A DNA stretch of 64,000 nt from Candidatus Bathyarchaeia archaeon. GTDB lineage: Archaea > Thermoproteota > Bathyarchaeia > Bathyarchaeales > Bathycorpusculaceae. Shown in pieces: positions 1-64,000 of this stretch; the stretch's first letter is position 1; the number at the start of each line of letters is the position of its first letter. The notes beneath the pieces are model-generated. The model saw nothing but the letters and a program-made list of their open reading frames with translations. It did no database searches and had not been told where the DNA came from. The translations under genes and the position numbers were made by a program. Where the stretch lies: NCBI GenBank assembly GCA_038727135.1, contig JAVYWL010000002.1:224001-288000 (forward strand). Reading direction: 5' to 3'.

Positions 1-383
1 TACGCCGAGGAGACGTCTGCGGACATGTCAACAATCCGCCAACAGTAGCGCGAGAGTTCATAGGCCAGATAATCGTCATATACCACCCAACAGCCATAGC
101 CGCCGGCTATACGCCAGTGCTCCACTATCATACTGGGCAAATGGCTTGCAGATTCACAGAACTAATAAGGAAGATTGACCCACGCTCCGGACAGGTTGTC
201 GAGGAAAAGCCGTCCTTCCTAAAGACCGGAGATGCCGCACTGGTGCGGATGGAGCCGCTACGTCCAATAGCCATTGAAGCCTACTCTGAGTTTTCAGAGC
301 TTGGAAGGTTCGCCGTAAGGGACATGGGCACAACCATAGCCGCCGGCATCGTGAAGGAAATAACCAAAAAGGGGCTGCAATAG
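1..383 (+). CDS. tuf: Translation elongation factor EF-1alpha, C-terminal part (runs off the window start)
   Basis: Frame is open from base 3: RRGDVCGH...HPTAIAAGYTPVLHYHT...LGRFAVRDMGTTIAAG, typical of aEF-1A domains II-III. Confidence 0.95.
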   Translation, partial: RRGDVCGHVNNPPTVAREFIGQIIVIYHPTAIAAGYTPVLHYHTGQMACRFTELIRKIDPRSGQVVEEKPSFLKTGDAALVRMEPLRPIAIEAYSEFSELGRFAVRDMGTTIAAGIVKEITKKGLQ

Positions 384-521
384 CCCTCATCCTCTCTTTT
401 TATCCATTCTAATTTTGAAGGTAAGTAAGCAGACAATCTTCTTTATAGAAGGGCACAAAAGCTAGAGGAACCGTAAGAGAAAATAAAGTCAAAGTTTTAG
501 GATAGCATTAGAGTTGAGGCT

Positions 522-1229
522 ATGTCTGGAGATGAGACACTTCTCCCATACTTAAAGGAGAAGAAGGGTGAAGAACAAGAACCAACAATAATTGTGGATA
601 GCCGTGAAGCGAGCAGCGCCGGAAAGGTCGTTAAGGGTCTTAGGGAACGCGGCGTAAACGTGAAAATTGAGCCTTTAGAAAAGGGAGACTACATTTTATC
701 CGACGTTTGCGCTGTTGAGCGTAAAAGGGTTCAAGATTTTGTTTATACACTTACGCATCGCTACCTCTTCGAGCAGCTTTTCAAGCTTAAGGAGGCTTAT
801 CCCAAAGCGTTGATTCTATTGGAGGGCTATATGCCCATCATCTACAAGTTCAGCAGAATAAAGCCGGAAGCCGTCTGGGGCGCCCTATTTAATTTGGCAA
901 AAAATGGAGTGGCCATAGTTAACACAACATCCTATAAGGAAACAGTGGATTTTCTCTACATTGCTGCCCGCCAAGAGCAAATAGTGGAAAAAAGGGTGCC
1001 AACTGTGCACCCAGTCAAAAAGTGTGAAACCTTGGAGGATGCCCAAATATTCTTTGTGGCAAGTTTGCCCAATATTGGGAGGGAGAAAGCCATAGCAATC
1101 CTTAAATCCTATCAGACACCGTTAAATGCCTTCTTAAATGTTGACGAGTGGCCAAAAACTGTTTACGGTCTTGGACCAAAAATAAGCAGCAGAGTTAAAG
1201 AAGTGTTAAATACACCATTTAAGGGGTGA
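522..1229 (+). CDS. xpf: Short XPF/ERCC4 structure-specific endonuclease with C-terminal HhH
   Basis: IIVDSRE, GDY and VERK nuclease motifs; LPNIG and GLGPK HhH motifs; no helicase domain. Confidence 0.9.
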   Translation: MSGDETLLPYLKEKKGEEQEPTIIVDSREASSAGKVVKGLRERGVNVKIEPLEKGDYILSDVCAVERKRVQDFVYTLTHRYLFEQLFKLKEAYPKALILLEGYMPIIYKFSRIKPEAVWGALFNLAKNGVAIVNTTSYKETVDFLYIAARQEQIVEKRVPTVHPVKKCETLEDAQIFFVASLPNIGREKAIAILKSYQTPLNAFLNVDEWPKTVYGLGPKISSRVKEVLNTPFKG

Positions 1230-1582
1230 AAAGACGTATGAACGTGGAAATTGCCCCAACAAAAAAAGTTACAGTCTTAGGGCTGGACAAGCGCACTGTA
1301 GGCGACATTGCATGGTGCGCCACCACTTACGGAGCGAATAGGCTATACTGGATAGACGGTTATTTGCTGTGCCTAGAAGTTTATGAGAAGTCCTTTGAAC
1401 ATGAGTTGAAAAATAGAGAGTTTCCAATAAGCCAAATCTGTTACGTGGAATTCCCAAAATATGAAAAAATTTACGAGGTGGACAAAAGCCTCCAAATTCC
1501 AGTAGTGAACGTTTCAGACATGAAAATATTTAAAAACATATTGAAAGCCATAAAAGAAAACGCGCAAACCGAAGGCAGCTAA
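1226..1582 (+). CDS. Conserved archaeal hypothetical protein
   Basis: 118 aa ORF overlapping the xpf stop codon; LYWIDG and IPVVNVS segments resemble TACK hypothetical proteins. Confidence 0.7.
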   Translation: MKRRMNVEIAPTKKVTVLGLDKRTVGDIAWCATTYGANRLYWIDGYLLCLEVYEKSFEHELKNREFPISQICYVEFPKYEKIYEVDKSLQIPVVNVSDMKIFKNILKAIKENAQTEGS

Positions 1583-2205
1583 AGCAGTTGTAGCTGAAAT
1601 TTAGGCTTCTTTAAGTTTTTACCGTATTTATAGCCAAGTTCAAAAGCATTCACATTCATTTTGGCGTATTTTTCCGGAACAAGCTCTTCCAAAGCCTCTA
1701 TTAGGCTCTCCTTTTTTATTGGCAATTTCCCAATGGCAGATAAAGCTCCAAGCAGAACAGCGTTCTGCATTACAGCACTTCCAGCTTCTTTGGCAATCCT
1801 CAAAGCTTCGATAACGACAATGTTTTTAGAAATTCGCCTTAACTTTTCAAGAATTTCATCCAGCCTCGGGTAGCTTTCACCTTTTAACGTAAACTCTGGC
1901 GGAGGAATCTTTTCGTCCCCCATAATTATGAGGGTTTTTTCAGAGGCATATCTTATATTTCTTAAAGTTTCCAGAGGCTCAAATCCCAGTAGGACATCTG
2001 CTTGTCCGTCAAGGACTAGTGGAGACAAAACGTTTTCGCCTATTCTAACGGTGCATAAGACGGCTCCCCCTCGCTGAGCCATTCCGTGGATTTCGCCGAC
2101 GCGAACATTTAAGCCTTCCTTCACGGCGGCTGTTCCAAGAACTTCAGCCGCCAAAAGTATGCCTTGACCGCCAACGCCGACAAGAACAATGTTAAACTCC
2201 TTCAT
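1579..2205 (-). CDS. iorB: Indolepyruvate:ferredoxin oxidoreductase beta subunit
   Basis: GVGGQG, EIHGMAQRGG and EPLETLR motifs; follows iorA; start set at MKEFNIV (2217 is an alternative). Confidence 0.93.
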   Translation of the reverse strand: MKEFNIVLVGVGGQGILLAAEVLGTAAVKEGLNVRVGEIHGMAQRGGAVLCTVRIGENVLSPLVLDGQADVLLGFEPLETLRNIRYASEKTLIIMGDEKIPPPEFTLKGESYPRLDEILEKLRRISKNIVVIEALRIAKEAGSAVMQNAVLLGALSAIGKLPIKKESLIEALEELVPEKYAKMNVNAFELGYKYGKNLKKPKFQLQLL

Positions 2206-2219
2206 TCCGCGTGTCATCC

Positions 2220-4097
2220 TCACACTTGTTTTGCTGGTTCTATGGCTTTGTATGGGCAAACATGGGCGCATAAACCGCAGCCCACACAGATATTTTCGCT
2301 TATAGCTACAGCCTTATCATCTTTAAGGACTATTGCTGGGCAACCTAACAACTTTATGCATGCCATGCAGTTTGTACATTTCTCATTTATCTTAAAAGGC
2401 ACAATTTCTAAGCCTTTGCGCCTTTTCTCCCTGACAAGCATTAGGGCGCATGGCGCTCTAAAAACGATAAGGGAGGTTTCAGGAAACTGTAAAGCCTCTT
2501 TTAGGACCTTCTCGGCTTCTCTAATATTGAAGGGGTCAACAACTCTGACAAATTTTACTCCACAGCCCTCAGCAACCTTCTCGATTGCTATGGGTTCTGT
2601 TGGTGTTTGCATGCCCGTCATTCCGGTTCCTGGATGCGGTTGGTGCCCAGTCATTGCCGTTGTTAGGTTGTCTAATACCGCGACCACAAGCCTATGCCTA
2701 TTGTAAACGGCGTTTAGGAGCCTTGGGATTCCAGCGTGGAAGAAGGTTGAATCTCCAATTATTGCAATTGTGTCCATCCCAGTCGTCTTGCTTATGCCTT
2801 GGGCTGTCCCTATTCCAGCGCCCATGCAGACGAGGATGTCGCCAATTTTTAGGGGTGGAGCTATTCCTAAGGCGTAACAGCCAATGTCCGTTGGATATAT
2901 TGCCCTTTCGCCAGCAACCCTCTTCATAACATAAAATGAAGCCCTGTGGGGGCATCCGGCACACAAGATTGGAGGTCTAGGCGGAATTCCTTTGGAGACT
3001 TCATTGTAGCGTTTGGCTAAACTTTCAAAGTCTATTGGAATTTTTCTACCGGTTATTGTGGCTAGTCCCTTCAAAACATGGCTTGTGGAAAACTCACCAG
3101 ACCTTGGAAAATACTGCTTGCCATAAACATCTGTTGAGGGGGCATGGTCCTTTGCAATTGCCTTGACATGAAGCTCCAGGTAGGGTTCAAGCTCCTCAAC
3201 AACTACGACTTTGCTGTGCTCCCTTAGGAATTTTCCAATCATGTTCTCTGGGAGTGGATGGGTCATCCCAAGCTTTAAGACGTCAACATCTAAGCCCAAG
3301 ATTGCGGCGGCTTCAACCGCGTAGTTGTAGGCTGAGCTTGACGAGATTATGCCGTATTCCTTGTCTTTTCCTCTAGGACTTATTGTGTTGTATGGAGAGT
3401 TTTCGGTTATTTCCTTCGCCTTTTCCATCTGTTGTAGGAGGACGTCGTGTCTTGGTCTTGCATTTGCTGGAACCATGACTAAACGTTTAACATCTCGGAT
3501 AAATTCGCCCTTCAAACTAGGCTTTGTAAGTTTTCCAAGGGTGACTGGCGCCCTTGTGTGGCTTACACGAGTGGTTGTCCGCATTATAACTGGAAGCTCA
3601 AGTTTTTCCGAAATCTCAACGGCATAAGCCACCATGTCCTTTGCTTCTTGCGGGTTTGATGGTTCAAGACATGGCAGATTGGAAAGCAGAGCGTATAGTC
3701 GGCTGTCCTGTTCGTTCTGCGAGCTGTAACATTCTGGGTCGTCAGCAGCCACGATAACTAATCCGCCTCTAACACCAGTATAAGCCAAAGTCATTAACGC
3801 GTCTGCAGCCACATTTAAACCCACATGCTTCATGGCTGCAAGAGCCCTAACTCCACAGTTGGCAGCTCCACCAGCCACCTCAACAGCAACAATCTCGTTA
3901 ACAGAATACTCCATATAAACGCCAGCCTCTTGGGCTATGGCGGAAACCGCATCGCCGATCTCGGAGGCTGGCGTCCCAGGATAGGTGGTGACAACTCCTA
4001 TGCCCGATTCCAGTACTCCGCGGGCGATAGCCTCATTACCGAGCAGTAGTACACGCTTTCCAGGTTCATCCTTCAATAATATGTGGGGGTCTGGCAT
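2220..4097 (-). CDS. iorA: Indolepyruvate:ferredoxin oxidoreductase alpha subunit
   Basis: GNEAIARG, YPGTPASE, MKHVGLNVAAD, CAGCPH, DIGCY, GDSTFFH TPP motif and two C-terminal 4Fe-4S motifs. Confidence 0.96.
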   Translation of the reverse strand: MPDPHILLKDEPGKRVLLLGNEAIARGVLESGIGVVTTYPGTPASEIGDAVSAIAQEAGVYMEYSVNEIVAVEVAGGAANCGVRALAAMKHVGLNVAADALMTLAYTGVRGGLVIVAADDPECYSSQNEQDSRLYALLSNLPCLEPSNPQEAKDMVAYAVEISEKLELPVIMRTTTRVSHTRAPVTLGKLTKPSLKGEFIRDVKRLVMVPANARPRHDVLLQQMEKAKEITENSPYNTISPRGKDKEYGIISSSSAYNYAVEAAAILGLDVDVLKLGMTHPLPENMIGKFLREHSKVVVVEELEPYLELHVKAIAKDHAPSTDVYGKQYFPRSGEFSTSHVLKGLATITGRKIPIDFESLAKRYNEVSKGIPPRPPILCAGCPHRASFYVMKRVAGERAIYPTDIGCYALGIAPPLKIGDILVCMGAGIGTAQGISKTTGMDTIAIIGDSTFFHAGIPRLLNAVYNRHRLVVAVLDNLTTAMTGHQPHPGTGMTGMQTPTEPIAIEKVAEGCGVKFVRVVDPFNIREAEKVLKEALQFPETSLIVFRAPCALMLVREKRRKGLEIVPFKINEKCTNCMACIKLLGCPAIVLKDDKAVAISENICVGCGLCAHVCPYKAIEPAKQV

Positions 4098-4226
4098 TAG
4101 CGCCTTCTCCAGCAGTTAGAGAACCCATTAGCCTTACGCTTTCAGATATAACTTTTGGTGAACTTAAAACGTTGCAAACATAGCAAAAACAAGGGAATAA
4201 AAGGGGAAATAGCGTTTTACAATGCT

Positions 4227-5009
4227 TTATTTACCCTTAAACATGGGCTTTCTCTTTTCAATGAAGGCTGAGACACCCTCTTGAAGGTCTTCTGTTGAGG
4301 CTACAACACCGAAGCCTTCCCTTTCCAAGGCTATTGCAGCGTCAAGGCTTATTTCCGAACCTTTGTTTATCAGGGCTTTAGCCACTTTGAGGGCAACAGG
4401 AGCCTTTTGAGCGAGTTCTAGGGCGAATTGGCGAACCGTCTCCCTAAACTTTTCCTGCGGAACAACCATATTCACAAGCCCGAGCTGTTCGGCAGTTTTT
4501 GCATCAATCATTTTCCCTGTGAAAATCAGCTCCTTAGCTTTTGTCGCGCCAATCAATCGTGTCAATCTTTGGGTTCCACCCCATCCCGGAATCAGGCCTA
4601 TGTTTATTTCTGTTTGTCCCATCCGAGCATTTTCAGAAGCAATGCGAAGGTCACATGCCATTGCAACCTCTAAGCCTCCGCCTAGCGCGTATCCGTTTAT
4701 AGCGGCTATGACTGGCTTTTCAAGATTTTCTAGGGCTGAACAGAGCTTTTCGCCCATCTGGGAGAGTTCCCGTGCTTTTAGGGCGTTCATCCCCTTCATG
4801 GCTTTTATGTCAGCGCCAGCAGAAAACGCCTTTTCGCCAGCGCCAGTCAAAACGACAACCCGTACATTTTCATCAGCCCGCACATCATCAAGGGCTTGCA
4901 TAATTTCGCTGACCACTTCGGCGTTGAAGGCGTTTAGTGCCTCTGGCCTGTTTATCGTTATTGTGGCTATGCCCTCGCTTTTCTCGTACATAATGTACTT
5001 AAACTCCAA
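4227..5009 (-). CDS. crt: Enoyl-CoA hydratase (crotonase)
   Basis: AFSAGADI, GYALGGGLE and EINIGLIPGWGGTQRL motifs. Confidence 0.93.
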   Translation of the reverse strand: MEFKYIMYEKSEGIATITINRPEALNAFNAEVVSEIMQALDDVRADENVRVVVLTGAGEKAFSAGADIKAMKGMNALKARELSQMGEKLCSALENLEKPVIAAINGYALGGGLEVAMACDLRIASENARMGQTEINIGLIPGWGGTQRLTRLIGATKAKELIFTGKMIDAKTAEQLGLVNMVVPQEKFRETVRQFALELAQKAPVALKVAKALINKGSEISLDAAIALEREGFGVVASTEDLQEGVSAFIEKRKPMFKGK

Positions 5010-5033
5010 TTGCGCCTATCCTCCCTTTTTCAA

Positions 5034-5900
5034 TTATTTCTGCGCCCAATCATAGAAGCCTTTGCCAGTTTTTCTTCCCAGCAGGTTGGCCTTAACCATC
5101 TGCTTCAATCCCGGATGCGGGTGAAACTTTGGGTCAAGCTCCCTTTCAAGAACCTCTGCTATGGCTAAAGTTGTATCCGCGCCAATGTAGTCTAACAGCA
5201 TTAGAGGCCCCATAGGCCAGTTCAGTCCAAGCTTAATAGCCTTGTCAATGTCGTCTCTGTCCGCCACGCCCTCCCAGTAGAGGGCCACAGCCTCATTCAA
5301 AGCTGGTATCAATATGCGGTTAACAATGAAGCCCGGACAATCTTTCTTGACCAGAACTGTTTCTTTTTGCATTTTATGAGCGACGTCCAAAACTGTCTGC
5401 ACAGTCTCATCTGAGGTTTTGGCGCCCCTTATCACTTCCACAAGTTTCATTAACTGCGGCGGGTTAAAGAAGTGCATCCCGCAAACCTTTTCTGGGCGCT
5501 TTGTTGCTGAGCCGAGTTCTGTTATGCTTATGGAAGAGGTGTTTGAGGCTATTATGGCGTGGGGAGGTGCCAACGCATCCACTTCGCGGAAAGTTGCCTT
5601 TTTCAGTTCAACGTTTTCTGGAATAGCCTCAATGACTAGGTCAGCTTCTGAAACAGCCTTCCGCAAATCTGTTGTTGGATGTATCCTAGCCAAGGTTTCA
5701 TTTAAATCCGCCTCTGTTATCTGTCCTTTACTGAGGAATTTCTGAAGGCTGTTGCGGATCATGTCCATGCCATTGTCCAAAAACTTCTGCTCAATATCCC
5801 GCATGTAAACCTCGTACTTGCCAACTTGGGCAGCCACTTGCGCAATGCCGTGACCCATCAAACCAGCGCCTAGAACGGCTATCCTTTTAACTTCAACCAA
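5034..5900 (-). CDS. hbd: 3-hydroxyacyl-CoA (3-hydroxybutyryl-CoA) dehydrogenase
   Basis: GAGLMG Rossmann motif, SNTSS, GMHFFNP, GFIVNR and LGRKTGKGFY. Confidence 0.93.
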   Translation of the reverse strand: MVEVKRIAVLGAGLMGHGIAQVAAQVGKYEVYMRDIEQKFLDNGMDMIRNSLQKFLSKGQITEADLNETLARIHPTTDLRKAVSEADLVIEAIPENVELKKATFREVDALAPPHAIIASNTSSISITELGSATKRPEKVCGMHFFNPPQLMKLVEVIRGAKTSDETVQTVLDVAHKMQKETVLVKKDCPGFIVNRILIPALNEAVALYWEGVADRDDIDKAIKLGLNWPMGPLMLLDYIGADTTLAIAEVLERELDPKFHPHPGLKQMVKANLLGRKTGKGFYDWAQK

Positions 5901-6007
5901 ACTTGTTCACCATCCAAGATAGAAGACTAAATTGTTAGGAAGACTGTTAAAAGATTTTCCAGCTCCTTACATTTCCAAAACATGCCAAGTGCTAAGCTAA
6001 TGAAACA

Positions 6008-6901
6008 TCAAGTATTCTTTGTTTTGAGCACCATGGCTGCGCTTAAAAGAATAAGTCCAACACCCACATAGCGGATTTGAGAAATGTACTGTTGGAGAAG
6101 CAGCACCGCCCAAAGATTGTGCAGCAGAGGGTCTAAAAGCAAAATTGTTCCCTCAGTTGTCGGCGGAACCTCGCTTGGCTTTACATAATTCAATAAGCCG
6201 TAGGAAAGAGCCGTGCTAAATGAGGCAAACAAGACTAATAGGGCTAGTTGATAAGAGTTTGGCAATACAAACCCTATTAAACCAGTGTTTTTCGTGAAAA
6301 AGCTTAGAATCATTCCTAAAAACAGCGAAGACGGCGCCGCAAATAAAAATGTGTTAAATAAGCCTTGAAGGGGCGTGTAATCTGCCTTCCTCATCCTTTT
6401 TACATAAAGGTAAACAGAGTAAAAGAAGCCGCCGAGCAGGGCGAATCCTAAGCCGCCAACGTTAAGGCTTGGAAGCGGCTCCGTGACCACCCCGCTTACA
6501 AGAAAGACTCCGACCACTCCCATCGCCATTGCCATAATCTTTCTCGAAGTCAACTTCTCTTTTCGAGAAACGGTAGCTAAAATTGCCGTGAAAAAGGGTT
6601 GAGTGTAGATTAGGGCGGTGGCAACTGCTATGGGGCAGCCAAACACAATTGAGGATAGACCTGAGAGCAAGAAGCACGAAAAAACCAAGCCAGCTAATGC
6701 AAAGTATTGCAAGTCCTCTTTTTTGAGTTTGAATCTCCCTTTAATTAACACGAAAATTAATGGAAGAGCCAATGTTATGCGGGAGAAAGCTTGCTGCAGA
6801 CTTGAGACTCCAGCGTTTTTAAGAAGGGTTGAAATAACAAGAATGAAGCTGAAACAAAAGCACGTCAGAATTAATATGGCGTGGCTTTTTGTAAAGCTCA
6901 C
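6008..6901 (-). CDS. DMT/EamA family transporter
   Basis: About 10 hydrophobic helices in two repeats; ATALIYTQPFFT motif. Confidence 0.85.
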   Translation of the reverse strand: MSFTKSHAILILTCFCFSFILVISTLLKNAGVSSLQQAFSRITLALPLIFVLIKGRFKLKKEDLQYFALAGLVFSCFLLSGLSSIVFGCPIAVATALIYTQPFFTAILATVSRKEKLTSRKIMAMAMGVVGVFLVSGVVTEPLPSLNVGGLGFALLGGFFYSVYLYVKRMRKADYTPLQGLFNTFLFAAPSSLFLGMILSFFTKNTGLIGFVLPNSYQLALLVLFASFSTALSYGLLNYVKPSEVPPTTEGTILLLDPLLHNLWAVLLLQQYISQIRYVGVGLILLSAAMVLKTKNT

Positions 6902-6941
6902 TTACGCTTTTCTCCGCATTAGCAAAGCGCTGTAAGGTTTC

Positions 6942-8108
6942 CTAATAGGATTTTGGCAGTCCCAAGACATGTTGCCCTATGAAAGCTAAAGCCATTTGAT
7001 GCGTAACCGGAGCCAGCCTAATGAGGTTTATTTCTCGCCACCACCTTTCCACGTCGTATTCCACGGCATAGCCGTATCCGCCAAAGGTCTGCATTGCATG
7101 GTAAACCGCCATAGTTCCAGCTTCAACGGCTGCTACTTTAGCCATGTTGGCTTCCGCCCCACATTCTTGTCCGCGGTCATAGAGCCATGCAGCCTTATAG
7201 TTTAGGAGTCTCGCAGCCTCGATTTTTGCCTTGGCTTCAGCTAGTGGGAACTGTATGGCTTGATGCGCTCCTATGGGCGCGTCGAAAACTCTTCTTTCTT
7301 TTGCGTATTCAACAGCCTTTTTGATGGCTAGTAGTCCTAAGCCGCATGCCGCCGCTGAAAAGGACATGCGCTCCGGGTTAAGCGTATCCAAAAGCAGGTA
7401 CCAGCCCTTTTCGGGTTCGCCTAAAACATTTTCCTGTGGAACCCGTAGGTCACTTATGTAAACCTCAAAGGTTTTTGAGTAATTTATTCCATGCTTCTCG
7501 ATGGGGATTATTTCAACGGCTGGATTTGGCAAATCCACAAGGAAAAGCGTCAAGCCCAAGGTTCTTTTGGGTGCTTTATCAATTGGTGTCGTTCTAGTGA
7601 CTAGAAGCATCCCTTTGGCTCTGTCCGCCCCAGATATGAAGATTTTCTGACCGTTAATCACGTATTCGCCATTTTGCTTAACAGCCATGGTTTTAATGTT
7701 TAGAGTGTTTGTCCCGGCATCCGGTTCTGTTAGGGCTAGGCAGAACTCCATCCCCTTTGCAATTTTTGGCAAGTACTTCTCTTTTTGGGCTTCGTTGCCG
7801 TGCTTCACTATGGATAGGCCGCCGAAAACCGCTGAAAGGCACAGAAACCATTCTCCAGCAAGCCCACAGCCCTCTGAAACTAGGGTTTCCATGGCCAGCA
7901 GCATTTCGAACATGCCCATTCCGCTTCCGCCATACTTTTCCGGGATAACTATGCCTGGGAAACCCGCGTCAACAAGGCTTTTCCAAAAGTCTTCTGGAAA
8001 CTCATGTTTCCGGTCTTTTTCACGCCAATATTCTGGGCCATAGTCTCGGGCAATTTCAGTGGCTGTTTCAACTATCATTTTCTGTTCCGAGGTTAATTCA
8101 AAATCCAT
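6942..8108 (-). CDS. Acyl-CoA dehydrogenase
   Basis: ALTEPDAG, NGQKIFIS, IGAHQAIQFPLA and QTFGGYGY motifs. Confidence 0.95.
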   Translation of the reverse strand: MDFELTSEQKMIVETATEIARDYGPEYWREKDRKHEFPEDFWKSLVDAGFPGIVIPEKYGGSGMGMFEMLLAMETLVSEGCGLAGEWFLCLSAVFGGLSIVKHGNEAQKEKYLPKIAKGMEFCLALTEPDAGTNTLNIKTMAVKQNGEYVINGQKIFISGADRAKGMLLVTRTTPIDKAPKRTLGLTLFLVDLPNPAVEIIPIEKHGINYSKTFEVYISDLRVPQENVLGEPEKGWYLLLDTLNPERMSFSAAACGLGLLAIKKAVEYAKERRVFDAPIGAHQAIQFPLAEAKAKIEAARLLNYKAAWLYDRGQECGAEANMAKVAAVEAGTMAVYHAMQTFGGYGYAVEYDVERWWREINLIRLAPVTHQMALAFIGQHVLGLPKSY

Positions 8109-8200
8109 GATATCACAACCAGTCTCACATTTTCCAGAAGTCGCTATAAAATGCTTTCCTAGAGGAAATGCAAAACAAATTGAAAAAGAAGGGTTTACGC

Positions 8201-9010
8201 CTATTTACTTTGTCCGGGTCTTGGTATGTAAATTCCGTGGGGGTCTATGGCCCTTAAAATGGCTAGTTCTTCATATGTTGGCGGCTCTGTTGTTGGCACA
8301 TGCTCCGGTATAATCAAGTCGAATCCCGTGTTTTCCATAATTTCTTGTAGAGTAACTCCTGGATGGATGGTGGCAAGTCTAATCCTCTTTGTTTCTGGGT
8401 CGAAGTCCATTTGGCAGAGGTTTGTAACCACGAGGGATGGCCCACCGCCCAGCAAGCCAGCCTTTTCTCTTGCTCCTGGGCCGTCCAAATAGCCTGGACT
8501 TGTTAGGTAGTCGAGTTTCTTCACCATTTTCCGCTTTTCATGGGTCATTATTATGACTATGCGTTTTGCTGATGAAACTATGTCGTTTCCGCCGCCGCTC
8601 CCTGGAAGTCGCACGGTTGGGTGTTCGAAGTCGCCTATATATGTAGTGTTTATATTTCCATACTCGTCTATTTGGGCGGCTCCCACAAAGCCAACATCCA
8701 CGTGTCCGCCTTGAAGAAGAAGTCCCAACGTTTCGATTAGGCCTATGGCTGCTGAAGCCCTATAACCAAGCCTAGAGTCGGCTATTGATAGGGCTATGTC
8801 TATGGCGTTTGAGTCTATGAAGCCAGCCTCATAAACTATTTTGGCCTTGGGCGCATGGGTTCTTTTTGCAAGCATCGCGGCTATCATGGGCAAGCCTGTT
8901 CCAACGAAAACTACTTCGCCATTTTTTATGGCCCTAGCTCCACAAACTGCCATAAGCTCGAGAGTTGTGAACTCGCCAGGTTTTGCATAATTCTTCTTTT
9001 CCATAGGCAT
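8201..9010 (-). CDS. CoA-transferase beta subunit (glutaconate CoA-transferase-like, family I)
   Basis: VFVGTGLP, YEAG catalytic Glu, AAQIDEYGNIN and RLPGSGG. Confidence 0.9.
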   Translation of the reverse strand: MPMEKKNYAKPGEFTTLELMAVCGARAIKNGEVVFVGTGLPMIAAMLAKRTHAPKAKIVYEAGFIDSNAIDIALSIADSRLGYRASAAIGLIETLGLLLQGGHVDVGFVGAAQIDEYGNINTTYIGDFEHPTVRLPGSGGGNDIVSSAKRIVIIMTHEKRKMVKKLDYLTSPGYLDGPGAREKAGLLGGGPSLVVTNLCQMDFDPETKRIRLATIHPGVTLQEIMENTGFDLIIPEHVPTTEPPTYEELAILRAIDPHGIYIPRPGQSK

Positions 9011-9018
9011 TTCACCCC

Positions 9019-9963
9019 CTAATATGGGAAGGGTTTTTTGGCTCTAAGCTTTAGGAGGCGTTCCATACCTATCTTCTTGAGGAACTCCATGTGGTCCTCA
9101 ACTCCAGTGATGTATTCTTCGCAGTATTTTTGCCATCCCTCCTCTGTTTTGCACTGCTGGTAGTACATACGCACATGTTCCATGTCATAGTCGTAGTAGT
9201 TGTAAACCATCATTGGGTATGCTCCCCACGGGCATTCCACAACGTAGTCCACGTAAATGTTTGGAATCGCCGTCTGGTCTGGTTGTGAACGTATGAATTC
9301 TGTGTCAACTATTTCTTCGGCTAAAACAATCACTTTTTTGCCAGCCCTCGCGCCCTCCACGTCCTCGCCTTTAATGCCGTCTATTTGGGCGTTGCCTTCC
9401 CTATCCACACGGGAGACATGCACAATGCTGAAGTCTGGACGCACAGACGGAACAAGCACAACCTTCTCGCCTGTGAAGGGGCAATTTATGACTTCCGCCT
9501 TTTTAGGTTTGAATTTTGTTTTTGTAAGGAGGTCTGTTCCAAGCATGCTTTTCAAGGGCATGAATGGGACGCCAAGCGCCCCGCCAAGAAAGCGCAGAGC
9601 CATAGCCAAATTCGTATAATCTTCAATTTGAACAGCGCCTTCGCGTATTCTCCGCTGGATGTTTGGAGCCAACCCTATACCCTCTATCGCGAAAAAAGCT
9701 AGTTCAAAATGGGAAACCACATATGCCCCTGCAAGTATGTCAATGTCCATCTCTGAACCACATGTGTAAATTGTTAGGTTTCGCTTTTTCTGCCTCACAA
9801 GCTCGTGGGCGAAAGCCATTGGCGGTCTCTGGAAGCCGAAGCCTCCCCAGAAGAGATGCGCCCCATCAGGAATTAGTTTCGCCGCCTCTTTAAGGGTTAT
9901 CCGCTTATCCTCCACCGGCGCCTCCACCAACAAAGACACCTCTAATACTATTTTATGTTCCAA
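9019..9963 (-). CDS. CoA-transferase alpha subunit (glutaconate CoA-transferase-like)
   Basis: PMAFAHELVRQ, GVPFMP and CPFTGEKV motifs; the true start may be about 30 nt downstream. Confidence 0.9.
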   Translation of the reverse strand: MEHKIVLEVSLLVEAPVEDKRITLKEAAKLIPDGAHLFWGGFGFQRPPMAFAHELVRQKKRNLTIYTCGSEMDIDILAGAYVVSHFELAFFAIEGIGLAPNIQRRIREGAVQIEDYTNLAMALRFLGGALGVPFMPLKSMLGTDLLTKTKFKPKKAEVINCPFTGEKVVLVPSVRPDFSIVHVSRVDREGNAQIDGIKGEDVEGARAGKKVIVLAEEIVDTEFIRSQPDQTAIPNIYVDYVVECPWGAYPMMVYNYYDYDMEHVRMYYQQCKTEEGWQKYCEEYITGVEDHMEFLKKIGMERLLKLRAKKPFPY

Positions 9964-9987
9964 ATTTAAATCTTCGAAGACTTCGAT

Positions 9988-10532
9988 TTAAAGTTCTAGA
10001 GGAACACCATAGGATTCTTTGAAGAATATTTCGTTGAAGGCTTTTCTAGGTCTTGCTGGAGGTTCTTCGTCTGGAACACCTATTGGAAGCAATGCTATGA
10101 CGGCTAAATCCTCTGGAACTTTAAGAATCTTTTTAACCTCTTTCTCATCGAAGGCTCCAATTCAGCATGTTCCATATCCTAGGGCTGTGGCAGCCAAAAC
10201 CATATGCTCAATTGCAATCATGGGGTCTTGCTTGTACGGTATCCTAGTTGCTGAAAGCGTGTATGGAAGTTTCACTGGTGACGCTTTTGGATCTCCTAAG
10301 GCAACGATGACCGCGTCAGCATTCGCTATAAACATTTGATTATTTGCTGCGGTGGCCAAGGCTTTTTTCGTTTCTCCTTCTCTTACAATTATAAAGTACC
10401 ATGGTTGGCGGTTTCCACCAGAAGGAGCTAAGCGTCCAGCCTCGAGAATTTTCTTTAAATCCTCATTGGGTATCGGATTGGGCTTAACTTCCTTATGCTT
10501 CTCCTTTTCTTTACGGCTTCAAACAAATCCAA
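9988..10532 (-). pseudogene. Nitroreductase family pseudogene
   Basis: Reads LDLFEAVKKRRSIRK, then a 1-nt deletion near 10486, then APSGGNRQPW...GYGTC[TGA at 10162-10164 in place of Trp]IGAFDE...; stop at 9988. Confidence 0.85.
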
Positions 10533-10642
10533 TTTGTTCCCTCCTTCAGCCTTGTTAGGCTTTGAATGCTGAATTCTTATATAAGTGCTTGCGGAATAAC
10601 AAGATGCGTCTGCGCTCGTTTACTTGTTGGAATGTGGTGTTC

Positions 10643-11974
10643 ATGCGGAAAACAATCTTCAAGAAACTTGAGGCTCAAGGTTTAATAGCCAACTACAACC
10701 GTTTGAGGAAAAACCTACCGCCGAGGCTTCCAGAAAGAGTTTATATTTGGGATGAAACTTTGAGGGAAGGTGTTGAAACCCCAACAGTTTTCTTGACCTA
10801 TGTGGAGAAGGTTAAATTGGCAAAGCTTTTGGATGAGGCTGGTGTTTCCATTATAACGGTTGGTTTTCCGGCGCTTTCAGATGAGGAAAAGAACACTGTT
10901 AGGAGGATAGCCAACGAGGGTTTCCAGCAAGCCAGCATAGCCGCCTCAGCGAGAGCCACTAAAAGCGACGTAGACGTGTGCCTTGACTGCGGCGTTAAGG
11001 AAATCGTCATCTTCACGCCCTTCAATGGGCTTAACCTCCAGTATAGGCTTAAAATGTCAAAAGAGCAGGTTCTAAAAAACACTGTGGAGTGCATTGAATA
11101 TGCCAAAAGGCACGGTGTAACCGTCAACTTCGTTTTGGAAGACGCTTCAAGAACGCCTTTGCCGGACATCCTGCAAATTTTTGAAGCTGCCGTGAAGGCT
11201 GGTGCTGACAGGCTTGTGATTGCCGACACCGTTGGCTTTTTAAGACCTTTGTCTACGCGTTATCTTATTTCCCATGTGAGGGATGGACTTCAACAAGCAC
11301 TAGGGAAGGATATTACACTCTCTATCCATTGCCACAACGATTTCGGATTAGCCACAGCAAACACCTTGGCAGCCGTTGAGGAGGGCGTAGCCTACGTGCA
11401 CGCATGCCTTGTAGGTTTCGGCGAGAGGGCTGGTGTAGCCCCCTTAGAGGAGGTTGTTGCCGCCCTAGAACTTCTATACGACATAGATACGGGCGTTGAC
11501 ATGAAGAAGCTTTATAGGCTTGCCCAACAAGCGGAGAAAAGCTTCGCCTTGCCAATACAGTTCCATAAGCCAATTGTTGGCGAAAACGCCTTCTCCTACG
11601 AGGTTGACGAGCACGTCGAGGGAATGCTTGCCCACCCACTGCTTTTTGAGCCTTTTCCGCCTGAAATGATTGAGAGGGAAACACAGTTCTACATAGGGAG
11701 AACTGGTGGAAGACGCCTCGTTGAAAAGAGGCTTGAAATGGCGGGTATAAAGGCTACACCGTGGCAGATTGACGAAATAGTCAGAAGGATAAGAAGCTTG
11801 CAAGAAAGCCTAGACAAGGGCGGAACACAAATGACCTTCTACCAAATCAAGAAGCTTATGAAGGAACTTCGCAGAGGCTTAACCGAAGAGGATTTCTGGC
11901 GCATAGTTGAGCAGGTTACGAGACAAAAGCCGAAAATTCCACAGCAGCCCTTGCTAGAGGCAAAAGGACCCTAA
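10643..11974 (+). CDS. Divergent isopropylmalate/homocitrate/citramalate synthase-like (DRE-TIM) protein
   Basis: WDETLREG, ADTVG, HCHNDFG and GERAG motifs; several canonical residues are altered. Confidence 0.85.
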   Translation: MRKTIFKKLEAQGLIANYNRLRKNLPPRLPERVYIWDETLREGVETPTVFLTYVEKVKLAKLLDEAGVSIITVGFPALSDEEKNTVRRIANEGFQQASIAASARATKSDVDVCLDCGVKEIVIFTPFNGLNLQYRLKMSKEQVLKNTVECIEYAKRHGVTVNFVLEDASRTPLPDILQIFEAAVKAGADRLVIADTVGFLRPLSTRYLISHVRDGLQQALGKDITLSIHCHNDFGLATANTLAAVEEGVAYVHACLVGFGERAGVAPLEEVVAALELLYDIDTGVDMKKLYRLAQQAEKSFALPIQFHKPIVGENAFSYEVDEHVEGMLAHPLLFEPFPPEMIERETQFYIGRTGGRRLVEKRLEMAGIKATPWQIDEIVRRIRSLQESLDKGGTQMTFYQIKKLMKELRRGLTEEDFWRIVEQVTRQKPKIPQQPLLEAKGP

Positions 11975-12975
11975 GTTAAGGCTAGTTCTTCAAAAACCTT
12001 TGCTATTTCTTCCATGCTTAATGGTCTCGGATAGTTGTAGATTGGACCGCTTGGCTTTTCATTGTAGTATGGGCGGTTGCAGTATGGACATCCAGAAGTC
12101 CTAAAGGGTTCGCCAGAACCAATAATTTGCTTCAATGCCTGTTTATCTACGCCAAAACCTGTTATGCAACCATTTTCGTCAAAGGTCATGGCTTCAACCC
12201 TTGAAATTTTGTGGAAGATTAAATGTCTGGCCAGCTGCACCCGTCTGTACTGTTGGATTGGCGGCTGCCCTAAACTTTCTAGGGCTGTTCCAGCGACTGG
12301 TGTAAAAGCAAAGAGGGCTGGCAAAACACCCATATCAACGCATCTTTGAATCATCTCCACCATTTCCCTTTCAGACTCGCCTAAACCAACGATTAGGTGA
12401 GTGCTGACTTTTCCCTCCCCAAAAACCTTCACAGCTTCCTTGAGCAGCTCCAGCTGCCTCTCCATATCGTAGGGCCCGCCAGCAGAGGCCCCCTTAACCT
12501 TGTCAAAAATTTCCGGAGTTGCCGCATCCAATGGTATGCCTATTCTTTCAACGCCGGCCTCTGCCAAACGCCTTATGTTTTCTGGGCTTATGGGCTGGCA
12601 TGAAACAGATATTGGGACGCTCACGCGTTTGGAGATTTCCCTTGCAAGTGCTTGGATATGCTCATGGACTTGTGGATAGTTTAGGGCTTGTATGCATACG
12701 CGCCTAATTCTGCCACCTTTTGCGGACGCTTCTATTCCATCGAGTACTCGTCTTGTGCTGAAGGCTGGCCACGTAACCCTTGAGAGCATGTCGGCTCTGC
12801 TGTGGCTTTTTCTTGCTTGGGGACAGAACCCGCAGTTGGCTAGGCACCTCCCACGCCTATACGTCATTAGATAGGCTGTTGTTGGTTTAGCGTCAAGTCT
12901 ACCGCTAGTTAGTCCTAAAACTATGGCTGAGCCTAGTGAAACACGAATCCTATTTGGAATTCTCGCGGCTGTCAA
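11971..12975 (-). CDS. lipS2: Radical SAM lipoyl synthase component LipS2
   Basis: CLANCGFC radical SAM motif plus the C-terminal TSGCPYCNRP signature of LipS2. Confidence 0.85.
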   Translation of the reverse strand: MTAARIPNRIRVSLGSAIVLGLTSGRLDAKPTTAYLMTYRRGRCLANCGFCPQARKSHSRADMLSRVTWPAFSTRRVLDGIEASAKGGRIRRVCIQALNYPQVHEHIQALAREISKRVSVPISVSCQPISPENIRRLAEAGVERIGIPLDAATPEIFDKVKGASAGGPYDMERQLELLKEAVKVFGEGKVSTHLIVGLGESEREMVEMIQRCVDMGVLPALFAFTPVAGTALESLGQPPIQQYRRVQLARHLIFHKISRVEAMTFDENGCITGFGVDKQALKQIIGSGEPFRTSGCPYCNRPYYNEKPSGPIYNYPRPLSMEEIAKVFEELALT

Positions 12976-13082
12976 AGGTTTTCACATTTTGTTAGCGTTT
13001 CAGATGTCTTTCTGCTATTGATTCTGAATTCATAAGTATTATTATCATTATCGTTGTCAAACCATTTCGAGTGTGAAGAAGT

Positions 13083-13415
13083 TTGCGAAGGTCCAAGCTT
13101 GAAAACTATGAGGCCATATTGGCAGCCTTGGCTAAAAGACCCTTAACAGTTGACAGCATAGCCTACAAAACTAACATGGATTGCACCGTTCTTGGGCAGT
13201 ACTTGGAATCCTTAATGAGGAACGGGCTAGTTGTGGAGAAAATCACTAGCAAAAAGAAGCTTTACGCCATAACCGAGAGAGGCTTGTCGGTTTTCAGAAC
13301 CCTAAGCTTCCAGAGGTATCTGGAGAAAATAGCCAAAACAATTAAGGCTGTTAACACTTTGGAAACAGCACCAACTCCGACCATATCGAGCAATGAAGAA
13401 GAAAATAAAAGTTAA
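13083..13415 (+). CDS. Winged-helix DNA-binding protein
   Basis: RRSKLE...IAYKTNM...YAITERG pattern of archaeal wHTH regulators. Confidence 0.8.
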   Translation: MRRSKLENYEAILAALAKRPLTVDSIAYKTNMDCTVLGQYLESLMRNGLVVEKITSKKKLYAITERGLSVFRTLSFQRYLEKIAKTIKAVNTLETAPTPTISSNEEENKS

Positions 13416-13472
13416 GTTGCAGACGTCAGCGAAAGTTATTAAGGCTCTTCTAGGGCTTTAGTAGAGAGGAAA

Positions 13473-14465
13473 ATGGCACAATTCACTCCAGAAATCATTT
13501 GGCAGATGAACAAAGAAGAGTTCTCAAAACTTTTAGAAAACAACGCCTTCCGTTCTGAAAGGAGAAGCGTTTGCTTTTATGCTCCAAGCTTCACATACTA
13601 TAAGACGGCTTACTTCTGCTCTTCACCCAAGGATTTTCCAACAATCTCCGTGACAGGGAAGGGCTGCGCATTAAACTGTAAACACTGTGGCGGAAAAGTT
13701 CTCGAAACCATGCGTCCGGCTAGAACCCCGGAAGAGCTTTACAATTTGTGTGCAAAGCTTAAGGCAGATGGAGCTGTCGGCTGCCTAATCAGTGGCGGCT
13801 GCCTACCAGACGGTTCTGTTCCACTGGATAGCTTCACAGAAGCCATTAGGCGGGTTAAGGCTGATTTTGGCTTGAAAATTTTTGCGCATGTCGGAATTGT
13901 GAACTATGAAAAGGCTGTAAAGCTTAAGGAAGCCTGTGTTGACGCCGCCCTAATCGATGTTATTGGGGATAATGAAACAATACGGGAAATTTACAACTTG
14001 AAAGTTACAGTTAGGGATTATGAAGACGCGTTAAAGGCGTTAAGTCAGTCCGGCTTGTGTTTCGTTCCCCACGTAATTGTTGGGCTTCATTATGGACGGT
14101 TGAAAGGGGAATTTTACGCCTTACAGATGATTTCCAAATATAAGCCATCAGCCCTAGTCGTAATCGCTTTCATGCCCATACACGGCACAATAATGGAGAA
14201 TGTGAAACCGCCAGAACCGATGGAAATAGCTAAAGTTCTAGCCACTGCAAGGGTTATGTTTCCAAAAATTCCGATAGCTTTAGGTTGCATGCGACCAAAG
14301 GGCAAGCAAAGAGCAGAAACAGACACCTTAGCCATAAAAGCTGGTGCTGACGCCATAGCCTTTCCATCCGAAGAAGCCATAAAATACGCCAAGGCACAAA
14401 GCTACGGGATAAGTTTTTCATCCCACTGTTGCGCGCAGATTTACGCTGACATTTTAAGGGTGTGA
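13473..14465 (+). CDS. lipS1: Radical SAM lipoyl synthase component LipS1
   Basis: ISVTG-CALNCKHC motif plus the GCMR and C-terminal CC signatures of LipS1. Confidence 0.85.
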   Translation: MAQFTPEIIWQMNKEEFSKLLENNAFRSERRSVCFYAPSFTYYKTAYFCSSPKDFPTISVTGKGCALNCKHCGGKVLETMRPARTPEELYNLCAKLKADGAVGCLISGGCLPDGSVPLDSFTEAIRRVKADFGLKIFAHVGIVNYEKAVKLKEACVDAALIDVIGDNETIREIYNLKVTVRDYEDALKALSQSGLCFVPHVIVGLHYGRLKGEFYALQMISKYKPSALVVIAFMPIHGTIMENVKPPEPMEIAKVLATARVMFPKIPIALGCMRPKGKQRAETDTLAIKAGADAIAFPSEEAIKYAKAQSYGISFSSHCCAQIYADILRV

Positions 14466-14570
14466 TGCACATATCCTATTTATCGTTGATAAGGCATTCG
14501 TTGTTTGCAGTTTTGTGGAAAGTATTAAATGTGGGCGCATCCAGAATTTATGGTTAAGGTTGATGTGTGC

Positions 14571-14774
14571 ATGCCGAAAGTTAAGGTTGACTGGAGTAAG
14601 TGCAACGGCGACGGCGTCTGTGTTGAAATCTGCCCAGTAAATGTTTTCGAACTCAAGAAGTTGCCAGAATATCCGGACACTCAGAAGTCTGTTCCCGTTA
14701 GGGAGGGCGACTGCATAGCTTGTATGGCTTGTGTGACATCTTGCCCAACGCAAGCGATAACTGTTGAAGAGTGA
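14571..14774 (+). CDS. Dicluster ferredoxin
   Basis: CNGDGVCVEICP (Asp variant) and CIACMACVTSCP motifs. Confidence 0.92.
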   Translation: MPKVKVDWSKCNGDGVCVEICPVNVFELKKLPEYPDTQKSVPVREGDCIACMACVTSCPTQAITVEE

Positions 14775-14782
14775 AGGCGCTG

Positions 14783-14905
14783 CTAAAACTTGCGCTTGGT
14801 TCCTCTCACGAAGAAGTATTTTCTATACTGTTTAAACCAAACCTTTTCGTAAACGTGGATTGCAGGGGCATTTTCATGCTTTTCTAAGCAGAAATGAAGT
14901 AGGCA
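14783..14905 (-). pseudogene. Possible C-terminal remnant of a GNAT acetyltransferase
   Basis: Startless frame reads ...KHENAPAIHVYEKVWFKQYRKYFFVRG, like the GNAT N-x-P-A-x-x-x-Y-x-K-x-G-F motif. Confidence 0.4.
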
Positions 14906-14931
14906 TTTTTAAGATTTTTCAGTGGTTGAGG

Positions 14932-15879
14932 CTAAGTTATGTGGTTGAATGTTTCTAGGGTGAAGGCTGCTGCGGCTATAGCCAGCATGAGTATGCTCCA
15001 TGCTCTTGTTATTTTGTGGCTTCGTCTATTCATGATGAACAAGATGAGAGTTACGATAATCATGAACGGGACTGTTGTTAAAATCTCCTGCAGTGTTACC
15101 GGGAAAGACTTTATCAGTGCGACTATTCCGAAAACCAGCGTGGCCGTTATAATGTTGTCGCCTATAACGTTGCCTATGGATATTTCTTGTTCGCCGTGGA
15201 GGGCTGCGGCCACTGAAACGGCTGTTTCTGGGATTACGCAGCCTAAAGCCATTATTGTTAGTCCTGCGTAGAAGTGGCTTAAGCCGAAAATTTCAGCCAT
15301 GGCTGTGGCGCTGTAAACGAGCAGAAAAGTACCGGCTATTAGGGCGGTGCCGCCAAGAATCATTATGGCTGCTGGTTTGGCGGTGCTTTCTTTTGTTTGG
15401 TCTGTGAGGTTTCCGTTGCCGTTCCCCTTTCGTATGGAGTAGTAGATGAAGGCTGGATAAAGTGCCAAGAAGATTAGTCCGATCCACCATGTCACTGTGC
15501 CAGTAGCCATTGTCAGCAGCATTAGTAGGGCGGCTAGGCCTATCATGAGGAGGCATTCCTTGTTGATGGTGGAGTTTTTCATTTTGAACTCGCCGATTAA
15601 GCCGCATATGCCTATTATTAGGGGGACGTTGTAGATGTTTGAGCCTATTATGTTGCCGAAGGCCATCTGTGAAGAGCTGAAAACGGCTGCGAAGAGTGAG
15701 CTGAAAAGTTCTGGGGCTGATGTTACGGAGGCTACGAAAACTGTTCCTACGACGACTTTATGGAGGTTTAGACTGTTGGCTAGGCGTGCGGCTGCATCCA
15801 CTATCTTTTTTGAGCCGACATAGAGGAGCAGCAGACTCGCTATGAAGGCTGCTACGCTTAATGGTAGGTTCATATGCAA
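14932..15879 (-). CDS. Ca2+/cation antiporter (CaCA, YrbG-like)
   Basis: Alpha repeats TSAPE...GNIIGSN and VIPE...GNVIGDN; about 10 TM helices. Confidence 0.9.
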   Translation of the reverse strand: MHMNLPLSVAAFIASLLLLYVGSKKIVDAAARLANSLNLHKVVVGTVFVASVTSAPELFSSLFAAVFSSSQMAFGNIIGSNIYNVPLIIGICGLIGEFKMKNSTINKECLLMIGLAALLMLLTMATGTVTWWIGLIFLALYPAFIYYSIRKGNGNGNLTDQTKESTAKPAAIMILGGTALIAGTFLLVYSATAMAEIFGLSHFYAGLTIMALGCVIPETAVSVAAALHGEQEISIGNVIGDNIITATLVFGIVALIKSFPVTLQEILTTVPFMIIVTLILFIMNRRSHKITRAWSILMLAIAAAAFTLETFNHIT

Positions 15880-16006
15880 TCCTTAGCATTTTTGTTATCA
15901 TTTTCCCATCACACTTCAAAAACGGAGATATAAACCTATCTGGACTTTAAGCCTTATATCAAGCATGAACCAAGCATGCCTTAAACAAAAACTCAGGCAT
16001 GAAATT

Positions 16007-17140
16007 TTATTGGAGTGTTGGCGGGATGAAAACCCTAAGCCTGTTCAAGGCGTTGAGCTTTTCTTTGTCGCCCAGTTTTGCATCTTCAATAGCCCTTCTT
16101 AGGATTTGTATGGATTCATCCATGGCTTTTCTGTCCACTGGGTAGGGGACGCCGTCTTTTCCGCCATAGGCGAAGGAGTATTTCACAGGGTCTTTCCAGC
16201 TTGGCTTTTCGCCGTAAATCAGTTCTGCTATTAGGGCTAAGCCGCGGACTGTTGCGGCGCCAACGCCCTTAAAGCCTAAAAGCTCTTCGTAGTTTCTTGG
16301 TTTGAACTCGTAGACTTGTTGTAGGGCTTTCCAGTTTATGTTGGCTGGCATGGATAAAACGTCTATTGTGTAGTCTGCCCATTGGGTTTGGGCTGTTTTT
16401 GGCAGCCACTCTTCGAGGGATTTCTGGTAGGCTGGGCGTATAGACATTATCAGGCGCATAAGCTTCTTGGGTGGCTCGCATGCAAGGTCCACTGAGGCTT
16501 TTCTGCAGCCTTCGCTTTCTTTTGCCGTCATGTCTAGGGCTATTTCGCGTTTTGCATCGCCTACTATGGCATTGTGAGGTTCCACCACAAAGTTTTTGAT
16601 GTTTTCTGAAAGCCAGTGGTAGCGTCTTGCTGTTCGGTCTTGGGGGCACATGCCCTGCTGTATAACTGCCCATCGCCCATCCTCGTCTACGAAGAAGGCG
16701 TGGTGGTAGAGCTGGTAGCCAGCTTGAATGGCTGTGTTGTCAACTTTTGCGCTCATCCGACTGGCGTACTGTAGGCTTCCTATCTTATTTTCTGAAAAAC
16801 CAAACTTTTCACCCACTAACCCAATTTCAAGAGGCGTCTGCCTAGAAAATTTTCCTTTTCCGCCGCAGACCGCCACACCATGCTCTTCTGGAATTACTGC
16901 TTGCTTCAAAACTCCAGTGACGACTGTTGTTACGCCTGATGAGTGCCAGTCATAACCCAAAACACAGCCTAAAGCCTGAAACCAGAAGGGGTCTGATAGG
17001 CGTTTCAGAAACTCGCCGGTCCCATACTCGTCTATGATTATAGTTACTATTTCTTTGGCTAGTTTTCGCATGCGGACAACTAGCCATTTTGGAGCCTTAC
17101 CATAGTGGAGGGGGAGCTTAGCAACACCTGTTCTTTGCAT
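16007..17140 (-). CDS. DUF763 family protein
   Basis: LPLHYGKAP, DPFWFQALGCVLGYDWHSSG and FAYGGKDGVP motifs. Confidence 0.9.
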   Translation of the reverse strand: MQRTGVAKLPLHYGKAPKWLVVRMRKLAKEIVTIIIDEYGTGEFLKRLSDPFWFQALGCVLGYDWHSSGVTTVVTGVLKQAVIPEEHGVAVCGGKGKFSRQTPLEIGLVGEKFGFSENKIGSLQYASRMSAKVDNTAIQAGYQLYHHAFFVDEDGRWAVIQQGMCPQDRTARRYHWLSENIKNFVVEPHNAIVGDAKREIALDMTAKESEGCRKASVDLACEPPKKLMRLIMSIRPAYQKSLEEWLPKTAQTQWADYTIDVLSMPANINWKALQQVYEFKPRNYEELLGFKGVGAATVRGLALIAELIYGEKPSWKDPVKYSFAYGGKDGVPYPVDRKAMDESIQILRRAIEDAKLGDKEKLNALNRLRVFIPPTLQ

Positions 17141-17296
17141 TTAGCCTCTAAACCAATAAAACGCTATAGTTTTAGCCCTATTTTTACCTTGCCAAAATGT
17201 CAATTTTGCTGCTGGCGACGAACTGCAAAATTGATAGCCCCTCTATAGAATTTTAGCGAAAAAGTCACATTTGTGCTTCCTAAAAGCCACAAAACA

Positions 17297-17848
17297 CTAC
17301 CCTCTATAGTTTTTGGTCGAATGGTTATGGTTTGTTTTTGCTTGATGTTTCTTTGCGGTTTTTATGATGTTACGGATTTCTATTGCTATTATTAAGGTTG
17401 CCGGGATTATTATTAATAGTGTGAAGCCTATTGGGGTTCTTACAAAATAGCCTAGATATCCTATGTAAGGGATTATGGCTATTACCTTTCCTATGACGTC
17501 TTGTTTTTTGACTATCCATGTGTCTGGGTCTTCGTTGGCGTCCCCTTTTGTTATGAAGCCTTGGCTTGTTATGCCTATTATTCTGTGGGTTACCGTTGTG
17601 GGATGTTCTGTTTCAACTTTGAAGCATATTATGTCGCCTACCTTCAAGGTTTCTGGGTTGGCTGGTTTTATGACGACTATGCTTCCGACCGGGATGGTGG
17701 GCTCCATGCTTCCTGTATGGACAGGTTCGTAGAGGGTGTCACCCCAGAGCGAGACAGGTCTGTAGAAGACTAGGAAGATTATGAGGAATGTGGCTATGAG
17801 GGCGTATATGGCTATTTTTAGGATTTTCCTAATTTTTGGGTTTAGCAT
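17297..17848 (-). CDS. sipW: Signal peptidase I, SipW/Sec11 type
   Basis: TGSMEP, VTHRI and TKGDAN motifs; terminal TM helices; next to TasA-like genes. Confidence 0.9.
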   Translation of the reverse strand: MLNPKIRKILKIAIYALIATFLIIFLVFYRPVSLWGDTLYEPVHTGSMEPTIPVGSIVVIKPANPETLKVGDIICFKVETEHPTTVTHRIIGITSQGFITKGDANEDPDTWIVKKQDVIGKVIAIIPYIGYLGYFVRTPIGFTLLIIIPATLIIAIEIRNIIKTAKKHQAKTNHNHSTKNYRG

Positions 17849-18408
17849 TTCATACCATCATGAGTTGGTGGAAAGCGCACTGTTATAGCTATGTAGGCTG
17901 TTACTGTTAGTCCTTGATATTCGTTTCCGGCTGTGGCGGGCATCCATACGCTGATCTGTAGTGTGACGCTGTCTTTTGGTGGAACAGCCCTCTTGCCATA
18001 AACTTTTATACCTTCTGCTAAATTGCTTAGGGTTCCGTTGTAGAGGAGGTTTGGTTTTTCTCGTCTACCTTTTCCAAGCTCTAAAATTTCTATTTGCAGT
18101 CCATCGGCTAGATGGGTGTCTCCTTCAAAAGTGGCATTGAGCATGCAAATTCGGAAGGGCAAATCTCCAACATTAATCAGTCTTAAATATTTTGTGACCT
18201 TTGGGCGTCCAGGGTAGAAGTGACCGTCCACATCTGGATGGAAAAGGGGAACTTTTGGCGAGATCTCCATGTCAAATTTAATTTTCTTCCCGAAATAAAT
18301 TGTGCAAGCTGACGCTGTAGGATCATCAGAAGCTAAATTTAGGCTTATGAATAACAAAAGGATTGTCAATAATATCAGTACGGCTTTTTTCTTATACACT
18401 TTAATCAA
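17842..18408 (-). CDS. Secreted beta-rich accessory protein of the SipW/TasA cluster
   Basis: N-terminal signal peptide; PG..., NVG and MPATAGNEYQG segments typical of TasA/CalY-fold proteins. Confidence 0.7.
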   Translation of the reverse strand: MIKVYKKKAVLILLTILLLFISLNLASDDPTASACTIYFGKKIKFDMEISPKVPLFHPDVDGHFYPGRPKVTKYLRLINVGDLPFRICMLNATFEGDTHLADGLQIEILELGKGRREKPNLLYNGTLSNLAEGIKVYGKRAVPPKDSVTLQISVWMPATAGNEYQGLTVTAYIAITVRFPPTHDGMKC

Positions 18409-18488
18409 TCTCCTTAGAGGGTTTTAATAAAAAATGGGGATTTTAGGCTGGTTGCAGCGGTGCAGTCTGACTTGTTATTTTTGCTCTT

Positions 18489-19091
18489 TTATGGGTTTTG
18501 AGATAGTAGAAATGTGAATGTGATGCTGAGGGTATCTGTCTGTGCTTGGTTGTCAACACCACCGTGTGCCCACCAGTTATAGATTTCTACGACAAAGTCA
18601 ACACCGCCATTAGCCTCAATTGGTTCGTTGATATCCATAAAGCTTGTTGGAAGATCTGTTATGAGCCCTTCAAAGATCTTTTTATCTCCAGTGCTAAACC
18701 AGCCGCTGTGATCGTAGTCAAGGAACAGTATTAAGTAGAGCACGTCGTCCAGTTCGCCTGTGTCAGCGCTGGTATCTCCCGCCTCTATTTCCGGCTCTGT
18801 GAGACCATTTTCTTCGCTGACAACTACGATGTTACTTATGTCTAGATAGCCCATTATAGTGCCAATGTTTTTGAGCGTTAATGAATAAAGTGGCTGATTT
18901 CCAGGTCTTAGATTGTTCCAAGTGAAGGTTACTGGCACTCCGTTATGGTCGTTTATTGTCAAGTCAAGTGAACCCGCACTGAATGTTGTTATGGTTGTTT
19001 CCGTGTCGCTGAATTGGGAGTATGTTCCCCAGCCGACTGCCAAGGCTACTAGTCCGATTGCCAGTATTCCAACCAATATTTTCCTGTTCAT
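18489..19091 (-). CDS. TasA/CalY family fibre subunit with SipW-type signal peptide
   Basis: GTYSQFSDTE cleavage motif, FSAGSLDL, PG, KNIG and DNQAQTD. Confidence 0.88.
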   Translation of the reverse strand: MNRKILVGILAIGLVALAVGWGTYSQFSDTETTITTFSAGSLDLTINDHNGVPVTFTWNNLRPGNQPLYSLTLKNIGTIMGYLDISNIVVVSEENGLTEPEIEAGDTSADTGELDDVLYLILFLDYDHSGWFSTGDKKIFEGLITDLPTSFMDINEPIEANGGVDFVVEIYNWWAHGGVDNQAQTDTLSITFTFLLSQNP

Positions 19092-19130
19092 TTTTTATTC
19101 TTCCTCCTCCTTTTTACGGGAGAAGGGAGG

Positions 19131-19685
19131 CTAAGCCTGTGTCAGAAGGAACGTTATCGTAAAGCCAACAACATCGCTCTGTATAACATCGTCCACAGAC
19201 TCGTCAATACTGTAATTAACTGTGAATGTAACTGAAGCGCCAGCATTCAACGGATAGTTGGCTAAGCCTCCGCTCAAGACGCCATTGGCATATCCCTCGT
19301 AAACTACAGTTCCATCAACGGTGATTTTCAAGTATAGATTTTCAGCAAGCTCCCCATCAGGTTCCGTGTCGTCAAGCACAAGTTCTGGCTCCGTCAGCCC
19401 ATTCTCATTGTCAACAAGGTCGCTAAATGATATGGAGAGTTTGCCATTAACAGACCCGATGTTCTTTATAACCACGCTTTCGCTACCGCTGCATCCGGGC
19501 AGCAGGTTCGCTAGATCAATCTTCCAGCTTACTGGGTCATCGTCGCCGACCTTCAAGTTCAATGTTCCAGCAGTAAAAGTCGCCGTAGTCGTTTCCGTGT
19601 CGCTAAACTGGCTATAGGTTCCCCAGCCGAGAGCAAAGCCAACAAGCCCAATAATGAATAGGCTTACCAATATTTTCTTGTCCAT
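19131..19685 (-). CDS. TasA/CalY family fibre subunit with SipW-type signal peptide
   Basis: MDKKILV...GTYSQFSDTE, FTAGTLNL, LLPG and KNIGS; paralog of the downstream gene. Confidence 0.88.
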   Translation of the reverse strand: MDKKILVSLFIIGLVGFALGWGTYSQFSDTETTTATFTAGTLNLKVGDDDPVSWKIDLANLLPGCSGSESVVIKNIGSVNGKLSISFSDLVDNENGLTEPELVLDDTEPDGELAENLYLKITVDGTVVYEGYANGVLSGGLANYPLNAGASVTFTVNYSIDESVDDVIQSDVVGFTITFLLTQA

Positions 19686-19714
19686 TTCCGCATCACCTCT
19701 CCCTTCTCCTCTTT

Positions 19715-19831
19715 TTCGGGGACCTATCATCGCGAGACGCTTTAACGGGGGCTAATCCCCATTTTAGTCCCCCGGACGCCAGCACATTTAACGTGCCCCA
19801 GCGTCAAGGCACGGGTTAGGCCGGCCTAACC
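19715..19831 (-). promoter_or_regulatory. Structured GC-rich 5' leader and palindrome upstream of the tasA operon
   Basis: 18-bp perfect palindrome at 19814-19831; hairpins CGGGGGACTAA/TTAGCCCCCG and GCAC/GTGC; GACGCT has two alternative partners. Confidence 0.6.
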
Positions 19832-19927
19832 ACATAGACTATTCTAAACACCAATAGCCTAACCAAAAATATAATGGAAAAAGTAATTTGAAATAAGCGT
19901 TACGAAGATTTTTTCTAGAAAATTCCT

Positions 19928-21046
19928 CTAGTCATACAAGCGTTTCCTATCGTTACATATGTGTTTGCTGCAGACCAGAAATGGAATAGTCAACAAAATG
20001 AATATTCCAAGTAGCATGAAATAGCCAAAATAATTCTCCTCGGCGATAAGAAGAACTGTGGGCACGAGATTGACTATTCTTCCAAGCATTAAGCCCACCT
20101 CCATTAGAACTAGGATGCTTGCATAATGTTCTCGACTGAAGGAGTTTCCATAGTGGGCGAACCATGAAATGGTAAAGGCGCTTGCCAAACCAGACAAGGC
20201 GGATAAAAGCACTATCTGCTGTGGTGCGGTGGCATGCCCTATTAGGAAAAACCATACAGCGTTTAGCACAACGCCTATCACGGCGAATTCAACACGTCTC
20301 ATCTTGACGTCTGAAAGCCAGTTAACCAGAAAAGTTATGGCGGAAACCACAAGGCTTGTTAAGGCTAGGACAAAACCCATCCTGGAAGTTGTTTCAGAAA
20401 TCCTATTAATGAAAAGGGGATAAGCCAACCAATAGGCCTCGGACATACCAAAAATTATGAAAGTTATGAAGAAAATGGAGATTCTACGCCCCCTTGGGAT
20501 TAACAAACCATGAGCCTCACGTCTAAACTTCACTCGCGTAAAAAAGATTAAAGCAGCAAAATAAAGAGCCACACACAAGCCCAGAAGAATTGGAAAACCA
20601 AAATTTTCTATGATTAAGCCGCCAACCGCTGGACCGGCAATGCTAGCAATTGATGGAATTATTATGGAGAATAGACTTACTGAACGTGCCCTGACGGTGG
20701 ACTCGCTTAACCTAAACTGTAGGAGATTGAAGCTTGGCCAAAAAGTGGCTATGCCCAACCCATAAGTGACGCCCAAAACCACCGGATTTTTAACATAAAT
20801 TAGAAGTATGTAGAAAACCATTGTGAAGAGCACGCCGAAGCATATCACTCGCTCAAAATTTCTAACAAACCTAAGCAGAGTTATGGGTAAAAGCCCAATT
20901 ATCGTGAAGGTGACCAGTAGCAAAACCGCTATTTGGATAATGCTCAGTCCAAGTGTCACGTAGTAGACTGGCAGGAACATGCTTGTCATGTTGCTGGAAA
21001 AGAAGTATATGAAGGAAGCAACCCCAAGATTTTCAAAATCTCCCAT
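19928..21046 (-). CDS. MFS transporter
   Basis: About 12 hydrophobic helices; IAGPAVGG and NWLSD motifs. Confidence 0.85.
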   Translation of the reverse strand: MGDFENLGVASFIYFFSSNMTSMFLPVYYVTLGLSIIQIAVLLLVTFTIIGLLPITLLRFVRNFERVICFGVLFTMVFYILLIYVKNPVVLGVTYGLGIATFWPSFNLLQFRLSESTVRARSVSLFSIIIPSIASIAGPAVGGLIIENFGFPILLGLCVALYFAALIFFTRVKFRREAHGLLIPRGRRISIFFITFIIFGMSEAYWLAYPLFINRISETTSRMGFVLALTSLVVSAITFLVNWLSDVKMRRVEFAVIGVVLNAVWFFLIGHATAPQQIVLLSALSGLASAFTISWFAHYGNSFSREHYASILVLMEVGLMLGRIVNLVPTVLLIAEENYFGYFMLLGIFILLTIPFLVCSKHICNDRKRLYD

Positions 21047-21075
21047 ATGACTTGAAGCACTCTCATCGTTTGAAC

Positions 21076-21588
21076 CTATTCAAGCAGCTTACTATACCAA
21101 ATGTAGGTTTGGCTCTGCTTGAAACCAAGCTTCTCCATGAAACGCATACCAGCCAAATTCGTGCCCTCCACGTCAACTATGGCTATTCGGGCACCCTTCT
21201 CCTTGAAACGTTTTTCCAACTCGCGGTAAAGCCTCCTTCCAACGCCCTGCCGACGCCGCATACGCTTAACACCAGCCCAAACAAAATAGCCATAAGTCCA
21301 AGGACTAAAAGGACGCCTCAAAATAGTGCCAAGGGCAAAACCAACAATCCTCTTTGAGGCAACATCCTCAGCCACAAGGCATAGTTCCGGATCCGCCTGA
21401 AAAAGAGAAAGCAGCTCATTAACATTCCAAGTGCGGTAAGTGAACTGCAACTGCGAAGGCGTAAAAATCTTTTCGCTTAAGCGCCAGACCTCTGGCAGAT
21501 CTTCCAAAGTCATCTGCCTAATCTCAATTTCAACACGTCTTTTCTCGGCACGTCTACGCTTATGCTTTGAAACTGATTTTTTAGCCAA
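21076..21588 (-). CDS. GNAT acetyltransferase
   Basis: RRRQGVGRRL acetyl-CoA-binding motif and N-x-x-G...KLGF; TTG start after GAAGGGG. Confidence 0.88.
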   Translation of the reverse strand: MAKKSVSKHKRRRAEKRRVEIEIRQMTLEDLPEVWRLSEKIFTPSQLQFTYRTWNVNELLSLFQADPELCLVAEDVASKRIVGFALGTILRRPFSPWTYGYFVWAGVKRMRRRQGVGRRLYRELEKRFKEKGARIAIVDVEGTNLAGMRFMEKLGFKQSQTYIWYSKLLE

Positions 21589-21796
21589 CCTCGCCCCTTC
21601 AAAGCCATAATTTGTATGGAATAGGCAATATAAAACATTCCAAAATTCTATGGATTTCAGCCTACACATGCCAACATTGCTCGGATAATCTAGCAAAATT
21701 GAAATTCACCCAAAATTTCGGAGTAAAATTATGTTATGTTGTAAAAAGAAAAACTAATCTTAAAGGACGATAGCTAACTTCTTGGATGGGCGTGCA

Positions 21797-22024
21797 ATGG
21801 AAGATAAGCTTACAAACTTCAAAGCCAAATACAAACGCTTTTTAAAGGATGGAAGTGGAGACCCCTTAGCCCTAAAAGCAGAGGCAGAAAAACTTCTAAC
21901 TGAAATAAAGGCTAGGGGCAACCAAAACCTTGCAAAAGAGCTTGAAGAGATCCTAATAGACTTAACCTTCGCAGTTGAGGAGACAAAATGCCACTGTCAC
22001 ATGGCGAGCCGCTGCAGATGCTAA
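21797..22024 (+). CDS. Small helical protein with Cys/His-rich C-terminus
   Basis: Ends in KCHCHMASRCRC; standalone ORF filling the gap between convergent/divergent neighbours. Confidence 0.6.
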   Translation: MEDKLTNFKAKYKRFLKDGSGDPLALKAEAEKLLTEIKARGNQNLAKELEEILIDLTFAVEETKCHCHMASRCRC

Positions 22025-22049
22025 AAAGGTAAAAGAGGAAGAAGAGATT

Positions 22050-23615
22050 CTACAAAGTTTCTCTTAAGATTTCGAGGATGTCTCTGACGGCTACTTTTTC
22101 TTCCACTTCCAAAACTTTTATGGCGTCTTCAAGGGTTGTCACGCAGAAGGGACAAGCCACAGCTATAACCTCAGCACCAAGCTCCAAAGCCTCTTTAACA
22201 CGGTTTACGCATGGTCTCTTTTCCGGTTCGGCTTCCTCTGTCCAGACTCTTCCAGCTCCGCCGCCGCAGCAGAAGCTGGCTTCCCTTGTTCGCTTCATTT
22301 CGATAAGCTCTAAACCTTTTATTGATTGTAGAATTTGCCTTGGCTCTTCGTAGATATGGTTTCGCTTGCCCAAGAAGCATGGGTCGTGGTAGGCAACCCG
22401 CTTGTTATAAGGTTTTGTGGGTTTAAGTTTGCCCTTTTCTAGGGCTTCAGCCAAAAACTGCGTGTAGTGCTGAACGTTTAGCGCCAAATCCTTGTAGGGC
22501 TTGTCGTTTTTGAAGGTGTTGTAGCAGTGGGGCGAAACCGTAACAATGCCGTCTGCATTAAACTTCTGGAACACCGCCACATTATGTTCTGCAAGCATTT
22601 CAAACAAACCCTTCTCGCCCATGCGCAGTATGTGGTCTCCACAACACCACTCCTCTTCGCCTAAAGTGGCATAATCAACGCCAAGCCTGTCAAAAATTGT
22701 TGCCATCGTTCTGGCTATTTCCCTGTTCCTAACGTCATAGGCGGTTGAACAGCACGCAAAAAATATAACAGCAGCCCTTGTAACATTTGGATATGTTTTA
22801 ACGGTTAAACCTTCAGCCCAAGCCATCCGTCTACTTTGATGAGTTCCCATTGGATTGTGATATTTCATAACGCTTTCAAGAACATCTTTAACTGTTCTTG
22901 GGATGGCTCCCATTTCTACCAAGAGACTGCGGTCCTCAACCACAGAATTTGCACAATTAACAAGCTTTGGACAGAAAAGCGTGCAAGAATTGCATGAGGT
23001 GCAGAGCCAAACATTATCCGCCATGGGCTTAAGCCTTTCATCCAAGCCCTCATCCCGCGAATCGGCAATAAACCTATAATTGGCTGTCAAAGCCGAAGGT
23101 CCAAGAAACCTTTCATCTATGGCTGCTGGACAAGCAGAATAGCAAATTGAACACTTTGTGCAAAGTGTCAAATCCCAGTACTTTTTAAGGTCTTCAGGCG
23201 ACTGTGTAAACTCTACGGGCTTTTTGAAGGCTTCCGCCGGCTTGATGAGCACTGTTTTGATTTTTCTGAAGTTTTGGAAGAAGGGCTGTATGTCAACCAC
23301 CAAATCCTTAATGACTGGAAGATTTGACAGAGGCTCGATGGTTACCGTGTCGGCGTTTAAGTCTAAAACCTGCGTGTAACATGCCAGCATCGGCTTGCCA
23401 TTAACATTTACTGCGCAGCTTCCGCAGATTCCCATTCTACATGAGTGCCTAAAAGTAAGGGTCTCATCAAAATTCTCCTTAATATAGTTAAGCACATCTA
23501 GGATAGTTGTTCCACGGCGAATTGGCACCTTAAACGTGGAAATGTAACTCCTATTCGTGTCTGAGTCGTATCTGCGAATTCTGAATTCAACAACCTTAAC
23601 AACCTCACCATTCAT
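22050..23615 (-). CDS. Succinate dehydrogenase/fumarate reductase Fe-S subunit fused to two CCG domains (TfrB-like)
   Basis: SCRMGICGSC 2Fe-2S motif, two 4Fe-4S motifs, then WCCG and FCCGGG HdrB/D-type domains. Confidence 0.9.
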   Translation of the reverse strand: MNGEVVKVVEFRIRRYDSDTNRSYISTFKVPIRRGTTILDVLNYIKENFDETLTFRHSCRMGICGSCAVNVNGKPMLACYTQVLDLNADTVTIEPLSNLPVIKDLVVDIQPFFQNFRKIKTVLIKPAEAFKKPVEFTQSPEDLKKYWDLTLCTKCSICYSACPAAIDERFLGPSALTANYRFIADSRDEGLDERLKPMADNVWLCTSCNSCTLFCPKLVNCANSVVEDRSLLVEMGAIPRTVKDVLESVMKYHNPMGTHQSRRMAWAEGLTVKTYPNVTRAAVIFFACCSTAYDVRNREIARTMATIFDRLGVDYATLGEEEWCCGDHILRMGEKGLFEMLAEHNVAVFQKFNADGIVTVSPHCYNTFKNDKPYKDLALNVQHYTQFLAEALEKGKLKPTKPYNKRVAYHDPCFLGKRNHIYEEPRQILQSIKGLELIEMKRTREASFCCGGGAGRVWTEEAEPEKRPCVNRVKEALELGAEVIAVACPFCVTTLEDAIKVLEVEEKVAVRDILEILRETL

Positions 23616-23628
23616 GTACACTTCCCTC

Positions 23629-25329
23629 CTAATACTTTCTGGCGGCAGGCTGCCACTTCGTAATCGTAACTGGAATGTAGTCAAGTCTTGGTCCATCCAC
23701 GGTATAATATGCCAGTGTGTGGACAAGCCACTTCTCGTCGTCGCGGTTTGGATAGTCAAGCCTTGAGTGAGCGCCCCGTGACTCGGTTCTCGCCAACGCG
23801 CTTATAATTGTGACTTCAGCCAAGTCCAACATAAAGTCAAGCTGGAGGGCAGCTGTTAACCCCGTGTTGAAGGTTTTGCCCTTATCCTCAACCTTTATGT
23901 GTTTAAAGCGCTCCTTAAGCGCTCTAATCTCTTTTAAGGCGCCTTTCAGTTCCTCGCCTGTTCTGAAAATCCAAACTTTAGTGTTCATAAGCCTCCTCAT
24001 CTCATCCCTCAATTGTGGGACTCTCTCGCTGCCTTCGCTTCCAAGGATTCCATCGAAAACCCGCTTCTCTTCGGCTAAAGCCTTCCCCTCTGGAAATTCG
24101 TGGAAACTGGCAGACATGGCGTACTTTGCCGCTTCTTCCCCGGCGACGGCTCCAAAAACTAGGCATTCAGCCGTCGAGTTTGTTCCAAGCCTGTTGGCGC
24201 CATGAAGGCTTAAACATGAGCACTCGCCAGCAGCATACAAACCCCTAATTGGCGTCTCGGTTCTTATGTTGGCTCTAATCCCGCCCATAGAATAGTGGGC
24301 TGCCGGACGAATCGGTATAGGCTCCTTAACGGGGTCAACCCCGGCAAGCTTTATGGCGACATCTCTTATGAGCGGTAGCCTCTCGTTAATCTTCTCCTCG
24401 CCTAAGTGTCTAAGGTCCAAAGCAATGTATGGTCCATAAGGGCCTTGGAAGGCTCTCCCTTCGAGGATTTCTGTTTGCTCAGCCCTTGAAACCACGTCGC
24501 GGGGAGCCAACTCCATCTTTTCCGGGGCATAGCGCTTCATGAAGCGCTCTCCAAGGGCATTATATAGGTAGCCGCCCTCGCCCCGCGCGCCTTCGGTGAT
24601 CAGCACGCCCGACGGCACCAAGCCTGTTGGGTGGAACTGGACAAACTCCATATCTTCAAGAGGCGCGCCAGCCCGATAAGCCATCGCCATGCCGTCGCCC
24701 GTTGTTGTGTGGGAGAAGGTAGTAAACTCGTAAATGCGCTCGTGTCCGCCAGTAGCCATCACAACAGCCTTAGCCTTAAAGGCATGCATCTCTCCTGTTT
24801 TCAACTCTATGGCTGTTAAGCCCACTACGGCATCATCTTCAACTATTAGCGAAGTGGCAAACCACTCGTCATAAAACTTAACATTGTCGTAGGTTGTGGC
24901 TTTCCCATACAGCGTGTGCATCTCGTGAAAACCAGTCATGTCAGCCGCGAAGCAAGCCCTTGGATACGTATGTCCGCCAAAGGGGCGCTGGTCTATTTTC
25001 CCATCCGGTGTGCGGCTCCATGGACAACCCCAATGCTCCATCAAAATGATTTCTTTGGGGGCTTGCCTAACAAAGAATCCCACAACATCCTGATCCGCTA
25101 GGTAATCAGCACCCTTCACGGTGTCAAAGGCGTGCAGGTCGAAAGAGTCCTTTTCCCGCATGACAGCGGCTGTTCCACCCTGCGCACAAACAGAATGCGA
25201 CCGTAACGGGTGAAGCTTTGAAATAACCGCTATGTCCAGCTTGTTGCTGAACTCTGCGGCTGCAACGGCAGCCCTCAAACCAGCCAAGCCCGCGCCAACA
25301 ATAACTATATCATGGGTGTGCTTCTCCAT
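23629..25329 (-). CDS. sdhA: Succinate dehydrogenase/fumarate reductase flavoprotein
   Basis: [35 protein letters not shown] and HGANRLG motifs. Confidence 0.93.
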
Positions 25330-25482
25330 TAACGATACCATCCAAACTTAAGGAATAGGAATACCCTAGTTTAATCTTCTAGCCTTTATATTTTTCCAGA
25401 GCAAACCCAAATGTTTAAACTTATTTTAAGGCGAAGCCAATAAACTGTTAAAAGCCACTCTTGGCTAGTTAAAGGGCGGGAA

Positions 25483-26994
25483 ATGTTCAACAAGGTTTTA
25501 GTCGCCAACAGAGGAGAAATCGCCTTAAGAGTGATTAGGGCATGCCGGGAACTCGGCGTTAAAACGGTCGCTGTCTACTCAGAGGCGGACACCGACTCGC
25601 TTCATGTTCAGTATGCCGACGAATGCTATTTTATAGGCGCAGCGGAGCCAAGCCAAAGCTACCTAAACATAGAAAAAATAATTGAGATAGCCAAAAAATC
25701 TGGTTGCGAAGCCATCCATCCAGGATACGGCTTTCTATCCCAAATTCCAGCCTTTGCAGAAGCATGTGCAAAAAATGGTTTAGAGTTTATTGGTCCTCCA
25801 GCCGAAGTTTTGAGGCGGATGGGGAATAAGGTTGAGGCTAGAAAGGCTGCGGCAGAAGCTGGAGTGCCAGTTATCCCCGGAAGCCTAAAACCCGCCAAAA
25901 GCCCGGAAGAAGCCTTAGAAATAGCCGAGAAGGTTGGTTATCCAGTTTTGGTTAAGGCTGTTTACGGAGGCGGCGGGAAAGGCATGCGCCTCGTCAAAAA
26001 CGAGGCTGAAATGCGCCGCGTTTTGGAAACCGCCGCCTTGGAGGCAGAATCCTCCTTCGGAAGACGCGAAATTTATGTGGAAAAGTTTCTTCCAAGGGCT
26101 AGGCACATAGAATTCCAAATACTAGCAGATAAGAAGGGGAGGGTCATCCACCTAGGCGAAAGGGAATGCTCAATCCAAAGGCGATATCAGAAACTCATTG
26201 AGGAGACGCCTTCGCCCCTCATGACTGCGGAACTGCGGAAGGAGATGGGCGCATCCGCGATAAGAATCGCGAAAGCCATAAACTACGTTAATGCTGGAAC
26301 TGTTGAGTTCCTTGTAGACCAGAATGGCAACTACTACTTTTTAGAGATGAACACTAGGCTTCAGGTGGAGCACTTGATAACTGAAATGGTGACGGGCATA
26401 GACATAGTCAAAGAGCAAATAAGAATCGCAGCCGGCGAAAAACTTGCCTACAGCCAGAGGGACGTGAAAATCCGTGGACATGCCATAAACTGCCGTATAA
26501 ACGCTGAAGACCCCTACGAAAACTTTGCGCCATCACCGGGAACAGTCACAAACTTGCGTTTGCCAGGCGGTCCTGGAGTTAGGGTTGACACCCACCTTTA
26601 CGCTGGCTACATGGTGTCAGTCTTCTACGATCCCTTGATTGCCAAGCTTGCTGTTTGGGGTTTAAGCCGCTTAGAAGCCGTAAAGAGGGCGCGTAACGCC
26701 TTAGACGAATTTGTGATAGAGGGAGTTAAAACCACAATCCCACTGCATAAGAGGATAATGGAGGATGAAGATTTCTTAAGAGGAGATATCCACATAAACT
26801 TTGTCGACGAAAGGATTGAAAAGCTTCTTCCAAAGAAAGCCTTAACGGATGAGGAGGTAGCCGCCCTTACCGCTTTTCTGGCAAATCAAATAGCTGAAGC
26901 CAAAGTTAAGGCACTAATTCCAAGACGTGAACAAGGGAGAGTTTCCCTTTGGAAGCTTGCCGGCAGATGTAGGGGGCTGAGGCGAACCTTTTGA
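25483..26994 (+). CDS. accC: Biotin carboxylase subunit
   Basis: ANRGEIA, HPGYGFLS, GGGGKGM, ERECSIQRR and EMNTRLQVEH motifs; extra C-terminal tail. Confidence 0.95.
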   Translation: MFNKVLVANRGEIALRVIRACRELGVKTVAVYSEADTDSLHVQYADECYFIGAAEPSQSYLNIEKIIEIAKKSGCEAIHPGYGFLSQIPAFAEACAKNGLEFIGPPAEVLRRMGNKVEARKAAAEAGVPVIPGSLKPAKSPEEALEIAEKVGYPVLVKAVYGGGGKGMRLVKNEAEMRRVLETAALEAESSFGRREIYVEKFLPRARHIEFQILADKKGRVIHLGERECSIQRRYQKLIEETPSPLMTAELRKEMGASAIRIAKAINYVNAGTVEFLVDQNGNYYFLEMNTRLQVEHLITEMVTGIDIVKEQIRIAAGEKLAYSQRDVKIRGHAINCRINAEDPYENFAPSPGTVTNLRLPGGPGVRVDTHLYAGYMVSVFYDPLIAKLAVWGLSRLEAVKRARNALDEFVIEGVKTTIPLHKRIMEDEDFLRGDIHINFVDERIEKLLPKKALTDEEVAALTAFLANQIAEAKVKALIPRREQGRVSLWKLAGRCRGLRRTF

Positions 26995-27530
26995 AAGTCC
27001 ACGAAGTTTTAGTGAACAATAAAGCGTACAATGTTAAGGTTTTGAAAAGGGAAAATAACACTTTCCTAGTTGATGTTAACGGAAAAACAGTTGAGGTTAA
27101 ATTTGCAAATTCTGGCGGCGGAAAACTTTCCTTGGAAATAAACAGCGAAAAATTTTTGGCAGAGCTTTTGAGGCTATCCGGGAACATTATGCGGGTTAAG
27201 GTTGGCGGGAAAGTCTTCGAAGTTCAATATCCCACCCCAACCTCTAAACCGGAAACTTCAAAAATTGAGCCGCTTCCAGCACTTTCTAAAAAGCCTGCTG
27301 TTAGCCTTATCGTTGGGAAGGATGCCGTTTTAGCCCCTATAGCAGGAAGGATTGTAGCGTTAAAGGTTGGCGTTGGACAGAAAGTCTCCAAGGGAGATTG
27401 CGTGTGCATTTTGGAAGCTATGAAGATGGCGAATGAGGTTGCAGCGCCAAAAGACGGTGTTGTTAAAGAAGTCCTCGTCTCTGAAGGGGCTGTTGTGAAC
27501 AAAGGAGATGTTTTAGCAGTTATCGCCTAG
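26991..27530 (+). CDS. Biotin carboxyl carrier protein 1 (N-terminal beta domain plus biotinyl domain)
   Basis: EAMKM biotinylation motif. Confidence 0.92.
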   Translation: MKVHEVLVNNKAYNVKVLKRENNTFLVDVNGKTVEVKFANSGGGKLSLEINSEKFLAELLRLSGNIMRVKVGGKVFEVQYPTPTSKPETSKIEPLPALSKKPAVSLIVGKDAVLAPIAGRIVALKVGVGQKVSKGDCVCILEAMKMANEVAAPKDGVVKEVLVSEGAVVNKGDVLAVIA

Positions 27531-27596
27531 AAACTTTTTATAACAAGGGATGATTGCATTTAACCCTCAAGCAATAAACTGGAGTTGAGATGGCAC

Positions 27597-27998
27597 ATGT
27601 TTATTGGAATGGACCATGTTGGAGTGGCTGTTAAAAATCTGGATGAGGCTATTAGCGTTTACCGTGATATCCTTGGCTTCAAGCTTTTAGGCGTTCACGT
27701 CCTGACAGAGCGGAAGGTTAAGGTGGCCTTCCTATCCGCTGGTGGCGAAACCCAAATTGAGCTTCTAGAGCCTTTGGGCAGCGATAGTCCGGTTGCAAAA
27801 TTCCTTGAAAGCCGAGGTGAAGGAATTCATCACATAGCCATAAAAGTAGATGATATCGAAAGGGCTTTAGAGGAGCTTAAAGGGAAGGGTGTTATGCTTG
27901 TTGATGAAAAGCCTAGAACTGGTGCCGAGGGGAAGAAGATAGTCTTTGTCCACCCTAAAAGCACAAAGGGTGTTCTATTGGAACTCGTGATGGTTTAA
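27597..27998 (+). CDS. mce: Methylmalonyl-CoA epimerase
   Basis: [15 protein letters not shown] and [14 protein letters not shown] motifs. Confidence 0.92.
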
Positions 27999-28047
27999 AG
28001 CGCATAAATCGGAGTTTCACTGGACACTTGTCGGGGGCTGAAGCCTT

Positions 28048-29170
28048 CTGCGTCCCTTAAAAACGGTTCTCGTCATCCAGTCTTTCCACTCCTTTACCAG
28101 CGGCATCCTCGGAGTCGTAATCCCCTTAATAATGGAGGAGAGACGCATAGACATAGTCCTAATAGGCTTTGTTTTCGCAGCTATGCCCCTAATAATGCAA
28201 CTTGGCAGAATGTTCTTCGCCACCCTTTCAGACTTTTTTGGAAGGAAGCCCTTCTTTATGGCGAACGGATTCTTAGGCACCATATCAAGCCTCATCTACT
28301 ATTTTGCCCACACTCCAATGGAGTTCCTCTTCGGAAAAGTTGCAGAGGGAACAAAGGAGGGCGCCATATGGGCTGTAAATAGGGCCTATATTCTAGAAAG
28401 AAGCAAGGGGAACTGGAGGATTCTTGTCAACCTAAGAACGGTTGTTTATGTTGCCTACGCCGTCGGCAGCCTCATAGCCGGATTTCTAGCGGCACTAGTC
28501 CTATATGAGGGGACGATGATTTTATGCGCCCTTTTAGGCGTTCTGGGATTTCTCCTCTCCTTCACATTAACTGATGAAAGGAAGGGCGAATTCACCACAG
28601 GACAAGCCTTACGTTTCCTTGACTTTAGGAGGAAGGGGCGAAAGTTCAAAATTTTCCTATTCCTATTCTTTACAATGGGCTTGGCCTTTGGCTTCCGCTC
28701 CGGATATGTCATACCATGTTTCCTAAACAATGTTGGCTTTTCCCCAGAAAATGTTGGACTGGTTTTTGGCACCATGATTCTTACGGCAGGCTTGTCCTCG
28801 TACATCTTCTCCAAATATCGCGACGTGAAAAGACTCATTCTAACAAGCGGAATAATCTATTCGGCTCTTTTAATCCCCCTAGGGTTTTCCCCCCGCTATT
28901 CTCGCCGCCGTCCTAGTGGTGGCTGTTGGCTTCGCCGAGGGGATGAACAGTGTGGGACAAGAGGGAATACTATCAAAAATTTGCGAAAAGGAGTCTTATG
29001 GGACCGACATCGGCCTGCTTATGATGGGGCTCCACTTGGGCGAGTCGGCGAGCCTAGCCCTAAGCGGCATACTAATCGCCAACTGGGGCTTCACAGCGTC
29101 CTTTGTTCTGGCAGCCACAATATACGCAGCCTTCTACATCGGCGCCTTCGCATTATATGGGGAGAAATAG
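28048..29170 (+). pseudogene. MFS transporter interrupted by a +1 frameshift in a C6 run
   Basis: LSDFFGRK motif A; removing one C at 28889-28894 restores FSPAILAAVLVVAVGFAEG...ALYGEK with stop at 29170; start uncertain (CTG 28048 or ATG 28132). Confidence 0.78.
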
Positions 29171-29172
29171 CC

Positions 29173-29991
29173 TTGCCCACAAACATAAAAGTGGAAAAAC
29201 TTCAAGAAGGGCTGAAAACAAGGCTTGTCGGAAAATACATTTTCTTCGCCCACGAAGTCGGCTCAACCAACGATTGGGCTAAGGAGCTGGCAGAACTCGG
29301 CGCCCCAGAAGGCACAGTTGCCGTAGCCGAAACCCAAACCTCTGGGCGGGGAAGACTTGGCAGAAAATGGATTTCACCAAAAGGAGGCTTATGGTTCTCA
29401 ATAATTCTTAAGCCAAAGCTTAAGCCACCGGAAACCGTCAAACTTGTGTTTTTGGCAGGCTTAGCCGTTGCAGAAACCCTACGCGAATTGTATAGCTTGA
29501 AGGCTGAAACAAAATGGCCCAACGATGTTGTGGTGAATGGGCGGAAGGTTTGCGGCATCCTCTCAGAAATGAAAACCATAGGAGAAAAAGTTGATTACAC
29601 AATAATTGGCGTAGGCGTAAACGCCAACATTGACGTTGAAAAAGAATTTCCGAAAGAGCTTAGCGAAACAGCAACTTCCCTCCAAAAAGCCTTAGGCAGA
29701 AAAATCTCCCTAGAAGAGCTTTTCAAGGCTTTGCTGGAGAAAATGGACAGCCTTTATCAAATCTTCCTTAAAGAAGGATTCACGCCAATTTTGAAGGAAT
29801 GGAAAAGCTTCGCATCTTTTCTAGGCTGCGAAGTGGAAGTCTCCAGCGATGGTGAGAGGCTTAAAGGTGTAGCTTCTGATGTTGATGGGAACGGGGCGCT
29901 GGTTTTAAGGTTTGAAGATGGTTCTGTAAAACGTGTTTTCTTTGGAGATGTTTCCCTGCGATGTTTGAAATTAAAACCACATGGACTTTGA
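29173..29991 (+). CDS. birA: Biotin-protein ligase (no HTH domain)
   Basis: STND, QTSGRGRLGRKW, KWPND and KVCGIL motifs; own TTG start at 29173. Confidence 0.92.
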   Translation: MPTNIKVEKLQEGLKTRLVGKYIFFAHEVGSTNDWAKELAELGAPEGTVAVAETQTSGRGRLGRKWISPKGGLWFSIILKPKLKPPETVKLVFLAGLAVAETLRELYSLKAETKWPNDVVVNGRKVCGILSEMKTIGEKVDYTIIGVGVNANIDVEKEFPKELSETATSLQKALGRKISLEELFKALLEKMDSLYQIFLKEGFTPILKEWKSFASFLGCEVEVSSDGERLKGVASDVDGNGALVLRFEDGSVKRVFFGDVSLRCLKLKPHGL

Positions 29992-30388
29992 ATATTCAAT
30001 GTATTTTTGTATGATATTTGTTACGACGTTTTCTTCAACTGTGCTGGGTGAATAGCGTGCGCATAAATGGAAAACTTGTATTCTGTTATCATTGAAAATT
30101 TTGGAGATCTGTGTTCGCAATCCTACATGCCTACTTTCAAGACGTATGAACTGATTAGCGATTTCCTTAAGTTCGGACTCGAGAGCTCTTTTCCGTTCCT
30201 CTAACGCTTTGATTTTTTTGTAGGAGTTGTTCCTCTGAGTAGGGGGACGCTATTCCAAGATGTATAACCTTCTGAATAAATGCGGCGTTGCCCACTGAAA
30301 CTTTCAGCTTTTCGGCGGGTTCTAAAATCCCACAGCTTCCATTCACATATATCGCTTTCTGGTTCCTCTTTAGTTCAACTTTAACCAA
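29971..30388 (-). pseudogene. Coiled-coil protein with an apparent +1 frameshift in an A7 run (gene 4 of the riboswitch operon)
   Basis: Removing one base at 30213-30219 extends the 73-aa ORF to about 138 aa: QKIKALEERKRALESELKEIANQFIRLE...KSMWF, stop at 29971. Confidence 0.65.
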
Positions 30389-30394
30389 AACTGG

Positions 30395-30670
30395 TCACAC
30401 CTTTCTGTTTAAAATGTTTTCAAGTTTTTTCTGATCTTCAATCAACTCGTTCAGCATTCTTTCCTCTCTTTTTATGTCATCTGGCAGCTCCGCTATCCGC
30501 TTCCTTAAATATGCTATCCTATCTTCAAGAGACTGCACTTCCTGTGCAAGAAATTGAATCTTAAGCGTGAGCAACCCTTTACGGATTATTTCTTCCGCTT
30601 GGTTTCCAAGTTTTTCATATAACCGTGCCGGAATGATAATCTTAACACGTTTATCTTCACCCTTACTCAT
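30395..30670 (-). CDS. Small protein, possible RHH-like N-terminus plus coiled coil
   Basis: KRVKIIIPARLYEKL followed by a heptad-like segment; its ATG directly follows the upstream TAG. Confidence 0.7.
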   Translation of the reverse strand: MSKGEDKRVKIIIPARLYEKLGNQAEEIIRKGLLTLKIQFLAQEVQSLEDRIAYLRKRIAELPDDIKREERMLNELIEDQKKLENILNRKV

Positions 30671-31378
30671 CTATGAGTAAGCCTCCCGCAACTTTAGTCC
30701 CCTCCTACCTACAACCTTTTGAACGCTCCTCAACAACACGTCTCCGATTGCTGTGCGATCCTTTTCTGAGAATTCGTAGCTTTGCCTCTTTACGTATTCG
30801 GAAAGTTCCATGTTCAAGCGGCGTAGGTTTTTCTCTTCAACATCAACAACGGCTTTAATGACGTCTTGGCTCTGGTTGTGTGTAGCCTTTTCCATAGCAT
30901 GGAGTAGGGTTGTAAAGTGAGGAAGACACAAGCCTTTAGACTCTTTAAAGAGATTAAGAAATTCTCCATCGCGTGAAGAGAGCAGCTCCACAATTTTCTT
31001 GACGTAGACTTTCAATAAACTGGCTAGGTGGACACATGCAGGGCAGCCGGCTGTTTGGATGAAAGCTTCTTTGCGATTCTTCCTTTGTTTATGTAAGTCC
31101 TGTAGAAGTTTTTCTATGATGCTTTGAGTGATTAGGGCTATTCCGTGACCGTCGGGGCTTTCTGGTTTTGTGGCTGTTATCAGCATTCTGTAGAAGTGGT
31201 GGTTGCAAAATCCCCCGCCTTCAATAAGTGTCTCCCTTGCCTTGGCGTCCATGACAAGTTCGGAGAGGTAAGCGTCTATGTATTTTCTTTCAATTTCATC
31301 TTCGAGTGCGCATAGGAAGCATTCTGCACCGCTTTTTATCATCCTTTCGATGCGGAAGTATGTTACATCAACGCTCAT
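30671..31378 (-). CDS. DUF6062-like protein with duplicated CxxC...CxxH metal-binding motifs
   Basis: CFLC...GGFCNHH and CPAC...GLCLPH motifs. Confidence 0.75.
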   Translation of the reverse strand: MSVDVTYFRIERMIKSGAECFLCALEDEIERKYIDAYLSELVMDAKARETLIEGGGFCNHHFYRMLITATKPESPDGHGIALITQSIIEKLLQDLHKQRKNRKEAFIQTAGCPACVHLASLLKVYVKKIVELLSSRDGEFLNLFKESKGLCLPHFTTLLHAMEKATHNQSQDVIKAVVDVEEKNLRRLNMELSEYVKRQSYEFSEKDRTAIGDVLLRSVQKVVGRRGLKLREAYS

Positions 31379-31382
31379 GCAA

Positions 31383-32258
31383 TCACCACTGCTCCTCAAT
31401 TGTTTTTAATATGCTTACAGCGTAGAAGGTGTCCTCAAAAGTGGATATTCCAATGTCTGACCTTGCAAATCCACCGTTTGCGTTTTGGCATCTTAACACA
31501 AACTCGGCTGTCTGCCTTGGATACCGCAAGCTTTCGCCGAGAAGATTAAGCGTTGACACTCCGTAATATACATGTTCCATGAATGGTGTGGAGCCGTCCG
31601 GCACAACGGTGAAGCCTCCATAAGGCTTTTCGCAAGCCCTAACATATCCAAGCGTATTCTTAAGCAGCTTAACCTGATAGCCCAAATTGAAAAGCGAAGC
31701 TACAGCATGATAAGTTGAATTCAGGTTTGAGTGCCCGTAGGCTCCAAAACCGCCGTCATTATTTTTGAAGCTCAACAGCCAATCTATAATTTTCTCACGG
31801 TTAACTTTTACATTAATCATGTTGGCAAGGTCAGTTGCCATAAACACTGATAGAAATTCTGAGGCAACCTCAGCATAAACGTCAACGGTTCCAAACTCGC
31901 CCCTGATAATTGGCAAAGAAAGAACAAACTTTTTCAAGCTCTCCCTGTCCGGCTCTTTGCCGCATAAATTTAGGGCTTCAGCCACATAATAATGCGAGTA
32001 AAGGCTGTCTGGAGTAAAGCCACGCAGCCACTCAACAGTCTTTTTAACATTTGGAAAAGGAAAGCCCAACAAATGCAAGATTGCCAGTCCATAATACGTG
32101 TCCTGTGCGTTTGATTCGGTTCCCTGACAGAAAGTGTATCCACCATCCTCATTCTGCCTACTAACAACATAGCCAACGACACGCTTAATCAACAAGTCTG
32201 TAAACTGCCTATTCACCAAAAGAGCTAACCGCCCCGCTTCCCGCAACCCAATACCCAC
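31383..32258 (-). CDS. Prenyltransferase/squalene-oxidase repeat (alpha/alpha barrel) protein
   Basis: Repeats RQNEDGGY, FKNNDGGFG, CEKPYGGF and CQNANGGF, each followed by a T/V-Y/F-Y/H-A/G helix. Confidence 0.82.
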   Translation of the reverse strand: MGIGLREAGRLALLVNRQFTDLLIKRVVGYVVSRQNEDGGYTFCQGTESNAQDTYYGLAILHLLGFPFPNVKKTVEWLRGFTPDSLYSHYYVAEALNLCGKEPDRESLKKFVLSLPIIRGEFGTVDVYAEVASEFLSVFMATDLANMINVKVNREKIIDWLLSFKNNDGGFGAYGHSNLNSTYHAVASLFNLGYQVKLLKNTLGYVRACEKPYGGFTVVPDGSTPFMEHVYYGVSTLNLLGESLRYPRQTAEFVLRCQNANGGFARSDIGISTFEDTFYAVSILKTIEEQW

Positions 32259-32279
32259 CTAAACGCATTTTAACACTGG

Positions 32280-32341
32280 GTAGAAGCTATCAGCCCTCGC
32301 GCACAAAGAAGCGAGGGCGGTTAAAGGCGAGCTTCATCGCC
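32280..32341 (-). ncRNA. Fluoride riboswitch (crcB motif)
   Basis: Minus strand reads GGCGATGAAGCTCGCC-TTTAACC-GCCCTCGC...GCGAGGGC-TGATAGCTTCTAC: P1 GGCGA/TCGCC, pseudoknot GAAGCT/AGCTTC, P2 hairpin and CTAC tail. Confidence 0.9.
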
Positions 32342-32366
32342 TTGAAGCTGGTAAAAAGCCATGAAT

Positions 32367-32382
32367 GAATATAAAGGTTTTT
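32367..32382 (-). promoter_or_regulatory. BRE/TATA promoter of the riboswitch operon
   Basis: AAAAACCTTTATATTC on the minus strand, about 28-34 nt upstream of the aptamer. Confidence 0.6.
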
Positions 32383-32391
32383 CGGGAGACT

Positions 32392-33171
32392 TCAAACGTC
32401 TAGCTTCTTTTTAACTATATGAAATCCCCGTTTTTCCAGCTGTTCTAAAAGCCCTTTCGGGTCTGGGAACCATTGTCCCCATTTTCTGCATATGTGCTCT
32501 GTCCAACTATAATTTTCGTAGGTGTAGGGGTCTGGACGCCCATCTTCTAGCGGAATTTTTGCCTTTAACCGCCTATAATAGTCTTGTGCCAAGTAGCCTT
32601 CATCCATAACCCTCATGGCTTCTGAAACCATTTCGTCTGTCAGTTCCGGATATTTGCCCTCAAAAAGTGTGAATTCTATCGGGTATCTTGGTCGTGGCGA
32701 GGGATCTTCAGCCGGGTAGCCCATAACAAGCTGCACAAGTGGGAAAACCCTTTTCGGCAAGTGATACTCTTCTGCTATTTTTTCTGCTTGGAACATGGCA
32801 CTTCCTAGGAAGCAGCTTCCTAAGCCTAGGCTTCTGGCAGCTATAACCATGTTTTCCGCCATTAAGGCGGCATCTTGAATCCCGAAAAATAGCAGCACCA
32901 AATCGTTGGTTACCATTTTCCAGCCCCTCTTCTCCATAATTCTCTCGAACTTGTGGTAGTCGACGCATATGGTGAAAAGCAGCGGCGCCTTGTATGGGTG
33001 GCGCTCCCTATCCCGCGACAATAGTATGCTATAGGCTTGAGAAGCGAAAGGCGCCTGCTGCCCAGCCCTAACGATTGTGCGTATAACATTTTCTGGCGGA
33101 ATTTCCGCCCTATACTTTCTTATGGACTTGTGGCTTAGCAGCGTCTGAATAACAAGGTTTTGCTCTATCAT
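32392..33171 (-). CDS. Nitroreductase family protein (NfsA-like)
   Basis: [29 protein letters not shown] and MGYPAE motifs. Confidence 0.88.
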
Positions 33172-33299
33172 TTATGCACGTTCCTTTTCGACTCTTGATT
33201 AATGGTTGTCAAAGGGGATATAGTTTTCCAAAGAGTGGCTGCATATATCTAAATACTGACTGCGCCTACATATTCCAGCAGACTGGAAGGTGTTTAGTT

Positions 33300-34868
33300 A
33301 TGGTTGAGATTAGGGAGCCAACTGTTGAGGAGAAGATTAGACGCTTAAGGGAAATGCGGGAGCAAGCCAAACTCGGCGGCGGACTAAAACGAATCGAGGA
33401 GCAGCACGCTAAGGGTAAGCTGACTGCAAGAGAACGCATAGACCTCCTCCTAGACCCGGGAAGCTTCAACGAGCTTGACCAGTTTGTGGTTCACCAGTGC
33501 ACGGACTTCGGCATGGCAGAACGCAAATATTTGGGCGACGGCGTCGTAACGGGCTACGGAACAATAGACGGAAGACTAGTCTTTGTCTTCTCGCAAGATT
33601 TTACAGTTTTTGGCGGCTCATTGGGTGAAATGTTCGCAAGGAAAGTCTGCAAACTTATGGACTTAGCGATGAAAACAGGCGCGCCGGTCATAGGCTTAAA
33701 CGATTCAGGTGGGGCGCGCATACAAGAGGGTGTTGCAAGCCTTGCGGGTTATGGCGACATATTCTTCCGCAACGTGATGGCTTCCGGCGTCATACCACAA
33801 ATATCAGCCATTATGGGACCATGCGCAGGCGGCGCCGTCTACTCGCCAGCCCTAACAGACTTCATTATAATGGTGGACAAGACAAGCTACATGTTCATAA
33901 CCGGTCCAGATGTTGTCAGAACAGTTCTTGGACAAGAAGTTACCTTTGAAGAGCTTGGCGGAGCCATGGTGCATAGCCAAACCAGCGGCGTAGCCCACTT
34001 CATAGCCAAGGACGAGGAACACTGCATCCAAATAATTAAGAGGCTTCTGAGTTATTTGCCCAGCAACTACCTTGAAGACCCGCCCTATGTGGAGACCGGC
34101 GACGACCCAAACCGCACAGACGAGGAGCTAGCCCGCATAATGCCAGACGACCCAGACAAGCCCTACGACGTTAAAGAAATAATCCATCGAGTGGTTGACA
34201 ACAGCGAATTCTTTGAAGTTCAGTCCTTATGGGCGCCAAACATAGTCATAGGCTTCGCAAGGCTTAATGGCCATGTGATTGGAATAGTGGCAAACCAGCC
34301 CGCCTACTACGCTGGGGCGCTTGACATAAACTCGTCAGTTAAAGCCGGGAGATTTGTTCGCTTCTGCGACTGCTTCAACATACCAATAATAACCTTCGTG
34401 GATGTGCCGGGCTTCTTACCAGGCATAGAGCAGGAACACGGCGGAATAATACGCCACGGCTCGAAACTGTTGTACGCTTACTGTGAAGCCACAGTCCCAA
34501 AAATAACAGTTATACTTCGCAAGGCTTATGGCGGAGCCTACGACGTCATGGGAAGCAAACATTCCGGCGGAGACATAAATTATGCCTGGCCAACAGCCGA
34601 AATAGCCGTCATGGGACCGCAAGGAGCCATAAACATAATCTTCCGGAAGGAAATCGCCGAAGCCCCAGACCCGGAGCAGAAGCGTTTGGAGCTTGTTAGT
34701 GATTACCGGCGGAAGTTTGCCAACCCTTATGTGGCGGCGCAGAAAGGCTACATTGATGAGGTTATAGAGCCGGCTGAAACAAGGCCGAAGCTTATTAGTG
34801 CTCTTGAAATGCTTATGACAAAACGCGAGGCTAGGCCGCCCAAAAAGCATGCAAACATCCCGTTGTAA
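33300..34868 (+). CDS. pccB: Acyl-CoA carboxyltransferase (propionyl-CoA carboxylase beta / transcarboxylase 12S type)
   Basis: [29 protein letters not shown] and RKAYGGAY motifs. Confidence 0.93.
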
Positions 34869-34878
34869 GTGTTGTAAG

Positions 34879-35718
34879 ATGGGAGAGCAGCCAGTAAAAA
34901 GTGGAATCCCTCCAATAACAAAGAGCAGACTAGTGGCTGACTTGAAAAGGCTGGGAGTGGCTTCTGGAGACACGTTAATGCTTCATGCCTCTGTTAAGGC
35001 TGTGGGGTGGGTTGTGGGCGGTCCGGACGTTGTCATCCAAGCCCTGTTGGAAGTTCTATGTGAGGAGGGAACTTTGATGATATATGTTGGCTGGGAAGAC
35101 CCCCCTTGGGAAGCACCATACGTGTTCAAAGAATGGCCAGAGGAGTGGCAAAGGGCATACCTAGAGGAGTTTCCTCCCTTTAACCCAGCCACTTCTAGGG
35201 CTCATAGAAGATGGAGCATACTAACTGAATATTTGCGCACATGGCCGGGCGCTTACAGAAGTGGCAATCCAGAGGCTTCATGTGTGGCTGTCGGAGCAAA
35301 GGCAAAGTGGCTCACGGAAAAACATCCACTCCAATATGGTTACGGGCCGGGTTCGCCATTCGCCAAGCTATGCGAGGCTAAGGGCAAGGTTCTACTTCTC
35401 GGGGCGCCTTTCGGCTCGATTACGCTTTTGCATTACGCGGAGCACTTGGCCAAAGTGCCTAACAAACTGGTCATACGCTACAAAGTGCCAATTTTGCAAG
35501 AAGGCAAAAGAGTTTGGGTTGAAATTGAGGAATTTGACACTTGTGGGCATGTTCTGCCGAACGCGCGTGAATATTTTGAGGCTATACCAAGGGAATATTT
35601 CGCCTCTGGCAGAGGACTCATCGGAAAGGTTGGAGAGGCTCAATCTTACCTTTTCGACGCCGCAGACTTTGTCGAATTCGCTGTGCGATGGCTTGAAAGG
35701 AAATACGGATGCAAATAA
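34879..35718 (+). CDS. Aminoglycoside 3-N-acetyltransferase family protein
   Basis: LMLHASVKAVGWVVGG, YGYGPGSP and TLLHYAEH motifs. Confidence 0.88.
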   Translation: MGEQPVKSGIPPITKSRLVADLKRLGVASGDTLMLHASVKAVGWVVGGPDVVIQALLEVLCEEGTLMIYVGWEDPPWEAPYVFKEWPEEWQRAYLEEFPPFNPATSRAHRRWSILTEYLRTWPGAYRSGNPEASCVAVGAKAKWLTEKHPLQYGYGPGSPFAKLCEAKGKVLLLGAPFGSITLLHYAEHLAKVPNKLVIRYKVPILQEGKRVWVEIEEFDTCGHVLPNAREYFEAIPREYFASGRGLIGKVGEAQSYLFDAADFVEFAVRWLERKYGCK

Positions 35719-35789
35719 TCCGCGAAACAGACCATTACAGATTAATAGCGGCTTAACCATTCTTCAAAATCCTCAAGAGGCAACGGTTT

Positions 35790-37334
35790 ATGGCATCGAA
35801 ACCCGTTAAGATTACAGACACTACGTTTCGAGACGCTCATCAGTCGTTGATGGCGACTAGGATGCGCACTGAATCAATGCTTCCCATAGCCGAGAAAATG
35901 GACAGTGTTGGCTTTTTCTCCATGGAGGTTTGGGGAGGCGCCACCTTCGACGTCTGCATACGCTATTTGGCTGAAGACCCTTGGGAGAGAATCCGCCAGC
36001 TTAAGAGGCATATTAGGCGTACGCCGTTGCAGATGCTTTTGAGGGGGCAGAACATTGTTGGTTACCGGAACTATCCGGATGATGTTGTCATAAAATTCGT
36101 TGAGAAAGCCGCTGAAAACGGCATAGACATATTCCGAGTTTTTGACGCCTTAAACGATGTTCGCAACATGGAAGTAGCCATAAAAACCGTCAAAAAAGTG
36201 GGCAAACACGCGCAGGGCACTATATGCTACACCATAAGCCCAGTCCACACAATAGACTATTACGTGAATGTCGCCAAGAAGCTAGCTGAGCTTAATTGCG
36301 ACTCCGTATGCATAAAGGACATGGCTGGAATGCTAGCGCCCCAACCAGCCTACGAACTAATAACAGCCCTCAAAAAAGAGGTGGGCTTGCCAGTGCACCT
36401 GCATTGCCACTGCACCAGCGGGATGGCTATGATGACATATCTGCGGGCATGCGAAGCCGGAGTAGACATAATAGACACCGCTTTCTCACCATTGGCGTGG
36501 GGCACATCCCAGCCGCCAGTAGAATCCGTAGTGGCTGCTCTGAAGGGTACGCCTTACGACCCAGGACTTGACATGGAACTTCTCCAAGAGATTGCAGAAT
36601 ACTTCAGGGAACTTAGAGAAAAATACTATGACCCGTTGGGGCTCATAGACCCCAAAGCCGAAAAGGTCGACCCATCCATAATGGTTCACCAAATTCCCGG
36701 CGGAATGTTCTCCAACCTTCTCGAACAGTTAAGGGAGCAGAACGCTGTCCATAGGCTTAAGGAGGTTCTAGAAGAGGTTCCAAGAGTTCGAAAAGAGCTT
36801 GGCTACCCGCCGCTGGTAACACCTACAAGCCAGCTTGTGGGCATCCAAGCTGTTCTTAATGTTTTGTCTGGAAAACGTTACAGCATAGTGCCAAAGGAAA
36901 TAAAAGACTATGTTAAGGGGTTTTATGGACGCCCACCAGCCCCAATAGACGAGGAAGTTAAGCGACTGATTATTGGCGATGAGGAGCCAATAACATGTCG
37001 TCCAGCAGACCTTCTTGAACCAGCCCTGGATAAGATTCCGGAGGATGTTAAACCCTACATTGAAAGCGAGGAGGACATGCTCACATACGCCTTGTTTCCA
37101 GCTATAGCCCCAGAATTCTTCAAGAAAAGGAAAGCCAAAAGAGAAGAAGCGAAAACAAGTATACCGCCTGAACGAATGGCAGAGCTTGAACAGGTGGCAG
37201 CCGTATCTGCGGCAATTGCCACTTACATGGCAAGTTTAAGCGAGGTGAAAGCCCTAACCCTCCAAAGGGCTAGGCGTGGAGTTTCGCCGTGGGTTCTTGC
37301 CGGAAGACAAAGCCTAGCCGAGCATGGTGTTTAA
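35790..37334 (+). CDS. Pyruvate/oxaloacetate carboxyltransferase without a biotinyl domain (PycB/OadA/transcarboxylase 5S type)
   Basis: RDAHQS, WGGATFD, QMLLRGQN, KDMAG, HCH and PPLVTPTSQ motifs; no MKM. Confidence 0.93.
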   Translation: MASKPVKITDTTFRDAHQSLMATRMRTESMLPIAEKMDSVGFFSMEVWGGATFDVCIRYLAEDPWERIRQLKRHIRRTPLQMLLRGQNIVGYRNYPDDVVIKFVEKAAENGIDIFRVFDALNDVRNMEVAIKTVKKVGKHAQGTICYTISPVHTIDYYVNVAKKLAELNCDSVCIKDMAGMLAPQPAYELITALKKEVGLPVHLHCHCTSGMAMMTYLRACEAGVDIIDTAFSPLAWGTSQPPVESVVAALKGTPYDPGLDMELLQEIAEYFRELREKYYDPLGLIDPKAEKVDPSIMVHQIPGGMFSNLLEQLREQNAVHRLKEVLEEVPRVRKELGYPPLVTPTSQLVGIQAVLNVLSGKRYSIVPKEIKDYVKGFYGRPPAPIDEEVKRLIIGDEEPITCRPADLLEPALDKIPEDVKPYIESEEDMLTYALFPAIAPEFFKKRKAKREEAKTSIPPERMAELEQVAAVSAAIATYMASLSEVKALTLQRARRGVSPWVLAGRQSLAEHGV

Positions 37335-37335
37335 A

Positions 37336-37896
37336 ATGCCAACCTACGAAATTTTCATAAACGGAAAACCATGGCGAATCGAAGTTTCAAAAATTAACGA
37401 AAAAACCTTCACAGTCAAGCTTGGAGAAAAATCCTTCAACGTTGAAGTTCCGGAAGGCAAGCTTCAGCCCGAAAAACAACTTCAATTAAAAATTGGCAAT
37501 AAGGCATATGCGGTGACTTTGCAGGAAATTAGCAAAACAAAGCCCTTCACGGTTAAGGTTGAAGGGGCATCCTTTAAAGCGGAGCTGAAAACGCCCACTT
37601 TGGCGCGGTTGTCTGTTCCGTCAGCCATGGAACAAGCCCTCCAAGCGCCGACGCTAAGGGTGCCGAAGCCAAAACAAGTGGTTTCTGGAACTGTTACGGC
37701 GCCCATGACTGGAAAAATAATATCCATAAAGGTTGGGAAGGGCGAACAAGTTAAGGCTGGACAAGTATTGTGCATTTTGGAAGCCATGAAAATGGAAAAC
37801 GAGATTACGGCGCCTGTGGCTGGAACAGTCCGCGAGATTCTAGTTTCAGAGGGCGTCTCCGTGAATGAGGGCGACCCCTTATTTGTTATTGGCTAA
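37336..37896 (+). CDS. Biotin carboxyl carrier protein 2
   Basis: EAMKMENEI motif; N-terminal beta domain; paralog of 26991-27530. Confidence 0.92.
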   Translation: MPTYEIFINGKPWRIEVSKINEKTFTVKLGEKSFNVEVPEGKLQPEKQLQLKIGNKAYAVTLQEISKTKPFTVKVEGASFKAELKTPTLARLSVPSAMEQALQAPTLRVPKPKQVVSGTVTAPMTGKIISIKVGKGEQVKAGQVLCILEAMKMENEITAPVAGTVREILVSEGVSVNEGDPLFVIG

Positions 37897-37898
37897 GG

Positions 37899-39578
37899 CT
37901 AGAATATGGATGGAGGCTTGTACTCTCCGAAAACTTGGCGGAGGGTGTCGCATATCTCGCCTAGGGTGGCGTATTCCTTGACGGCTTGAATTATGAAGGG
38001 CATAAGGTTTACATTTTCCTTCTCTGCTGCTTTTCGCAAACTGTCTAGGGCTTCCCTGACTTTGGCATTGTTTCTTTGGCTTTTCACCTCTTGCAAGCGT
38101 TTAATCAGCGTTTTCTCGATTTCAGGGTCTATTCGCAAAATTTTGATTGGAGTTTTCTCCTCGCTTACGAACTCATTGACGCCGACCACTATGCGCTCTT
38201 TGCTTTCCACCTCCTTCTGATAGCGGTAGGCGCTTTCCATTATTTCCCTTTGCATGAAGCCCTTCTCTATGGCGGCGACAGCCCCGCCCATCTCGTCTAT
38301 CTGCTCAATGTATTTTGTGGCTTTCTCCTCAATCTGGCTTGTCAAGTACTCCACGTAATAGGAGCCGCCAAGCGGGTCTATAGTGTCTGCAACACCGCTT
38401 TCGTAGGCTATTATTTGCTGGGTTCTAAGCGCTATGGTTACGGCTTGTTCGCTGGGCAAGGCGTAAGCCTCATCAAAAGAGTTTGTGTGCAGCGACTGGG
38501 TTCCACCTAAAACTGCTGCCAAGGCTTGAATGGTTACGCGGATAATATTGTTTAGAGGCTGCTGGGCTGTAAGCGAAACCCCAGAAGTCTGCGTGTGAAA
38601 GCGCAGCATCCAAGAGGTCGGGTTTTTGGCACCGAAACGTTCCCTCATTATTTTAGCCCACAAACGCCTAGCAGCCCTAAACTTGGCAACCTCCTCAAAC
38701 AAGTTGTTGTGCGCCGCAAAGAAAAACGAGAGCCTACCAGCGAATTTGTCAACGTCTAAACCTCTGTCTATGGCGGCTTGCACATAGGCTATGGCATTGG
38801 CAAATGTGAAGGCTATTTCTTGAACCGCCGTGGCTCCAGCCTCTCGGATGTGGTAGCCGCTTATGCTTATGGTGTTCCACTTTGGCACGTTTTTGGCGCA
38901 ATATTCGAAAATGTCTGTGACTAGGCGCATGGAAGGCTTAGGTGGAAAGATATACATGCCTCTGGCAACATACTCCTTCAAAATGTCATTCTGCACAGTG
39001 CCATCAAGCACGCTCTGCGGAACACCATGCTTCTCGCCCACAACAATATACATGGCGAGCAGAACCGCCGCCGGCGCATTAATAGTCATAGAAGTTGTAA
39101 TTTTGTCCAAGGGTATGCCGTCAAAAACTATTTCCATATCCCGCAAAGTGCTAACGCTCACGCCAGCCTTGCCAACTTCGCCCCTCGCCATAGGATGGTC
39201 GCAATCATAACCCACCTGCGTTGGAAAGTCAAAAGCCACGCTTAATCCGGTCTGACCTTGGCTTAACAAGTATTTGAAGCGCTGGTTTGTCTGCTCAGCG
39301 GTGCCAAAGCCGGCATACTGCCTCATAGTCCAAAAACGAGCTCTATACATGGTTGGATAAACGCCACGCGTGAAGGGATACTCGCCAGGAAAACCTAAAT
39401 CTCCAAAATAGTCTAGATTGGCGATGTCTGCTGGTGTGTAGAGGCGGCTTACTGGTATATCAGAGCTTGTTAAAAACTCGCCCCGCTCCGGAAGTCTCTC
39501 AAGGCTTTTAGCGACAGTCTCCCTTTCCCAGCGCTCCCTTTCACGCCTAACCCTTTCCAGCATTCCCATGTCAAACAA
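37899..39578 (-). CDS. Methylmalonyl-CoA mutase, catalytic (large) subunit
   Basis: RQYAGF and RFHTQT (the Tyr and Arg typical of MCM), GYHIREAG; no B12-binding domain. Confidence 0.93.
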
Positions 39579-39676
39579 GTCGGATACACCAAAACTACAT
39601 TGACTTAAAGCATATAAATGGTTACTTCGGAAAGCTTACAAGAAACAAATATAAGAAAATCTATATTCATTTAATC

Positions 39677-39991
39677 TTGAAGGCAGGGCCAGCGAAATTG
39701 AGGGTTAAAGTCGAATACATCGGGCATATCAAAGAGATAATCCGAAGCGGTAGAGAGGAAGAGCTAGAAATCTCTGAGGGCGCCTCCCTTGCAGATTTAC
39801 TTTCCATGCTTGCCGAGAAATATGGCGAGCCCTTCCGCAAAGCCGTCTACGAACCCGGCGGCTCAGATGTGAAACAAAGCTTCATAATAACGGTTAACGG
39901 CTACTTGCTAAACCAGCTCAGCAGCGGCGTGGAAACAAAACTCAAACATGGAGACCACGTAATTTTAATGTCCATAGTGAGCGGCGGCTAA
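39677..39991 (+). CDS. MoaD/SAMP ubiquitin-like protein
   Basis: Beta-grasp pattern, VNG segment and C-terminal VSGG. Confidence 0.88.
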   Translation: MKAGPAKLRVKVEYIGHIKEIIRSGREEELEISEGASLADLLSMLAEKYGEPFRKAVYEPGGSDVKQSFIITVNGYLLNQLSSGVETKLKHGDHVILMSIVSGG

Positions 39992-40060
39992 AACATTTCG
40001 ATTTTTTAAATTTCAGAACATTTTATAAGCTAAACAAGAAGCACATATTCTCTTCAAAAG

Positions 40061-41146
40061 GTGACATGCTTGAAAAGGATAGACGCCTTAAAAAAGAAAG
40101 CCTTCGAAGAAAAAGGTTTTGACGGTTTCTTAATAACAAACGAGGCTAACATGCTTTATTTTGCCGGTTTCCCCGGAGCCACATGCATCCTATTCCCCAA
40201 AAATGGCGAAAACATGCTCTATGTTTACGGCGTCAACTATGAGCAGGCAAAGGCCGAAGGTAAAGGTTTCACAGTTGAGCTTGTTAAACGCGACGAAAAC
40301 TTAGCGGCGAAGGTTGCCGCAAAAATAAAGGATTTAGGCATAAAAAAGCTAGCCTTCGACACATTAACCTATGAAAACTATCGCGGTCTGGCAAAGTTTC
40401 TACGGGGCAAGGCCAAGCTTAAGCCCCAAGGCAAGCTTGTCTGGGAACTCCGCAAGGTGAAGACTACTGAAGAGATTGAGCTGATGCGTAAAGCGGGCGA
40501 ACTCACATGTGAAGGAATGAGGACAGCTTATGAGGTTATAAGGCCCGGCATCCGCGAGTATGAGGCTGCAGCCGAAATAGAATACGCCATGAGAAAGAAG
40601 GGCTCATGGGGAACAGCCTTCGACACCATAGTGGCTTCCGGCGTGCGCTCCGCCTACCCCCATGGAGGCTGCACAGACAAGATAATCCGCGAAGGCGACC
40701 TAGTTGTAGTGGACATCGGCGCTTCTTACCGCTATTATCGCTCAGACATGACAAGAACACTGGTGGCCGGAAAACCATCAGAAAAACAGAAACGCCTCTA
40801 CGAAATCGTAAAAACAGCCCAGCAGAAAGCAGTCCAAACCATAAAAGCGAAGGCAAAAGCAAAAAACATAGACACAATAGCAAGGAAAGTCATTGAGGAG
40901 GCCGGATACGGCGAACACTTCGTCCACAGCCTAGGCCACGGCGTAGGCTTAGAAGTGCATGAACCTCCAGTCCTTGGGCAACAGAGCAAAGACAAACTGG
41001 CAGCAGGCAATGTGGTGACAATTGAACCCGGTATATACTTTGTTGGCTTCGGAGGCATCCGAATAGAAGACACTGTACTCGTAAAGGATCAATGCGGAGA
41101 AAAATTAACTGATGGATTGTACGCTCTTACCCTCAACATGTCATAA
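40061..41146 (+). CDS. Xaa-Pro aminopeptidase (M24B)
   Basis: YRSDMTRT, HSLGHGVGLEVHE, TIEPGIY and GIRIED motifs. Confidence 0.93.
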   Translation: MTCLKRIDALKKKAFEEKGFDGFLITNEANMLYFAGFPGATCILFPKNGENMLYVYGVNYEQAKAEGKGFTVELVKRDENLAAKVAAKIKDLGIKKLAFDTLTYENYRGLAKFLRGKAKLKPQGKLVWELRKVKTTEEIELMRKAGELTCEGMRTAYEVIRPGIREYEAAAEIEYAMRKKGSWGTAFDTIVASGVRSAYPHGGCTDKIIREGDLVVVDIGASYRYYRSDMTRTLVAGKPSEKQKRLYEIVKTAQQKAVQTIKAKAKAKNIDTIARKVIEEAGYGEHFVHSLGHGVGLEVHEPPVLGQQSKDKLAAGNVVTIEPGIYFVGFGGIRIEDTVLVKDQCGEKLTDGLYALTLNMS

Positions 41147-41180
41147 AAATGTTGTGTTGTAAAGGCGATTAAAGCGGATG

Positions 41181-41549
41181 CTACTGATTTACCTTGCTCG
41201 GAATGACCTCTAAAACCTTGAGGATCTCCGCCGCGTCTTCGTACTTTCTACCATCAATTATGACAGTTGGCGTCTTCTTAACCCCTTTCTTCAAAGCCTT
41301 TAATTTGTCGGTTAAATGTGAAACGTCATAAACCAGCAATACATCGTTGGTTCCTTTAACTATTCGCAAAGCCTTCTCCAGAACCATGTAGTCTTCTTGC
41401 TGCAGTATGCGTCCTTTAAATTTGGATTCCAAATCACGGTAAGCCCAGTTAACCATTTCAGGCCCGCAATACATGTGCTGTGACATTTCTCTGTAAAAGC
41501 CTATGTCCACAGATGGTGAAGCTGAGCGGACAAAAACCTCAATCAACAT
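41181..41549 (-). CDS. Hypothetical protein with a thioredoxin-like C-terminus
   Basis: GVKKTPTVIIDG segment; no CxxC. Confidence 0.6.
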   Translation of the reverse strand: MLIEVFVRSASPSVDIGFYREMSQHMYCGPEMVNWAYRDLESKFKGRILQQEDYMVLEKALRIVKGTNDVLLVYDVSHLTDKLKALKKGVKKTPTVIIDGRKYEDAAEILKVLEVIPSKVNQ

Positions 41550-41605
41550 TTCTATCACCAATAATTTAATCAAAAATTGAAATATTTAATTTTGCCAAAC
41601 ACTAT

Positions 41606-42385
41606 ATGCGAGGTGGGCTTCAAGATGGCGAGCTTTTTATAAGGTCGCTGCAGTACATATTGCCAGTTTACGCGGGCGCCATCATTCTTACTTTATTATT
41701 TGAACGAATAACACATTTTAAGCGTTGCCCGGTGGTTTTTGCCTCGACGCGTCGGGAATCTTTGCTTGGTATTTTCCTTTTTGTGTTCTCGATTGGCATA
41801 GGGGTCTCAATCAAAGTTGCCTTTTATACTTTTTTGGCAACTCTGTTTGAAGAACATGAGATGCCAAAATTTACCTGGTTACATTTGGCTGTTAGAATAC
41901 TTATTTTAAGCGCGACATTTATTCCCTTCGCTGTTGCTTTGCTAATAAGGCGTCAGAGTTTGATGACCATAGGCTTGTCGAGGCAAAACCTATTTTCTTC
42001 CACGCTTTTGGGCGTTTTGCTTGGCGGTATAAATATTCTATCCTACGCTATAGCTTTTAATAAACTAAACGTGATAGTTGGTGGGCTCCAGCTTTATCAC
42101 CTCTACTATTTCATTTATACGCTATGTATCGGCTTTACTGAAGAAGCCATTTTCAGGGGCTATTTACATTTGCGTTTCACAGCTTGGCTTGGTGCAAGTA
42201 GAGGTCTTGTTTTAACAGCGCTACTGTTTGCCATTGGTCACATAGGCTCAACAATCCCCAACGTGATTTCGACATTTATTTTTGGCTTAATAACCGGATG
42301 GATCATGCAGAAAAGCCAAAATATTGTAGGATTGTCCATATGGCACGCTTTCCAAGATTGGGTCTGGGTATTATACTATGCCTAG
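41606..42385 (+). CDS. CPBP/CAAX (Abi) intramembrane metalloprotease
   Basis: EEAIFRG, FAIGH and HAFQD motifs; multiple TM helices. Confidence 0.88.
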   Translation: MRGGLQDGELFIRSLQYILPVYAGAIILTLLFERITHFKRCPVVFASTRRESLLGIFLFVFSIGIGVSIKVAFYTFLATLFEEHEMPKFTWLHLAVRILILSATFIPFAVALLIRRQSLMTIGLSRQNLFSSTLLGVLLGGINILSYAIAFNKLNVIVGGLQLYHLYYFIYTLCIGFTEEAIFRGYLHLRFTAWLGASRGLVLTALLFAIGHIGSTIPNVISTFIFGLITGWIMQKSQNIVGLSIWHAFQDWVWVLYYA

Positions 42386-42451
42386 ATGTTATTTTACAAA
42401 ATCTTTAGAAAGGGTAAATGATAAAACTATGAGTTGCAAGAGGTGTTAGGC

Positions 42452-43045
42452 ATGTCAGAGAGAATGTGTGTTATAATAATTGACATGCTTAACGATTTTG
42501 TTATTGGTGATCTGAAGTGTGAGAGAGCCCAACGCATAATTCCTAATCTTAAGAGACTTGTGGAGGCAGCTCGCAAGTATGGCGTTCCAGTCGTTTATAG
42601 TAATGATGCCCATTATCCTAACGATTTTGAGGTTGTCCACCGTTGGGGCAAACATGCCATAAAAGGCACCAGGGGCGCCGAGGTTATTCCAGAACTTAAG
42701 CCCACGGAGAAGGATTTTGTTGTGGAGAAGCGAACTTACAGCGGTTTTTACGAGACTGGTTTGGACCCGCTTTTAAGAAGCCTATACAATGGTGAGGGTG
42801 TAAAAACGGTTATTCTTGGCGGTTTGCACACTCACATTTGCGTGCGGCACACGGCTGCGGACGCCTTTTTCAGAGGCTACAAAATAATCGTGGCAAAGGA
42901 CGGTGTGGAATCCTTCACACAAGAAGACCACGAACAGGGTTTAAAGTACTTGGAGTACGTTTACAACGCAAAAATAATGGCCGTCGACGAGATCATAAGC
43001 GAGATGGCGAAAAGCCGAAAACAGGGTAAAGGCCATGCAAAATAA
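42452..43045 (+). CDS. Isochorismatase/nicotinamidase-family cysteine hydrolase
   Basis: IIDMLNDF, EKRTYSGF and THICVRHT catalytic triad motifs. Confidence 0.9.
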   Translation: MSERMCVIIIDMLNDFVIGDLKCERAQRIIPNLKRLVEAARKYGVPVVYSNDAHYPNDFEVVHRWGKHAIKGTRGAEVIPELKPTEKDFVVEKRTYSGFYETGLDPLLRSLYNGEGVKTVILGGLHTHICVRHTAADAFFRGYKIIVAKDGVESFTQEDHEQGLKYLEYVYNAKIMAVDEIISEMAKSRKQGKGHAK

Positions 43046-43835
43046 ACTGAAAATTGAGAACCTTCAAGACTCAAACATAGACGACGTCATTTATGTCTGT
43101 TCTTCCAAGGGGCTCGGCGACCCTGTTCATCAAGAGGGTGTTAGGCTTAAGAGGCTTTGGCTTAAGGAAATGCTTGACAATTATGGTTCTTGTGCAAAAG
43201 TCGCCTACCACGATGATAAGCCGGCAGCTCAAATCCTCTACTATCCAGAAGAGGCTGACAAAGCAAAGGCGCTTAGGCGTGAAGGCGTCCTCGTCATAAA
43301 CTGCATTTACAACCCGACATCGGAAGCACGGAGGCTAGGACTGGGCAAGTTGTTGCAAGGCGTTATTAAGGATGTCAAGGAGAGAAAATCATGTCTTGGC
43401 GATAAACAATGTAAGTTTATTTTGGCAAACGCCTTCAACACTGGCGAGTTCCTCCCAATGCCCGATTTTTACAGGAAATATGGTTTTATCCTGACCGGCG
43501 AAGGGAACGCGATGTATCTTCAAATAGAGGGCGAATACGAGCCAGCCCCCAAGATGAAATATGAACCGTTGGAGGAGGATGCTGATAAAGCAATAATATT
43601 CTACGGTCAAAAGTGTCAGTTTTCCTATCCGTTTGCGAAAAAGATTGAGGCTATGATTAGAGAAACTTTGCCTAACATAAAAATCGAGATGATAAATGAG
43701 TGGGAGAAGCCTGAAGAATCTACAAAGCGGGGAAACTGGTGGCTTGTTGTAAACGCCAAGCCAATCCACACCTTCTTCATGGATACGGAAAGGTTTAAGG
43801 CTGAAATTAGGCAGGCGGCATATGGGACGCTTTAA
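43035..43835 (+). CDS. YoaP-like GNAT-fold protein
   Basis: VINCIY...RRLGLG, DFYRKYGF and a C-terminal CQFS domain. Confidence 0.7.
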   Translation: MQNKLKIENLQDSNIDDVIYVCSSKGLGDPVHQEGVRLKRLWLKEMLDNYGSCAKVAYHDDKPAAQILYYPEEADKAKALRREGVLVINCIYNPTSEARRLGLGKLLQGVIKDVKERKSCLGDKQCKFILANAFNTGEFLPMPDFYRKYGFILTGEGNAMYLQIEGEYEPAPKMKYEPLEEDADKAIIFYGQKCQFSYPFAKKIEAMIRETLPNIKIEMINEWEKPEESTKRGNWWLVVNAKPIHTFFMDTERFKAEIRQAAYGTL

Positions 43836-43896
43836 TGGGGTTAGGTTTAATTAGAAATGGAAGGAAAAGTTTAAAAGCAACATCAGCGATACGCAT

Positions 43897-43985
43897 GGAA
43901 GGATGATGGGGAGAATGATGGGGTTCTGATTTTCTCCCTTCTCTCCTTTCTCCCCTCTAAAAAGGCTCCACCATTCTCCCCGGAA
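43897..43985 (+). ncRNA. Candidate hairpin small RNA
   Basis: 16-bp imperfect stem (43908-43923 with 43966-43981) around a 42-nt CU-rich loop; TTTAAAA box at about 43870. Confidence 0.35.
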
Positions 43986-44130
43986 ATTTAGCACATTTTA
44001 GCCTCTTATAGCTTATGGAAGAATCTTCTATTCGCACCTCAGCTGCCGAAAGCATCGTGTGGAGAGCAAAATTTAAAGCTGAAGCCTTTTCAAATGAGAG
44101 TTTGCCCCTAGTAGGCTGGTGGTGTTGATT

Positions 44131-44610
44131 ATGGCGAAAATCCTTGTTGTTTACGATTCTAAAACTGGGAATACTGAGAAGATGGCTTATGCCGTAGCTG
44201 AGGGCGCAAAAGAGGTTGAGGGCACTGAGGTTATCGTCAAGAAGGTTGACCAAACAAGCCTTGAAGACTTGTTGGCAGCGGACGGCATCATAATGGGTTC
44301 GCCAACATATTATGGGCAAATGTCAGCCAAGCTTAAGGCGCTAATAGACGAGTCCGTGAAAATTCATGGGAAACTTGAAGGAAAAGTGGGCGCAGCCTTC
44401 ACCAGCTCTGGAGGAACAGCCACAGGAGCAGAAACAACACTCTTGTCCATAATAAATGCCATGCTAATCCACGGGATGATCGTTCAAGGAAGAGCAAACG
44501 ACAAACACTATGGCGCAGCGGCAGTGGAAAAACCCGACAAAGAAGAGCTTGAATATTGCCGCGAACTTGGAAAAAGAACAGCTACTCTGGTCAAGAAGCT
44601 AAAGGCTTAA
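44131..44610 (+). CDS. Flavodoxin / WrbA-like NAD(P)H:quinone oxidoreductase
   Basis: YDSKTGNT, GSPTYYG and GKVGAAFTS motifs. Confidence 0.9.
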   Translation: MAKILVVYDSKTGNTEKMAYAVAEGAKEVEGTEVIVKKVDQTSLEDLLAADGIIMGSPTYYGQMSAKLKALIDESVKIHGKLEGKVGAAFTSSGGTATGAETTLLSIINAMLIHGMIVQGRANDKHYGAAAVEKPDKEELEYCRELGKRTATLVKKLKA

Positions 44611-44625
44611 AATTTGCTGGTGCAG

Positions 44626-44700
44626 TGGGCCCGGCCGGATTTGAACCGGCGACCAACAGGTTATGAGCCTGTCGCTCTAACCTAGCTGAGCTACGGGCCC
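44626..44700 (-). tRNA. tRNA with CAU anticodon, probably tRNA-Ile2 (agmatidine) rather than Met; no intron
   Basis: Full cloverleaf GGGCCCG...ACAGG-CTCATAA-CCTGT...GGTTCAAATCC...CGGGCCCA; the GGGCCC acceptor stem is typical of archaeal Ile tRNAs. Confidence 0.93.
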
Positions 44701-44856
44701 ACCTGGCTTTTCGGTTGATAGAATTTGTTTTGCCATTATGAAAGTTTTACGGTTAGAAGTTGCTGTCGAACCAAGTAATCCTTTTTATTTAACATTGCTC
44801 TGATTTGTTGCTGAAGCTTCTCCAATTGTCATAGTCCTTTAAGATCTGGTGGTTTA

Positions 44857-47160
44857 ATGAGTGTCGAAGATAGGCTAATGATTGAGCGTTCGCTCACGGA
44901 AATGATGAAAGAGGCTCTTAAAGCCTTTCATAGAAGGCTTCTTGTTGTTTGTGGTAAGGAAGCAGTAGATGTTCTGGCTTATATTGTATCAAAACATCGG
45001 GCAATTAGGGGTGAAAGCGATGAAAGGGTTGTTTTTGTGGATGATGGAAATAGTGAAACTGTTTACGGGAAGCTTGTTGGAAAGCTTGGGGAGATGGGTT
45101 ATCAAACCGGCAATGTTAAGCGCTACACGTATGAGGACACACATAGGGTTATGGGAACCACCAATGATATATTAATCCTCGACATGTCTAAAGGCGCAAG
45201 ACCCAACGACATTGGGAGGCTAATAGAAACCGTAAGGGGCGGGGGTCTAGTAATCTTCTACAATCTAGACTTGGGGGCGGAGAAGCCTTGGAATACAAGC
45301 ATCCATAAGAAGCTTGCATCCCCACCTTACACTGAAAGCGACTTGAGAAATAGATTTGAGAAGTTCTTTGTTAGGAAAATTCTTGAAAATCCATGCGTTT
45401 GGATTCTTGAAAACTGGAGAATTGTTAAAGGAGAACTTCTAAATCCTGCTCGGGCTGTTAGGGAAAAGGCTGTCCCACCCAAGAGGAGTAGAATTCCACA
45501 GCCGATTCTTAGGCTTGCCTTAACTCGTGAGCAGATGAAAGCCTTAGAATCCTTCGAGTTCCTCGACATCAAAAAAAGATGCATGATTGTTCTGATATCC
45601 AACCGTGGGAGGGGGAAATCAGCTCTTCTAGGATTAGGAGCAGCTGCTCTCCTTTCCTTCGGCTTTGGAAAGGTGGTTGTTACTGCTCCCGCTTGTGAGG
45701 AGGTTCAAACGGTTTTCGAGATGGCTGAGCAGGCGCTACTATCTATAGGCGAAAGGGTGAAACGTGAGCGCATAAACGATTTGGTTTATAGGCTTTCGTG
45801 CAAGAGGGGCGTTTTAGAGTTTATCCCACCCTACAAGACGATTAGTGAGACCGCCGACGCTGTTTTGGTTGATGAGGCCGGCGGAATCCACGTTTCGCTA
45901 CTCTTTCAAATAGCTGAAAAGTTTCCGAGGGCTGTTTTCGCTTCAACAGTGCACGGATACGAAGGCGCCGGTAGGGGCTTCTCTCTAAGATTTTTGAAAT
46001 CCGTAGAAAAGCTTGAAGACGTTAAACCCCACATAATTGAGTTGAAAGAGCCTATAAGGTACGCGCCAGAAGACCCTGTTGAAAAGTGGCTTTATGACGC
46101 TTTGCTTTTAAACGCTGAGCCAGCCGAACTTGAGGGCGAACAATTTAGTCTTGAGAATTGCATATACGAAGAGCCAAATCTTGACTTATGGTTTGAGAGG
46201 GATGAGGGGAAACTCCGCCAGTTTGTGGGCATCTACGTGCTTGCCCACTATAGAAACAGACCTGACGACTTGCTAATCCTTGGAGACGCACCACACCATT
46301 CGGCAAGGGCTATTTTCTCTCCCTCGGGAAAGGTTCTGGCGGCCTTGCAGGTCGATGAGGAAGGACGGATGAGTCAAGAGCTTGTAGAGCAGATTTTGAC
46401 GGGTAAGCCTCCGTCAGGTCACCTTATTCCCTCTTGCGTTGTGAAGTATAATCCGCAATACAGAGCCTTTTCAGATTTTAGGGGCTTGAGGGTTGTTAGG
46501 ATTGCTGTTCACCCAGAGCTTATGGGACGCGGGTTGGGAAGCCTAGCCCTTAGAAGGCTATGCGAAGAGGCTAAATGCGAAGGTTTCGAGTGGGTTGGAG
46601 CCAGCTTTGGGGCTAATGCTGAGCTTGTGGATTTCTGGCTTAAAAATGGTTTTGTGCCAGTTCACATAAGCCCGATGAGGAATGTGGCCTCTGGTGAGTT
46701 CAGCGTCATAGTTATTAAGCCCTTAAGTGAAAAGGCGCAAGACCTTGTTAGGGAGGTTCACAGAGAATTTAAGATTAGGCTTTTTGAGGCTCTTCCGGAC
46801 ACATATTTCAACCTTGAACCTCAAGTGGCTGCACGCCTCCTAAAAAAGCAAGAGTGGACAAGCCGTGAAGCTTTGACGTTGTCTGCTTCACAGCATGGTA
46901 GGCTCCTTCAATATTGTGATGGAAAACTTGCCTATGAAGGGGCATGCGACGCTGTTAAGCAACTCTTAAGGGTTCATTTCCTCGGTTCCGGCGATGCTAG
47001 AGCGGACTTGGAAATGGATGTTGAAGCTAAACTCATAGCCAGATGCCTGCAAGCTCGCTCATGGGGACACGTGGCGAGAGCCTTCAAAACCCAGCCGGCT
47101 AATCTTAAGGCTGAAGTGCGCTCTCACATTGCGAAGATGGCAGTCTTCTACAACGTTTAA
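44857..47160 (+). CDS. tmcA: RNA cytidine acetyltransferase TmcA/Nat10
   Basis: ETVRGGG, RGRGKS, DEA, TVHGYEGAGRGF, AHYRNRPDD and RIAVHPELMGRGLGS motifs. Confidence 0.93.
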   Translation: MSVEDRLMIERSLTEMMKEALKAFHRRLLVVCGKEAVDVLAYIVSKHRAIRGESDERVVFVDDGNSETVYGKLVGKLGEMGYQTGNVKRYTYEDTHRVMGTTNDILILDMSKGARPNDIGRLIETVRGGGLVIFYNLDLGAEKPWNTSIHKKLASPPYTESDLRNRFEKFFVRKILENPCVWILENWRIVKGELLNPARAVREKAVPPKRSRIPQPILRLALTREQMKALESFEFLDIKKRCMIVLISNRGRGKSALLGLGAAALLSFGFGKVVVTAPACEEVQTVFEMAEQALLSIGERVKRERINDLVYRLSCKRGVLEFIPPYKTISETADAVLVDEAGGIHVSLLFQIAEKFPRAVFASTVHGYEGAGRGFSLRFLKSVEKLEDVKPHIIELKEPIRYAPEDPVEKWLYDALLLNAEPAELEGEQFSLENCIYEEPNLDLWFERDEGKLRQFVGIYVLAHYRNRPDDLLILGDAPHHSARAIFSPSGKVLAALQVDEEGRMSQELVEQILTGKPPSGHLIPSCVVKYNPQYRAFSDFRGLRVVRIAVHPELMGRGLGSLALRRLCEEAKCEGFEWVGASFGANAELVDFWLKNGFVPVHISPMRNVASGEFSVIVIKPLSEKAQDLVREVHREFKIRLFEALPDTYFNLEPQVAARLLKKQEWTSREALTLSASQHGRLLQYCDGKLAYEGACDAVKQLLRVHFLGSGDARADLEMDVEAKLIARCLQARSWGHVARAFKTQPANLKAEVRSHIAKMAVFYNV

Positions 47161-47208
47161 AGAGTTATCAAAACAATTTTAAGGATGTTCCACACGGAAT
47201 TAAAAACT

Positions 47209-47550
47209 ATGGAAGGCTTTGGCTTTAAGGATCCAGAACTAAAGGTTTTCACCTTGCCCACATGCTCAAGCTGCCCCGCCGCCAAGCAAATAGCCTTTGA
47301 AGTCGCCCAAAAGCTAGGCTTACCTTATCGAGAGGTGGACATGAACACGCGGGAAGGCCTTGAAGAGGGACTAGCCCACCGAATTATGAGCGCTCCCAGC
47401 ATAGCCTTAGGCGACGAGGTCATTGTTGCTGGGCGCCTCATTTCCAAGGAGAAGCTTGAGGAGGAAGTTCGCAAAAGGCTGGAGAAGTGGCGCGCCAGAG
47501 CCTCCTCGGAACATCAAATATTGAGAGATGAAAATTTTGGAAGACGTTAA
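47209..47550 (+). CDS. Thioredoxin/glutaredoxin-like protein
   Basis: PTCSSCP CxxC motif and MSAP cis-Pro segment. Confidence 0.85.
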   Translation: MEGFGFKDPELKVFTLPTCSSCPAAKQIAFEVAQKLGLPYREVDMNTREGLEEGLAHRIMSAPSIALGDEVIVAGRLISKEKLEEEVRKRLEKWRARASSEHQILRDENFGRR

Positions 47551-47899
47551 GAAAGCTGTAACTGTCTTTAACTATGCGGAGAAAATTAAAACAAACCTCA
47601 TCATGGCTTCAAGCCTCCTAGAATTTTTGGGCGGAATAAAAGAGGAGGCGGAGACGGCTGGCGCAGAAAAACTTTTGGTGGCTTATCTTAACGCCCTAAT
47701 TGTTGAGATTAATATTGCGGCCAACGCTTCGCAGGTTGAGGGTTTTAGGGATATAGCCTCAAAACTTCAGAAGGCTGCCGAGCATGTGAGGCAGCGCAAC
47801 TACGCAGTTGTTCAGCGATTTATTTCAGAAGCCATATCCATGGCGACGACTCATGGAAGCTGGGCGGCTCAAACCTTAAAGGAGAAAAACCTAATCTAG
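47528..47899 (+). CDS. Hypothetical helical protein
   Basis: 123 aa ORF overlapping the thioredoxin gene. Confidence 0.7.
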   Translation: MKILEDVKKAVTVFNYAEKIKTNLIMASSLLEFLGGIKEEAETAGAEKLLVAYLNALIVEINIAANASQVEGFRDIASKLQKAAEHVRQRNYAVVQRFISEAISMATTHGSWAAQTLKEKNLI

Positions 47900-47911
47900 T
47901 CGGCATGTAAC

Positions 47912-48787
47912 TTACTTCCCTGTCATCCTTTCAAAATGGAATAGATATTCTTGAGCGTATCCAGCATAAGCGCCGAAATACCTCCGTCCAAAAAGGCTAA
48001 GCCTCTCATAATCCGCCCTTGTCAATGACCTTTTAAGCGAAATTTTCTCAACAAACTCTTTTTCAAAGTGGTTTGCGTAATGCCTTACCATTACACGTTT
48101 CATCCAAACGTCCACCGGAAAAGCCTCAAGCTTTTCTAGAGAGAAAAGCGCCACGCAATCCGCCACTTTTAAGCCTACGCCCTTTAAAGTCAGCAACCTT
48201 TCTCTGGCGCTTTTATAGTCTTCTTTTTTAAGCTCTTCGATTTCAAGTTCGCCGTCGGCAACTTTTTTGGCGGCTTCATGGACGTACTTGGCTCTGTAGC
48301 CTAAACCGCACTCGGCTAGCTGCGTGGGACTTGCTTTTGCAAGTTTTTCTGCTGTTGGGAAAGCATACATGGTGCAGCCATTCAGCCACGTTTTTTCTCC
48401 GAAACGTTTGGAGAGATTGTTAAGCATCCTTTTTATGGCTGGTATGTTCTTGTAGGTGGCGCATATGTAAGAGATAAGGCACTCCCAAGGGTCTTGGCGC
48501 AGAATCCGCAAGCCTTTAAGAGCTTCAACAGCTTCTCCGATGTGCTCATCTCTTGCTATTTTTGATAAAATTAGGGGCAAGTTGTCGTCAAGCCCAAAAT
48601 AGGTTTTGACGAGGCCGTGATTGGCGCCTTCAAATTCAAGCGTATTGCCAGTTTGCCTAACCTTTAATGGTATGTCTTTAACCGTGCCATACCACCACTC
48701 GCCAACTTTTTCCCATCTGAAGGCTTGACCACAACACAGTGTCAAATCTAAATTGAAAGGCTGCCAAGGCTTCAAAACAATCTCCAT
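47912..48787 (-). CDS. 8-oxoguanine DNA glycosylase (Ogg1 type)
   Basis: CGQAFRW, GLRILRQDPWE, GLGYRA, LKGVGLKVADC, FPVDVW and AGYAQEYLF motifs. Confidence 0.92.
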   Translation of the reverse strand: MEIVLKPWQPFNLDLTLCCGQAFRWEKVGEWWYGTVKDIPLKVRQTGNTLEFEGANHGLVKTYFGLDDNLPLILSKIARDEHIGEAVEALKGLRILRQDPWECLISYICATYKNIPAIKRMLNNLSKRFGEKTWLNGCTMYAFPTAEKLAKASPTQLAECGLGYRAKYVHEAAKKVADGELEIEELKKEDYKSARERLLTLKGVGLKVADCVALFSLEKLEAFPVDVWMKRVMVRHYANHFEKEFVEKISLKRSLTRADYERLSLFGRRYFGAYAGYAQEYLFHFERMTGK

Positions 48788-48811
48788 AAGCTTTCACTTC
48801 ACATAAGCGCA

Positions 48812-51022
48812 TTATTCTTCGTCTATAAACATGTCCGGCGTCGGCTTTTCCGGCGGCAACCCTTTTCTTTCGCGTATTCGCCTAACAACTTCTGAGGCTA
48901 TGTTTTCTGGGACCCTCTCCCAATGGTCAAAGGTGCACTGCCAGAAGGCATGCCCAGAGGTGGCTGAACGCATCTCAGCCGACAACCCAAAGGTTTCAGC
49001 CACTGGAATATAACCAGCAATCATCGTTAAGATGCCCCTCTGCTCCGAAGCCAGTATCTTGCCCCTTTTCCGGGTTATTATACTTATGCAATCCCCAACC
49101 CATTGAGCTGGAACAGAAACTCCAATCTTATAAACGGGTTCCAGAAGCACTGGTTTAGCTGTCAAAAAAGAGCCTAAAATCGCGCGGCGAATAGCCGGCA
49201 TAATCTGTGCTGGTCCCCGGTGGACTGGATCCTCGTGAAGTTGGGCGTCCATAAGCTTGACTTTCACTCCTCGGATGGGTTCCTCGCACAGTGGTCCAGC
49301 CCTGCAAGCCCACCTAAAACCGGCAATAATCATTTCTTTAGCTTCTCCTAGGTATTGGACGCCTTTTGTCGCGTCTATGAGGATGTTGCGGTGCTCGTCT
49401 ATAGCCCAAATGTTTCGCGCCTCCTCGGCTGGCCATCCAGCCTCCTTGAAGAGTATGTTTCCAATCTGTTTTCTCCCCATTTCTTCGGCTATTTCGCCAG
49501 CCTCTATTAGGTTTATAACCTTCTCATCCAAAGGTTCGACTTGAACCCAGAACCTGTTATGCTTATTGGGGCTTTTGGCCATGGCTACTACGCCTCTGCT
49601 AGCGACGCTTTCCCGGTAAACCACTATCGGCGTTGAGGTTATGATTTCCAATCCGCCGCCATAATCCCGAAGGAATTTCACAGCAATTTCGAGGTGAAGC
49701 TCACCCATTCCGCTCAGCAGATACTCGCCCGTTTCCCTGTTTATGGTGGTTATAAGGTTTGGGTCTTCAATGGAGAGTCTGTTCATAGCGTCCACTAGAC
49801 GCGGCAAATCCTTTGGGTGTTTTGGTTCAATGGCAATTGTTATGACGGGTTCTGAAACATACTTTATACGTTCAAAGGGAACCATGACGTCTTTGTAGGC
49901 TAAATCCACAAGGGTTTCACCAGCCCTAGCCAAATCCAATCCCAAAAGCGCCGCAATATTCCCAGCCGCTATCTTGTCAACGACTTCTCTGAAGGCGCCC
50001 ATATACATGGAAACCTGCTGAACGCGGTAGTCTTTGCGCGCACCCACAAGATAAACCTGGTCCCCCTCCTTAACAGAACCTGAGAAAAGCCTTCCAGTTG
50101 CCACCAAACCAGCGTGGGGGTCCATCTGAGCCATTGTTATGCACATGACTGTTGGTCCATTGTCGTCGCAGTTCAGCATGGCTTGCCCAATTTCAGACGA
50201 CAAATCACCTTTCCATATTCTTGGCAGCCTATACCTTTGGGCTTCTATAGGGTTTGGAATGTTCCTCACCACCATGTCTAAAATAGCGTTATGAAGCGGA
50301 ATCAGCTGCGCAAGTTTTTGGTGTTCACCGCGCATGTAAGCCTCCACTATGTCGCTGAATTTGATGTTCTTCTCCTGTGCAATTTTTAGTGTAAAGCCCC
50401 AACGGTGCAACGCAGAACCAAAAGCCACCGTCTCCTTTTGAGGGTCAACCTTCCACTTTTCCTTGAATTCTGGCTCTCCATAAAGCTCTATTAGGCTGTT
50501 GAGGTCTCTGATAATCCGCATAAACTTGTCCTGAATCTCGCTTGGAGTAAGCCTTAACTCCCGGATTAGGCGGTCAACCTTGTTAATGAATAGAACTGGG
50601 CGCACTCTCTCCTCTAGGGCTTGGCGTGTTACGGTTTCTGTTTGAACCATAACCTCCTCAACAGCATCTACGACTACCACTGCGCCGTCAATAGCCCTCA
50701 AAGCCCTTGTAACCTTACCAGTAAAGTCCACATGCCCCGGCGTATCAACCAAGTTTATGATGTATGGGCGTCCGCCAATCTCATGCAAAAGCGAAATGTT
50801 GGCGGTCTTGATGGTGATTCCGCGTTTCTGCTCTTCCTCCAAATAGTCCAAAGCCCGGGCTTCTCCGGCTATTCTGGGCGAAAGTAAGCCAGCCTCAGCC
50901 AAAAGAGAATCCGTCATAGTTGTTTTTCCATGGTCTATGTGGGCTATTATGCCAATGTTGCGGATATCCTCCTTTCTATGCATAAGCTTGAGAATTTCGC
51001 TGGTTTGCCTAAACCTTGGCAA
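48812..51022 (-). CDS. fusA: Elongation factor 2, paralog A
   Basis: AHIDHGKTT, RGITI, DTPGH, NKVD, GMGELHLE and HEDPVHRG motifs; TTG start. Confidence 0.95.
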   Translation of the reverse strand: MPRFRQTSEILKLMHRKEDIRNIGIIAHIDHGKTTMTDSLLAEAGLLSPRIAGEARALDYLEEEQKRGITIKTANISLLHEIGGRPYIINLVDTPGHVDFTGKVTRALRAIDGAVVVVDAVEEVMVQTETVTRQALEERVRPVLFINKVDRLIRELRLTPSEIQDKFMRIIRDLNSLIELYGEPEFKEKWKVDPQKETVAFGSALHRWGFTLKIAQEKNIKFSDIVEAYMRGEHQKLAQLIPLHNAILDMVVRNIPNPIEAQRYRLPRIWKGDLSSEIGQAMLNCDDNGPTVMCITMAQMDPHAGLVATGRLFSGSVKEGDQVYLVGARKDYRVQQVSMYMGAFREVVDKIAAGNIAALLGLDLARAGETLVDLAYKDVMVPFERIKYVSEPVITIAIEPKHPKDLPRLVDAMNRLSIEDPNLITTINRETGEYLLSGMGELHLEIAVKFLRDYGGGLEIITSTPIVVYRESVASRGVVAMAKSPNKHNRFWVQVEPLDEKVINLIEAGEIAEEMGRKQIGNILFKEAGWPAEEARNIWAIDEHRNILIDATKGVQYLGEAKEMIIAGFRWACRAGPLCEEPIRGVKVKLMDAQLHEDPVHRGPAQIMPAIRRAILGSFLTAKPVLLEPVYKIGVSVPAQWVGDCISIITRKRGKILASEQRGILTMIAGYIPVAETFGLSAEMRSATSGHAFWQCTFDHWERVPENIASEVVRRIRERKGLPPEKPTPDMFIDEE

Positions 51023-51245
51023 GACAGAATCCCCGGACGCTGGACTTTCAAATAACTTACAAGTTTCAAGAAACAAGGGTTTCTCGTGGTCTTAAAAGTC
51101 TTGTGGATTTCATGCAAAAAGTTAATATGGTTCAGTTTTCATTTGCATGTAGCCTAACTCTGGCAGTGGACAGTAATGTTTGCTGGAAACTATGCAGGCA
51201 ACATCCAGTTTTCAAGCTTTTGGTTAGCGTGGGGTATGTTCAACT

Positions 51246-53465
51246 ATGGGTCGTTATAGGCAGATAGAAGAAATAGTTAAACTAATGAATCAAACCGAGA
51301 GGATAAGGAACACAAGCATAATTGCGCATGTTGACCATGGTAAGACAACCCTTTCAGACAGCCTTTTGGCGGCTGCCGGCATTATAAGCGAGCAGGTCGC
51401 CGGACAGAAGCTTTTCCTAGACTCTTGGGAACTCGAGCAGAAGAGGCAGATGACGGTTTTCGCCTCCAACATAAGCCTAGTCCACACGTACAAGGGCGTT
51501 GACTACCTCATAAACCTTATAGACACGCCGGGGCACATAGACTTCAGCGGAAACGTTACAAGAAGCCTAAGGGCTGTTGACGGCGCTTTGGTGGTTGTGG
51601 ACGCTGTTGAAGGACCCATGACCCAGACTGAAACTGTTTTGATGCAAGCCCTCCGCGAGAGAGTGAAACCCATACTGTTCATTAACAAAGTTGACCGACT
51701 AATCCGAGAGTTGAAGCTAACTCCAGAAGAGATTCAGAAAAAATTTGCGAGAATAATCACGAGGATAAACAGCATAATTGAAAAGTATGCGCCGCCAGAG
51801 CATAAGAAGGACTGGCAAGTTAAGGTTGAAGACGGACGTGTCGCTTTTGGATCCGCCCTCCACAAGTGGGGCTTAAACCTACCCCACATGAAGGCTAAGG
51901 GCGTAACCTTCAAAGACATTATTGACGCCTACACTGGCGAACCGGAAGAAATCGGACGGAAAGTTGAAGCCCTAAGCAAACGCATACCCGTTTATGAGCC
52001 AGTGCTGGACATGTTTTGTGAGCACCTCCCAAGTCCGTTGGAGGCACAGCCATACAGGCAGAGCCAAATCTGGCCGGGCGACCCGAACAGCTCTGTCGGT
52101 AAAGCTATGGCTAAGGTTGACCCTAACGGTCCGCTTTTAATGTGTATTACGTTTATTGAGGTGGACCCCCACAGTGGTGTTGTCGCCATCGGAAGAGTTT
52201 TCAGCGGCACTGTTGAGAAGGGTAAAACCGTCCGCCTTGTCACAAGCCGCCAGAAGGGGAGCATACAGCAGGTCTACATGAGCATGGCAACGGACAGAGT
52301 TATAGTTGAGAGGATCCCGGCTGGAAACATTGCGGCTCTTTCTGGTTTGCCATCCATCCACGTTGGCGAAACAATAGCAGAGGAGGGCGTTGAAACCGCG
52401 CCCTTCGAAGCCCTAAAGTATGTTTCAGACCCCGTCGTCACAGTGGCTGTCGAGCCAGAAGACGTGAAAGACCTCCCATTATTCGATAAGGTTATTCATA
52501 AACTAACCCTAGAAGACCCGAACCTTCACTTCAAGATAGACAAAGAGAGCGGGCAGTACCTGCTCAGCGGCATGGGTGAACTTCACCTTGAGGTTACAGC
52601 TTACCGGATGCAGGAAGCCGGCTTAAAGGTTAGGATGAGCAAGCCCATAGTGATTTACCGTGAGACCATAAGCCGCGATTATAAGGGCCCGCCAGTTATG
52701 GGGAAGAGCCCCAACAAGCATAATAGGCTTTGGGTAACCGTTGAAAGGCTACAGCCAGAAGTTATAGAGGCTATTAAGACGGGCAAGATTAACGAGATGC
52801 AGACCCGTGACGAGCGCCAGAAAATCCTAATGAAAGAGTTCGGCTGGTCCGCTGAGGACGCCCGCAACGTAATTGCCATAGAAGGCACAAACATATTGGT
52901 CAATAGGATTAAGGGTAGGCAGTACGTGGAAGAGGTACTAGACCATGTTAGGTCTGGCTTTAGGGATGCTGTTGCCACTGGCGTTTTGGCAAAAGAGCCT
53001 ATGTACGGGCTAAAGGTAAACCTTGAAGACATCCTCATCCACGAGGACCCAGTCCACCGAGGACCAGCACAGATTTTGCCCATGACATGGCGTCCAATTT
53101 GGGGCGCCTTCCTCCTCAGCGAACCAAAACTCTTAGAGCCCATCCTAAGCTTTGAATGCAAAGTCCCAAACGACTTTGTAAGCCCGGTCATAACGCTATT
53201 GCAGAAGCGTCGGGGCAAAATCTTGGACATGGTTAACGAGGAGGACATGGTTATTGTTAAGGCTGAACTGCCAGTGGCGGAATCCTTTGGAATAGCTGAC
53301 GAGCTACGCTCTTCAACACAGGGGAGAGCCTTCTGGGCAACCCAGTTCAGCCGATGGGCACCAGTGCCGGAATCTATGCAAGCAGAAGTTATAAGGCAGA
53401 TCCGCGAACGCAAAGGCTTGCCGCCAACACCACCGAGACCAGAGGAATTCTGCGAAGAAGAGTAA
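51246..53465 (+). CDS. fusA: Elongation factor 2, paralog B
   Basis: AHVDHGKTT, RQMTV, DTPGH, NKVD, GMGELHLE and HEDPVHRG motifs. Confidence 0.95.
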   Translation: MGRYRQIEEIVKLMNQTERIRNTSIIAHVDHGKTTLSDSLLAAAGIISEQVAGQKLFLDSWELEQKRQMTVFASNISLVHTYKGVDYLINLIDTPGHIDFSGNVTRSLRAVDGALVVVDAVEGPMTQTETVLMQALRERVKPILFINKVDRLIRELKLTPEEIQKKFARIITRINSIIEKYAPPEHKKDWQVKVEDGRVAFGSALHKWGLNLPHMKAKGVTFKDIIDAYTGEPEEIGRKVEALSKRIPVYEPVLDMFCEHLPSPLEAQPYRQSQIWPGDPNSSVGKAMAKVDPNGPLLMCITFIEVDPHSGVVAIGRVFSGTVEKGKTVRLVTSRQKGSIQQVYMSMATDRVIVERIPAGNIAALSGLPSIHVGETIAEEGVETAPFEALKYVSDPVVTVAVEPEDVKDLPLFDKVIHKLTLEDPNLHFKIDKESGQYLLSGMGELHLEVTAYRMQEAGLKVRMSKPIVIYRETISRDYKGPPVMGKSPNKHNRLWVTVERLQPEVIEAIKTGKINEMQTRDERQKILMKEFGWSAEDARNVIAIEGTNILVNRIKGRQYVEEVLDHVRSGFRDAVATGVLAKEPMYGLKVNLEDILIHEDPVHRGPAQILPMTWRPIWGAFLLSEPKLLEPILSFECKVPNDFVSPVITLLQKRRGKILDMVNEEDMVIVKAELPVAESFGIADELRSSTQGRAFWATQFSRWAPVPESMQAEVIRQIRERKGLPPTPPRPEEFCEEE

Positions 53466-53534
53466 AGCCGCTATTCTTTCTCTTCCAATTTTAGCATAGC
53501 CTTTTAAGAGCACAACATAACATTTAAGAGTGAA

Positions 53535-54296
53535 ATGGAAGCTGAAAGCTTAAAGGTTTCTCTCGTAAGCCTTCGTGAAGAGCCGTTTGCCTCAGTACTA
53601 TGTTATCCAAAACCAGCCGAAGCGGAGCTTGGAAAACGCATAAAAGAGCTTAGAAGATTGGGAGTAACTGAATTGGAGTTTTGCGGGGAAAAACAAGTTT
53701 TAAGCTTGAAGGTTTTGGGCAAAGGATGTGTTGGCATAGTTGTGAAAGCCTATAGGGGCAATGAGGCGGTAGCCTTAAAAATTCGGAGGGTGGATGCTGA
53801 CCGCGCTACAATGTTGCATGAGGCTGAAATGATTGGAATAGCAAACTCTGTTAATGTTGGACCGAGGCTTTTAGGTGTGAGCAAAAACTTTCTGCTGATG
53901 CAGTTTGTGGAGGGCTTACTGCTTCCAGAATGGCTGGAAAAACGCTTAAGCAAAAAGCGCCTAAAAAATGTTTTGAGAGACATTTTGGAGCAGTGTTGGC
54001 GCCTTGACCGTGCTGGATTGGATCATGGCGAGTTAAGCCACGCCCCAAAACACATAATTGTGGACGGCCAAGACAAGCCCTTCATAGTGGACTTTGAAAC
54101 CGCCAGCCTAAACCGTAAACCATCAAACGTCACCTCGATTGCGCAGTTCCTCTTCATAAGCGGTGTTGTAGCGGAGAAAATAAGCCGAAAACTTGATGAA
54201 AAGGATAAAAAAGCCATTATTGAGGCTTTAAGGCGTTATAAAGCTGACGGAAGCCGCCAAAATTTTGAGGCACTTTTGTCGGTTTGCGGTCTCTAG
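53535..54296 (+). CDS. Archaeal Ser/Thr protein kinase-like protein (RIO/Bud32-related)
   Basis: LGKG..G.V, VALK, DHGELS and IVDFE motifs. Confidence 0.85.
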   Translation: MEAESLKVSLVSLREEPFASVLCYPKPAEAELGKRIKELRRLGVTELEFCGEKQVLSLKVLGKGCVGIVVKAYRGNEAVALKIRRVDADRATMLHEAEMIGIANSVNVGPRLLGVSKNFLLMQFVEGLLLPEWLEKRLSKKRLKNVLRDILEQCWRLDRAGLDHGELSHAPKHIIVDGQDKPFIVDFETASLNRKPSNVTSIAQFLFISGVVAEKISRKLDEKDKKAIIEALRRYKADGSRQNFEALLSVCGL

Positions 54297-54493
54297 GCGA
54301 TGTAGTCAATCTTAGATTTGGCATTTGCGTTTTGCTCGATTCTTCCTCCATCATTTATCAATTCAAGTTTTAACTCGTTCAGAAGCTGGGTTAAATCCAG
54401 CCAAGTCTCCACCTGAAGCTGTCGGGCAACCCGTCGCTTCTCGTAAAGAAGCGGAACAAAGTCAACGAAAAGCCAGCCGTAAGCCTCAGCCAA
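54293..54493 (-). CDS. Small hypothetical protein
   Basis: TTG start after purine-rich GAAGGGAGAG; 66 aa ending in DYIA. Confidence 0.45.
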   Translation of the reverse strand: MAEAYGWLFVDFVPLLYEKRRVARQLQVETWLDLTQLLNELKLELINDGGRIEQNANAKSKIDYIA

Positions 54494-54657
54494 ATGTTTT
54501 CTCTCCCTTCTCCCTTTCCCCAATTGAAAGAGAGGCTGACCATTTTATAACCATGTATGGAAAAATCTTCTAGAAGAAAAGAGCGCATGTACAATTTTAA
54601 TGGTCTTGTTGAAAAGGTTTAAAACTGGCTTTTCTGGATTTTAGCCACGGTGTTCAA

Positions 54658-56091
54658 ATGGTTATAAGCAGAGAAGAGATGCAAGAAATAGCCAAAAAAT
54701 ACAAAGAACCTATAGGGCTAAATTTGGGTTCACATTCGGCTTTAGATGCTTGGCAGGGACAGCGCAACTACGGCCTAAGAAGCATAATTTATACTACGCC
54801 TGGAAGGGCACGCATATACCTTCAGAACCCGATGGTTGGGAAGCCAGACGAACCTGTGGAAGATTTGCCAAGCCTTGTCAGGCGGGATATTCGCGTTGTA
54901 AACGATCCGAAGGACATTAAGAAAAATGGCGACTGGAAAAGCGTAATCCTAATTCTTGACCGCTACTCTGACATTGTTAAGTATGTGGATGAGCTTGTGG
55001 ATTTGGAGTGTTTGCAAATTCCGAACAGGGCTTTCTCCGTTTATGTTGGCGGAGACGAATACTGTAGTGTAATCGAAAACCAGTTTGCAGTCCCAATAGT
55101 CGGCTCAAGAACTCTCCTAAAAATTGAGAACCGTGGCGAAATTGAGAAGGATTACTACTGGTTTGCGGAGCAGGCTGGCATCCCCTACCCAAAGTCCTAC
55201 AAGTTTGAGGTTAGAAAAGGTGGAATACGGTTTAAAGAGTTTATTGACGAGCCCATGCTTTTGAAGGCGGAGCACGCCCACAGAAAATTTGAAAGGGAAT
55301 TCATATTCGCCGCAGACTCAAAAGATTTAGAGGAGAAGGTCGAAAAGGAGGTTAAGGCTGGAAACTTAAACGAAGAGTCTTTGCGCAATGCACGCGTGGA
55401 ACAAATTGTTCTAGGGCCTCATGCCAACTTTAACTTCTTCTTCTCACCATTAGATGCCAAAAGCGACTGGGGAGAGGTGGACGACTGGTTCGCTAAGCTC
55501 TACAACGTAACCATCGAAGAGGCTAGAACATGTCTAGCCAACCAGTTCCTATCCATAGACGAGCGGAGAGAAACAATCCTAGACGGCGTGAAGAGGCTTC
55601 CACTAGAGGTTCAGCAGAAGCTTAAGCGTGTTCCATCCTTTGAGGTTACAGCCCACGCCATGCTAAGCTTAAGAGAGTCCCTCCTAAAGGATGTGCAACG
55701 CTATGCGGACCGCTTCTTATTGGCGTGCAGAGAACATGAACCGCCAGGCATAATTGGCGCATGGTGCCTTCAGACGCTCATCACGTGGGACCGCATATCA
55801 AAATATGAACTGAAACCAATGGTTAAGCTGGACTACACAAGCGGCATAGAAGCCAAAACAGCCGCAGATTATGGCTTATACGATGTTCCAGAAGAACGAG
55901 ACCCATACATGCACATACCAGTAACGCAAGATGTGGCGCTGCGCCATGGCGGAGGAACTAACGTCCACATGGGCTTAGGCTCCCAATATGCCAATGCCAA
56001 ATACAAGAAGCCCATGAGCACAGGAGACCGCATAGCCCTAGAAATAAGGCGGGCATGGAAAACAAAACAACTCCACGAAATAGTAACATAG
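54658..56091 (+). CDS. purP: PurP-family ATP-grasp protein (FAICAR synthetase-like), long form
   Basis: GSHSALD, IPNRAFSVY, LRESLL, PPGIIGAW, GGGTN and GDRIALEI motifs. Confidence 0.8.
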   Translation: MVISREEMQEIAKKYKEPIGLNLGSHSALDAWQGQRNYGLRSIIYTTPGRARIYLQNPMVGKPDEPVEDLPSLVRRDIRVVNDPKDIKKNGDWKSVILILDRYSDIVKYVDELVDLECLQIPNRAFSVYVGGDEYCSVIENQFAVPIVGSRTLLKIENRGEIEKDYYWFAEQAGIPYPKSYKFEVRKGGIRFKEFIDEPMLLKAEHAHRKFEREFIFAADSKDLEEKVEKEVKAGNLNEESLRNARVEQIVLGPHANFNFFFSPLDAKSDWGEVDDWFAKLYNVTIEEARTCLANQFLSIDERRETILDGVKRLPLEVQQKLKRVPSFEVTAHAMLSLRESLLKDVQRYADRFLLACREHEPPGIIGAWCLQTLITWDRISKYELKPMVKLDYTSGIEAKTAADYGLYDVPEERDPYMHIPVTQDVALRHGGGTNVHMGLGSQYANAKYKKPMSTGDRIALEIRRAWKTKQLHEIVT

Positions 56092-56139
56092 CAATCAAAA
56101 TCTTTTAAGGAAAGCTGCTTAATATAAGCTGGGAATAAG

Positions 56140-56535
56140 ATGGCTCTTATAATAAAGGCATTTGCTACTATGTGGGCTGGAGGTCCTCCCTACATCATAA
56201 GGGACAAAGCAAGTAGCTTTTATGTTAGCCTTCCTTCAACTTATCTTTCCGAAGCATATGAGCTTACAATAGGCGACGAACTGAAGGCAAGAATTCTGAG
56301 TGTTAGCATGGATGAAAAAGAGTATCCAGAGTTTAGGGATAAAGAAATAACCCTTATTCTCTATCCCTACATTGGTCTTGACTACCTTTTCCTCTCTAAA
56401 AAAGACTGGATAGAACATTTTAGGGAATACGGTTTAGTTGGACGATTATTTTATATTACGTTAAGAATTGAAAAAGCTATCACAAAAGATGGTGCGGAAA
56501 TCCAGATCTACACGAAGAGGGACCTTGAAGTTTGA
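56140..56535 (+). CDS. Hypothetical protein, possibly AbrB-like beta fold
   Basis: FYVSLP...YELTIGD resembles AbrB/MazE motifs; AT-rich; overlaps the next gene. Confidence 0.6.
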   Translation: MALIIKAFATMWAGGPPYIIRDKASSFYVSLPSTYLSEAYELTIGDELKARILSVSMDEKEYPEFRDKEITLILYPYIGLDYLFLSKKDWIEHFREYGLVGRLFYITLRIEKAITKDGAEIQIYTKRDLEV

Positions 56536-56930
56536 ATGAAGATATTTTAAAACGAGTAGTGGATTACAGGAATAGAGCCAAACTTTACCTTAAAAATTTC
56601 GAAAAAGAAAAAGTGGAAGGGAATAAAGAAAAAGCGGGCGAGGCTTTGTGGGGTGTTATCTCTTGTCTCATAAATGCCTTAGCTCTTTTCGAATATGGTA
56701 AGCCGATACCTGATCATAAGGAACAAAGCAAATTTGCGACACAGTTTATTTTAAGCACGTATGAAGATGGGGAGGAATTAGCAAAAGCTTACAGAAATGC
56801 TGAAAAATTTCACGCCAACTTTTACCACGCTTTCCTCGATGATAAAGAGTTTGAGACTATTAGTGCTGAAATCCTTGATCTTGCGGGTCGACTAGATGCT
56901 ACATTAGTGGAAAAACTTCGAAAACTTTAA
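56532..56930 (+). CDS. PaREP1/HEPN-like protein
   Basis: KAGEALWG, H and AEKFHANFYH motifs. Confidence 0.75.
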   Translation: MNEDILKRVVDYRNRAKLYLKNFEKEKVEGNKEKAGEALWGVISCLINALALFEYGKPIPDHKEQSKFATQFILSTYEDGEELAKAYRNAEKFHANFYHAFLDDKEFETISAEILDLAGRLDATLVEKLRKL

Positions 56931-57042
56931 CATCAAAAATTTTAGAGAAGTTATAGCATTTTTCTTTCTGATTACTTCCGTGAATTTTGAGACTTCGAGA
57001 AGTTTTCAATGTTTTAACTGGCTAAGAATTATTTTAAACATT

Positions 57043-57509
57043 TCACATGGTTTCTAATTGCTGTTGCTTTTTCTTCATTTCGTTATAGAGATATTCAAAC
57101 CACTCTGCATATTGCGGATAATTAAGCTGTTTTCTGGCTTCCTCAATGTAAGGTTTGCAAGCTTCCCAATATCTTATTATCATGCCGCTGAAAAGGTCGT
57201 CCACCAAACCTATGTCAATAAGTTTTCTATGCAAAAGGACGCCAAGCCCCTCAAAGAATAAGCCTGACTCTGGTGCTATTGCGCCATATTTTTTGGCTAA
57301 TTCAGCGAATGCGGTTTCTGTTTGGCAGTCATCATGATTTGCTGCATCTCTTGCTGAAACTCCTTTTTTGAGAATGTAGCGTATAACCTCATGGCAAGGT
57401 CTATGTCTCTGCTTCTCCTTTGATGCCTAACCTGGAAAACATAGTAGACAGCGGCAATCATAACGCTTGTGGAAGCAACAACCACAGAAACCGTCTGGAT
57501 ATCAACCAC
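57043..57509 (-). pseudogene. Frameshifted DUF4760-like membrane-anchored protein
   Basis: N-half MVDIQTVS...YYVFQVRHQ and C-half FFEGLGVLLHRKLIDI...EWFEYLYNEMKK lie in different frames; shift near 57330. Confidence 0.7.
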
Positions 57510-57582
57510 TTTAACACCAAGGTAGAATTAACAAGGGTTGTATTAAAGTTAACCATACCATCGGTTGCTTGATTCCCGCCCT

Positions 57583-58632
57583 CTATAAGTTGGCACCTTC
57601 AAATTTCTTAACTATATCTGTGAGTTTTGGAACATCGAACATTTTTCTTCTCGTTATTTCGTTTGCCGCCGCCATATACATCTGGCTTATTAGCGTTTTC
57701 AGTTTTTGTTCCAGTTTTGGCGGTTGGTTTTTCACCAGTGTTCTCCAGTCTTGTACGCCTTGCTCTTTGGCTTTCTGTTTTGCTTGTTCCACTTCTTTTG
57801 CCCATTCCGTCTGTCTATAATATATGCGGGCTATTTCCTTACTGACATGCAATCCTTGATATGTGAATCTACACTCGTCCAACGTGCCAACCACGTCTGC
57901 CACCATAAGCCTTCTTTCCTCGTCGAAGGCTAACTCTATCTTGCCGTCTTCGTTTACCAAGCCCGCTTTGGCAGCTATTTCCGTGATGGTTTCATCCACT
58001 TTTAGAAGCACACTTTTTATTTCTTCCAGTTCGTTGTCTGTTAAGCCCGCCAGTTGCTGGGCTTCCCGCCATGTAAGGTAGCGGTCGCTTTCCTCAAATT
58101 TCGTGCTTACATCAAAGATTGGTTTTGCAAGCCTTTCGCCCGGTTTTGGGTAATGGTCCAAGCCCAAATCTTCAAGGGTTACCAAGCCTTGCTCAAGCCT
58201 TTTGAATACCGATGAGCCTTCTGGCAAACCATTGCGGTAAATAATTTCCAATGGAATTAGGAAGTTCCGAAGCTTGGGCGTGTAGGCACTGTAATCGTAC
58301 TTTAGTTTGCCTCTTTCCACGTGGGCTTTTGGTTTGTAAACGTTTACCAGATGAAATTCCATGATGTTTGTTGGCTTTTCCAACTCGTCAAAATGCACAA
58401 CCTTGCCCTTTTCGTCCACGAGTCCACGATAATGGGTTCTTATGCCCTTTTCTTCAAGCCTTTCAAAACAGTAAGCTCCCATTAAGCATAGGGCTGCGCC
58501 CTTTCCGTCTATGTGGTCTGGCATTTCACCCCAATCAAAAACCGAGTAGCGGTCTGAAAAGTGGAATCTGCCAATTCCCATCTGCGTTTTCGTCGGCTTT
58601 TTCACCACCTCAAGGTCTTTAACGCTGCCCAT
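57583..58632 (-). CDS. purC: SAICAR synthetase
   Basis: MGSVKD, FSDRYSVFD, IPLEIIYRN, STK, DGKIE and DVVGTLDECR motifs. Confidence 0.93.
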   Translation of the reverse strand: MGSVKDLEVVKKPTKTQMGIGRFHFSDRYSVFDWGEMPDHIDGKGAALCLMGAYCFERLEEKGIRTHYRGLVDEKGKVVHFDELEKPTNIMEFHLVNVYKPKAHVERGKLKYDYSAYTPKLRNFLIPLEIIYRNGLPEGSSVFKRLEQGLVTLEDLGLDHYPKPGERLAKPIFDVSTKFEESDRYLTWREAQQLAGLTDNELEEIKSVLLKVDETITEIAAKAGLVNEDGKIELAFDEERRLMVADVVGTLDECRFTYQGLHVSKEIARIYYRQTEWAKEVEQAKQKAKEQGVQDWRTLVKNQPPKLEQKLKTLISQMYMAAANEITRRKMFDVPKLTDIVKKFEGANL

Positions 58633-58655
58633 AACAGCGTACGCCCCTTACACGC

Positions 58656-59150
58656 CTATATCTTCAATTTTTTAACAGAATCATCTGCCCTTTCAATCTC
58701 TCCCCCTTTCTCTTTTTGGTAGGCTCTTATGCGTTCTTCAAGCTTCTTATCTTCTAAGGCTAAGATTTTTGCCGCAGCTATGGCTGCACCTTCAGCCTCA
58801 ATGGTTACAACAGAGCCTATGCCACTCGGTACCCGCAGGGAGGAGTAAATGTCTGCACCGGCAAACTTTTCAGAATAGGGTGGACAAGCAATGACGGGTT
58901 TTGTGGTGTGGGCGTCCACGAAGGCGCTTAGGGCGTTTGACCTACCCGCCACGGTTATGTAAACAACACTTTCGCTTTCATGATCCTTTAAAATTTCGAG
59001 GACTTTTTCAGGGGTTTTATGGGCTGAAGCCACCCGAAGCCTAAAATCTAAACCAAAAACCTTCAAATGTTTGGCTATTTCCTTAGCGAATTCCAAGTCC
59101 CGCTCAGAACCCATGATTACAACAACTTTTCCCGCCAATTCTATCCACAC
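58656..59150 (-). CDS. purE: AIR carboxylase / N5-CAIR mutase
   Basis: IMGS, SAHKTP, VAGRSNAL and PVIACP motifs. Confidence 0.92.
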   Translation of the reverse strand: MWIELAGKVVVIMGSERDLEFAKEIAKHLKVFGLDFRLRVASAHKTPEKVLEILKDHESESVVYITVAGRSNALSAFVDAHTTKPVIACPPYSEKFAGADIYSSLRVPSGIGSVVTIEAEGAAIAAAKILALEDKKLEERIRAYQKEKGGEIERADDSVKKLKI

Positions 59151-59235
59151 GCTTTGTTGTCAATAAATAGCCCGCGGAGGCTAATTAAATTTTTAAGCAG
59201 CCCCTTTCACGCTTAAAATTTGAGGGTGAGACTTC

Positions 59236-59556
59236 ATGCCGTCTGAGAAAAGGCGGAGAAGAAGCATAGATGAGCTTTTCGGAGGCTCCATATTCGACGA
59301 AATGGAGGAAATATTCAAAGAATTTCCAGAAGACGAAATCACCAGCGGTTACTCGATAAGTGTGACCCAAACGCCGGAAGGCACAAAAGTCAAAGCTAAG
59401 GTTGGAAAGGATGTTGACGTAAACGCCTTAAAAAGAAGGCTTCAACAGCAGTATCCGGGAGCGCAAATAGAAATCGAAGGCGGAAGACAAGAGCCTCTCA
59501 TAAGGGAGATTTCAACAAAACCCGCACGGGAAGAGGAAAACAGCGAGGAAGCATAG
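59236..59556 (+). CDS. Hypothetical acidic protein resembling an archaeal small heat-shock protein N-terminus
   Basis: IFDEMEEIF...GYSISVTQ; no complete alpha-crystallin domain. Confidence 0.65.
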   Translation: MPSEKRRRRSIDELFGGSIFDEMEEIFKEFPEDEITSGYSISVTQTPEGTKVKAKVGKDVDVNALKRRLQQQYPGAQIEIEGGRQEPLIREISTKPAREEENSEEA

Positions 59557-59562
59557 GCAAGG

Positions 59563-60282
59563 TTAGGTTAAGTCGCCACATACACATTTAACCTCATGAA
59601 GCATTGTTAACAACTCGTTAAAACCCTCTCCAGTCTTTGCGGAAACCAGCGGTATCCGCTGGGCTGGGATAACCTTACCCAAAATTCTGAGTATGGGAAG
59701 ATAAATGTCAGCCAAAATCCCCATCGTTTTAACCTTCCTCACCAAAATTTTGGGATTATACAAAATCTTGCTCAGCCTTTCCGCCTCCTGCTTATCAAGC
59801 AAGTCCACTTTATTCACAATCCTTAAAGTGTTTATCCCAAGCCTAAATGAGATGGCAAGCGAATACAAGTAGGCCGATGGCAAGTCATCAACCCCGATGG
59901 TGGCGTCAATTATGAATACGCCAACAGAATCCGTCAGCTGACCAACAATTTTTGGGCCGGAACCGCGAAAGGCGAAAACTTCGAGTTGTCCGGGCGTGTC
60001 AAAGAGCACGAAGTCTCCATCAAGTGCTGGGATTCTCGTCTCGCTGAGCATGTCCATAGCCCTCAAAACAGCACCGTTGGGTCCCAAACCCTCCTCAGCC
60101 ATTATCCGCTCAACAGTGAACCTTTCCCTAATATCAAAGTCACAACTGTAAGGAACAGTCAAACATCCAGGGTCAAGATTCAAAAACTTAACAGAATAAC
60201 CCTCCCTCAATAAATACTCTCCAAACCTCCATGTCAAGAGGCTTTTTCCAGAACCAGCCGGTCCCAAAACAACAACATTCAT
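59563..60282 (-). CDS. GPN-loop GTPase
   Basis: GPAGSGKS, NLDPG, GLGPNG, DTPGQLE, NKVD, VSAK and C-terminal CVCGDLT. Confidence 0.92.
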   Translation of the reverse strand: MNVVVLGPAGSGKSLLTWRFGEYLLREGYSVKFLNLDPGCLTVPYSCDFDIRERFTVERIMAEEGLGPNGAVLRAMDMLSETRIPALDGDFVLFDTPGQLEVFAFRGSGPKIVGQLTDSVGVFIIDATIGVDDLPSAYLYSLAISFRLGINTLRIVNKVDLLDKQEAERLSKILYNPKILVRKVKTMGILADIYLPILRILGKVIPAQRIPLVSAKTGEGFNELLTMLHEVKCVCGDLT

Positions 60283-60619
60283 AAACCACACCGCCATCCA
60301 TTCCAAGGACTGAAACCTACTTTTCAGTTTTACCCTCTTAGCCATTCTCATCTGCAACTGAAAACATCAATTCTTATGGCTATTAAAGCCCAAAAGTCCT
60401 GCTGGCATCGTCGCCAAGGAACATTTGTCAATTTTGCTTAGAACCACAGCATGGACATTGCAGCTCAGCGACCAAAACCATAGCCCTAATTACAAGAGGA
60501 AGCCATCACGTGGTTGGCAAACTAACAACGAAAACCGAAATGGTTCAAGATATGATTGCAAAGATAAAAGAAGACCAGAAAAGAATAGCTTACGAAAGTC
60601 CCATGCTTGGCAAGCAAAC

Positions 60620-61612
60620 CTAAATTGGCGGTTTAGTCCTCTTTTTCGCATCTGTGCTTTGACGAGCCCACTTTTCAAATTCCTTAGAAGGCGGATAATC
60701 AACGAAAAGCGCTTTCCTCTTGGCCTCGAGAAAAAGGTTTTCTTGGCCTAAAAATTCAGCAGATGTTAAAACCTTTTTACCGGTTCTTTGGGCTTCTTCG
60801 AGGACTTCTTTTGCTTTTTCACGCCACTCTTTATCCCTTAAAATGTGGTGTTCAAGAATTGTGCATGGCACAGAATCAACGATTTTTCTGAGATTTTCTA
60901 ATCCTAATCTAACCAGTTTCTCATCAATTCTGAAGCCGGACAAATAGAGGGGCGGTCCGCCAATTAAAAGCAGCTGAGGTTTCTCCTTAATTATCAGTTG
61001 TAAAGTTTTTGCTGATATGGGACCTTGAACATCTGGGGCCATTAGAAACTTTTCGTTTTTAAATTCTATTGTTGTCATTAGAACCCATCCTAGAGCGGAG
61101 TCCTCTTGACCGTGGAAAACTGGCTCTGAAAATTTTATCATGGTTTTTCCAAAGGTGAAGCTTCTTCCATCAGCGATTATGAGTTGTTTTGCGTCTTTTC
61201 CACCAGTTTTCTGGAAAACCCAGCCTCTGCGCCTCTGGCTGAAGTTAATCATCTCCTTCGGATTTTTAATTAAAACGGTTTTTCCCTGATAGATTTGTCT
61301 CGCTGTCTCCTCAGCTTCTGTCCAGTTACATAGCCAATCCTCATAAGAAGGCGTGTGATGGTCAAAATGGTAGTGGCTAACCGTCACTACATCGGCTTTT
61401 TCAGCGGCCTCAGCTATTTTTTTCCTTGATTCTATTACGGCTTTATACTCTAGTGGATGGGGAGGCAAGCCGTAACGGTTTGGGCATAGAGAAACCCCAG
61501 CGTCCAATAAGATTCTAACATCTGGAGTTTCCACATACGTGCACATCGAACGGACGCCTAAACTTTCGGCTGCAAGCGGCACAACCCTGATATATTTAAG
61601 CATAGCCTTCAA
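60620..61612 (-). CDS. UPF0282 metallo-beta-lactamase-fold protein
   Basis: AESLGVRSM, SHYHFDH, DVQGP and HHILRD motifs. Confidence 0.88.
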   Translation of the reverse strand: MKAMLKYIRVVPLAAESLGVRSMCTYVETPDVRILLDAGVSLCPNRYGLPPHPLEYKAVIESRKKIAEAAEKADVVTVSHYHFDHHTPSYEDWLCNWTEAEETARQIYQGKTVLIKNPKEMINFSQRRRGWVFQKTGGKDAKQLIIADGRSFTFGKTMIKFSEPVFHGQEDSALGWVLMTTIEFKNEKFLMAPDVQGPISAKTLQLIIKEKPQLLLIGGPPLYLSGFRIDEKLVRLGLENLRKIVDSVPCTILEHHILRDKEWREKAKEVLEEAQRTGKKVLTSAEFLGQENLFLEAKRKALFVDYPPSKEFEKWARQSTDAKKRTKPPI

Positions 61613-61670
61613 CAGCCAATAAAGCTTCAGCTATAACTTTTTATCCAAGTCAAGCATTTTAGTTTTGCAT

Positions 61671-61734
61671 GGTGGGCGATGACGACTCTGGCCCCGCTGA
61701 AGAATGATTGGGATCTTGAGTGCGGGAGCCCGCC
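61671..61734 (+). ncRNA. Box C/D guide sRNA
   Basis: Terminal stem GGTGGGC/GCCCGCC; C box ATGACGA, D' CTGA, C' ATGATT, degenerate D CGGGA; two 11-13 nt guides; TATA-like TTTTTAT at about 61640. Confidence 0.7.
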
Positions 61735-61808
61735 CCTAAATTCTCACCAAACGAAATGGTAAATGTAAAATTCTGAAACATGCATGATAGCTTTCTGAGG
61801 GCATAAAA

Positions 61809-62939
61809 TTGGCTAGGCTATATGAGAAAACTGTTCCAACCCCGCCACATGAGTACGTTAGAGTAAACCATGAATCTTTAAAAAATTTTGTTGCCGCCAT
61901 CTTAAACTCCTATAATGTGCCCGAAGAAGATTCACAGATAGTTGCTGACGTACTTGTAACCGCTGACCTAATGGGGATTGAAAGCCACGGAGTGCAGAGG
62001 CTAAGGAGGTACAACACGGGCATTCAAATAGGCTCTGTAAACCCAAAGCCTAACATTAAAATTGTGAGCGAATCAGCCTCAACAGCACTAGTCGACGGTG
62101 ACTCCGGACTTGGCCAAGTTGTTGCCTATAAGGCTATGGAAATAGCCGTTAAAAAGGCCGGTGAGGTAGGCGTTTCAGCCGTAGGCGTCAGAAACAGCCA
62201 CCATTTCGGCATAGCTGGTTATTATGCGCTTCAAGCTGTTAAACGGGACATGATAGGCATGGTAATGACCAACTCGGAAGCCTTGGTGGCTTACACGCAT
62301 TCTATTGGCAGAAACATTGGCACAAACCCCATAGCCGTTGGCTTCCCAACAAGAAAGCCTCCACCAGTACTTTTCGACGCAGCAACAAGCGTTGTACCCG
62401 TAGGAAAGATAGAGGTCTACGCCAAAGAAGGAAAGAAAATACCCCTAGGCTGGGCCATGTCTCCCGAAGGCAAACTTCTAGACGACCCCAGAGAAGTTTT
62501 AGCCAAAAAGGGGGCACTGCTGCCATTGGGCGGTTTCGGCGAAGAATTCGGCGGCCACAAAGGAGCCGGCCTAGCCCTTGTGGTAGATCTTTTATGTGGC
62601 GTTTTAACCGGAGCCAACTACGGCAAAAATGTAAAACATACGACTGAAAAAGAACGCGCCAACGTGGGACACTTCATGATAGCCATAAACATAAACAATC
62701 TAACACCAATAGACACTTTTCTAGAAAGGGTTGAGGAATACAAGGTTTACGTGAAAAGCCTAACAAAAATATCTGAAAATGCTGAAATTTGGATTCCCGG
62801 TGAAAAGGCATGGCTGACCATGGAAACAAGGAAAAGAATAGGAATACCAATTCACAAGAACATCTTGAAGGAAATAAGGGAAGAAGCCGCAAAAGTAGGC
62901 CTGAAATTTGACGTTAAAATCCTTAAGGAAACAGCCTAA
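61809..62939 (+). CDS. Ldh_2 family (malate/L-lactate/sulfolactate) dehydrogenase
   Basis: GIESHG, NSHHFGIAG, GTNPIA, DAATS and GGHKG motifs. Confidence 0.9.
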   Translation: MARLYEKTVPTPPHEYVRVNHESLKNFVAAILNSYNVPEEDSQIVADVLVTADLMGIESHGVQRLRRYNTGIQIGSVNPKPNIKIVSESASTALVDGDSGLGQVVAYKAMEIAVKKAGEVGVSAVGVRNSHHFGIAGYYALQAVKRDMIGMVMTNSEALVAYTHSIGRNIGTNPIAVGFPTRKPPPVLFDAATSVVPVGKIEVYAKEGKKIPLGWAMSPEGKLLDDPREVLAKKGALLPLGGFGEEFGGHKGAGLALVVDLLCGVLTGANYGKNVKHTTEKERANVGHFMIAININNLTPIDTFLERVEEYKVYVKSLTKISENAEIWIPGEKAWLTMETRKRIGIPIHKNILKEIREEAAKVGLKFDVKILKETA

Positions 62940-63096
62940 AAACACTATGCCTTATATCAATATCTTCTGTTCAAAACCTTTTACTTTGAGTAAAACTTTT
63001 AACGGGCAAAACTCCGCGCATTTAGCCTTGTACACGTAAATTTTAAAAGCGTCGCAATAGTTATTGTGATACGAATTAATGAGAAGGGAAAAATAA

Positions 63097-64000
63097 ATGT
63101 TGCCATCAAGGATTAAGAAAATTTTTTCAAAATTGAAATCTAGAGAAGCTTTGACTAAAGTTCAAGCAATAATTATTGCCTTGATAATAATCATTGCAGC
63201 TGGCGTAGGCTTAGTCATCTATTATTTCGTTTTACCTCGACCCGGCGAAAAGAAAACCACTTTAGTGATAGCAATCCCCGAAGAGCCTGAAGGCTTAGAT
63301 ATCCAGCAAGTAAGCTGGTCAAATGAAATTCACGACCTCGTCTTCCAATCCTACATGAACTTCAACGCGACCATGGGAATGGTTCCGGATCTCGCCACAA
63401 ACGTAGTAATGGAAGGAAATAACATAACTATATACCTCCCAGTTGATGCCAAATTTTCAAACGGAGACCCCATTACCGCGGAAATTATGAGAGACAGCAT
63501 AGAGAGATATCGACAATTAAGTCCCTACGGCAGCGATTACGAGGCTGTTGTAGGCTACGAAATCATAGATACATACACTTTAAAGATAATATGCAATGTT
63601 CCTCCCGTCTACATATGGTTTAATGATATGCCAGTAGTTTACGGAGCAGTAGTAAATACCAACGTTGCAAGTCAAGTGGGAGATGCCAATTTCAATCTAA
63701 ATCCGGTAGGATCCGGCCCCTATAAGGTTAAAGAATGGGTTCATGGTTCCTATGTACTTCTAGAGAGGAATGAGTACTACAAGACTAATCTGCCTTTTGT
63801 TCAAAACAAGGGACCAAACCCCTACATAGACTATGTGATGATTAGATTTATCCCAGAAGATTTGACAAGAATAAGCGAACTTCTGGCTGGTAACGTACAC
63901 ATAGTAAGGGGGGTTCCTTCAGACGCTGTGGCTGACTTGAGAACTAATGCTGAAGTAACACTCTATGAAAGCACAACTCCTGGCATTGTATACTTAATGA
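63097..64000 (+). CDS. ABC transporter substrate-binding protein, family 5 (peptide/nickel); runs off the window end
   Basis: N-terminal TM, PEGLD, KFSNGDPITAE and NPVGSGPYKVKEW motifs; absent from the supplied ORF track because it has no stop in the window. Confidence 0.9.
   Translation, partial: MLPSRIKKIFSKLKSREALTKVQAIIIALIIIIAAGVGLVIYYFVLPRPGEKKTTLVIAIPEEPEGLDIQQVSWSNEIHDLVFQSYMNFNATMGMVPDLATNVVMEGNNITIYLPVDAKFSNGDPITAEIMRDSIERYRQLSPYGSDYEAVVGYEIIDTYTLKIICNVPPVYIWFNDMPVVYGAVVNTNVASQVGDANFNLNPVGSGPYKVKEWVHGSYVLLERNEYYKTNLPFVQNKGPNPYIDYVMIRFIPEDLTRISELLAGNVHIVRGVPSDAVADLRTNAEVTLYESTTPGIVYLM

Follow-up and report, generated by a model that had tools for sequence, protein, structure and literature searches.

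In bacteria, surface and matrix genes come under the control of cyclic-dinucleotide riboswitches, and the c-di-AMP riboswitch family, whose ydaO fold is pseudo-twofold, controls cell-envelope genes. Some bacterial mRNAs for S-layer and secreted proteins carry long structured leaders. Among smaller pseudoknotted RNAs, preQ1-II has a hairpin embedded in loop 3, and the pistol ribozyme is laid out as a hairpin followed by a strand that pairs back to the hairpin loop. To our knowledge, very few classes of cis-regulatory RNA are known from archaea, and the literature searched contained none for archaeal surface-filament or biofilm-matrix genes. A leader of the kind reported here was likewise described neither in the literature searched nor in Rfam 15.

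The window is the whole 64,000-nucleotide stretch of DNA analyzed, from a Candidatus Bathyarchaeia archaeon whose assembly comprises 1.55 Mb and is 94.7% complete. The structured leader lies on the minus strand within a 242-nt gap upstream of a TasA/camelysin-like gene (ATG at 19685). The gap is flanked on its other side by an MFS-transporter gene (19928-21046). The operon consists of the following.

19131 to 19685, minus strand: TasA/camelysin-like gene with a SipW-type signal peptide, operon gene 1 (PF12389, E = 1.7e-8).
17297 to 19091, minus strand: remaining operon genes (profile matches).

The product of the first gene begins MDKKILV, matches Peptidase_M73/camelysin, and scores 21.9 bits against a cut-off of 19 with the SipW-dependent signal-peptide model TIGR04088. 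The second gene (18489-19091) is also TasA-like, the third (17842-18408) encodes a secreted protein without an assigned family, and the fourth (17297-17848) encodes an archaeal signal peptidase I or SipW-like protein (TIGR02228, 118 bits); all three are on the minus strand. Archaeal bundling pili are composed of TasA-like subunits (PMC9245690), and the operon resembles that system in its TasA-like subunits and SipW-like peptidase. That study deals with the protein filament; the subject here is the leader RNA.

A preliminary description of the locus, made from the letters of the sequence, proposed a switch-like structured leader that loosely resembled a reduced c-di-AMP riboswitch. The words it quoted all occur on the minus strand at the positions given. 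The comparisons below provide good support for the leader being a real, widely conserved RNA that would fold into two tandem H-type pseudoknots and represent a new archaeal cis-acting motif. In a folding comparison with 200 shuffled sequences, a 166-nt stretch of the leader was the more stable (z = -2.57), and a single shuffle equaled it. The 5′ pseudoknot, module A, has two elements.

19792 to 19813, minus strand: hairpin P1, arms CGTGCC (19808-19813) and GGCACG (19792-19797), loop TTGACGCTGG (RNAalifold consensus).
19775 to 19805, minus strand: pseudoknot PK1, strands GACGCTGG (19798-19805) and CTGGCGTC (19775-19782) (covariation).

In module A, the P1 loop pairs with the segment that follows 'GUUAAAUGUG' to form PK1. 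The 5′ strand, GACGCTGG, is the eight P1-loop nucleotides adjoining the P1 3′ arm, and the linker TTAAATGTG occupies 19783-19791. P1 was paired in 96.2% of cells, and the variant cells included 47 U-G and 8 U-A. PK1 was scored on a MAFFT alignment of 74 sequences (A1). Both sides had changed in 7 of its 8 pairs, and 81.7% of its cells were paired. All helix cells taken together were 92.8% paired, compared to 38-49% when the PK1 3′ partner was slid by 1-3 columns. An alignment-free calculation gave -6.53 kcal/mol for PK1 strands with their own partners and -4.25 kcal/mol for swapped partners (54 distinct pairs), and none of 2000 permutations reached the observed energy, a count that overstates the evidence because related sequences are not independent. 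These comparisons establish the structure of the module and its conservation.

The preliminary description had GACGCT pair locally with GGCGTC around a GCAC/GTGC hairpin. The GACGCT/GGCGTC pairing is the conserved PK1 helix. The enclosed hairpin did not hold up: its GTGC side is not conserved, and the conserved hairpin is P1, whose 5′ arm CGTGCC sits just upstream of the span previously assigned to the leader. Since the partner of GGCACG is CGTGCC, the GACGCTGG/CTGGCGTC helix is an H-type pseudoknot formed through the P1 loop. A loop strand beside the 3′ arm pairs downstream and the pairing covaries, the features by which H-type pseudoknots are recognized, and PK1 belongs to that class.

Module B lies between module A and the start codon, and its elements are listed with the tract that follows them.

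19746 to 19774, minus strand: hairpin P3, CGGGGG-A-CTAA / TTAG-CCCCCG, with a bulged A at 19768 and loop AATGGGGA (19756-19763) (covariation).
19741 to 19745, minus strand: second TTAAA box (GUUAAAG), directly 3′ of P3 (conserved word).
19732 to 19740, minus strand: mini-hairpin P4, GCG-TCT-CGC (a variable hairpin, 9 to 40 nt in relatives).
19724 to 19731, minus strand: junction box GATGATAG (conserved word).
19717 to 19722, minus strand: C-run TCCCCG, the putative 3′ strand of pseudoknot PK2, with the P3 loop TGGGGA (19756-19761) as its partner (two-state match).
19686 to 19716, minus strand: purine-rich ribosome-loading tract with Shine-Dalgarno GAGGTGAT (19692-19699) (read in the sequence).

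Module B begins with P3 and continues through GUUAAAG, a variable P4, and GAUGAUAG to a C-run matching the loop of P3. Its 3′ end is 20-35 nt from the start codon and immediately 5′ of the unpaired purine-rich Shine-Dalgarno tract. P3 is the hairpin CGGGGGACTAA...TTAGCCCCCG of the preliminary description. In 82 distinct sequences, 99.8% of its cells were paired and 4 of its 8 pairs showed double changes, in an alignment (A3) that was fitted to a covariance model and therefore favors the structure. The compensatory variants are CGGGGC/GCCCCG, CGGAGG/CCTCCG, and CCGGGG/CCCCGG. Covariation among orthologous leaders, which the preliminary description named as the check on its proposal, is present in both PK1 and P3 in the comparison, which took in about 100 related leaders.

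Several of the conserved boxes were requirements of the metagenome search pattern. GUUAAAG was one of them, yet it is kept in most loci found by models that did not require it. TGATAG in the junction box was also required by the pattern; in other classes, loci found with the models repeat both the GA that precedes it and the complete box. Among 43 distinct P4 segments, 40 form a hairpin of 3 bp or more. Its arms paired at -8.79 kcal/mol with their own partners and -4.68 kcal/mol with swapped partners, and 0 of 2000 permutations were as good, a count again inflated by the relatedness of the sequences. With P4 lengths of 9-40 nt, the distance between the conserved boxes differs by as much as ~30 nt. 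Conservation of the unpaired letters GUUAAA (twice), ACUA, and GAUGAUAG is far above the needs of base pairing. Module B appears to be the ancient core of the motif, and the window carries a tandem two-pseudoknot version of it.

PK2 was evaluated by a contingency count because the two subtypes align out of register, which makes a column-wise count impossible. Two states were found, GGG with CCC and GGGG(G)A with xUCCCC, and the match held in 77 of 82 distinct sequences (6 by eye). The 5′ arm of P3 is identical between the two states. It stays unchanged while the loop G-run and the C-run co-vary, which argues for pairing of the C-run with the loop over pairing with the 5′ arm. The preliminary description had allowed either the loop or the 5′ arm of P3 to pair with GGTCCCCG; the loop half of that proposal is supported, and the 5′-arm half loses its pairing without compensation in the CGGGGC and CGGAGG variants. 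We infer that PK2 is a physical pairing; only a small number of evolutionary events may lie behind the two-state match.

The region upstream of module A contains predicted promoter elements and variable hairpins.

19913 to 19920, minus strand: palindrome TTCTAGAA, a possible transcription-factor site (read in the sequence).
19890 to 19897, minus strand: predicted TATA-like box CTTATTTC (sister loci keep CTTATT(T), ~25 nt before GGTTAGGC).
19869 to 19876, minus strand: second candidate TATA-like box CATTATAT (prediction).
19857 to 19864, minus strand: GGTTAGGC, predicted transcript 5′ end (a conserved word ~25 nt downstream of TATA-like boxes in many loci).
19835 to 19861, minus strand: predicted 5′-proximal hairpin TAGGCTATT / AATAGTCTA (minimum-free-energy fold of the full leader).
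19814 to 19831, minus strand: hairpin P0, GGTTAGG-CCGG-CCTAACC, adjoining P1 (predicted folds).

Related loci have TATA-like boxes ~25 nt before a GGTTAGG-type word, with all hairpins further downstream. From the arrangement of TATA-like box and GGTTAGGC, a leader of ~180 nt is predicted. Transcription probably begins from a promoter near 19890-19897, which would put the leader in the 5′ UTR; this placement is based on the predicted promoter and on a contig from an RNA library. TCTAGA-like or repeated boxes occupy the same relative position in related loci as the TTCTAGAA palindrome. Sequence conservation of the 5′-proximal hairpin was not found in the sister clade, and the P0 position is taken in other loci by different GC-rich hairpins, some with G-U pairs.

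The RNA-library contig comes from a sediment metatranscriptome. It is 125 nt long, covers 19662-19782 at a match of at least 95%, and extends 24 nt into the ORF; such contigs show neither transcript ends nor strand, and the library may contain DNA. Leader-bearing contigs of relatives had depths of 75-465 in one metatranscriptome, a crude measure. In two raw-read metatranscriptomes (X5 and X6), none of the reads examined, ~3% of each run, fell on the stretch.

The conserved words could also be read as a DNA-level element that acts on transcription initiation, with the palindromes serving as operator sites and 'GTTAAAT' as a TATA box. Both P0 and P1 come close to perfect palindromes, GGTTAGGC is present in direct and inverted copies, and repeated boxes and TCTAGA-like palindromes lie further upstream. 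The short form of the leader described below also has TTAAATATA, which resembles the archaeal TATA-box consensus. The substitution pattern argues against this reading. G-U cells in P1 and PK1 numbered 143 and A-C cells 28, which makes sense only for RNA of this strand, the strand of the gene, and would not be expected of a protein-bound DNA palindrome. The PK1 helix is interleaved and non-palindromic, and its sequence is free to change while pairing is kept. P4, at 9 to 40 nt, would destroy a fixed promoter geometry, and a start ~25 nt after TTAAATATA would fall inside or past the conserved Shine-Dalgarno. Module B is also within the RNA-library contig. We consider action at the DNA level very unlikely.

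The distribution of the leader was determined with sequence patterns and covariance models. A pattern of the first hairpin plus GTTAAA, searched in 401 genomes of the order, matched 25 places in 20 of them, compared to 5 for a reversed-pattern control; three of the 25 places (L024, L036, and L040) were without the remaining leader features. In metagenome contigs, a strict two-box pattern gave 106 stretches; 80 were retrieved, and they contain 76 distinct cores. Of these 80, all except L217 matched model R2 and also had features beyond those in the pattern, CGGGGGACT for example. The second-module model matched 98 of 99 sources (metagenome stretches, genome loci, and the window) at E <= 0.001. 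A loose pattern was run over genome contigs (596 Gb). Among the 120 matches listed, almost all were chance matches in bacteria, and the sole true short-form leader was L049, from a Candidatus Bathyarchaeia archaeon.

Within the genus, covariance models detected the long form in 6 of 14 genomes, a count that includes two weak short-form hits. In a sample of the order, they detected it in 9 of 151 genomes, from four families. Module B alone was detected in 6 of 151 genomes in a sample of the class and in 7 of 151 in a sample of the phylum. Four of those seven were outside the class, again before genes for secreted proteins. Genomes with the motif have one or two copies. The tasA-like genes of four genomes in the same genus are preceded by the same leader. 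The G003 and G006 leaders are almost unchanged and that of G002 has diverged; an additional copy in G006 has diverged as well. A second, shorter copy in the window's own genome (C1:20007-20074) precedes a gene for a 250-aa secreted protein without a Pfam family. In this short form, a hairpin whose loop is rich in G is followed by GUUAAAUAUA, CCC, and the same purine tract. It can only be inferred to be module B minus P4, because its C-run never varies.

The genes behind the leaders nearly all encode products with the look of secreted proteins. An ORF begins 19-58 nt downstream of 75 of the 78 long leaders and has a lysine-rich and then hydrophobic, signal-like N-terminus, with starts picked by a rule that favored such N-termini. 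Thirty-eight downstream products were scanned against Pfam. Seven were Peptidase_M73/TasA-like above the cut-off and one just below it, two were trypsin-like, and 28 were without a Pfam family; many of the latter begin with a common '...AYAHWS..I.G.V.TG'. The association with secreted-protein genes is established by these data. In G026, from a different family of the order, a tasA-like gene stands without a leader, so the leader is dispensable. One genome (G011) holds a decayed remnant of the leader with no recognizable gene behind it. The leader is conserved, covarying, strand-specific, and in every case placed ahead of a start codon, which supports its earlier proposal as a candidate new archaeal cis-regulatory RNA.

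Comparison with known RNA families was carried out with Rfam 15. The window had no match to any model at E up to 10, including the ydaO-yuaA and c-di-GMP-I/II models that the preliminary description had singled out for checking. The c-di-GMP-I and c-di-GMP-II models also had no match in 18 related loci. The c-di-AMP model (RF00379) matched one of these 18 loci, L185, at 21.3 bits against a gathering cut-off of 38, and none of the other 17. The L185 alignment runs end to end (E = 0.15 to 0.46) through CGGGGGA, GGGG.U.A..CC, and CCCCG, and the leader shares with RF00379 the order CGGGGGA, GGGG, CCCCG before a purine-rich ribosome-binding site.

The surface and matrix genes that cyclic-dinucleotide riboswitches control in bacteria would suit a reduced or diverged RNA of that kind, whether for c-di-AMP (ydaO-type) or for another cyclic dinucleotide, and a two-module build bears a loose likeness to the pseudo-twofold fold of ydaO. 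The pairing scheme is different. RF00379 pairs CGGGGG with the distal CCCCG, whereas three independent compensatory changes here support the proximal P3 and the distal C-run does not follow them; the key helix is therefore distal in ydaO and proximal in the tasA leader, which also has none of the ydaO central arms. The enzymes point the same way. The DAC domain (PF02457) was found in 0 of 6 motif-bearing genomes (90-99% complete) and in 11 of 14 known genomes that served as controls, including three from archaea, and GGDEF (PF00990) was not found in the window's own genome. Membership in the ydaO class fails on score, pairing scheme, and host cyclase, and the likeness drawn in the preliminary description does not amount to membership. 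A cyclic-dinucleotide riboswitch is an extremely improbable identity for the leader.

SAM-II (RF00521, SAM_alpha) aligned to the short form only, at 20.6 bits against a gathering score of 36, over 'CCGUG..CACGUUAAA..AAAGAGG'. The unrelated viral element Parecho_CRE scored 25.8 bits in the same scan, and the SAM_alpha hit is at noise level for this reason. The SAM_alpha and Parecho_CRE hits (E < 0.01 in small-region scans) and the 21.3-bit c-di-AMP hit were all set aside as noise. The alignment with SAM-II does underline the H-type pseudoknot aptamer look of the short form, with its A-rich strand after stem 1. Both RNAs combine a GC-rich stem with an A-rich strand directly behind it, and in both a 3′ strand next to the ribosome-binding site pairs back to the hairpin loop, but the 8-nt loop of the leader is far too short for the SAM-II triplex. 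Module B resembles preQ1-II in having P4 inside loop 3. In contrast to both SAM-II and preQ1-II, the downstream genes encode secreted proteins with no link to SAM or queuosine, and the pseudoknot 3′ strand is a C-run upstream of the Shine-Dalgarno rather than the Shine-Dalgarno itself.

A hairpin followed by GUUAAAU and a back-pairing strand recalls the pistol ribozyme, and the purine-rich junctions are conserved, so a self-cleaving or processing element that trims the mRNA 5′ end might be envisaged. At E up to 10, neither the window nor the short form matched a ribozyme family of Rfam 15, and the place, covered only by contigs, showed no pile-up of read ends. Self-cleavage is a highly improbable function for the leader. 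The motif constitutes a new RNA family, absent from Rfam 15, though its general kind is known.

A similar purine tract is present in the long and short leaders, and its accessibility was calculated from nested-only ensembles. The Shine-Dalgarno tract was unpaired at a mean of 63% over 70 leaders and at 37% in the window. No U-run follows the structure. The alternative partners of the C-run are weak, and the 5′ arm of P3 and GGGA at 19700-19703, immediately 5′ of the Shine-Dalgarno, each had a pairing probability of ~0.25-0.3, with ~0.27 for GGGA. The C-run as an anti-Shine-Dalgarno was rejected as the main mechanism, with only 4 bp to GGGA in the window and poor pairing elsewhere. The preliminary description had also paired GACGCT with a distal AGCGTC. 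In the window's clade, this distal pairing is nearly as stable as PK1 (-10.2 versus -10.4 kcal/mol), which agrees with that proposal; in the AGGCATGG variants, it falls to -2.4 kcal/mol and is lost without compensation. A switch between PK1 and the distal pairing might operate in this clade. It would not be a family trait, because the distal partner vanishes uncompensated where PK1 differs. The alternative pairings exist in the window sequence, and covariation does not keep them.

The leader has the conserved aptamer-like fold and invariant unpaired nucleotides that mark riboswitches in general, within a predicted 5′ UTR. The motif would be the core of the structured 5′ untranslated leader of the tasA-like operon and would act in cis, after transcription, on mRNAs for secreted or cell-surface proteins. 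In the mechanism we propose, an effector, either a protein or a small ligand other than c-di-AMP, would recognize the RNA domain; the downstream genes do not point to a candidate ligand. The folded state would keep the C-run off the neighboring G-rich ribosome-loading tract, and this sequestration could set translation, mRNA life, or both. Unpaired letters and pseudoknot geometry are kept across classes while the 5′-most hairpins vary, a pattern that argues for recognition over mere stability. What speaks against a sensor is that no expression platform is evident (no U-run and a mostly open Shine-Dalgarno). We give a post-transcriptional cis-acting recognition domain about an even chance of being correct.

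The leader could instead be a constitutive stabilizer or translation enhancer, whose double pseudoknot guards abundant surface-filament mRNAs from exonucleases and senses nothing; the purine-rich ribosome-loading tract may be kept free in the same way. The downstream genes encode secreted and probably abundant structural or hydrolytic proteins, an expression platform is not visible, and the leader contigs of relatives were deep in the one metatranscriptome by the crude measure above. The A-rich 'UUAAA' after each stem would fit the loop-3 strand of a self-stabilizing H-type pseudoknot. The bacterial S-layer and secreted-protein leaders offer a precedent. Like the mRNA-stabilizing leaders of S-layer, pilin, and secreted-protease genes, the tasA leader is a long fold ahead of genes whose extracellular products are abundant, and neither a terminator nor a helix that masks the Shine-Dalgarno is obvious in it. 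It differs from them in keeping unpaired nucleotides and pseudoknot geometry across classes of the phylum. Plain stabilizing hairpins need no conserved unpaired and loop letters. The 5′-most hairpins are variable and the start-proximal module B is conserved, which is the reverse of what 5′-end protection would lead one to expect. The motif is also uncommon and patchily distributed, present in 4-6% of the genomes sampled, though such genes are common. A stabilizer that senses nothing is possible but rather doubtful.

A more specific form of the recognition-domain reading is that module B is the aptamer or protein-binding core of a new archaea-specific class of regulatory RNA, which would pass a signal to TasA-like pili and secreted proteases phylum-wide. 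We put this forward tentatively and regard it as less likely to be right than wrong by a clear distance. One idea, drawn by analogy, is that the UUAAAG and GAUGAUAG strands around P4 might form a kink-turn-like junction read by an L7Ae-type protein. If the proposal for module B is true, the module couples a cellular signal to extracellular matrix filaments and secreted proteases across an archaeal phylum. The hosts are uncultured Bathyarchaeia-like lineages, whose regulation is otherwise hard to study. The RNA is short (module B ~60 nt, the tandem ~100 nt) and can be transcribed in vitro, which makes matrix control testable without culture. With ~100 sequenced examples, clear covariation, and the link to secreted-protein genes, the motif is ready for filing as an RNA family.

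The same window contains a fluoride riboswitch (RF01734, 48.6 bits) at 32274-32350 on the minus strand, so the organism does use cis-acting RNA sensors. The two leaders are alike in being pseudoknotted cis-acting RNAs from one organism. They are unrelated in sequence and gene context, and the fluoride riboswitch shows only that riboswitch-type control occurs in this genome.

The genome carries a second copy of the leader in its short form, and a decayed copy of the long form, which combines modules A and B, is present in one of the compared genomes, G011.

L002 1501-1572 (contig C1:20007-20074), plus strand: short-form leader, second copy in the window's own genome.
L033/L276 (G011:C7:17496-17606): decayed long-leader copy, 60 bits.

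The short form consists of P0 followed by CGTGCC-GAGGGAG-GGGCACGTTAAATATACCC and then a purine tract as in the long leader, and the gene behind it encodes a 250-residue secreted protein with no family match in Pfam or NCBIfam. No recognizable gene lies behind the G011 copy, and a TasA-like protein was not found in that genome using the window's protein as the query. The decayed leader looks like a remnant left by gene loss. A GTGCC-loop-GGCAC hairpin occupies the P0 position just 5' of P1 in loci L166, L170, L176 and similar members of one clade. It resembles a duplicate of the hairpin found in the short form, and the leader modules seem to have undergone tandem duplication.

In X1, a sediment metatranscriptome kept as contigs that show neither strand nor ends, a relative's 455-nt contig containing module B (matching window positions 19739-19776) had a depth of 465. 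The depth of the other matching pieces was 12-75, well under this value, which hints that one leader-bearing transcript is very highly expressed.

An ATG within the GATGATAG box (19728-19730, minus strand) shares its reading frame with the tasA-like ORF, and starting there gives a 199-residue ORF (19131-19730, minus strand). Gene callers may place the tasA-like start 15 codons too early; the frame between this ATG and the ORF is not preserved in relatives.

Related loci (for example, L240, L170 and L203) have repeated boxes 60-150 nt 5' of P1, upstream of the predicted TATA box. These are GGTCTAATGG repeats, GTTTCTGAA repeats or TCTAGA-like palindromes depending on the clade, and such clade-specific boxes suggest that transcription of these same genes is under separate control. 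The leader is absent 5' of the more distant tasA-like gene at L013 (G026:C11, another family of the same order). At that locus, a purine-rich Shine-Dalgarno tract of the same kind follows a tRNA-like sequence and an ordinary TATA box.

Two further features lie on the same strand of the window.

32274-32350, minus strand: fluoride riboswitch (RF01734), 48.6 bits, cut-off 34.
22050-25341, minus strand: two adjacent genes for probable thiol:fumarate-reductase/succinate-dehydrogenase-type subunits, from translations only.

The 291-residue ORF directly downstream of the riboswitch (31383-32258) is not a CrcB-type channel, and its repeats look like prenyltransferase/terpene-cyclase repeats. The translations of the gene pair suggest a flavoprotein and an Fe-S protein with a fused CCG domain, which look like both subunits of such an enzyme.

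What the first reader, a model, noticed from the sequence alone, without database searches (positions are those of the whole stretch)
29971..32382. Fluoride riboswitch heading a four-gene operon with no fluoride exporter
Seen: a near-canonical crcB aptamer at 32280-32341 (-), GGCGATGAAGCTCGCC...AACCGC-hairpin-GCTGATAGCTTCTAC. It lies between a TATA box and a GTG start 21 nt downstream. The four genes behind it are tightly coupled (gaps of 4, 0 and 6 nt): a prenyltransferase-repeat alpha/alpha barrel protein, a twin CxxC...CxxH DUF6062-like protein and two coiled-coil proteins. None has a multi-pass membrane profile. Known: these riboswitches usually control Fluc/CrcB, CLC-F or fluoride-sensitive enzymes such as enolase. 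Inference: this is a candidate undescribed soluble fluoride-response system in archaea, for example a stress, sequestration or protein-modification complex.
Basis: partly seen in the sequence, partly recalled or inferred. Interest (0 to 1): 0.92.

Follow-up and report, generated by a model that had tools for sequence, protein, structure and literature searches.

The report
Fluoride riboswitch controlling soluble archaeal operon
A genuine fluoride-sensing RNA switch in a hot-spring archaeon turns on a soluble barrel-shaped protein of unknown function instead of a fluoride pump, and the same pairing recurs in dozens of related archaea, which points to an undescribed way of coping with fluoride.

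Summary
Rfam's fluoride riboswitch model (RF01734) matches window 32274-32350 (-) at 48.6 bits against a cut-off of 34. It is the only copy found in the 1.55-Mb, 94.7%-complete Bathyarchaeia genome, in which no CrcB or CLC match was found.

Behind it lie a prenyltransferase-repeat alpha/alpha toroid protein ("PT"), a DUF6062 protein with two CxxC...CxxH sites, and two small coiled-coil genes. None has a membrane-spanning profile.

The link is not chance. RF01734 lies directly upstream, on the same strand, in 67 of 80 PT orthologue loci from species-representative genomes; 2 more cannot be assessed. In a sample of 151 Bathyarchaeia genomes, 17 of 28 riboswitches precede PT and 6 precede crcB.

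A 14-bp helix between the aptamer core and codons 3-7 of PT covaries. This suggests a translational ON switch.

PT has the fold of the RabGGTase beta subunit but lacks its zinc ligands. Its biochemical role is unknown. The conserved unit is PT with or without DUF6062, not all four genes. Related operons add MFS, CrcB or NUDIX genes. No paper found in the library describes this link.

The parts
32368..32375 (-). TATA-like box TTTATATT, preceded by an A-rich BRE-like stretch. It lies about 18-25 nt upstream of the aptamer match.
   Evidence: Read directly. The same box is seen at the same distance in G005, G006 and G007, and a similar one in G062, G070, G164 and G178. No promoter test was run.
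32274..32350 (-). Fluoride riboswitch aptamer (crcB motif, RF01734): P1, P2 and a pseudoknot.
   Evidence: 48.6 bits against 34; only copy in the genome. P1, P2 and pseudoknot form standard pairs in 98.8% of 683 cells on 38 leaders, and 6 pairs change on both sides; pseudoknot fully paired (42 of 42 cells) in 7 distinct combinations, from 51 parsed of 67 aptamers.
32308..32322 (-). 5' strand of the proposed anti-aptamer helix (AACCGCCCUCGCUUC: the J1/2 junction plus the 5' strand of P2).
32256..32260 (-). Shine-Dalgarno-like AGGUG.
   Evidence: Complementary to the genome's own 16S 3' end ...GGAUCACCUCCU. It lies 9 nt before TTG 32246.
32227..32240 (-). 3' strand of the anti-aptamer helix (GAAGCGGGGCGGUU), covering codons 3-7 of the PT gene.
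   Evidence: the minimum-free-energy fold of -51.3 kcal/mol uses this helix; 14 pairs, 93.4% of 531 cells paired, 5 pairs changed on both sides, 0 of 500 shuffles as high, 35-51% paired when slid.
31383..32246 (-). PT gene: a prenyltransferase-repeat alpha/alpha toroid protein of 287 aa from TTG 32246 (291 aa if GTG 32258 is used).
   Evidence: Pfam PF00432, 113.9 bits. AlphaFold2 mean pLDDT 93.7. Foldseek finds RabGGTase beta at TM 0.75 and 20% identity; riboswitch upstream in 67 of 80 orthologue loci.
30671..31378 (-). DUF6062 gene: an all-helical protein with two CxxC...CxxH sites.
   Evidence: PF19538, 121.5 bits. C19, C57, H60, C111, C114, C150 and H153 invariant, C22 nearly so; pLDDT 85.3; no PDB fold match; follows PT in 40 of 80 loci.
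30395..30670 (-). 91-aa coiled-coil protein (CC1). Its N-terminus gives a weak ribbon-helix-helix hint.
   Evidence: all matches below cut-off, RHH_5 at E 0.07; homologues in G005, G007, G021 and some of the 80 loci.
29971..30388 (-). Gene 4: a coiled-coil protein of about 138 aa, read here in two frames because of an extra A at 30213-30219.
   Evidence: table 4: one base fewer at 30213 in 4 of 4 runs.

Best explanation
A canonical fluoride-sensing riboswitch acts as an ON switch for a leadered mRNA.

Without fluoride, the aptamer core (AACCGCCCUCGCUUC, 32308-32322) pairs with codons 3-7 of the first gene (32227-32240). This breaks P2 and buries the translation start region.

With fluoride, the P2 and pseudoknot fold is locked. 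The start region (AGGUG, then TTG 32246) is freed and the operon is translated.

The main product is a cytoplasmic alpha/alpha toroid protein with the fold of a protein-prenyltransferase beta subunit but without its zinc or diphosphate-binding residues. It is often made together with a DUF6062 protein carrying two Cys3His sites. This protein family is a dedicated member of the archaeal fluoride regulon. It most likely relieves fluoride toxicity inside the cell, by protecting, bypassing or processing something, rather than by pumping fluoride out.

Shown: the aptamer, the conserved link, the soluble nature of the proteins, the fold, and the missing zinc ligands. Inferred: the ON logic, translational control, and any role in fluoride tolerance. 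Unknown: the biochemical activity.
For: Aptamer:
- 48.6 bits; the only copy in the genome.
- P1, P2 and pseudoknot paired in 98.8% of cells, with 6 pairs changed on both sides.
- the pseudoknot shows A-U to G-C and U-A to C-G exchanges.

Conserved link:
- RF01734 at or above the gathering score lies upstream on the same strand in 67 of 80 PT orthologue loci (38-94% identity). Two loci cannot be assessed and 11 have none. By record titles, the positives include a Brockarchaeota, a Freyarchaeota, a Jordarchaeia and a Thermococci MAG.
-, on a sample of 151 Bathyarchaeia genomes: of 28 riboswitch matches over the cut-off, 17 precede PT, 6 CrcB, 1 an MFS, 1 DUF6062, 1 a small protein, and 2 were not examined. 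Of 20 PT loci, 17 have the riboswitch.
- 14 of 18 PT genomes gave no CrcB match.

Expression platform:
- the minimum-free-energy fold uses the anti-aptamer helix.
- 14 pairs, 93.4% paired, 5 pairs changed on both sides, 0 of 500 shuffles as high, slid registers 35-51% paired.
- Column 38 covaries both with its P2 partner and with a synonymous third codon position, column 122.

Proteins:
- PT fold. alignment: zinc-ligand positions read F226, E228 and E275.
- no PPTA alpha subunit found in the genome.
- no transmembrane-like segments.

Habitat: 9 runs from 3 studies labelled hot-springs metagenomes hold half or more of the stretch's sampled words.
Against: - No experiment shows fluoride binding, induction or resistance.
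- The 38 leaders were picked from 67 because the duplex scan had found a partner, so the percentage paired is inflated. They are related sequences, and the 3' strand is coding, so protein constraint could add to its conservation.
- A simpler pairing between the aptamer tail and the SD was no better than shuffles (3 to 162 of 200 shuffles did as well, depending on the locus).
- Orthologues of the other operon type use a different leader.
- 11 of 80 orthologue loci have no riboswitch, so the protein can work without it.
- A soluble protein cannot lower steady-state cytoplasmic fluoride by itself. The genome also holds a 61%-identical orthologue of an MFS that is riboswitch-linked elsewhere, so export may still be the real defence.
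- The 80 loci overlap the class sample and are related species, not independent trials.
Confidence: 0.75

Rival explanations
1. PT, with or without DUF6062, is a cytoplasmic accessory of a fluoride transporter such as an MFS or CrcB. It would gate, assemble or feed the transporter, and export would remain the real resistance mechanism.
For: - MFS genes of two types lie in or next to PT operons: downstream in 9 of 80 loci and upstream in 2.
- CrcB follows PT in 2 of 80 loci and lies a few kb downstream in G015, G035, G089, G169 and G189.
- MFS genes have their own riboswitch in G143, L105 and L107.
- The own genome keeps a 61%-identical MFS orthologue.
Against: - 14 of 18 PT genomes in the class sample gave no CrcB match.
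- Most PT loci have no transporter within the 1.5-kb flank.
- The own genome's MFS lies on another contig and has no riboswitch.
- PT also occurs as the only gene behind the riboswitch, in G164 and G178.
Confidence: 0.15
2. PT is an enzyme of isoprenoid or diphosphate metabolism. It would be made in extra amount, or as a fluoride-insensitive form, because fluoride blocks Mg-diphosphate chemistry. This is the same logic by which enolase and pyrophosphatase are riboswitch-controlled in bacteria.
For: - The fold and Pfam family are those of prenyl-diphosphate-using enzymes.
- NUDIX hydrolases, which are Mg-dependent diphosphate hydrolases, sit in the same operon in 6 of 80 loci and flank PT in G015.
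- The review PMC11139923 (passages read) says pyrophosphatase, enolase and HAD phosphatases are common riboswitch targets.
Against: - In the alignment to RabGGTase beta, the zinc ligands, and the Arg and Lys that I recall as binding the diphosphate, are replaced: GGFTVVPDGSTPFMEH against GGLNGRPEKLPDVCY.
- I see no DxDD motif in the sequence. The motif is recalled, not taken from a call.
- No alpha subunit was found.
- There is no close housekeeping paralogue that it could replace. The only other Prenyltrans match in the genome lies inside a 672-aa frame.
Confidence: 0.12
3. The juxtaposition has no functional meaning, or the RNA senses something other than fluoride in these archaea.
For: No ligand-binding data exist for any of these RNAs. 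11 of 80 PT loci lack the riboswitch.
Against: - The aptamer matches the consensus over all 64 model positions, 14.6 bits above the cut-off.
- In the same genomes the same RNA precedes crcB, the classic fluoride target.
- The link persists across deep divergence and across different operon partners and leaders.
Confidence: 0.03

Closest known systems
Fluoride riboswitch (crcB motif, RF01734) regulons of bacteria and archaea
   Same: Same aptamer family with P1, P2 and pseudoknot. It sits in a 5' leader on the gene's strand. An ON logic is expected. In relatives the same RNA also precedes crcB-DUF190.
   Different: The regulated gene is none of those named in the texts I read: Fluc, CLC-F, Na+/H+ antiporters, pyrophosphatase, HAD, enolase, formate hydrogen lyase and chorismate mutase (PMC11139923, passages); mutS, K+ or Cl- transport and formate hydrogen lyase (PMC2864571, passages). 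The platform appears to be a long-range helix reaching into the coding region rather than an intrinsic terminator. The supplements of Baker et al. 2012 could not be seen and may list more genes.
Protein prenyltransferase beta subunits (RabGGTase, GGTase-I and FTase beta; Pfam PF00432)
   Same: Pfam match over the cut-off. Sequence match to RabGGTase beta at E 2.5e-12. Alpha/alpha toroid fold at TM 0.71-0.75.
   Different: Only about 20% identity. The positions of the zinc ligands read F226, E228 and E275 (alignment; the ligand numbering D238, C240, H290 is recalled). No PPTA alpha subunit in the genome. The size is 287 aa and the protein is archaeal and riboswitch-controlled.
Class II terpene cyclases (squalene-hopene cyclase, MstE)
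   Same: Weaker fold matches at TM 0.58-0.63 and sub-threshold SQHop_cyclase Pfam matches.
   Different: A single toroid domain of 287 aa, against roughly 340-540 aa for the single-toroid cyclase chains that matched and about 630 aa for two-domain squalene-hopene cyclases (size recalled). I see no DxDD motif (motif recalled). NCBIfam cyclase scores are far below their cut-offs.
DUF6062 (PF19538)
   Same: Gene 2 matches over its full length at 121.5 bits against a cut-off of 27.
   Different: The family has no known function. No paper in the library names it, no PDB sequence or fold matches it, and its link to fluoride riboswitches was not found in print.

Membership tests
Fluoride riboswitch RF01734 | Covariance-model score at or above Rfam's gathering score | tested here: met
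   48.6 bits against 34, model positions 1-64 of 64
Fluoride riboswitch RF01734 | P1, P2 and the pseudoknot between the P1 loop and the 3' tail are maintained by compensatory change | tested here: met
   98.8% of 683 cells paired, 6 pairs changed on both sides, 0 of 500 shuffles as high; two pseudoknot positions exchange A-U with G-C and U-A with C-G (51 parsed of 67).
Fluoride riboswitch RF01734 | Sits in the 5' leader of a gene on the same strand, downstream of a promoter | tested here: met
   TATA-like box at 32368-32375, aptamer at 32274-32350, start at 32246. The promoter was read by eye only.
Fluoride riboswitch RF01734 | Binds fluoride and changes gene expression | not testable with these tools
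   Needs in-line probing and reporter assays
Protein prenyltransferase beta subunit (PF00432) | Pfam repeats and alpha/alpha toroid fold | tested here: met
Protein prenyltransferase beta subunit (PF00432) | Zinc ligands Asp, Cys and His in the active site | tested here: not met
   The alignment puts F226, E228 and E275 at these positions. E228 and E275 are conserved in 87% and 86% of 77 homologues. The ligand identity is recalled.
Protein prenyltransferase beta subunit (PF00432) | Works with a PPTA-repeat alpha subunit | tested here: not met
   No PF01239 match in the own genome, which is 94.7% complete
Fluoride exporters Fluc/CrcB and CLC-F | A multi-pass membrane protein of PF02537 or PF00654 in the operon or genome | tested here: not met
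   no match in the own genome; no hydrophobic segments in the four operon proteins.
DUF6062 (PF19538) | Full-length Pfam match over the cut-off | tested here: met
   121.5 bits, profile positions 9-239 of 243
Class II terpene cyclase | Catalytic DxDD motif and curated family score | tested here: not met
   No DxDD in the translation (motif recalled). NCBIfam cyclase models score 20-33 bits against cut-offs of 323-851.

The most novel reading that the evidence does not exclude
The PT toroid family, alone or with DUF6062, could be a third, export-independent fluoride defence that acts on fluoride itself. Its desolvated central cavity might capture the anion. It might also fix fluoride to an organic electrophile so that a neutral product can leave the cell, by analogy with halide methyltransferases. 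If so, hot-spring archaea without Fluc or CLC-F would rely on it. This is speculation: no call tests it, and the usual diphosphate-binding residues are missing.
Probability: 0.12. Interest if true: 0.95.

Novelty: new variant of a known kind. Interest (0 to 1): 0.8.

Why it matters
In the texts I could read, riboswitch-linked fluoride defence means two exporter families plus extra copies of inhibited enzymes.

Here a protein family of unknown function is tied to the fluoride riboswitch more tightly than the exporters are. It has the riboswitch in 67 of 78 assessable loci. The review PMC11139923 (passages) gives about 15% of Flucs as riboswitch-regulated.

In the sample of 151 Bathyarchaeia genomes, PT is the commonest riboswitch target, 17 of 28 matches over the cut-off, and CrcB was found in only 12 of the 151 genomes.

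The finding gives a concrete handle on how such archaea tolerate fluoride in geothermal water (that such water is often fluoride-rich is my own knowledge, not from a call):
- a small soluble protein that can be expressed, assayed and crystallised;
- a first functional clue for DUF6062;
- candidate MFS fluoride transporters;
- a comparative model of how a riboswitch controls translation in archaea, where expression platforms are poorly understood.

Tried and rejected
1. Co-folding of PT and DUF6062 gave no verdict (score 0.00, controls not run). It is no evidence either way.

2. RNA evidence: the look-up of sequencing runs listed no RNA holder, so expression could not be examined.

3. Pairing of the aptamer's 3' tail with the SD region as the platform. 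Duplex energies were no better than mononucleotide shuffles in most of the 23 leaders. I replaced this with the anti-aptamer helix.

4. The short fold of 117 nt had a z-score of -1.15, which is not informative.

5. DUF6062 fold search in the PDB found no match (best E 0.49). The PDB sequence search found nothing below E 0.06. NCBIfam found nothing. The ESM Atlas returned only DUF6062 clusters, mostly bacterial.

6. The 215-aa partner protein has no Pfam match, no NCBIfam match and no usable Atlas hit.

7. Reading E228 and E275 as a new metal site was rejected as over-reading. The same position is acidic or polar in every repeat, so it may simply cap the helices.

8. I considered whether TK0513 of Thermococcus kodakarensis might be a PT homologue. 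It lies behind that organism's fluoride riboswitch (PMC4247193, passages). I could not establish what TK0513 is. My recollection of Speed et al. 2018 is that it belongs to the export pathway. That paper was not found in the library.

9. Bacterial DUF6062 loci could not be reached.

10. Literature searches:
- 'fluoride riboswitch' + 'prenyltransferase': 1 irrelevant paper.
- 'DUF6062': 0 papers.
- 'fluoride' + 'riboswitch' + 'Bathyarchaeota': 0.
- 'fluoride' + 'squalene oxidase repeat': 0.
- 'fluoride riboswitch' + 'hypothetical protein' + 'archaeal': 4 listed, one looked into and not relevant.
- 'fluoride riboswitch' + 'archaea': 69 papers, 25 listed. Of these I opened two, by passages only.

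Full report
**1. The observation**

[quoted passage not shown] It covers all 64 model positions at 48.6 bits (gathering score 34, E 2.1e-10). It is the only such match in the window and in the whole assembly. That assembly has 1,548,789 bases in 7 contigs and is 94.7% complete.

A TATA-like TTTATATT lies at 32368-32375.
- a 291-aa frame with Pfam Prenyltrans repeats (E 1.3e-32);
- a 234-aa DUF6062 protein (E 5.2e-35);
- a 91-aa frame with only sub-threshold coiled-coil matches;
- a fourth gene.

None of the four has a 19-residue hydrophobic segment at or above 1.6 on the Kyte-Doolittle scale, whereas an MFS control has many.

Two details need correction.
- The first gene more probably starts at TTG 32246 than at GTG 32258. 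In 70 of 77 aligned homologues a Met sits at that column. The annotated close homologues are 287 aa long. An AGGUG complementary to the genome's own 16S 3' end (...GGAUCACCUCCU) lies 9 nt upstream.
- The fourth gene is split by a frameshift in the window. The A-run at 30213-30219 has one A more than in G005 and G007, where a single frame of 137-138 aa is open. Contigs of 4 of 4 hot-spring metagenome runs laid on the stretch also have one base fewer there (table 4). An assembly indel is the likely cause.

**2. The organism and its exporters**

Sources name the close homologues as Candidatus Bathyarchaeia. Nine runs from three studies labelled hot-springs metagenomes hold half or more of the stretch's sampled words.

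The own genome gave no match to CRCB (PF02537) and none to Voltage_CLC (PF00654), while both searches found these families in most control genomes. So the only fluoride riboswitch found in this genome heads an operon without a membrane protein.

"No exporter" needs a qualifier, however. The genome encodes, on another contig, a 61%-identical orthologue (E 4e-146) of an MFS that is riboswitch-linked in other genomes. No Rfam match at E up to 1 lies near it.

**3. Is the link conserved?**

*Sixty relatives.* RF01734 was found in 11 of 61 genomes, counting G000 itself. tblastn showed a homologue of the first gene ("PT") directly behind the riboswitch in G005, G006, G007, G021, G035, G015, G047 and twice in G046, at 41-99% identity. 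DUF6062 follows in six of these genomes.

*Evenly drawn sample of 151 Bathyarchaeia genomes.* There are 28 riboswitch matches over the cut-off, in 23 genomes, and 20 PT loci in 18 genomes.
- Of the 20 PT loci, 17 have the riboswitch immediately upstream on the same strand. One is cut by a contig end (G149). Two have none (G091, G145).
- Of the 28 riboswitches, 17 precede PT, 6 precede CrcB, 1 an MFS (G143), 1 a DUF6062 gene standing alone (G080) and 1 a small unnamed protein (G147). Two were not examined (G110, G165).
- CrcB was found in 12 of 151 genomes. Four genomes have both PT and CrcB, always in one cluster. Fourteen PT genomes gave no CrcB match.

*Species-representative genomes.* An alignment of 22 PT orthologues (A3) found 109 relatives, of which the best 80 were kept (38-94% identity). 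Rfam at gathering threshold placed RF01734 upstream on the same strand in 67 of the 80.
- Two loci start at a contig end and cannot be judged (L055, L131).
- Eleven have none: L070 and L071 (Archaeoglobi by title), L113 and L130 (Methanosuratincola, Methanomethylicia), and L088, L091, L094, L095, L098, L119 and L120.
- By record title, the positives include a Brockarchaeota (L103), a Freyarchaeota (L104), a Jordarchaeia (L106) and a Thermococci MAG (L112).

These 80 loci overlap the class sample and are related species. The counts therefore describe conservation over deep divergence. They are not independent trials.

**4. What travels with PT**

Within 1.5 kb downstream in the 80 loci:
- DUF6062 follows PT in 40.
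- An unrelated 215-aa protein follows in 9. It has no Pfam match, no NCBIfam match and no Atlas hit.
- An MFS follows in 9 and precedes PT in 2.
- CrcB follows in 2.
- A NUDIX hydrolase follows in 6.

The two coiled-coil genes of the window are one of at least two alternative tails.

Several clusters carry a second riboswitch before CrcB-DUF190 or before an MFS (G035, G089, G169, G189, L105, L107).

So the invariant element is riboswitch plus PT. The rest is a variable fluoride gene island.

**5. The aptamer is under structural selection**

On 38 aligned leaders, P1, P2 and the pseudoknot form standard pairs in 98.8% of 683 cells. Six pairs change on both sides, and no shuffle of 500 reaches the observed values.

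A regular expression parsed 51 of 67 aptamers; 16 failed it. The parsed set gave 7 distinct combinations, all fully paired. Compensatory exchanges were A-U to G-C and U-A to C-G in the pseudoknot, and C-G to U-A in P1.

**6. How it probably switches**

Folding the leader together with the first codons gives a minimum-free-energy structure of -51.3 kcal/mol. In it the aptamer core AACCGCCCUCGCUUC (32308-32322) pairs with GAAGCGGGGCGGUU (32227-32240, codons 3-7). This destroys P2 and encloses the SD and the start codon.

A duplex scan of 67 leaders found the same kind of partner 24-38 nt after the aptamer in a large subset. On 38 leaders chosen for that reason:
- the 14-pair helix is paired in 93.4% of 531 cells;
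- 5 pairs change on both sides;
- 0 of 500 shuffles reach the observed pairing or covariation score;
- slid registers give 35-51% paired.

Column 38 covaries with its P2 partner and also with column 122, a synonymous third codon position. Two mutually exclusive helices are thus both maintained, as expected of an expression platform.

Caveats:
- The leaders were selected.
- The sequences are related.
- The helix was derived from one of them.
- Its 3' strand is coding.

The N-terminal residues it encodes are low-confidence in the model (pLDDT 48 for residues 1-10) and are absent from orthologues of the other operon type. That fits an RNA-level constraint. In that other operon type the partner of the aptamer core includes an SD-like GGUGGG.

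I therefore infer a translational ON switch. This is not shown.

**7. The proteins**

*PT.* It models with mean pLDDT 93.7 as an alpha/alpha toroid. Its best PDB fold matches are RabGGTase beta chains (TM 0.71-0.75, about 20% identity). GGTase-I and FTase beta chains and class II terpene cyclases follow. The best sequence match in the PDB is RabGGTase beta at E 2.5e-12.

In that alignment the residues I recall as zinc ligands (Asp, Cys, His) face F226, E228 and E275. The Arg and Lys of the diphosphate site face Val and Gly or Ser. No PPTA alpha subunit was found in the genome. PT is therefore not a canonical protein prenyltransferase.

Conserved polar residues include R266 (99% of 77 homologues), E228, E275, E210 and S133. 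I do not read these as a metal site, because the same repeat position is polar in every repeat.

The only other Prenyltrans match in the genome lies inside a 672-aa frame. So there is no close housekeeping paralogue.

*DUF6062.* It is all-helical (pLDDT 85.3). C19, C57, H60, C111, C114, C150 and H153 are invariant and C22 is nearly so. It has no fold match in the PDB.

Co-folding of PT with DUF6062 gave no verdict. I list it only under things tried.

**8. What it most likely does**

The regulatory logic places PT in the fluoride response.
- It is soluble, and in most PT genomes of the sample no CrcB was found.
- It can stand as the only gene behind the switch (G164 and G178).
- I therefore favour an intracellular role over export.

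Two rivals remain:
- PT helps a transporter. MFS and CrcB are neighbours in some genomes, and the own genome has an MFS orthologue elsewhere.
- PT belongs to diphosphate or isoprenoid metabolism that fluoride disturbs. The fold and the NUDIX neighbours speak for this. The missing binding residues speak against it.

A soluble protein cannot by itself lower steady-state cytoplasmic fluoride. So it must protect, bypass, modify or chemically remove something. Which of these is open.

**9. Novelty**

Passages read in PMC11139923, PMC2864571 and PMC4247193 name exporters, antiporters, pyrophosphatase, HAD, enolase, formate hydrogen lyase, chorismate mutase, mutS and K+ or Cl- transporters as riboswitch-linked. 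None names a prenyltransferase-like protein or DUF6062.

Full-text searches for such a link found nothing relevant.

**10. Verdict**

The finding is real, conserved and unexplained. A known RNA sensor is coupled to a new effector family. I rate it a new variant of a known kind, with interest 0.8.

Noticed in passing
L050 (G143:C26, riboswitch 513-585, ORF 560-1810); L105:3050-3852; L107:3302-3834; own genome G000:C1:294128-295276 (L132:2605-3798): Two MFS transporter types, 27% identical to each other, sit directly behind their own fluoride riboswitch in other genomes. The window's genome has a 61%-identical orthologue of one type with no riboswitch nearby. They are candidate fluoride or fluoride-related transporters of a family I did not find linked to fluoride in the papers read.
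   Followed up: partly
L051 (G147, oriented ORF 736-1188); L049 (G080, ORF 1548-1967); L042 and L043 (G176): A protein of about 140-150 aa with an N-terminal ENH(R/K)R.L motif recurs in riboswitch-headed units. It has no NCBIfam match (one member scanned; Pfam was not run on it). In G147 it is the first gene behind the switch.
   Followed up: partly
L020:2924-3571; L019:3009-3680; 9 of the 80 loci L052-L131: A conserved 215-aa protein takes the place of DUF6062 as the gene after PT in a second operon type. It has no Pfam match, no NCBIfam match and no Atlas hit.
   Followed up: partly
window 28132-29991 (+); window 32385 and 32401: An MFS gene and a BirA-like biotin ligase read as one 619-aa frame with a garbled middle, whereas G005 has two separate genes. 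All four laid runs also show small insertions at 32385 and 32401. The window seems to carry several assembly indels.
   Followed up: partly
L023 (G015:C10), L035, L036, L037; 6 of the 80 loci: NUDIX hydrolase genes lie inside the riboswitch-PT-DUF6062 operon. In G015 one lies between the riboswitch and PT.
   Followed up: partly
L070 and L071: PT orthologues at 65-67% identity occur in MAGs titled Archaeoglobales and Archaeoglobi, without a riboswitch. L070 has a tRNA directly upstream. This may reflect transfer without the leader.
   Followed up: no
G000:C1:454451-454891 (L030): A second Prenyltrans-repeat match (39.5 bits) lies inside a 672-aa open frame elsewhere in the genome.
   Followed up: no
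window 30395-30670 (-): The N-terminus of the 91-aa protein (KRVKIIIPARLYEKL) gives a weak ribbon-helix-helix match (RHH_5, E 0.07). It might be a small DNA-binding regulator rather than a structural coiled coil.
   Followed up: no
P0086 (403 aa): One metagenomic protein carries both PF00432 and PF19538. It could be a PT-DUF6062 fusion or a read-through gene call.
   Followed up: no
window 44626-44700 (-): A tRNA gene (RF00005, 74 bits) is the only other Rfam match in the window.
   Followed up: no
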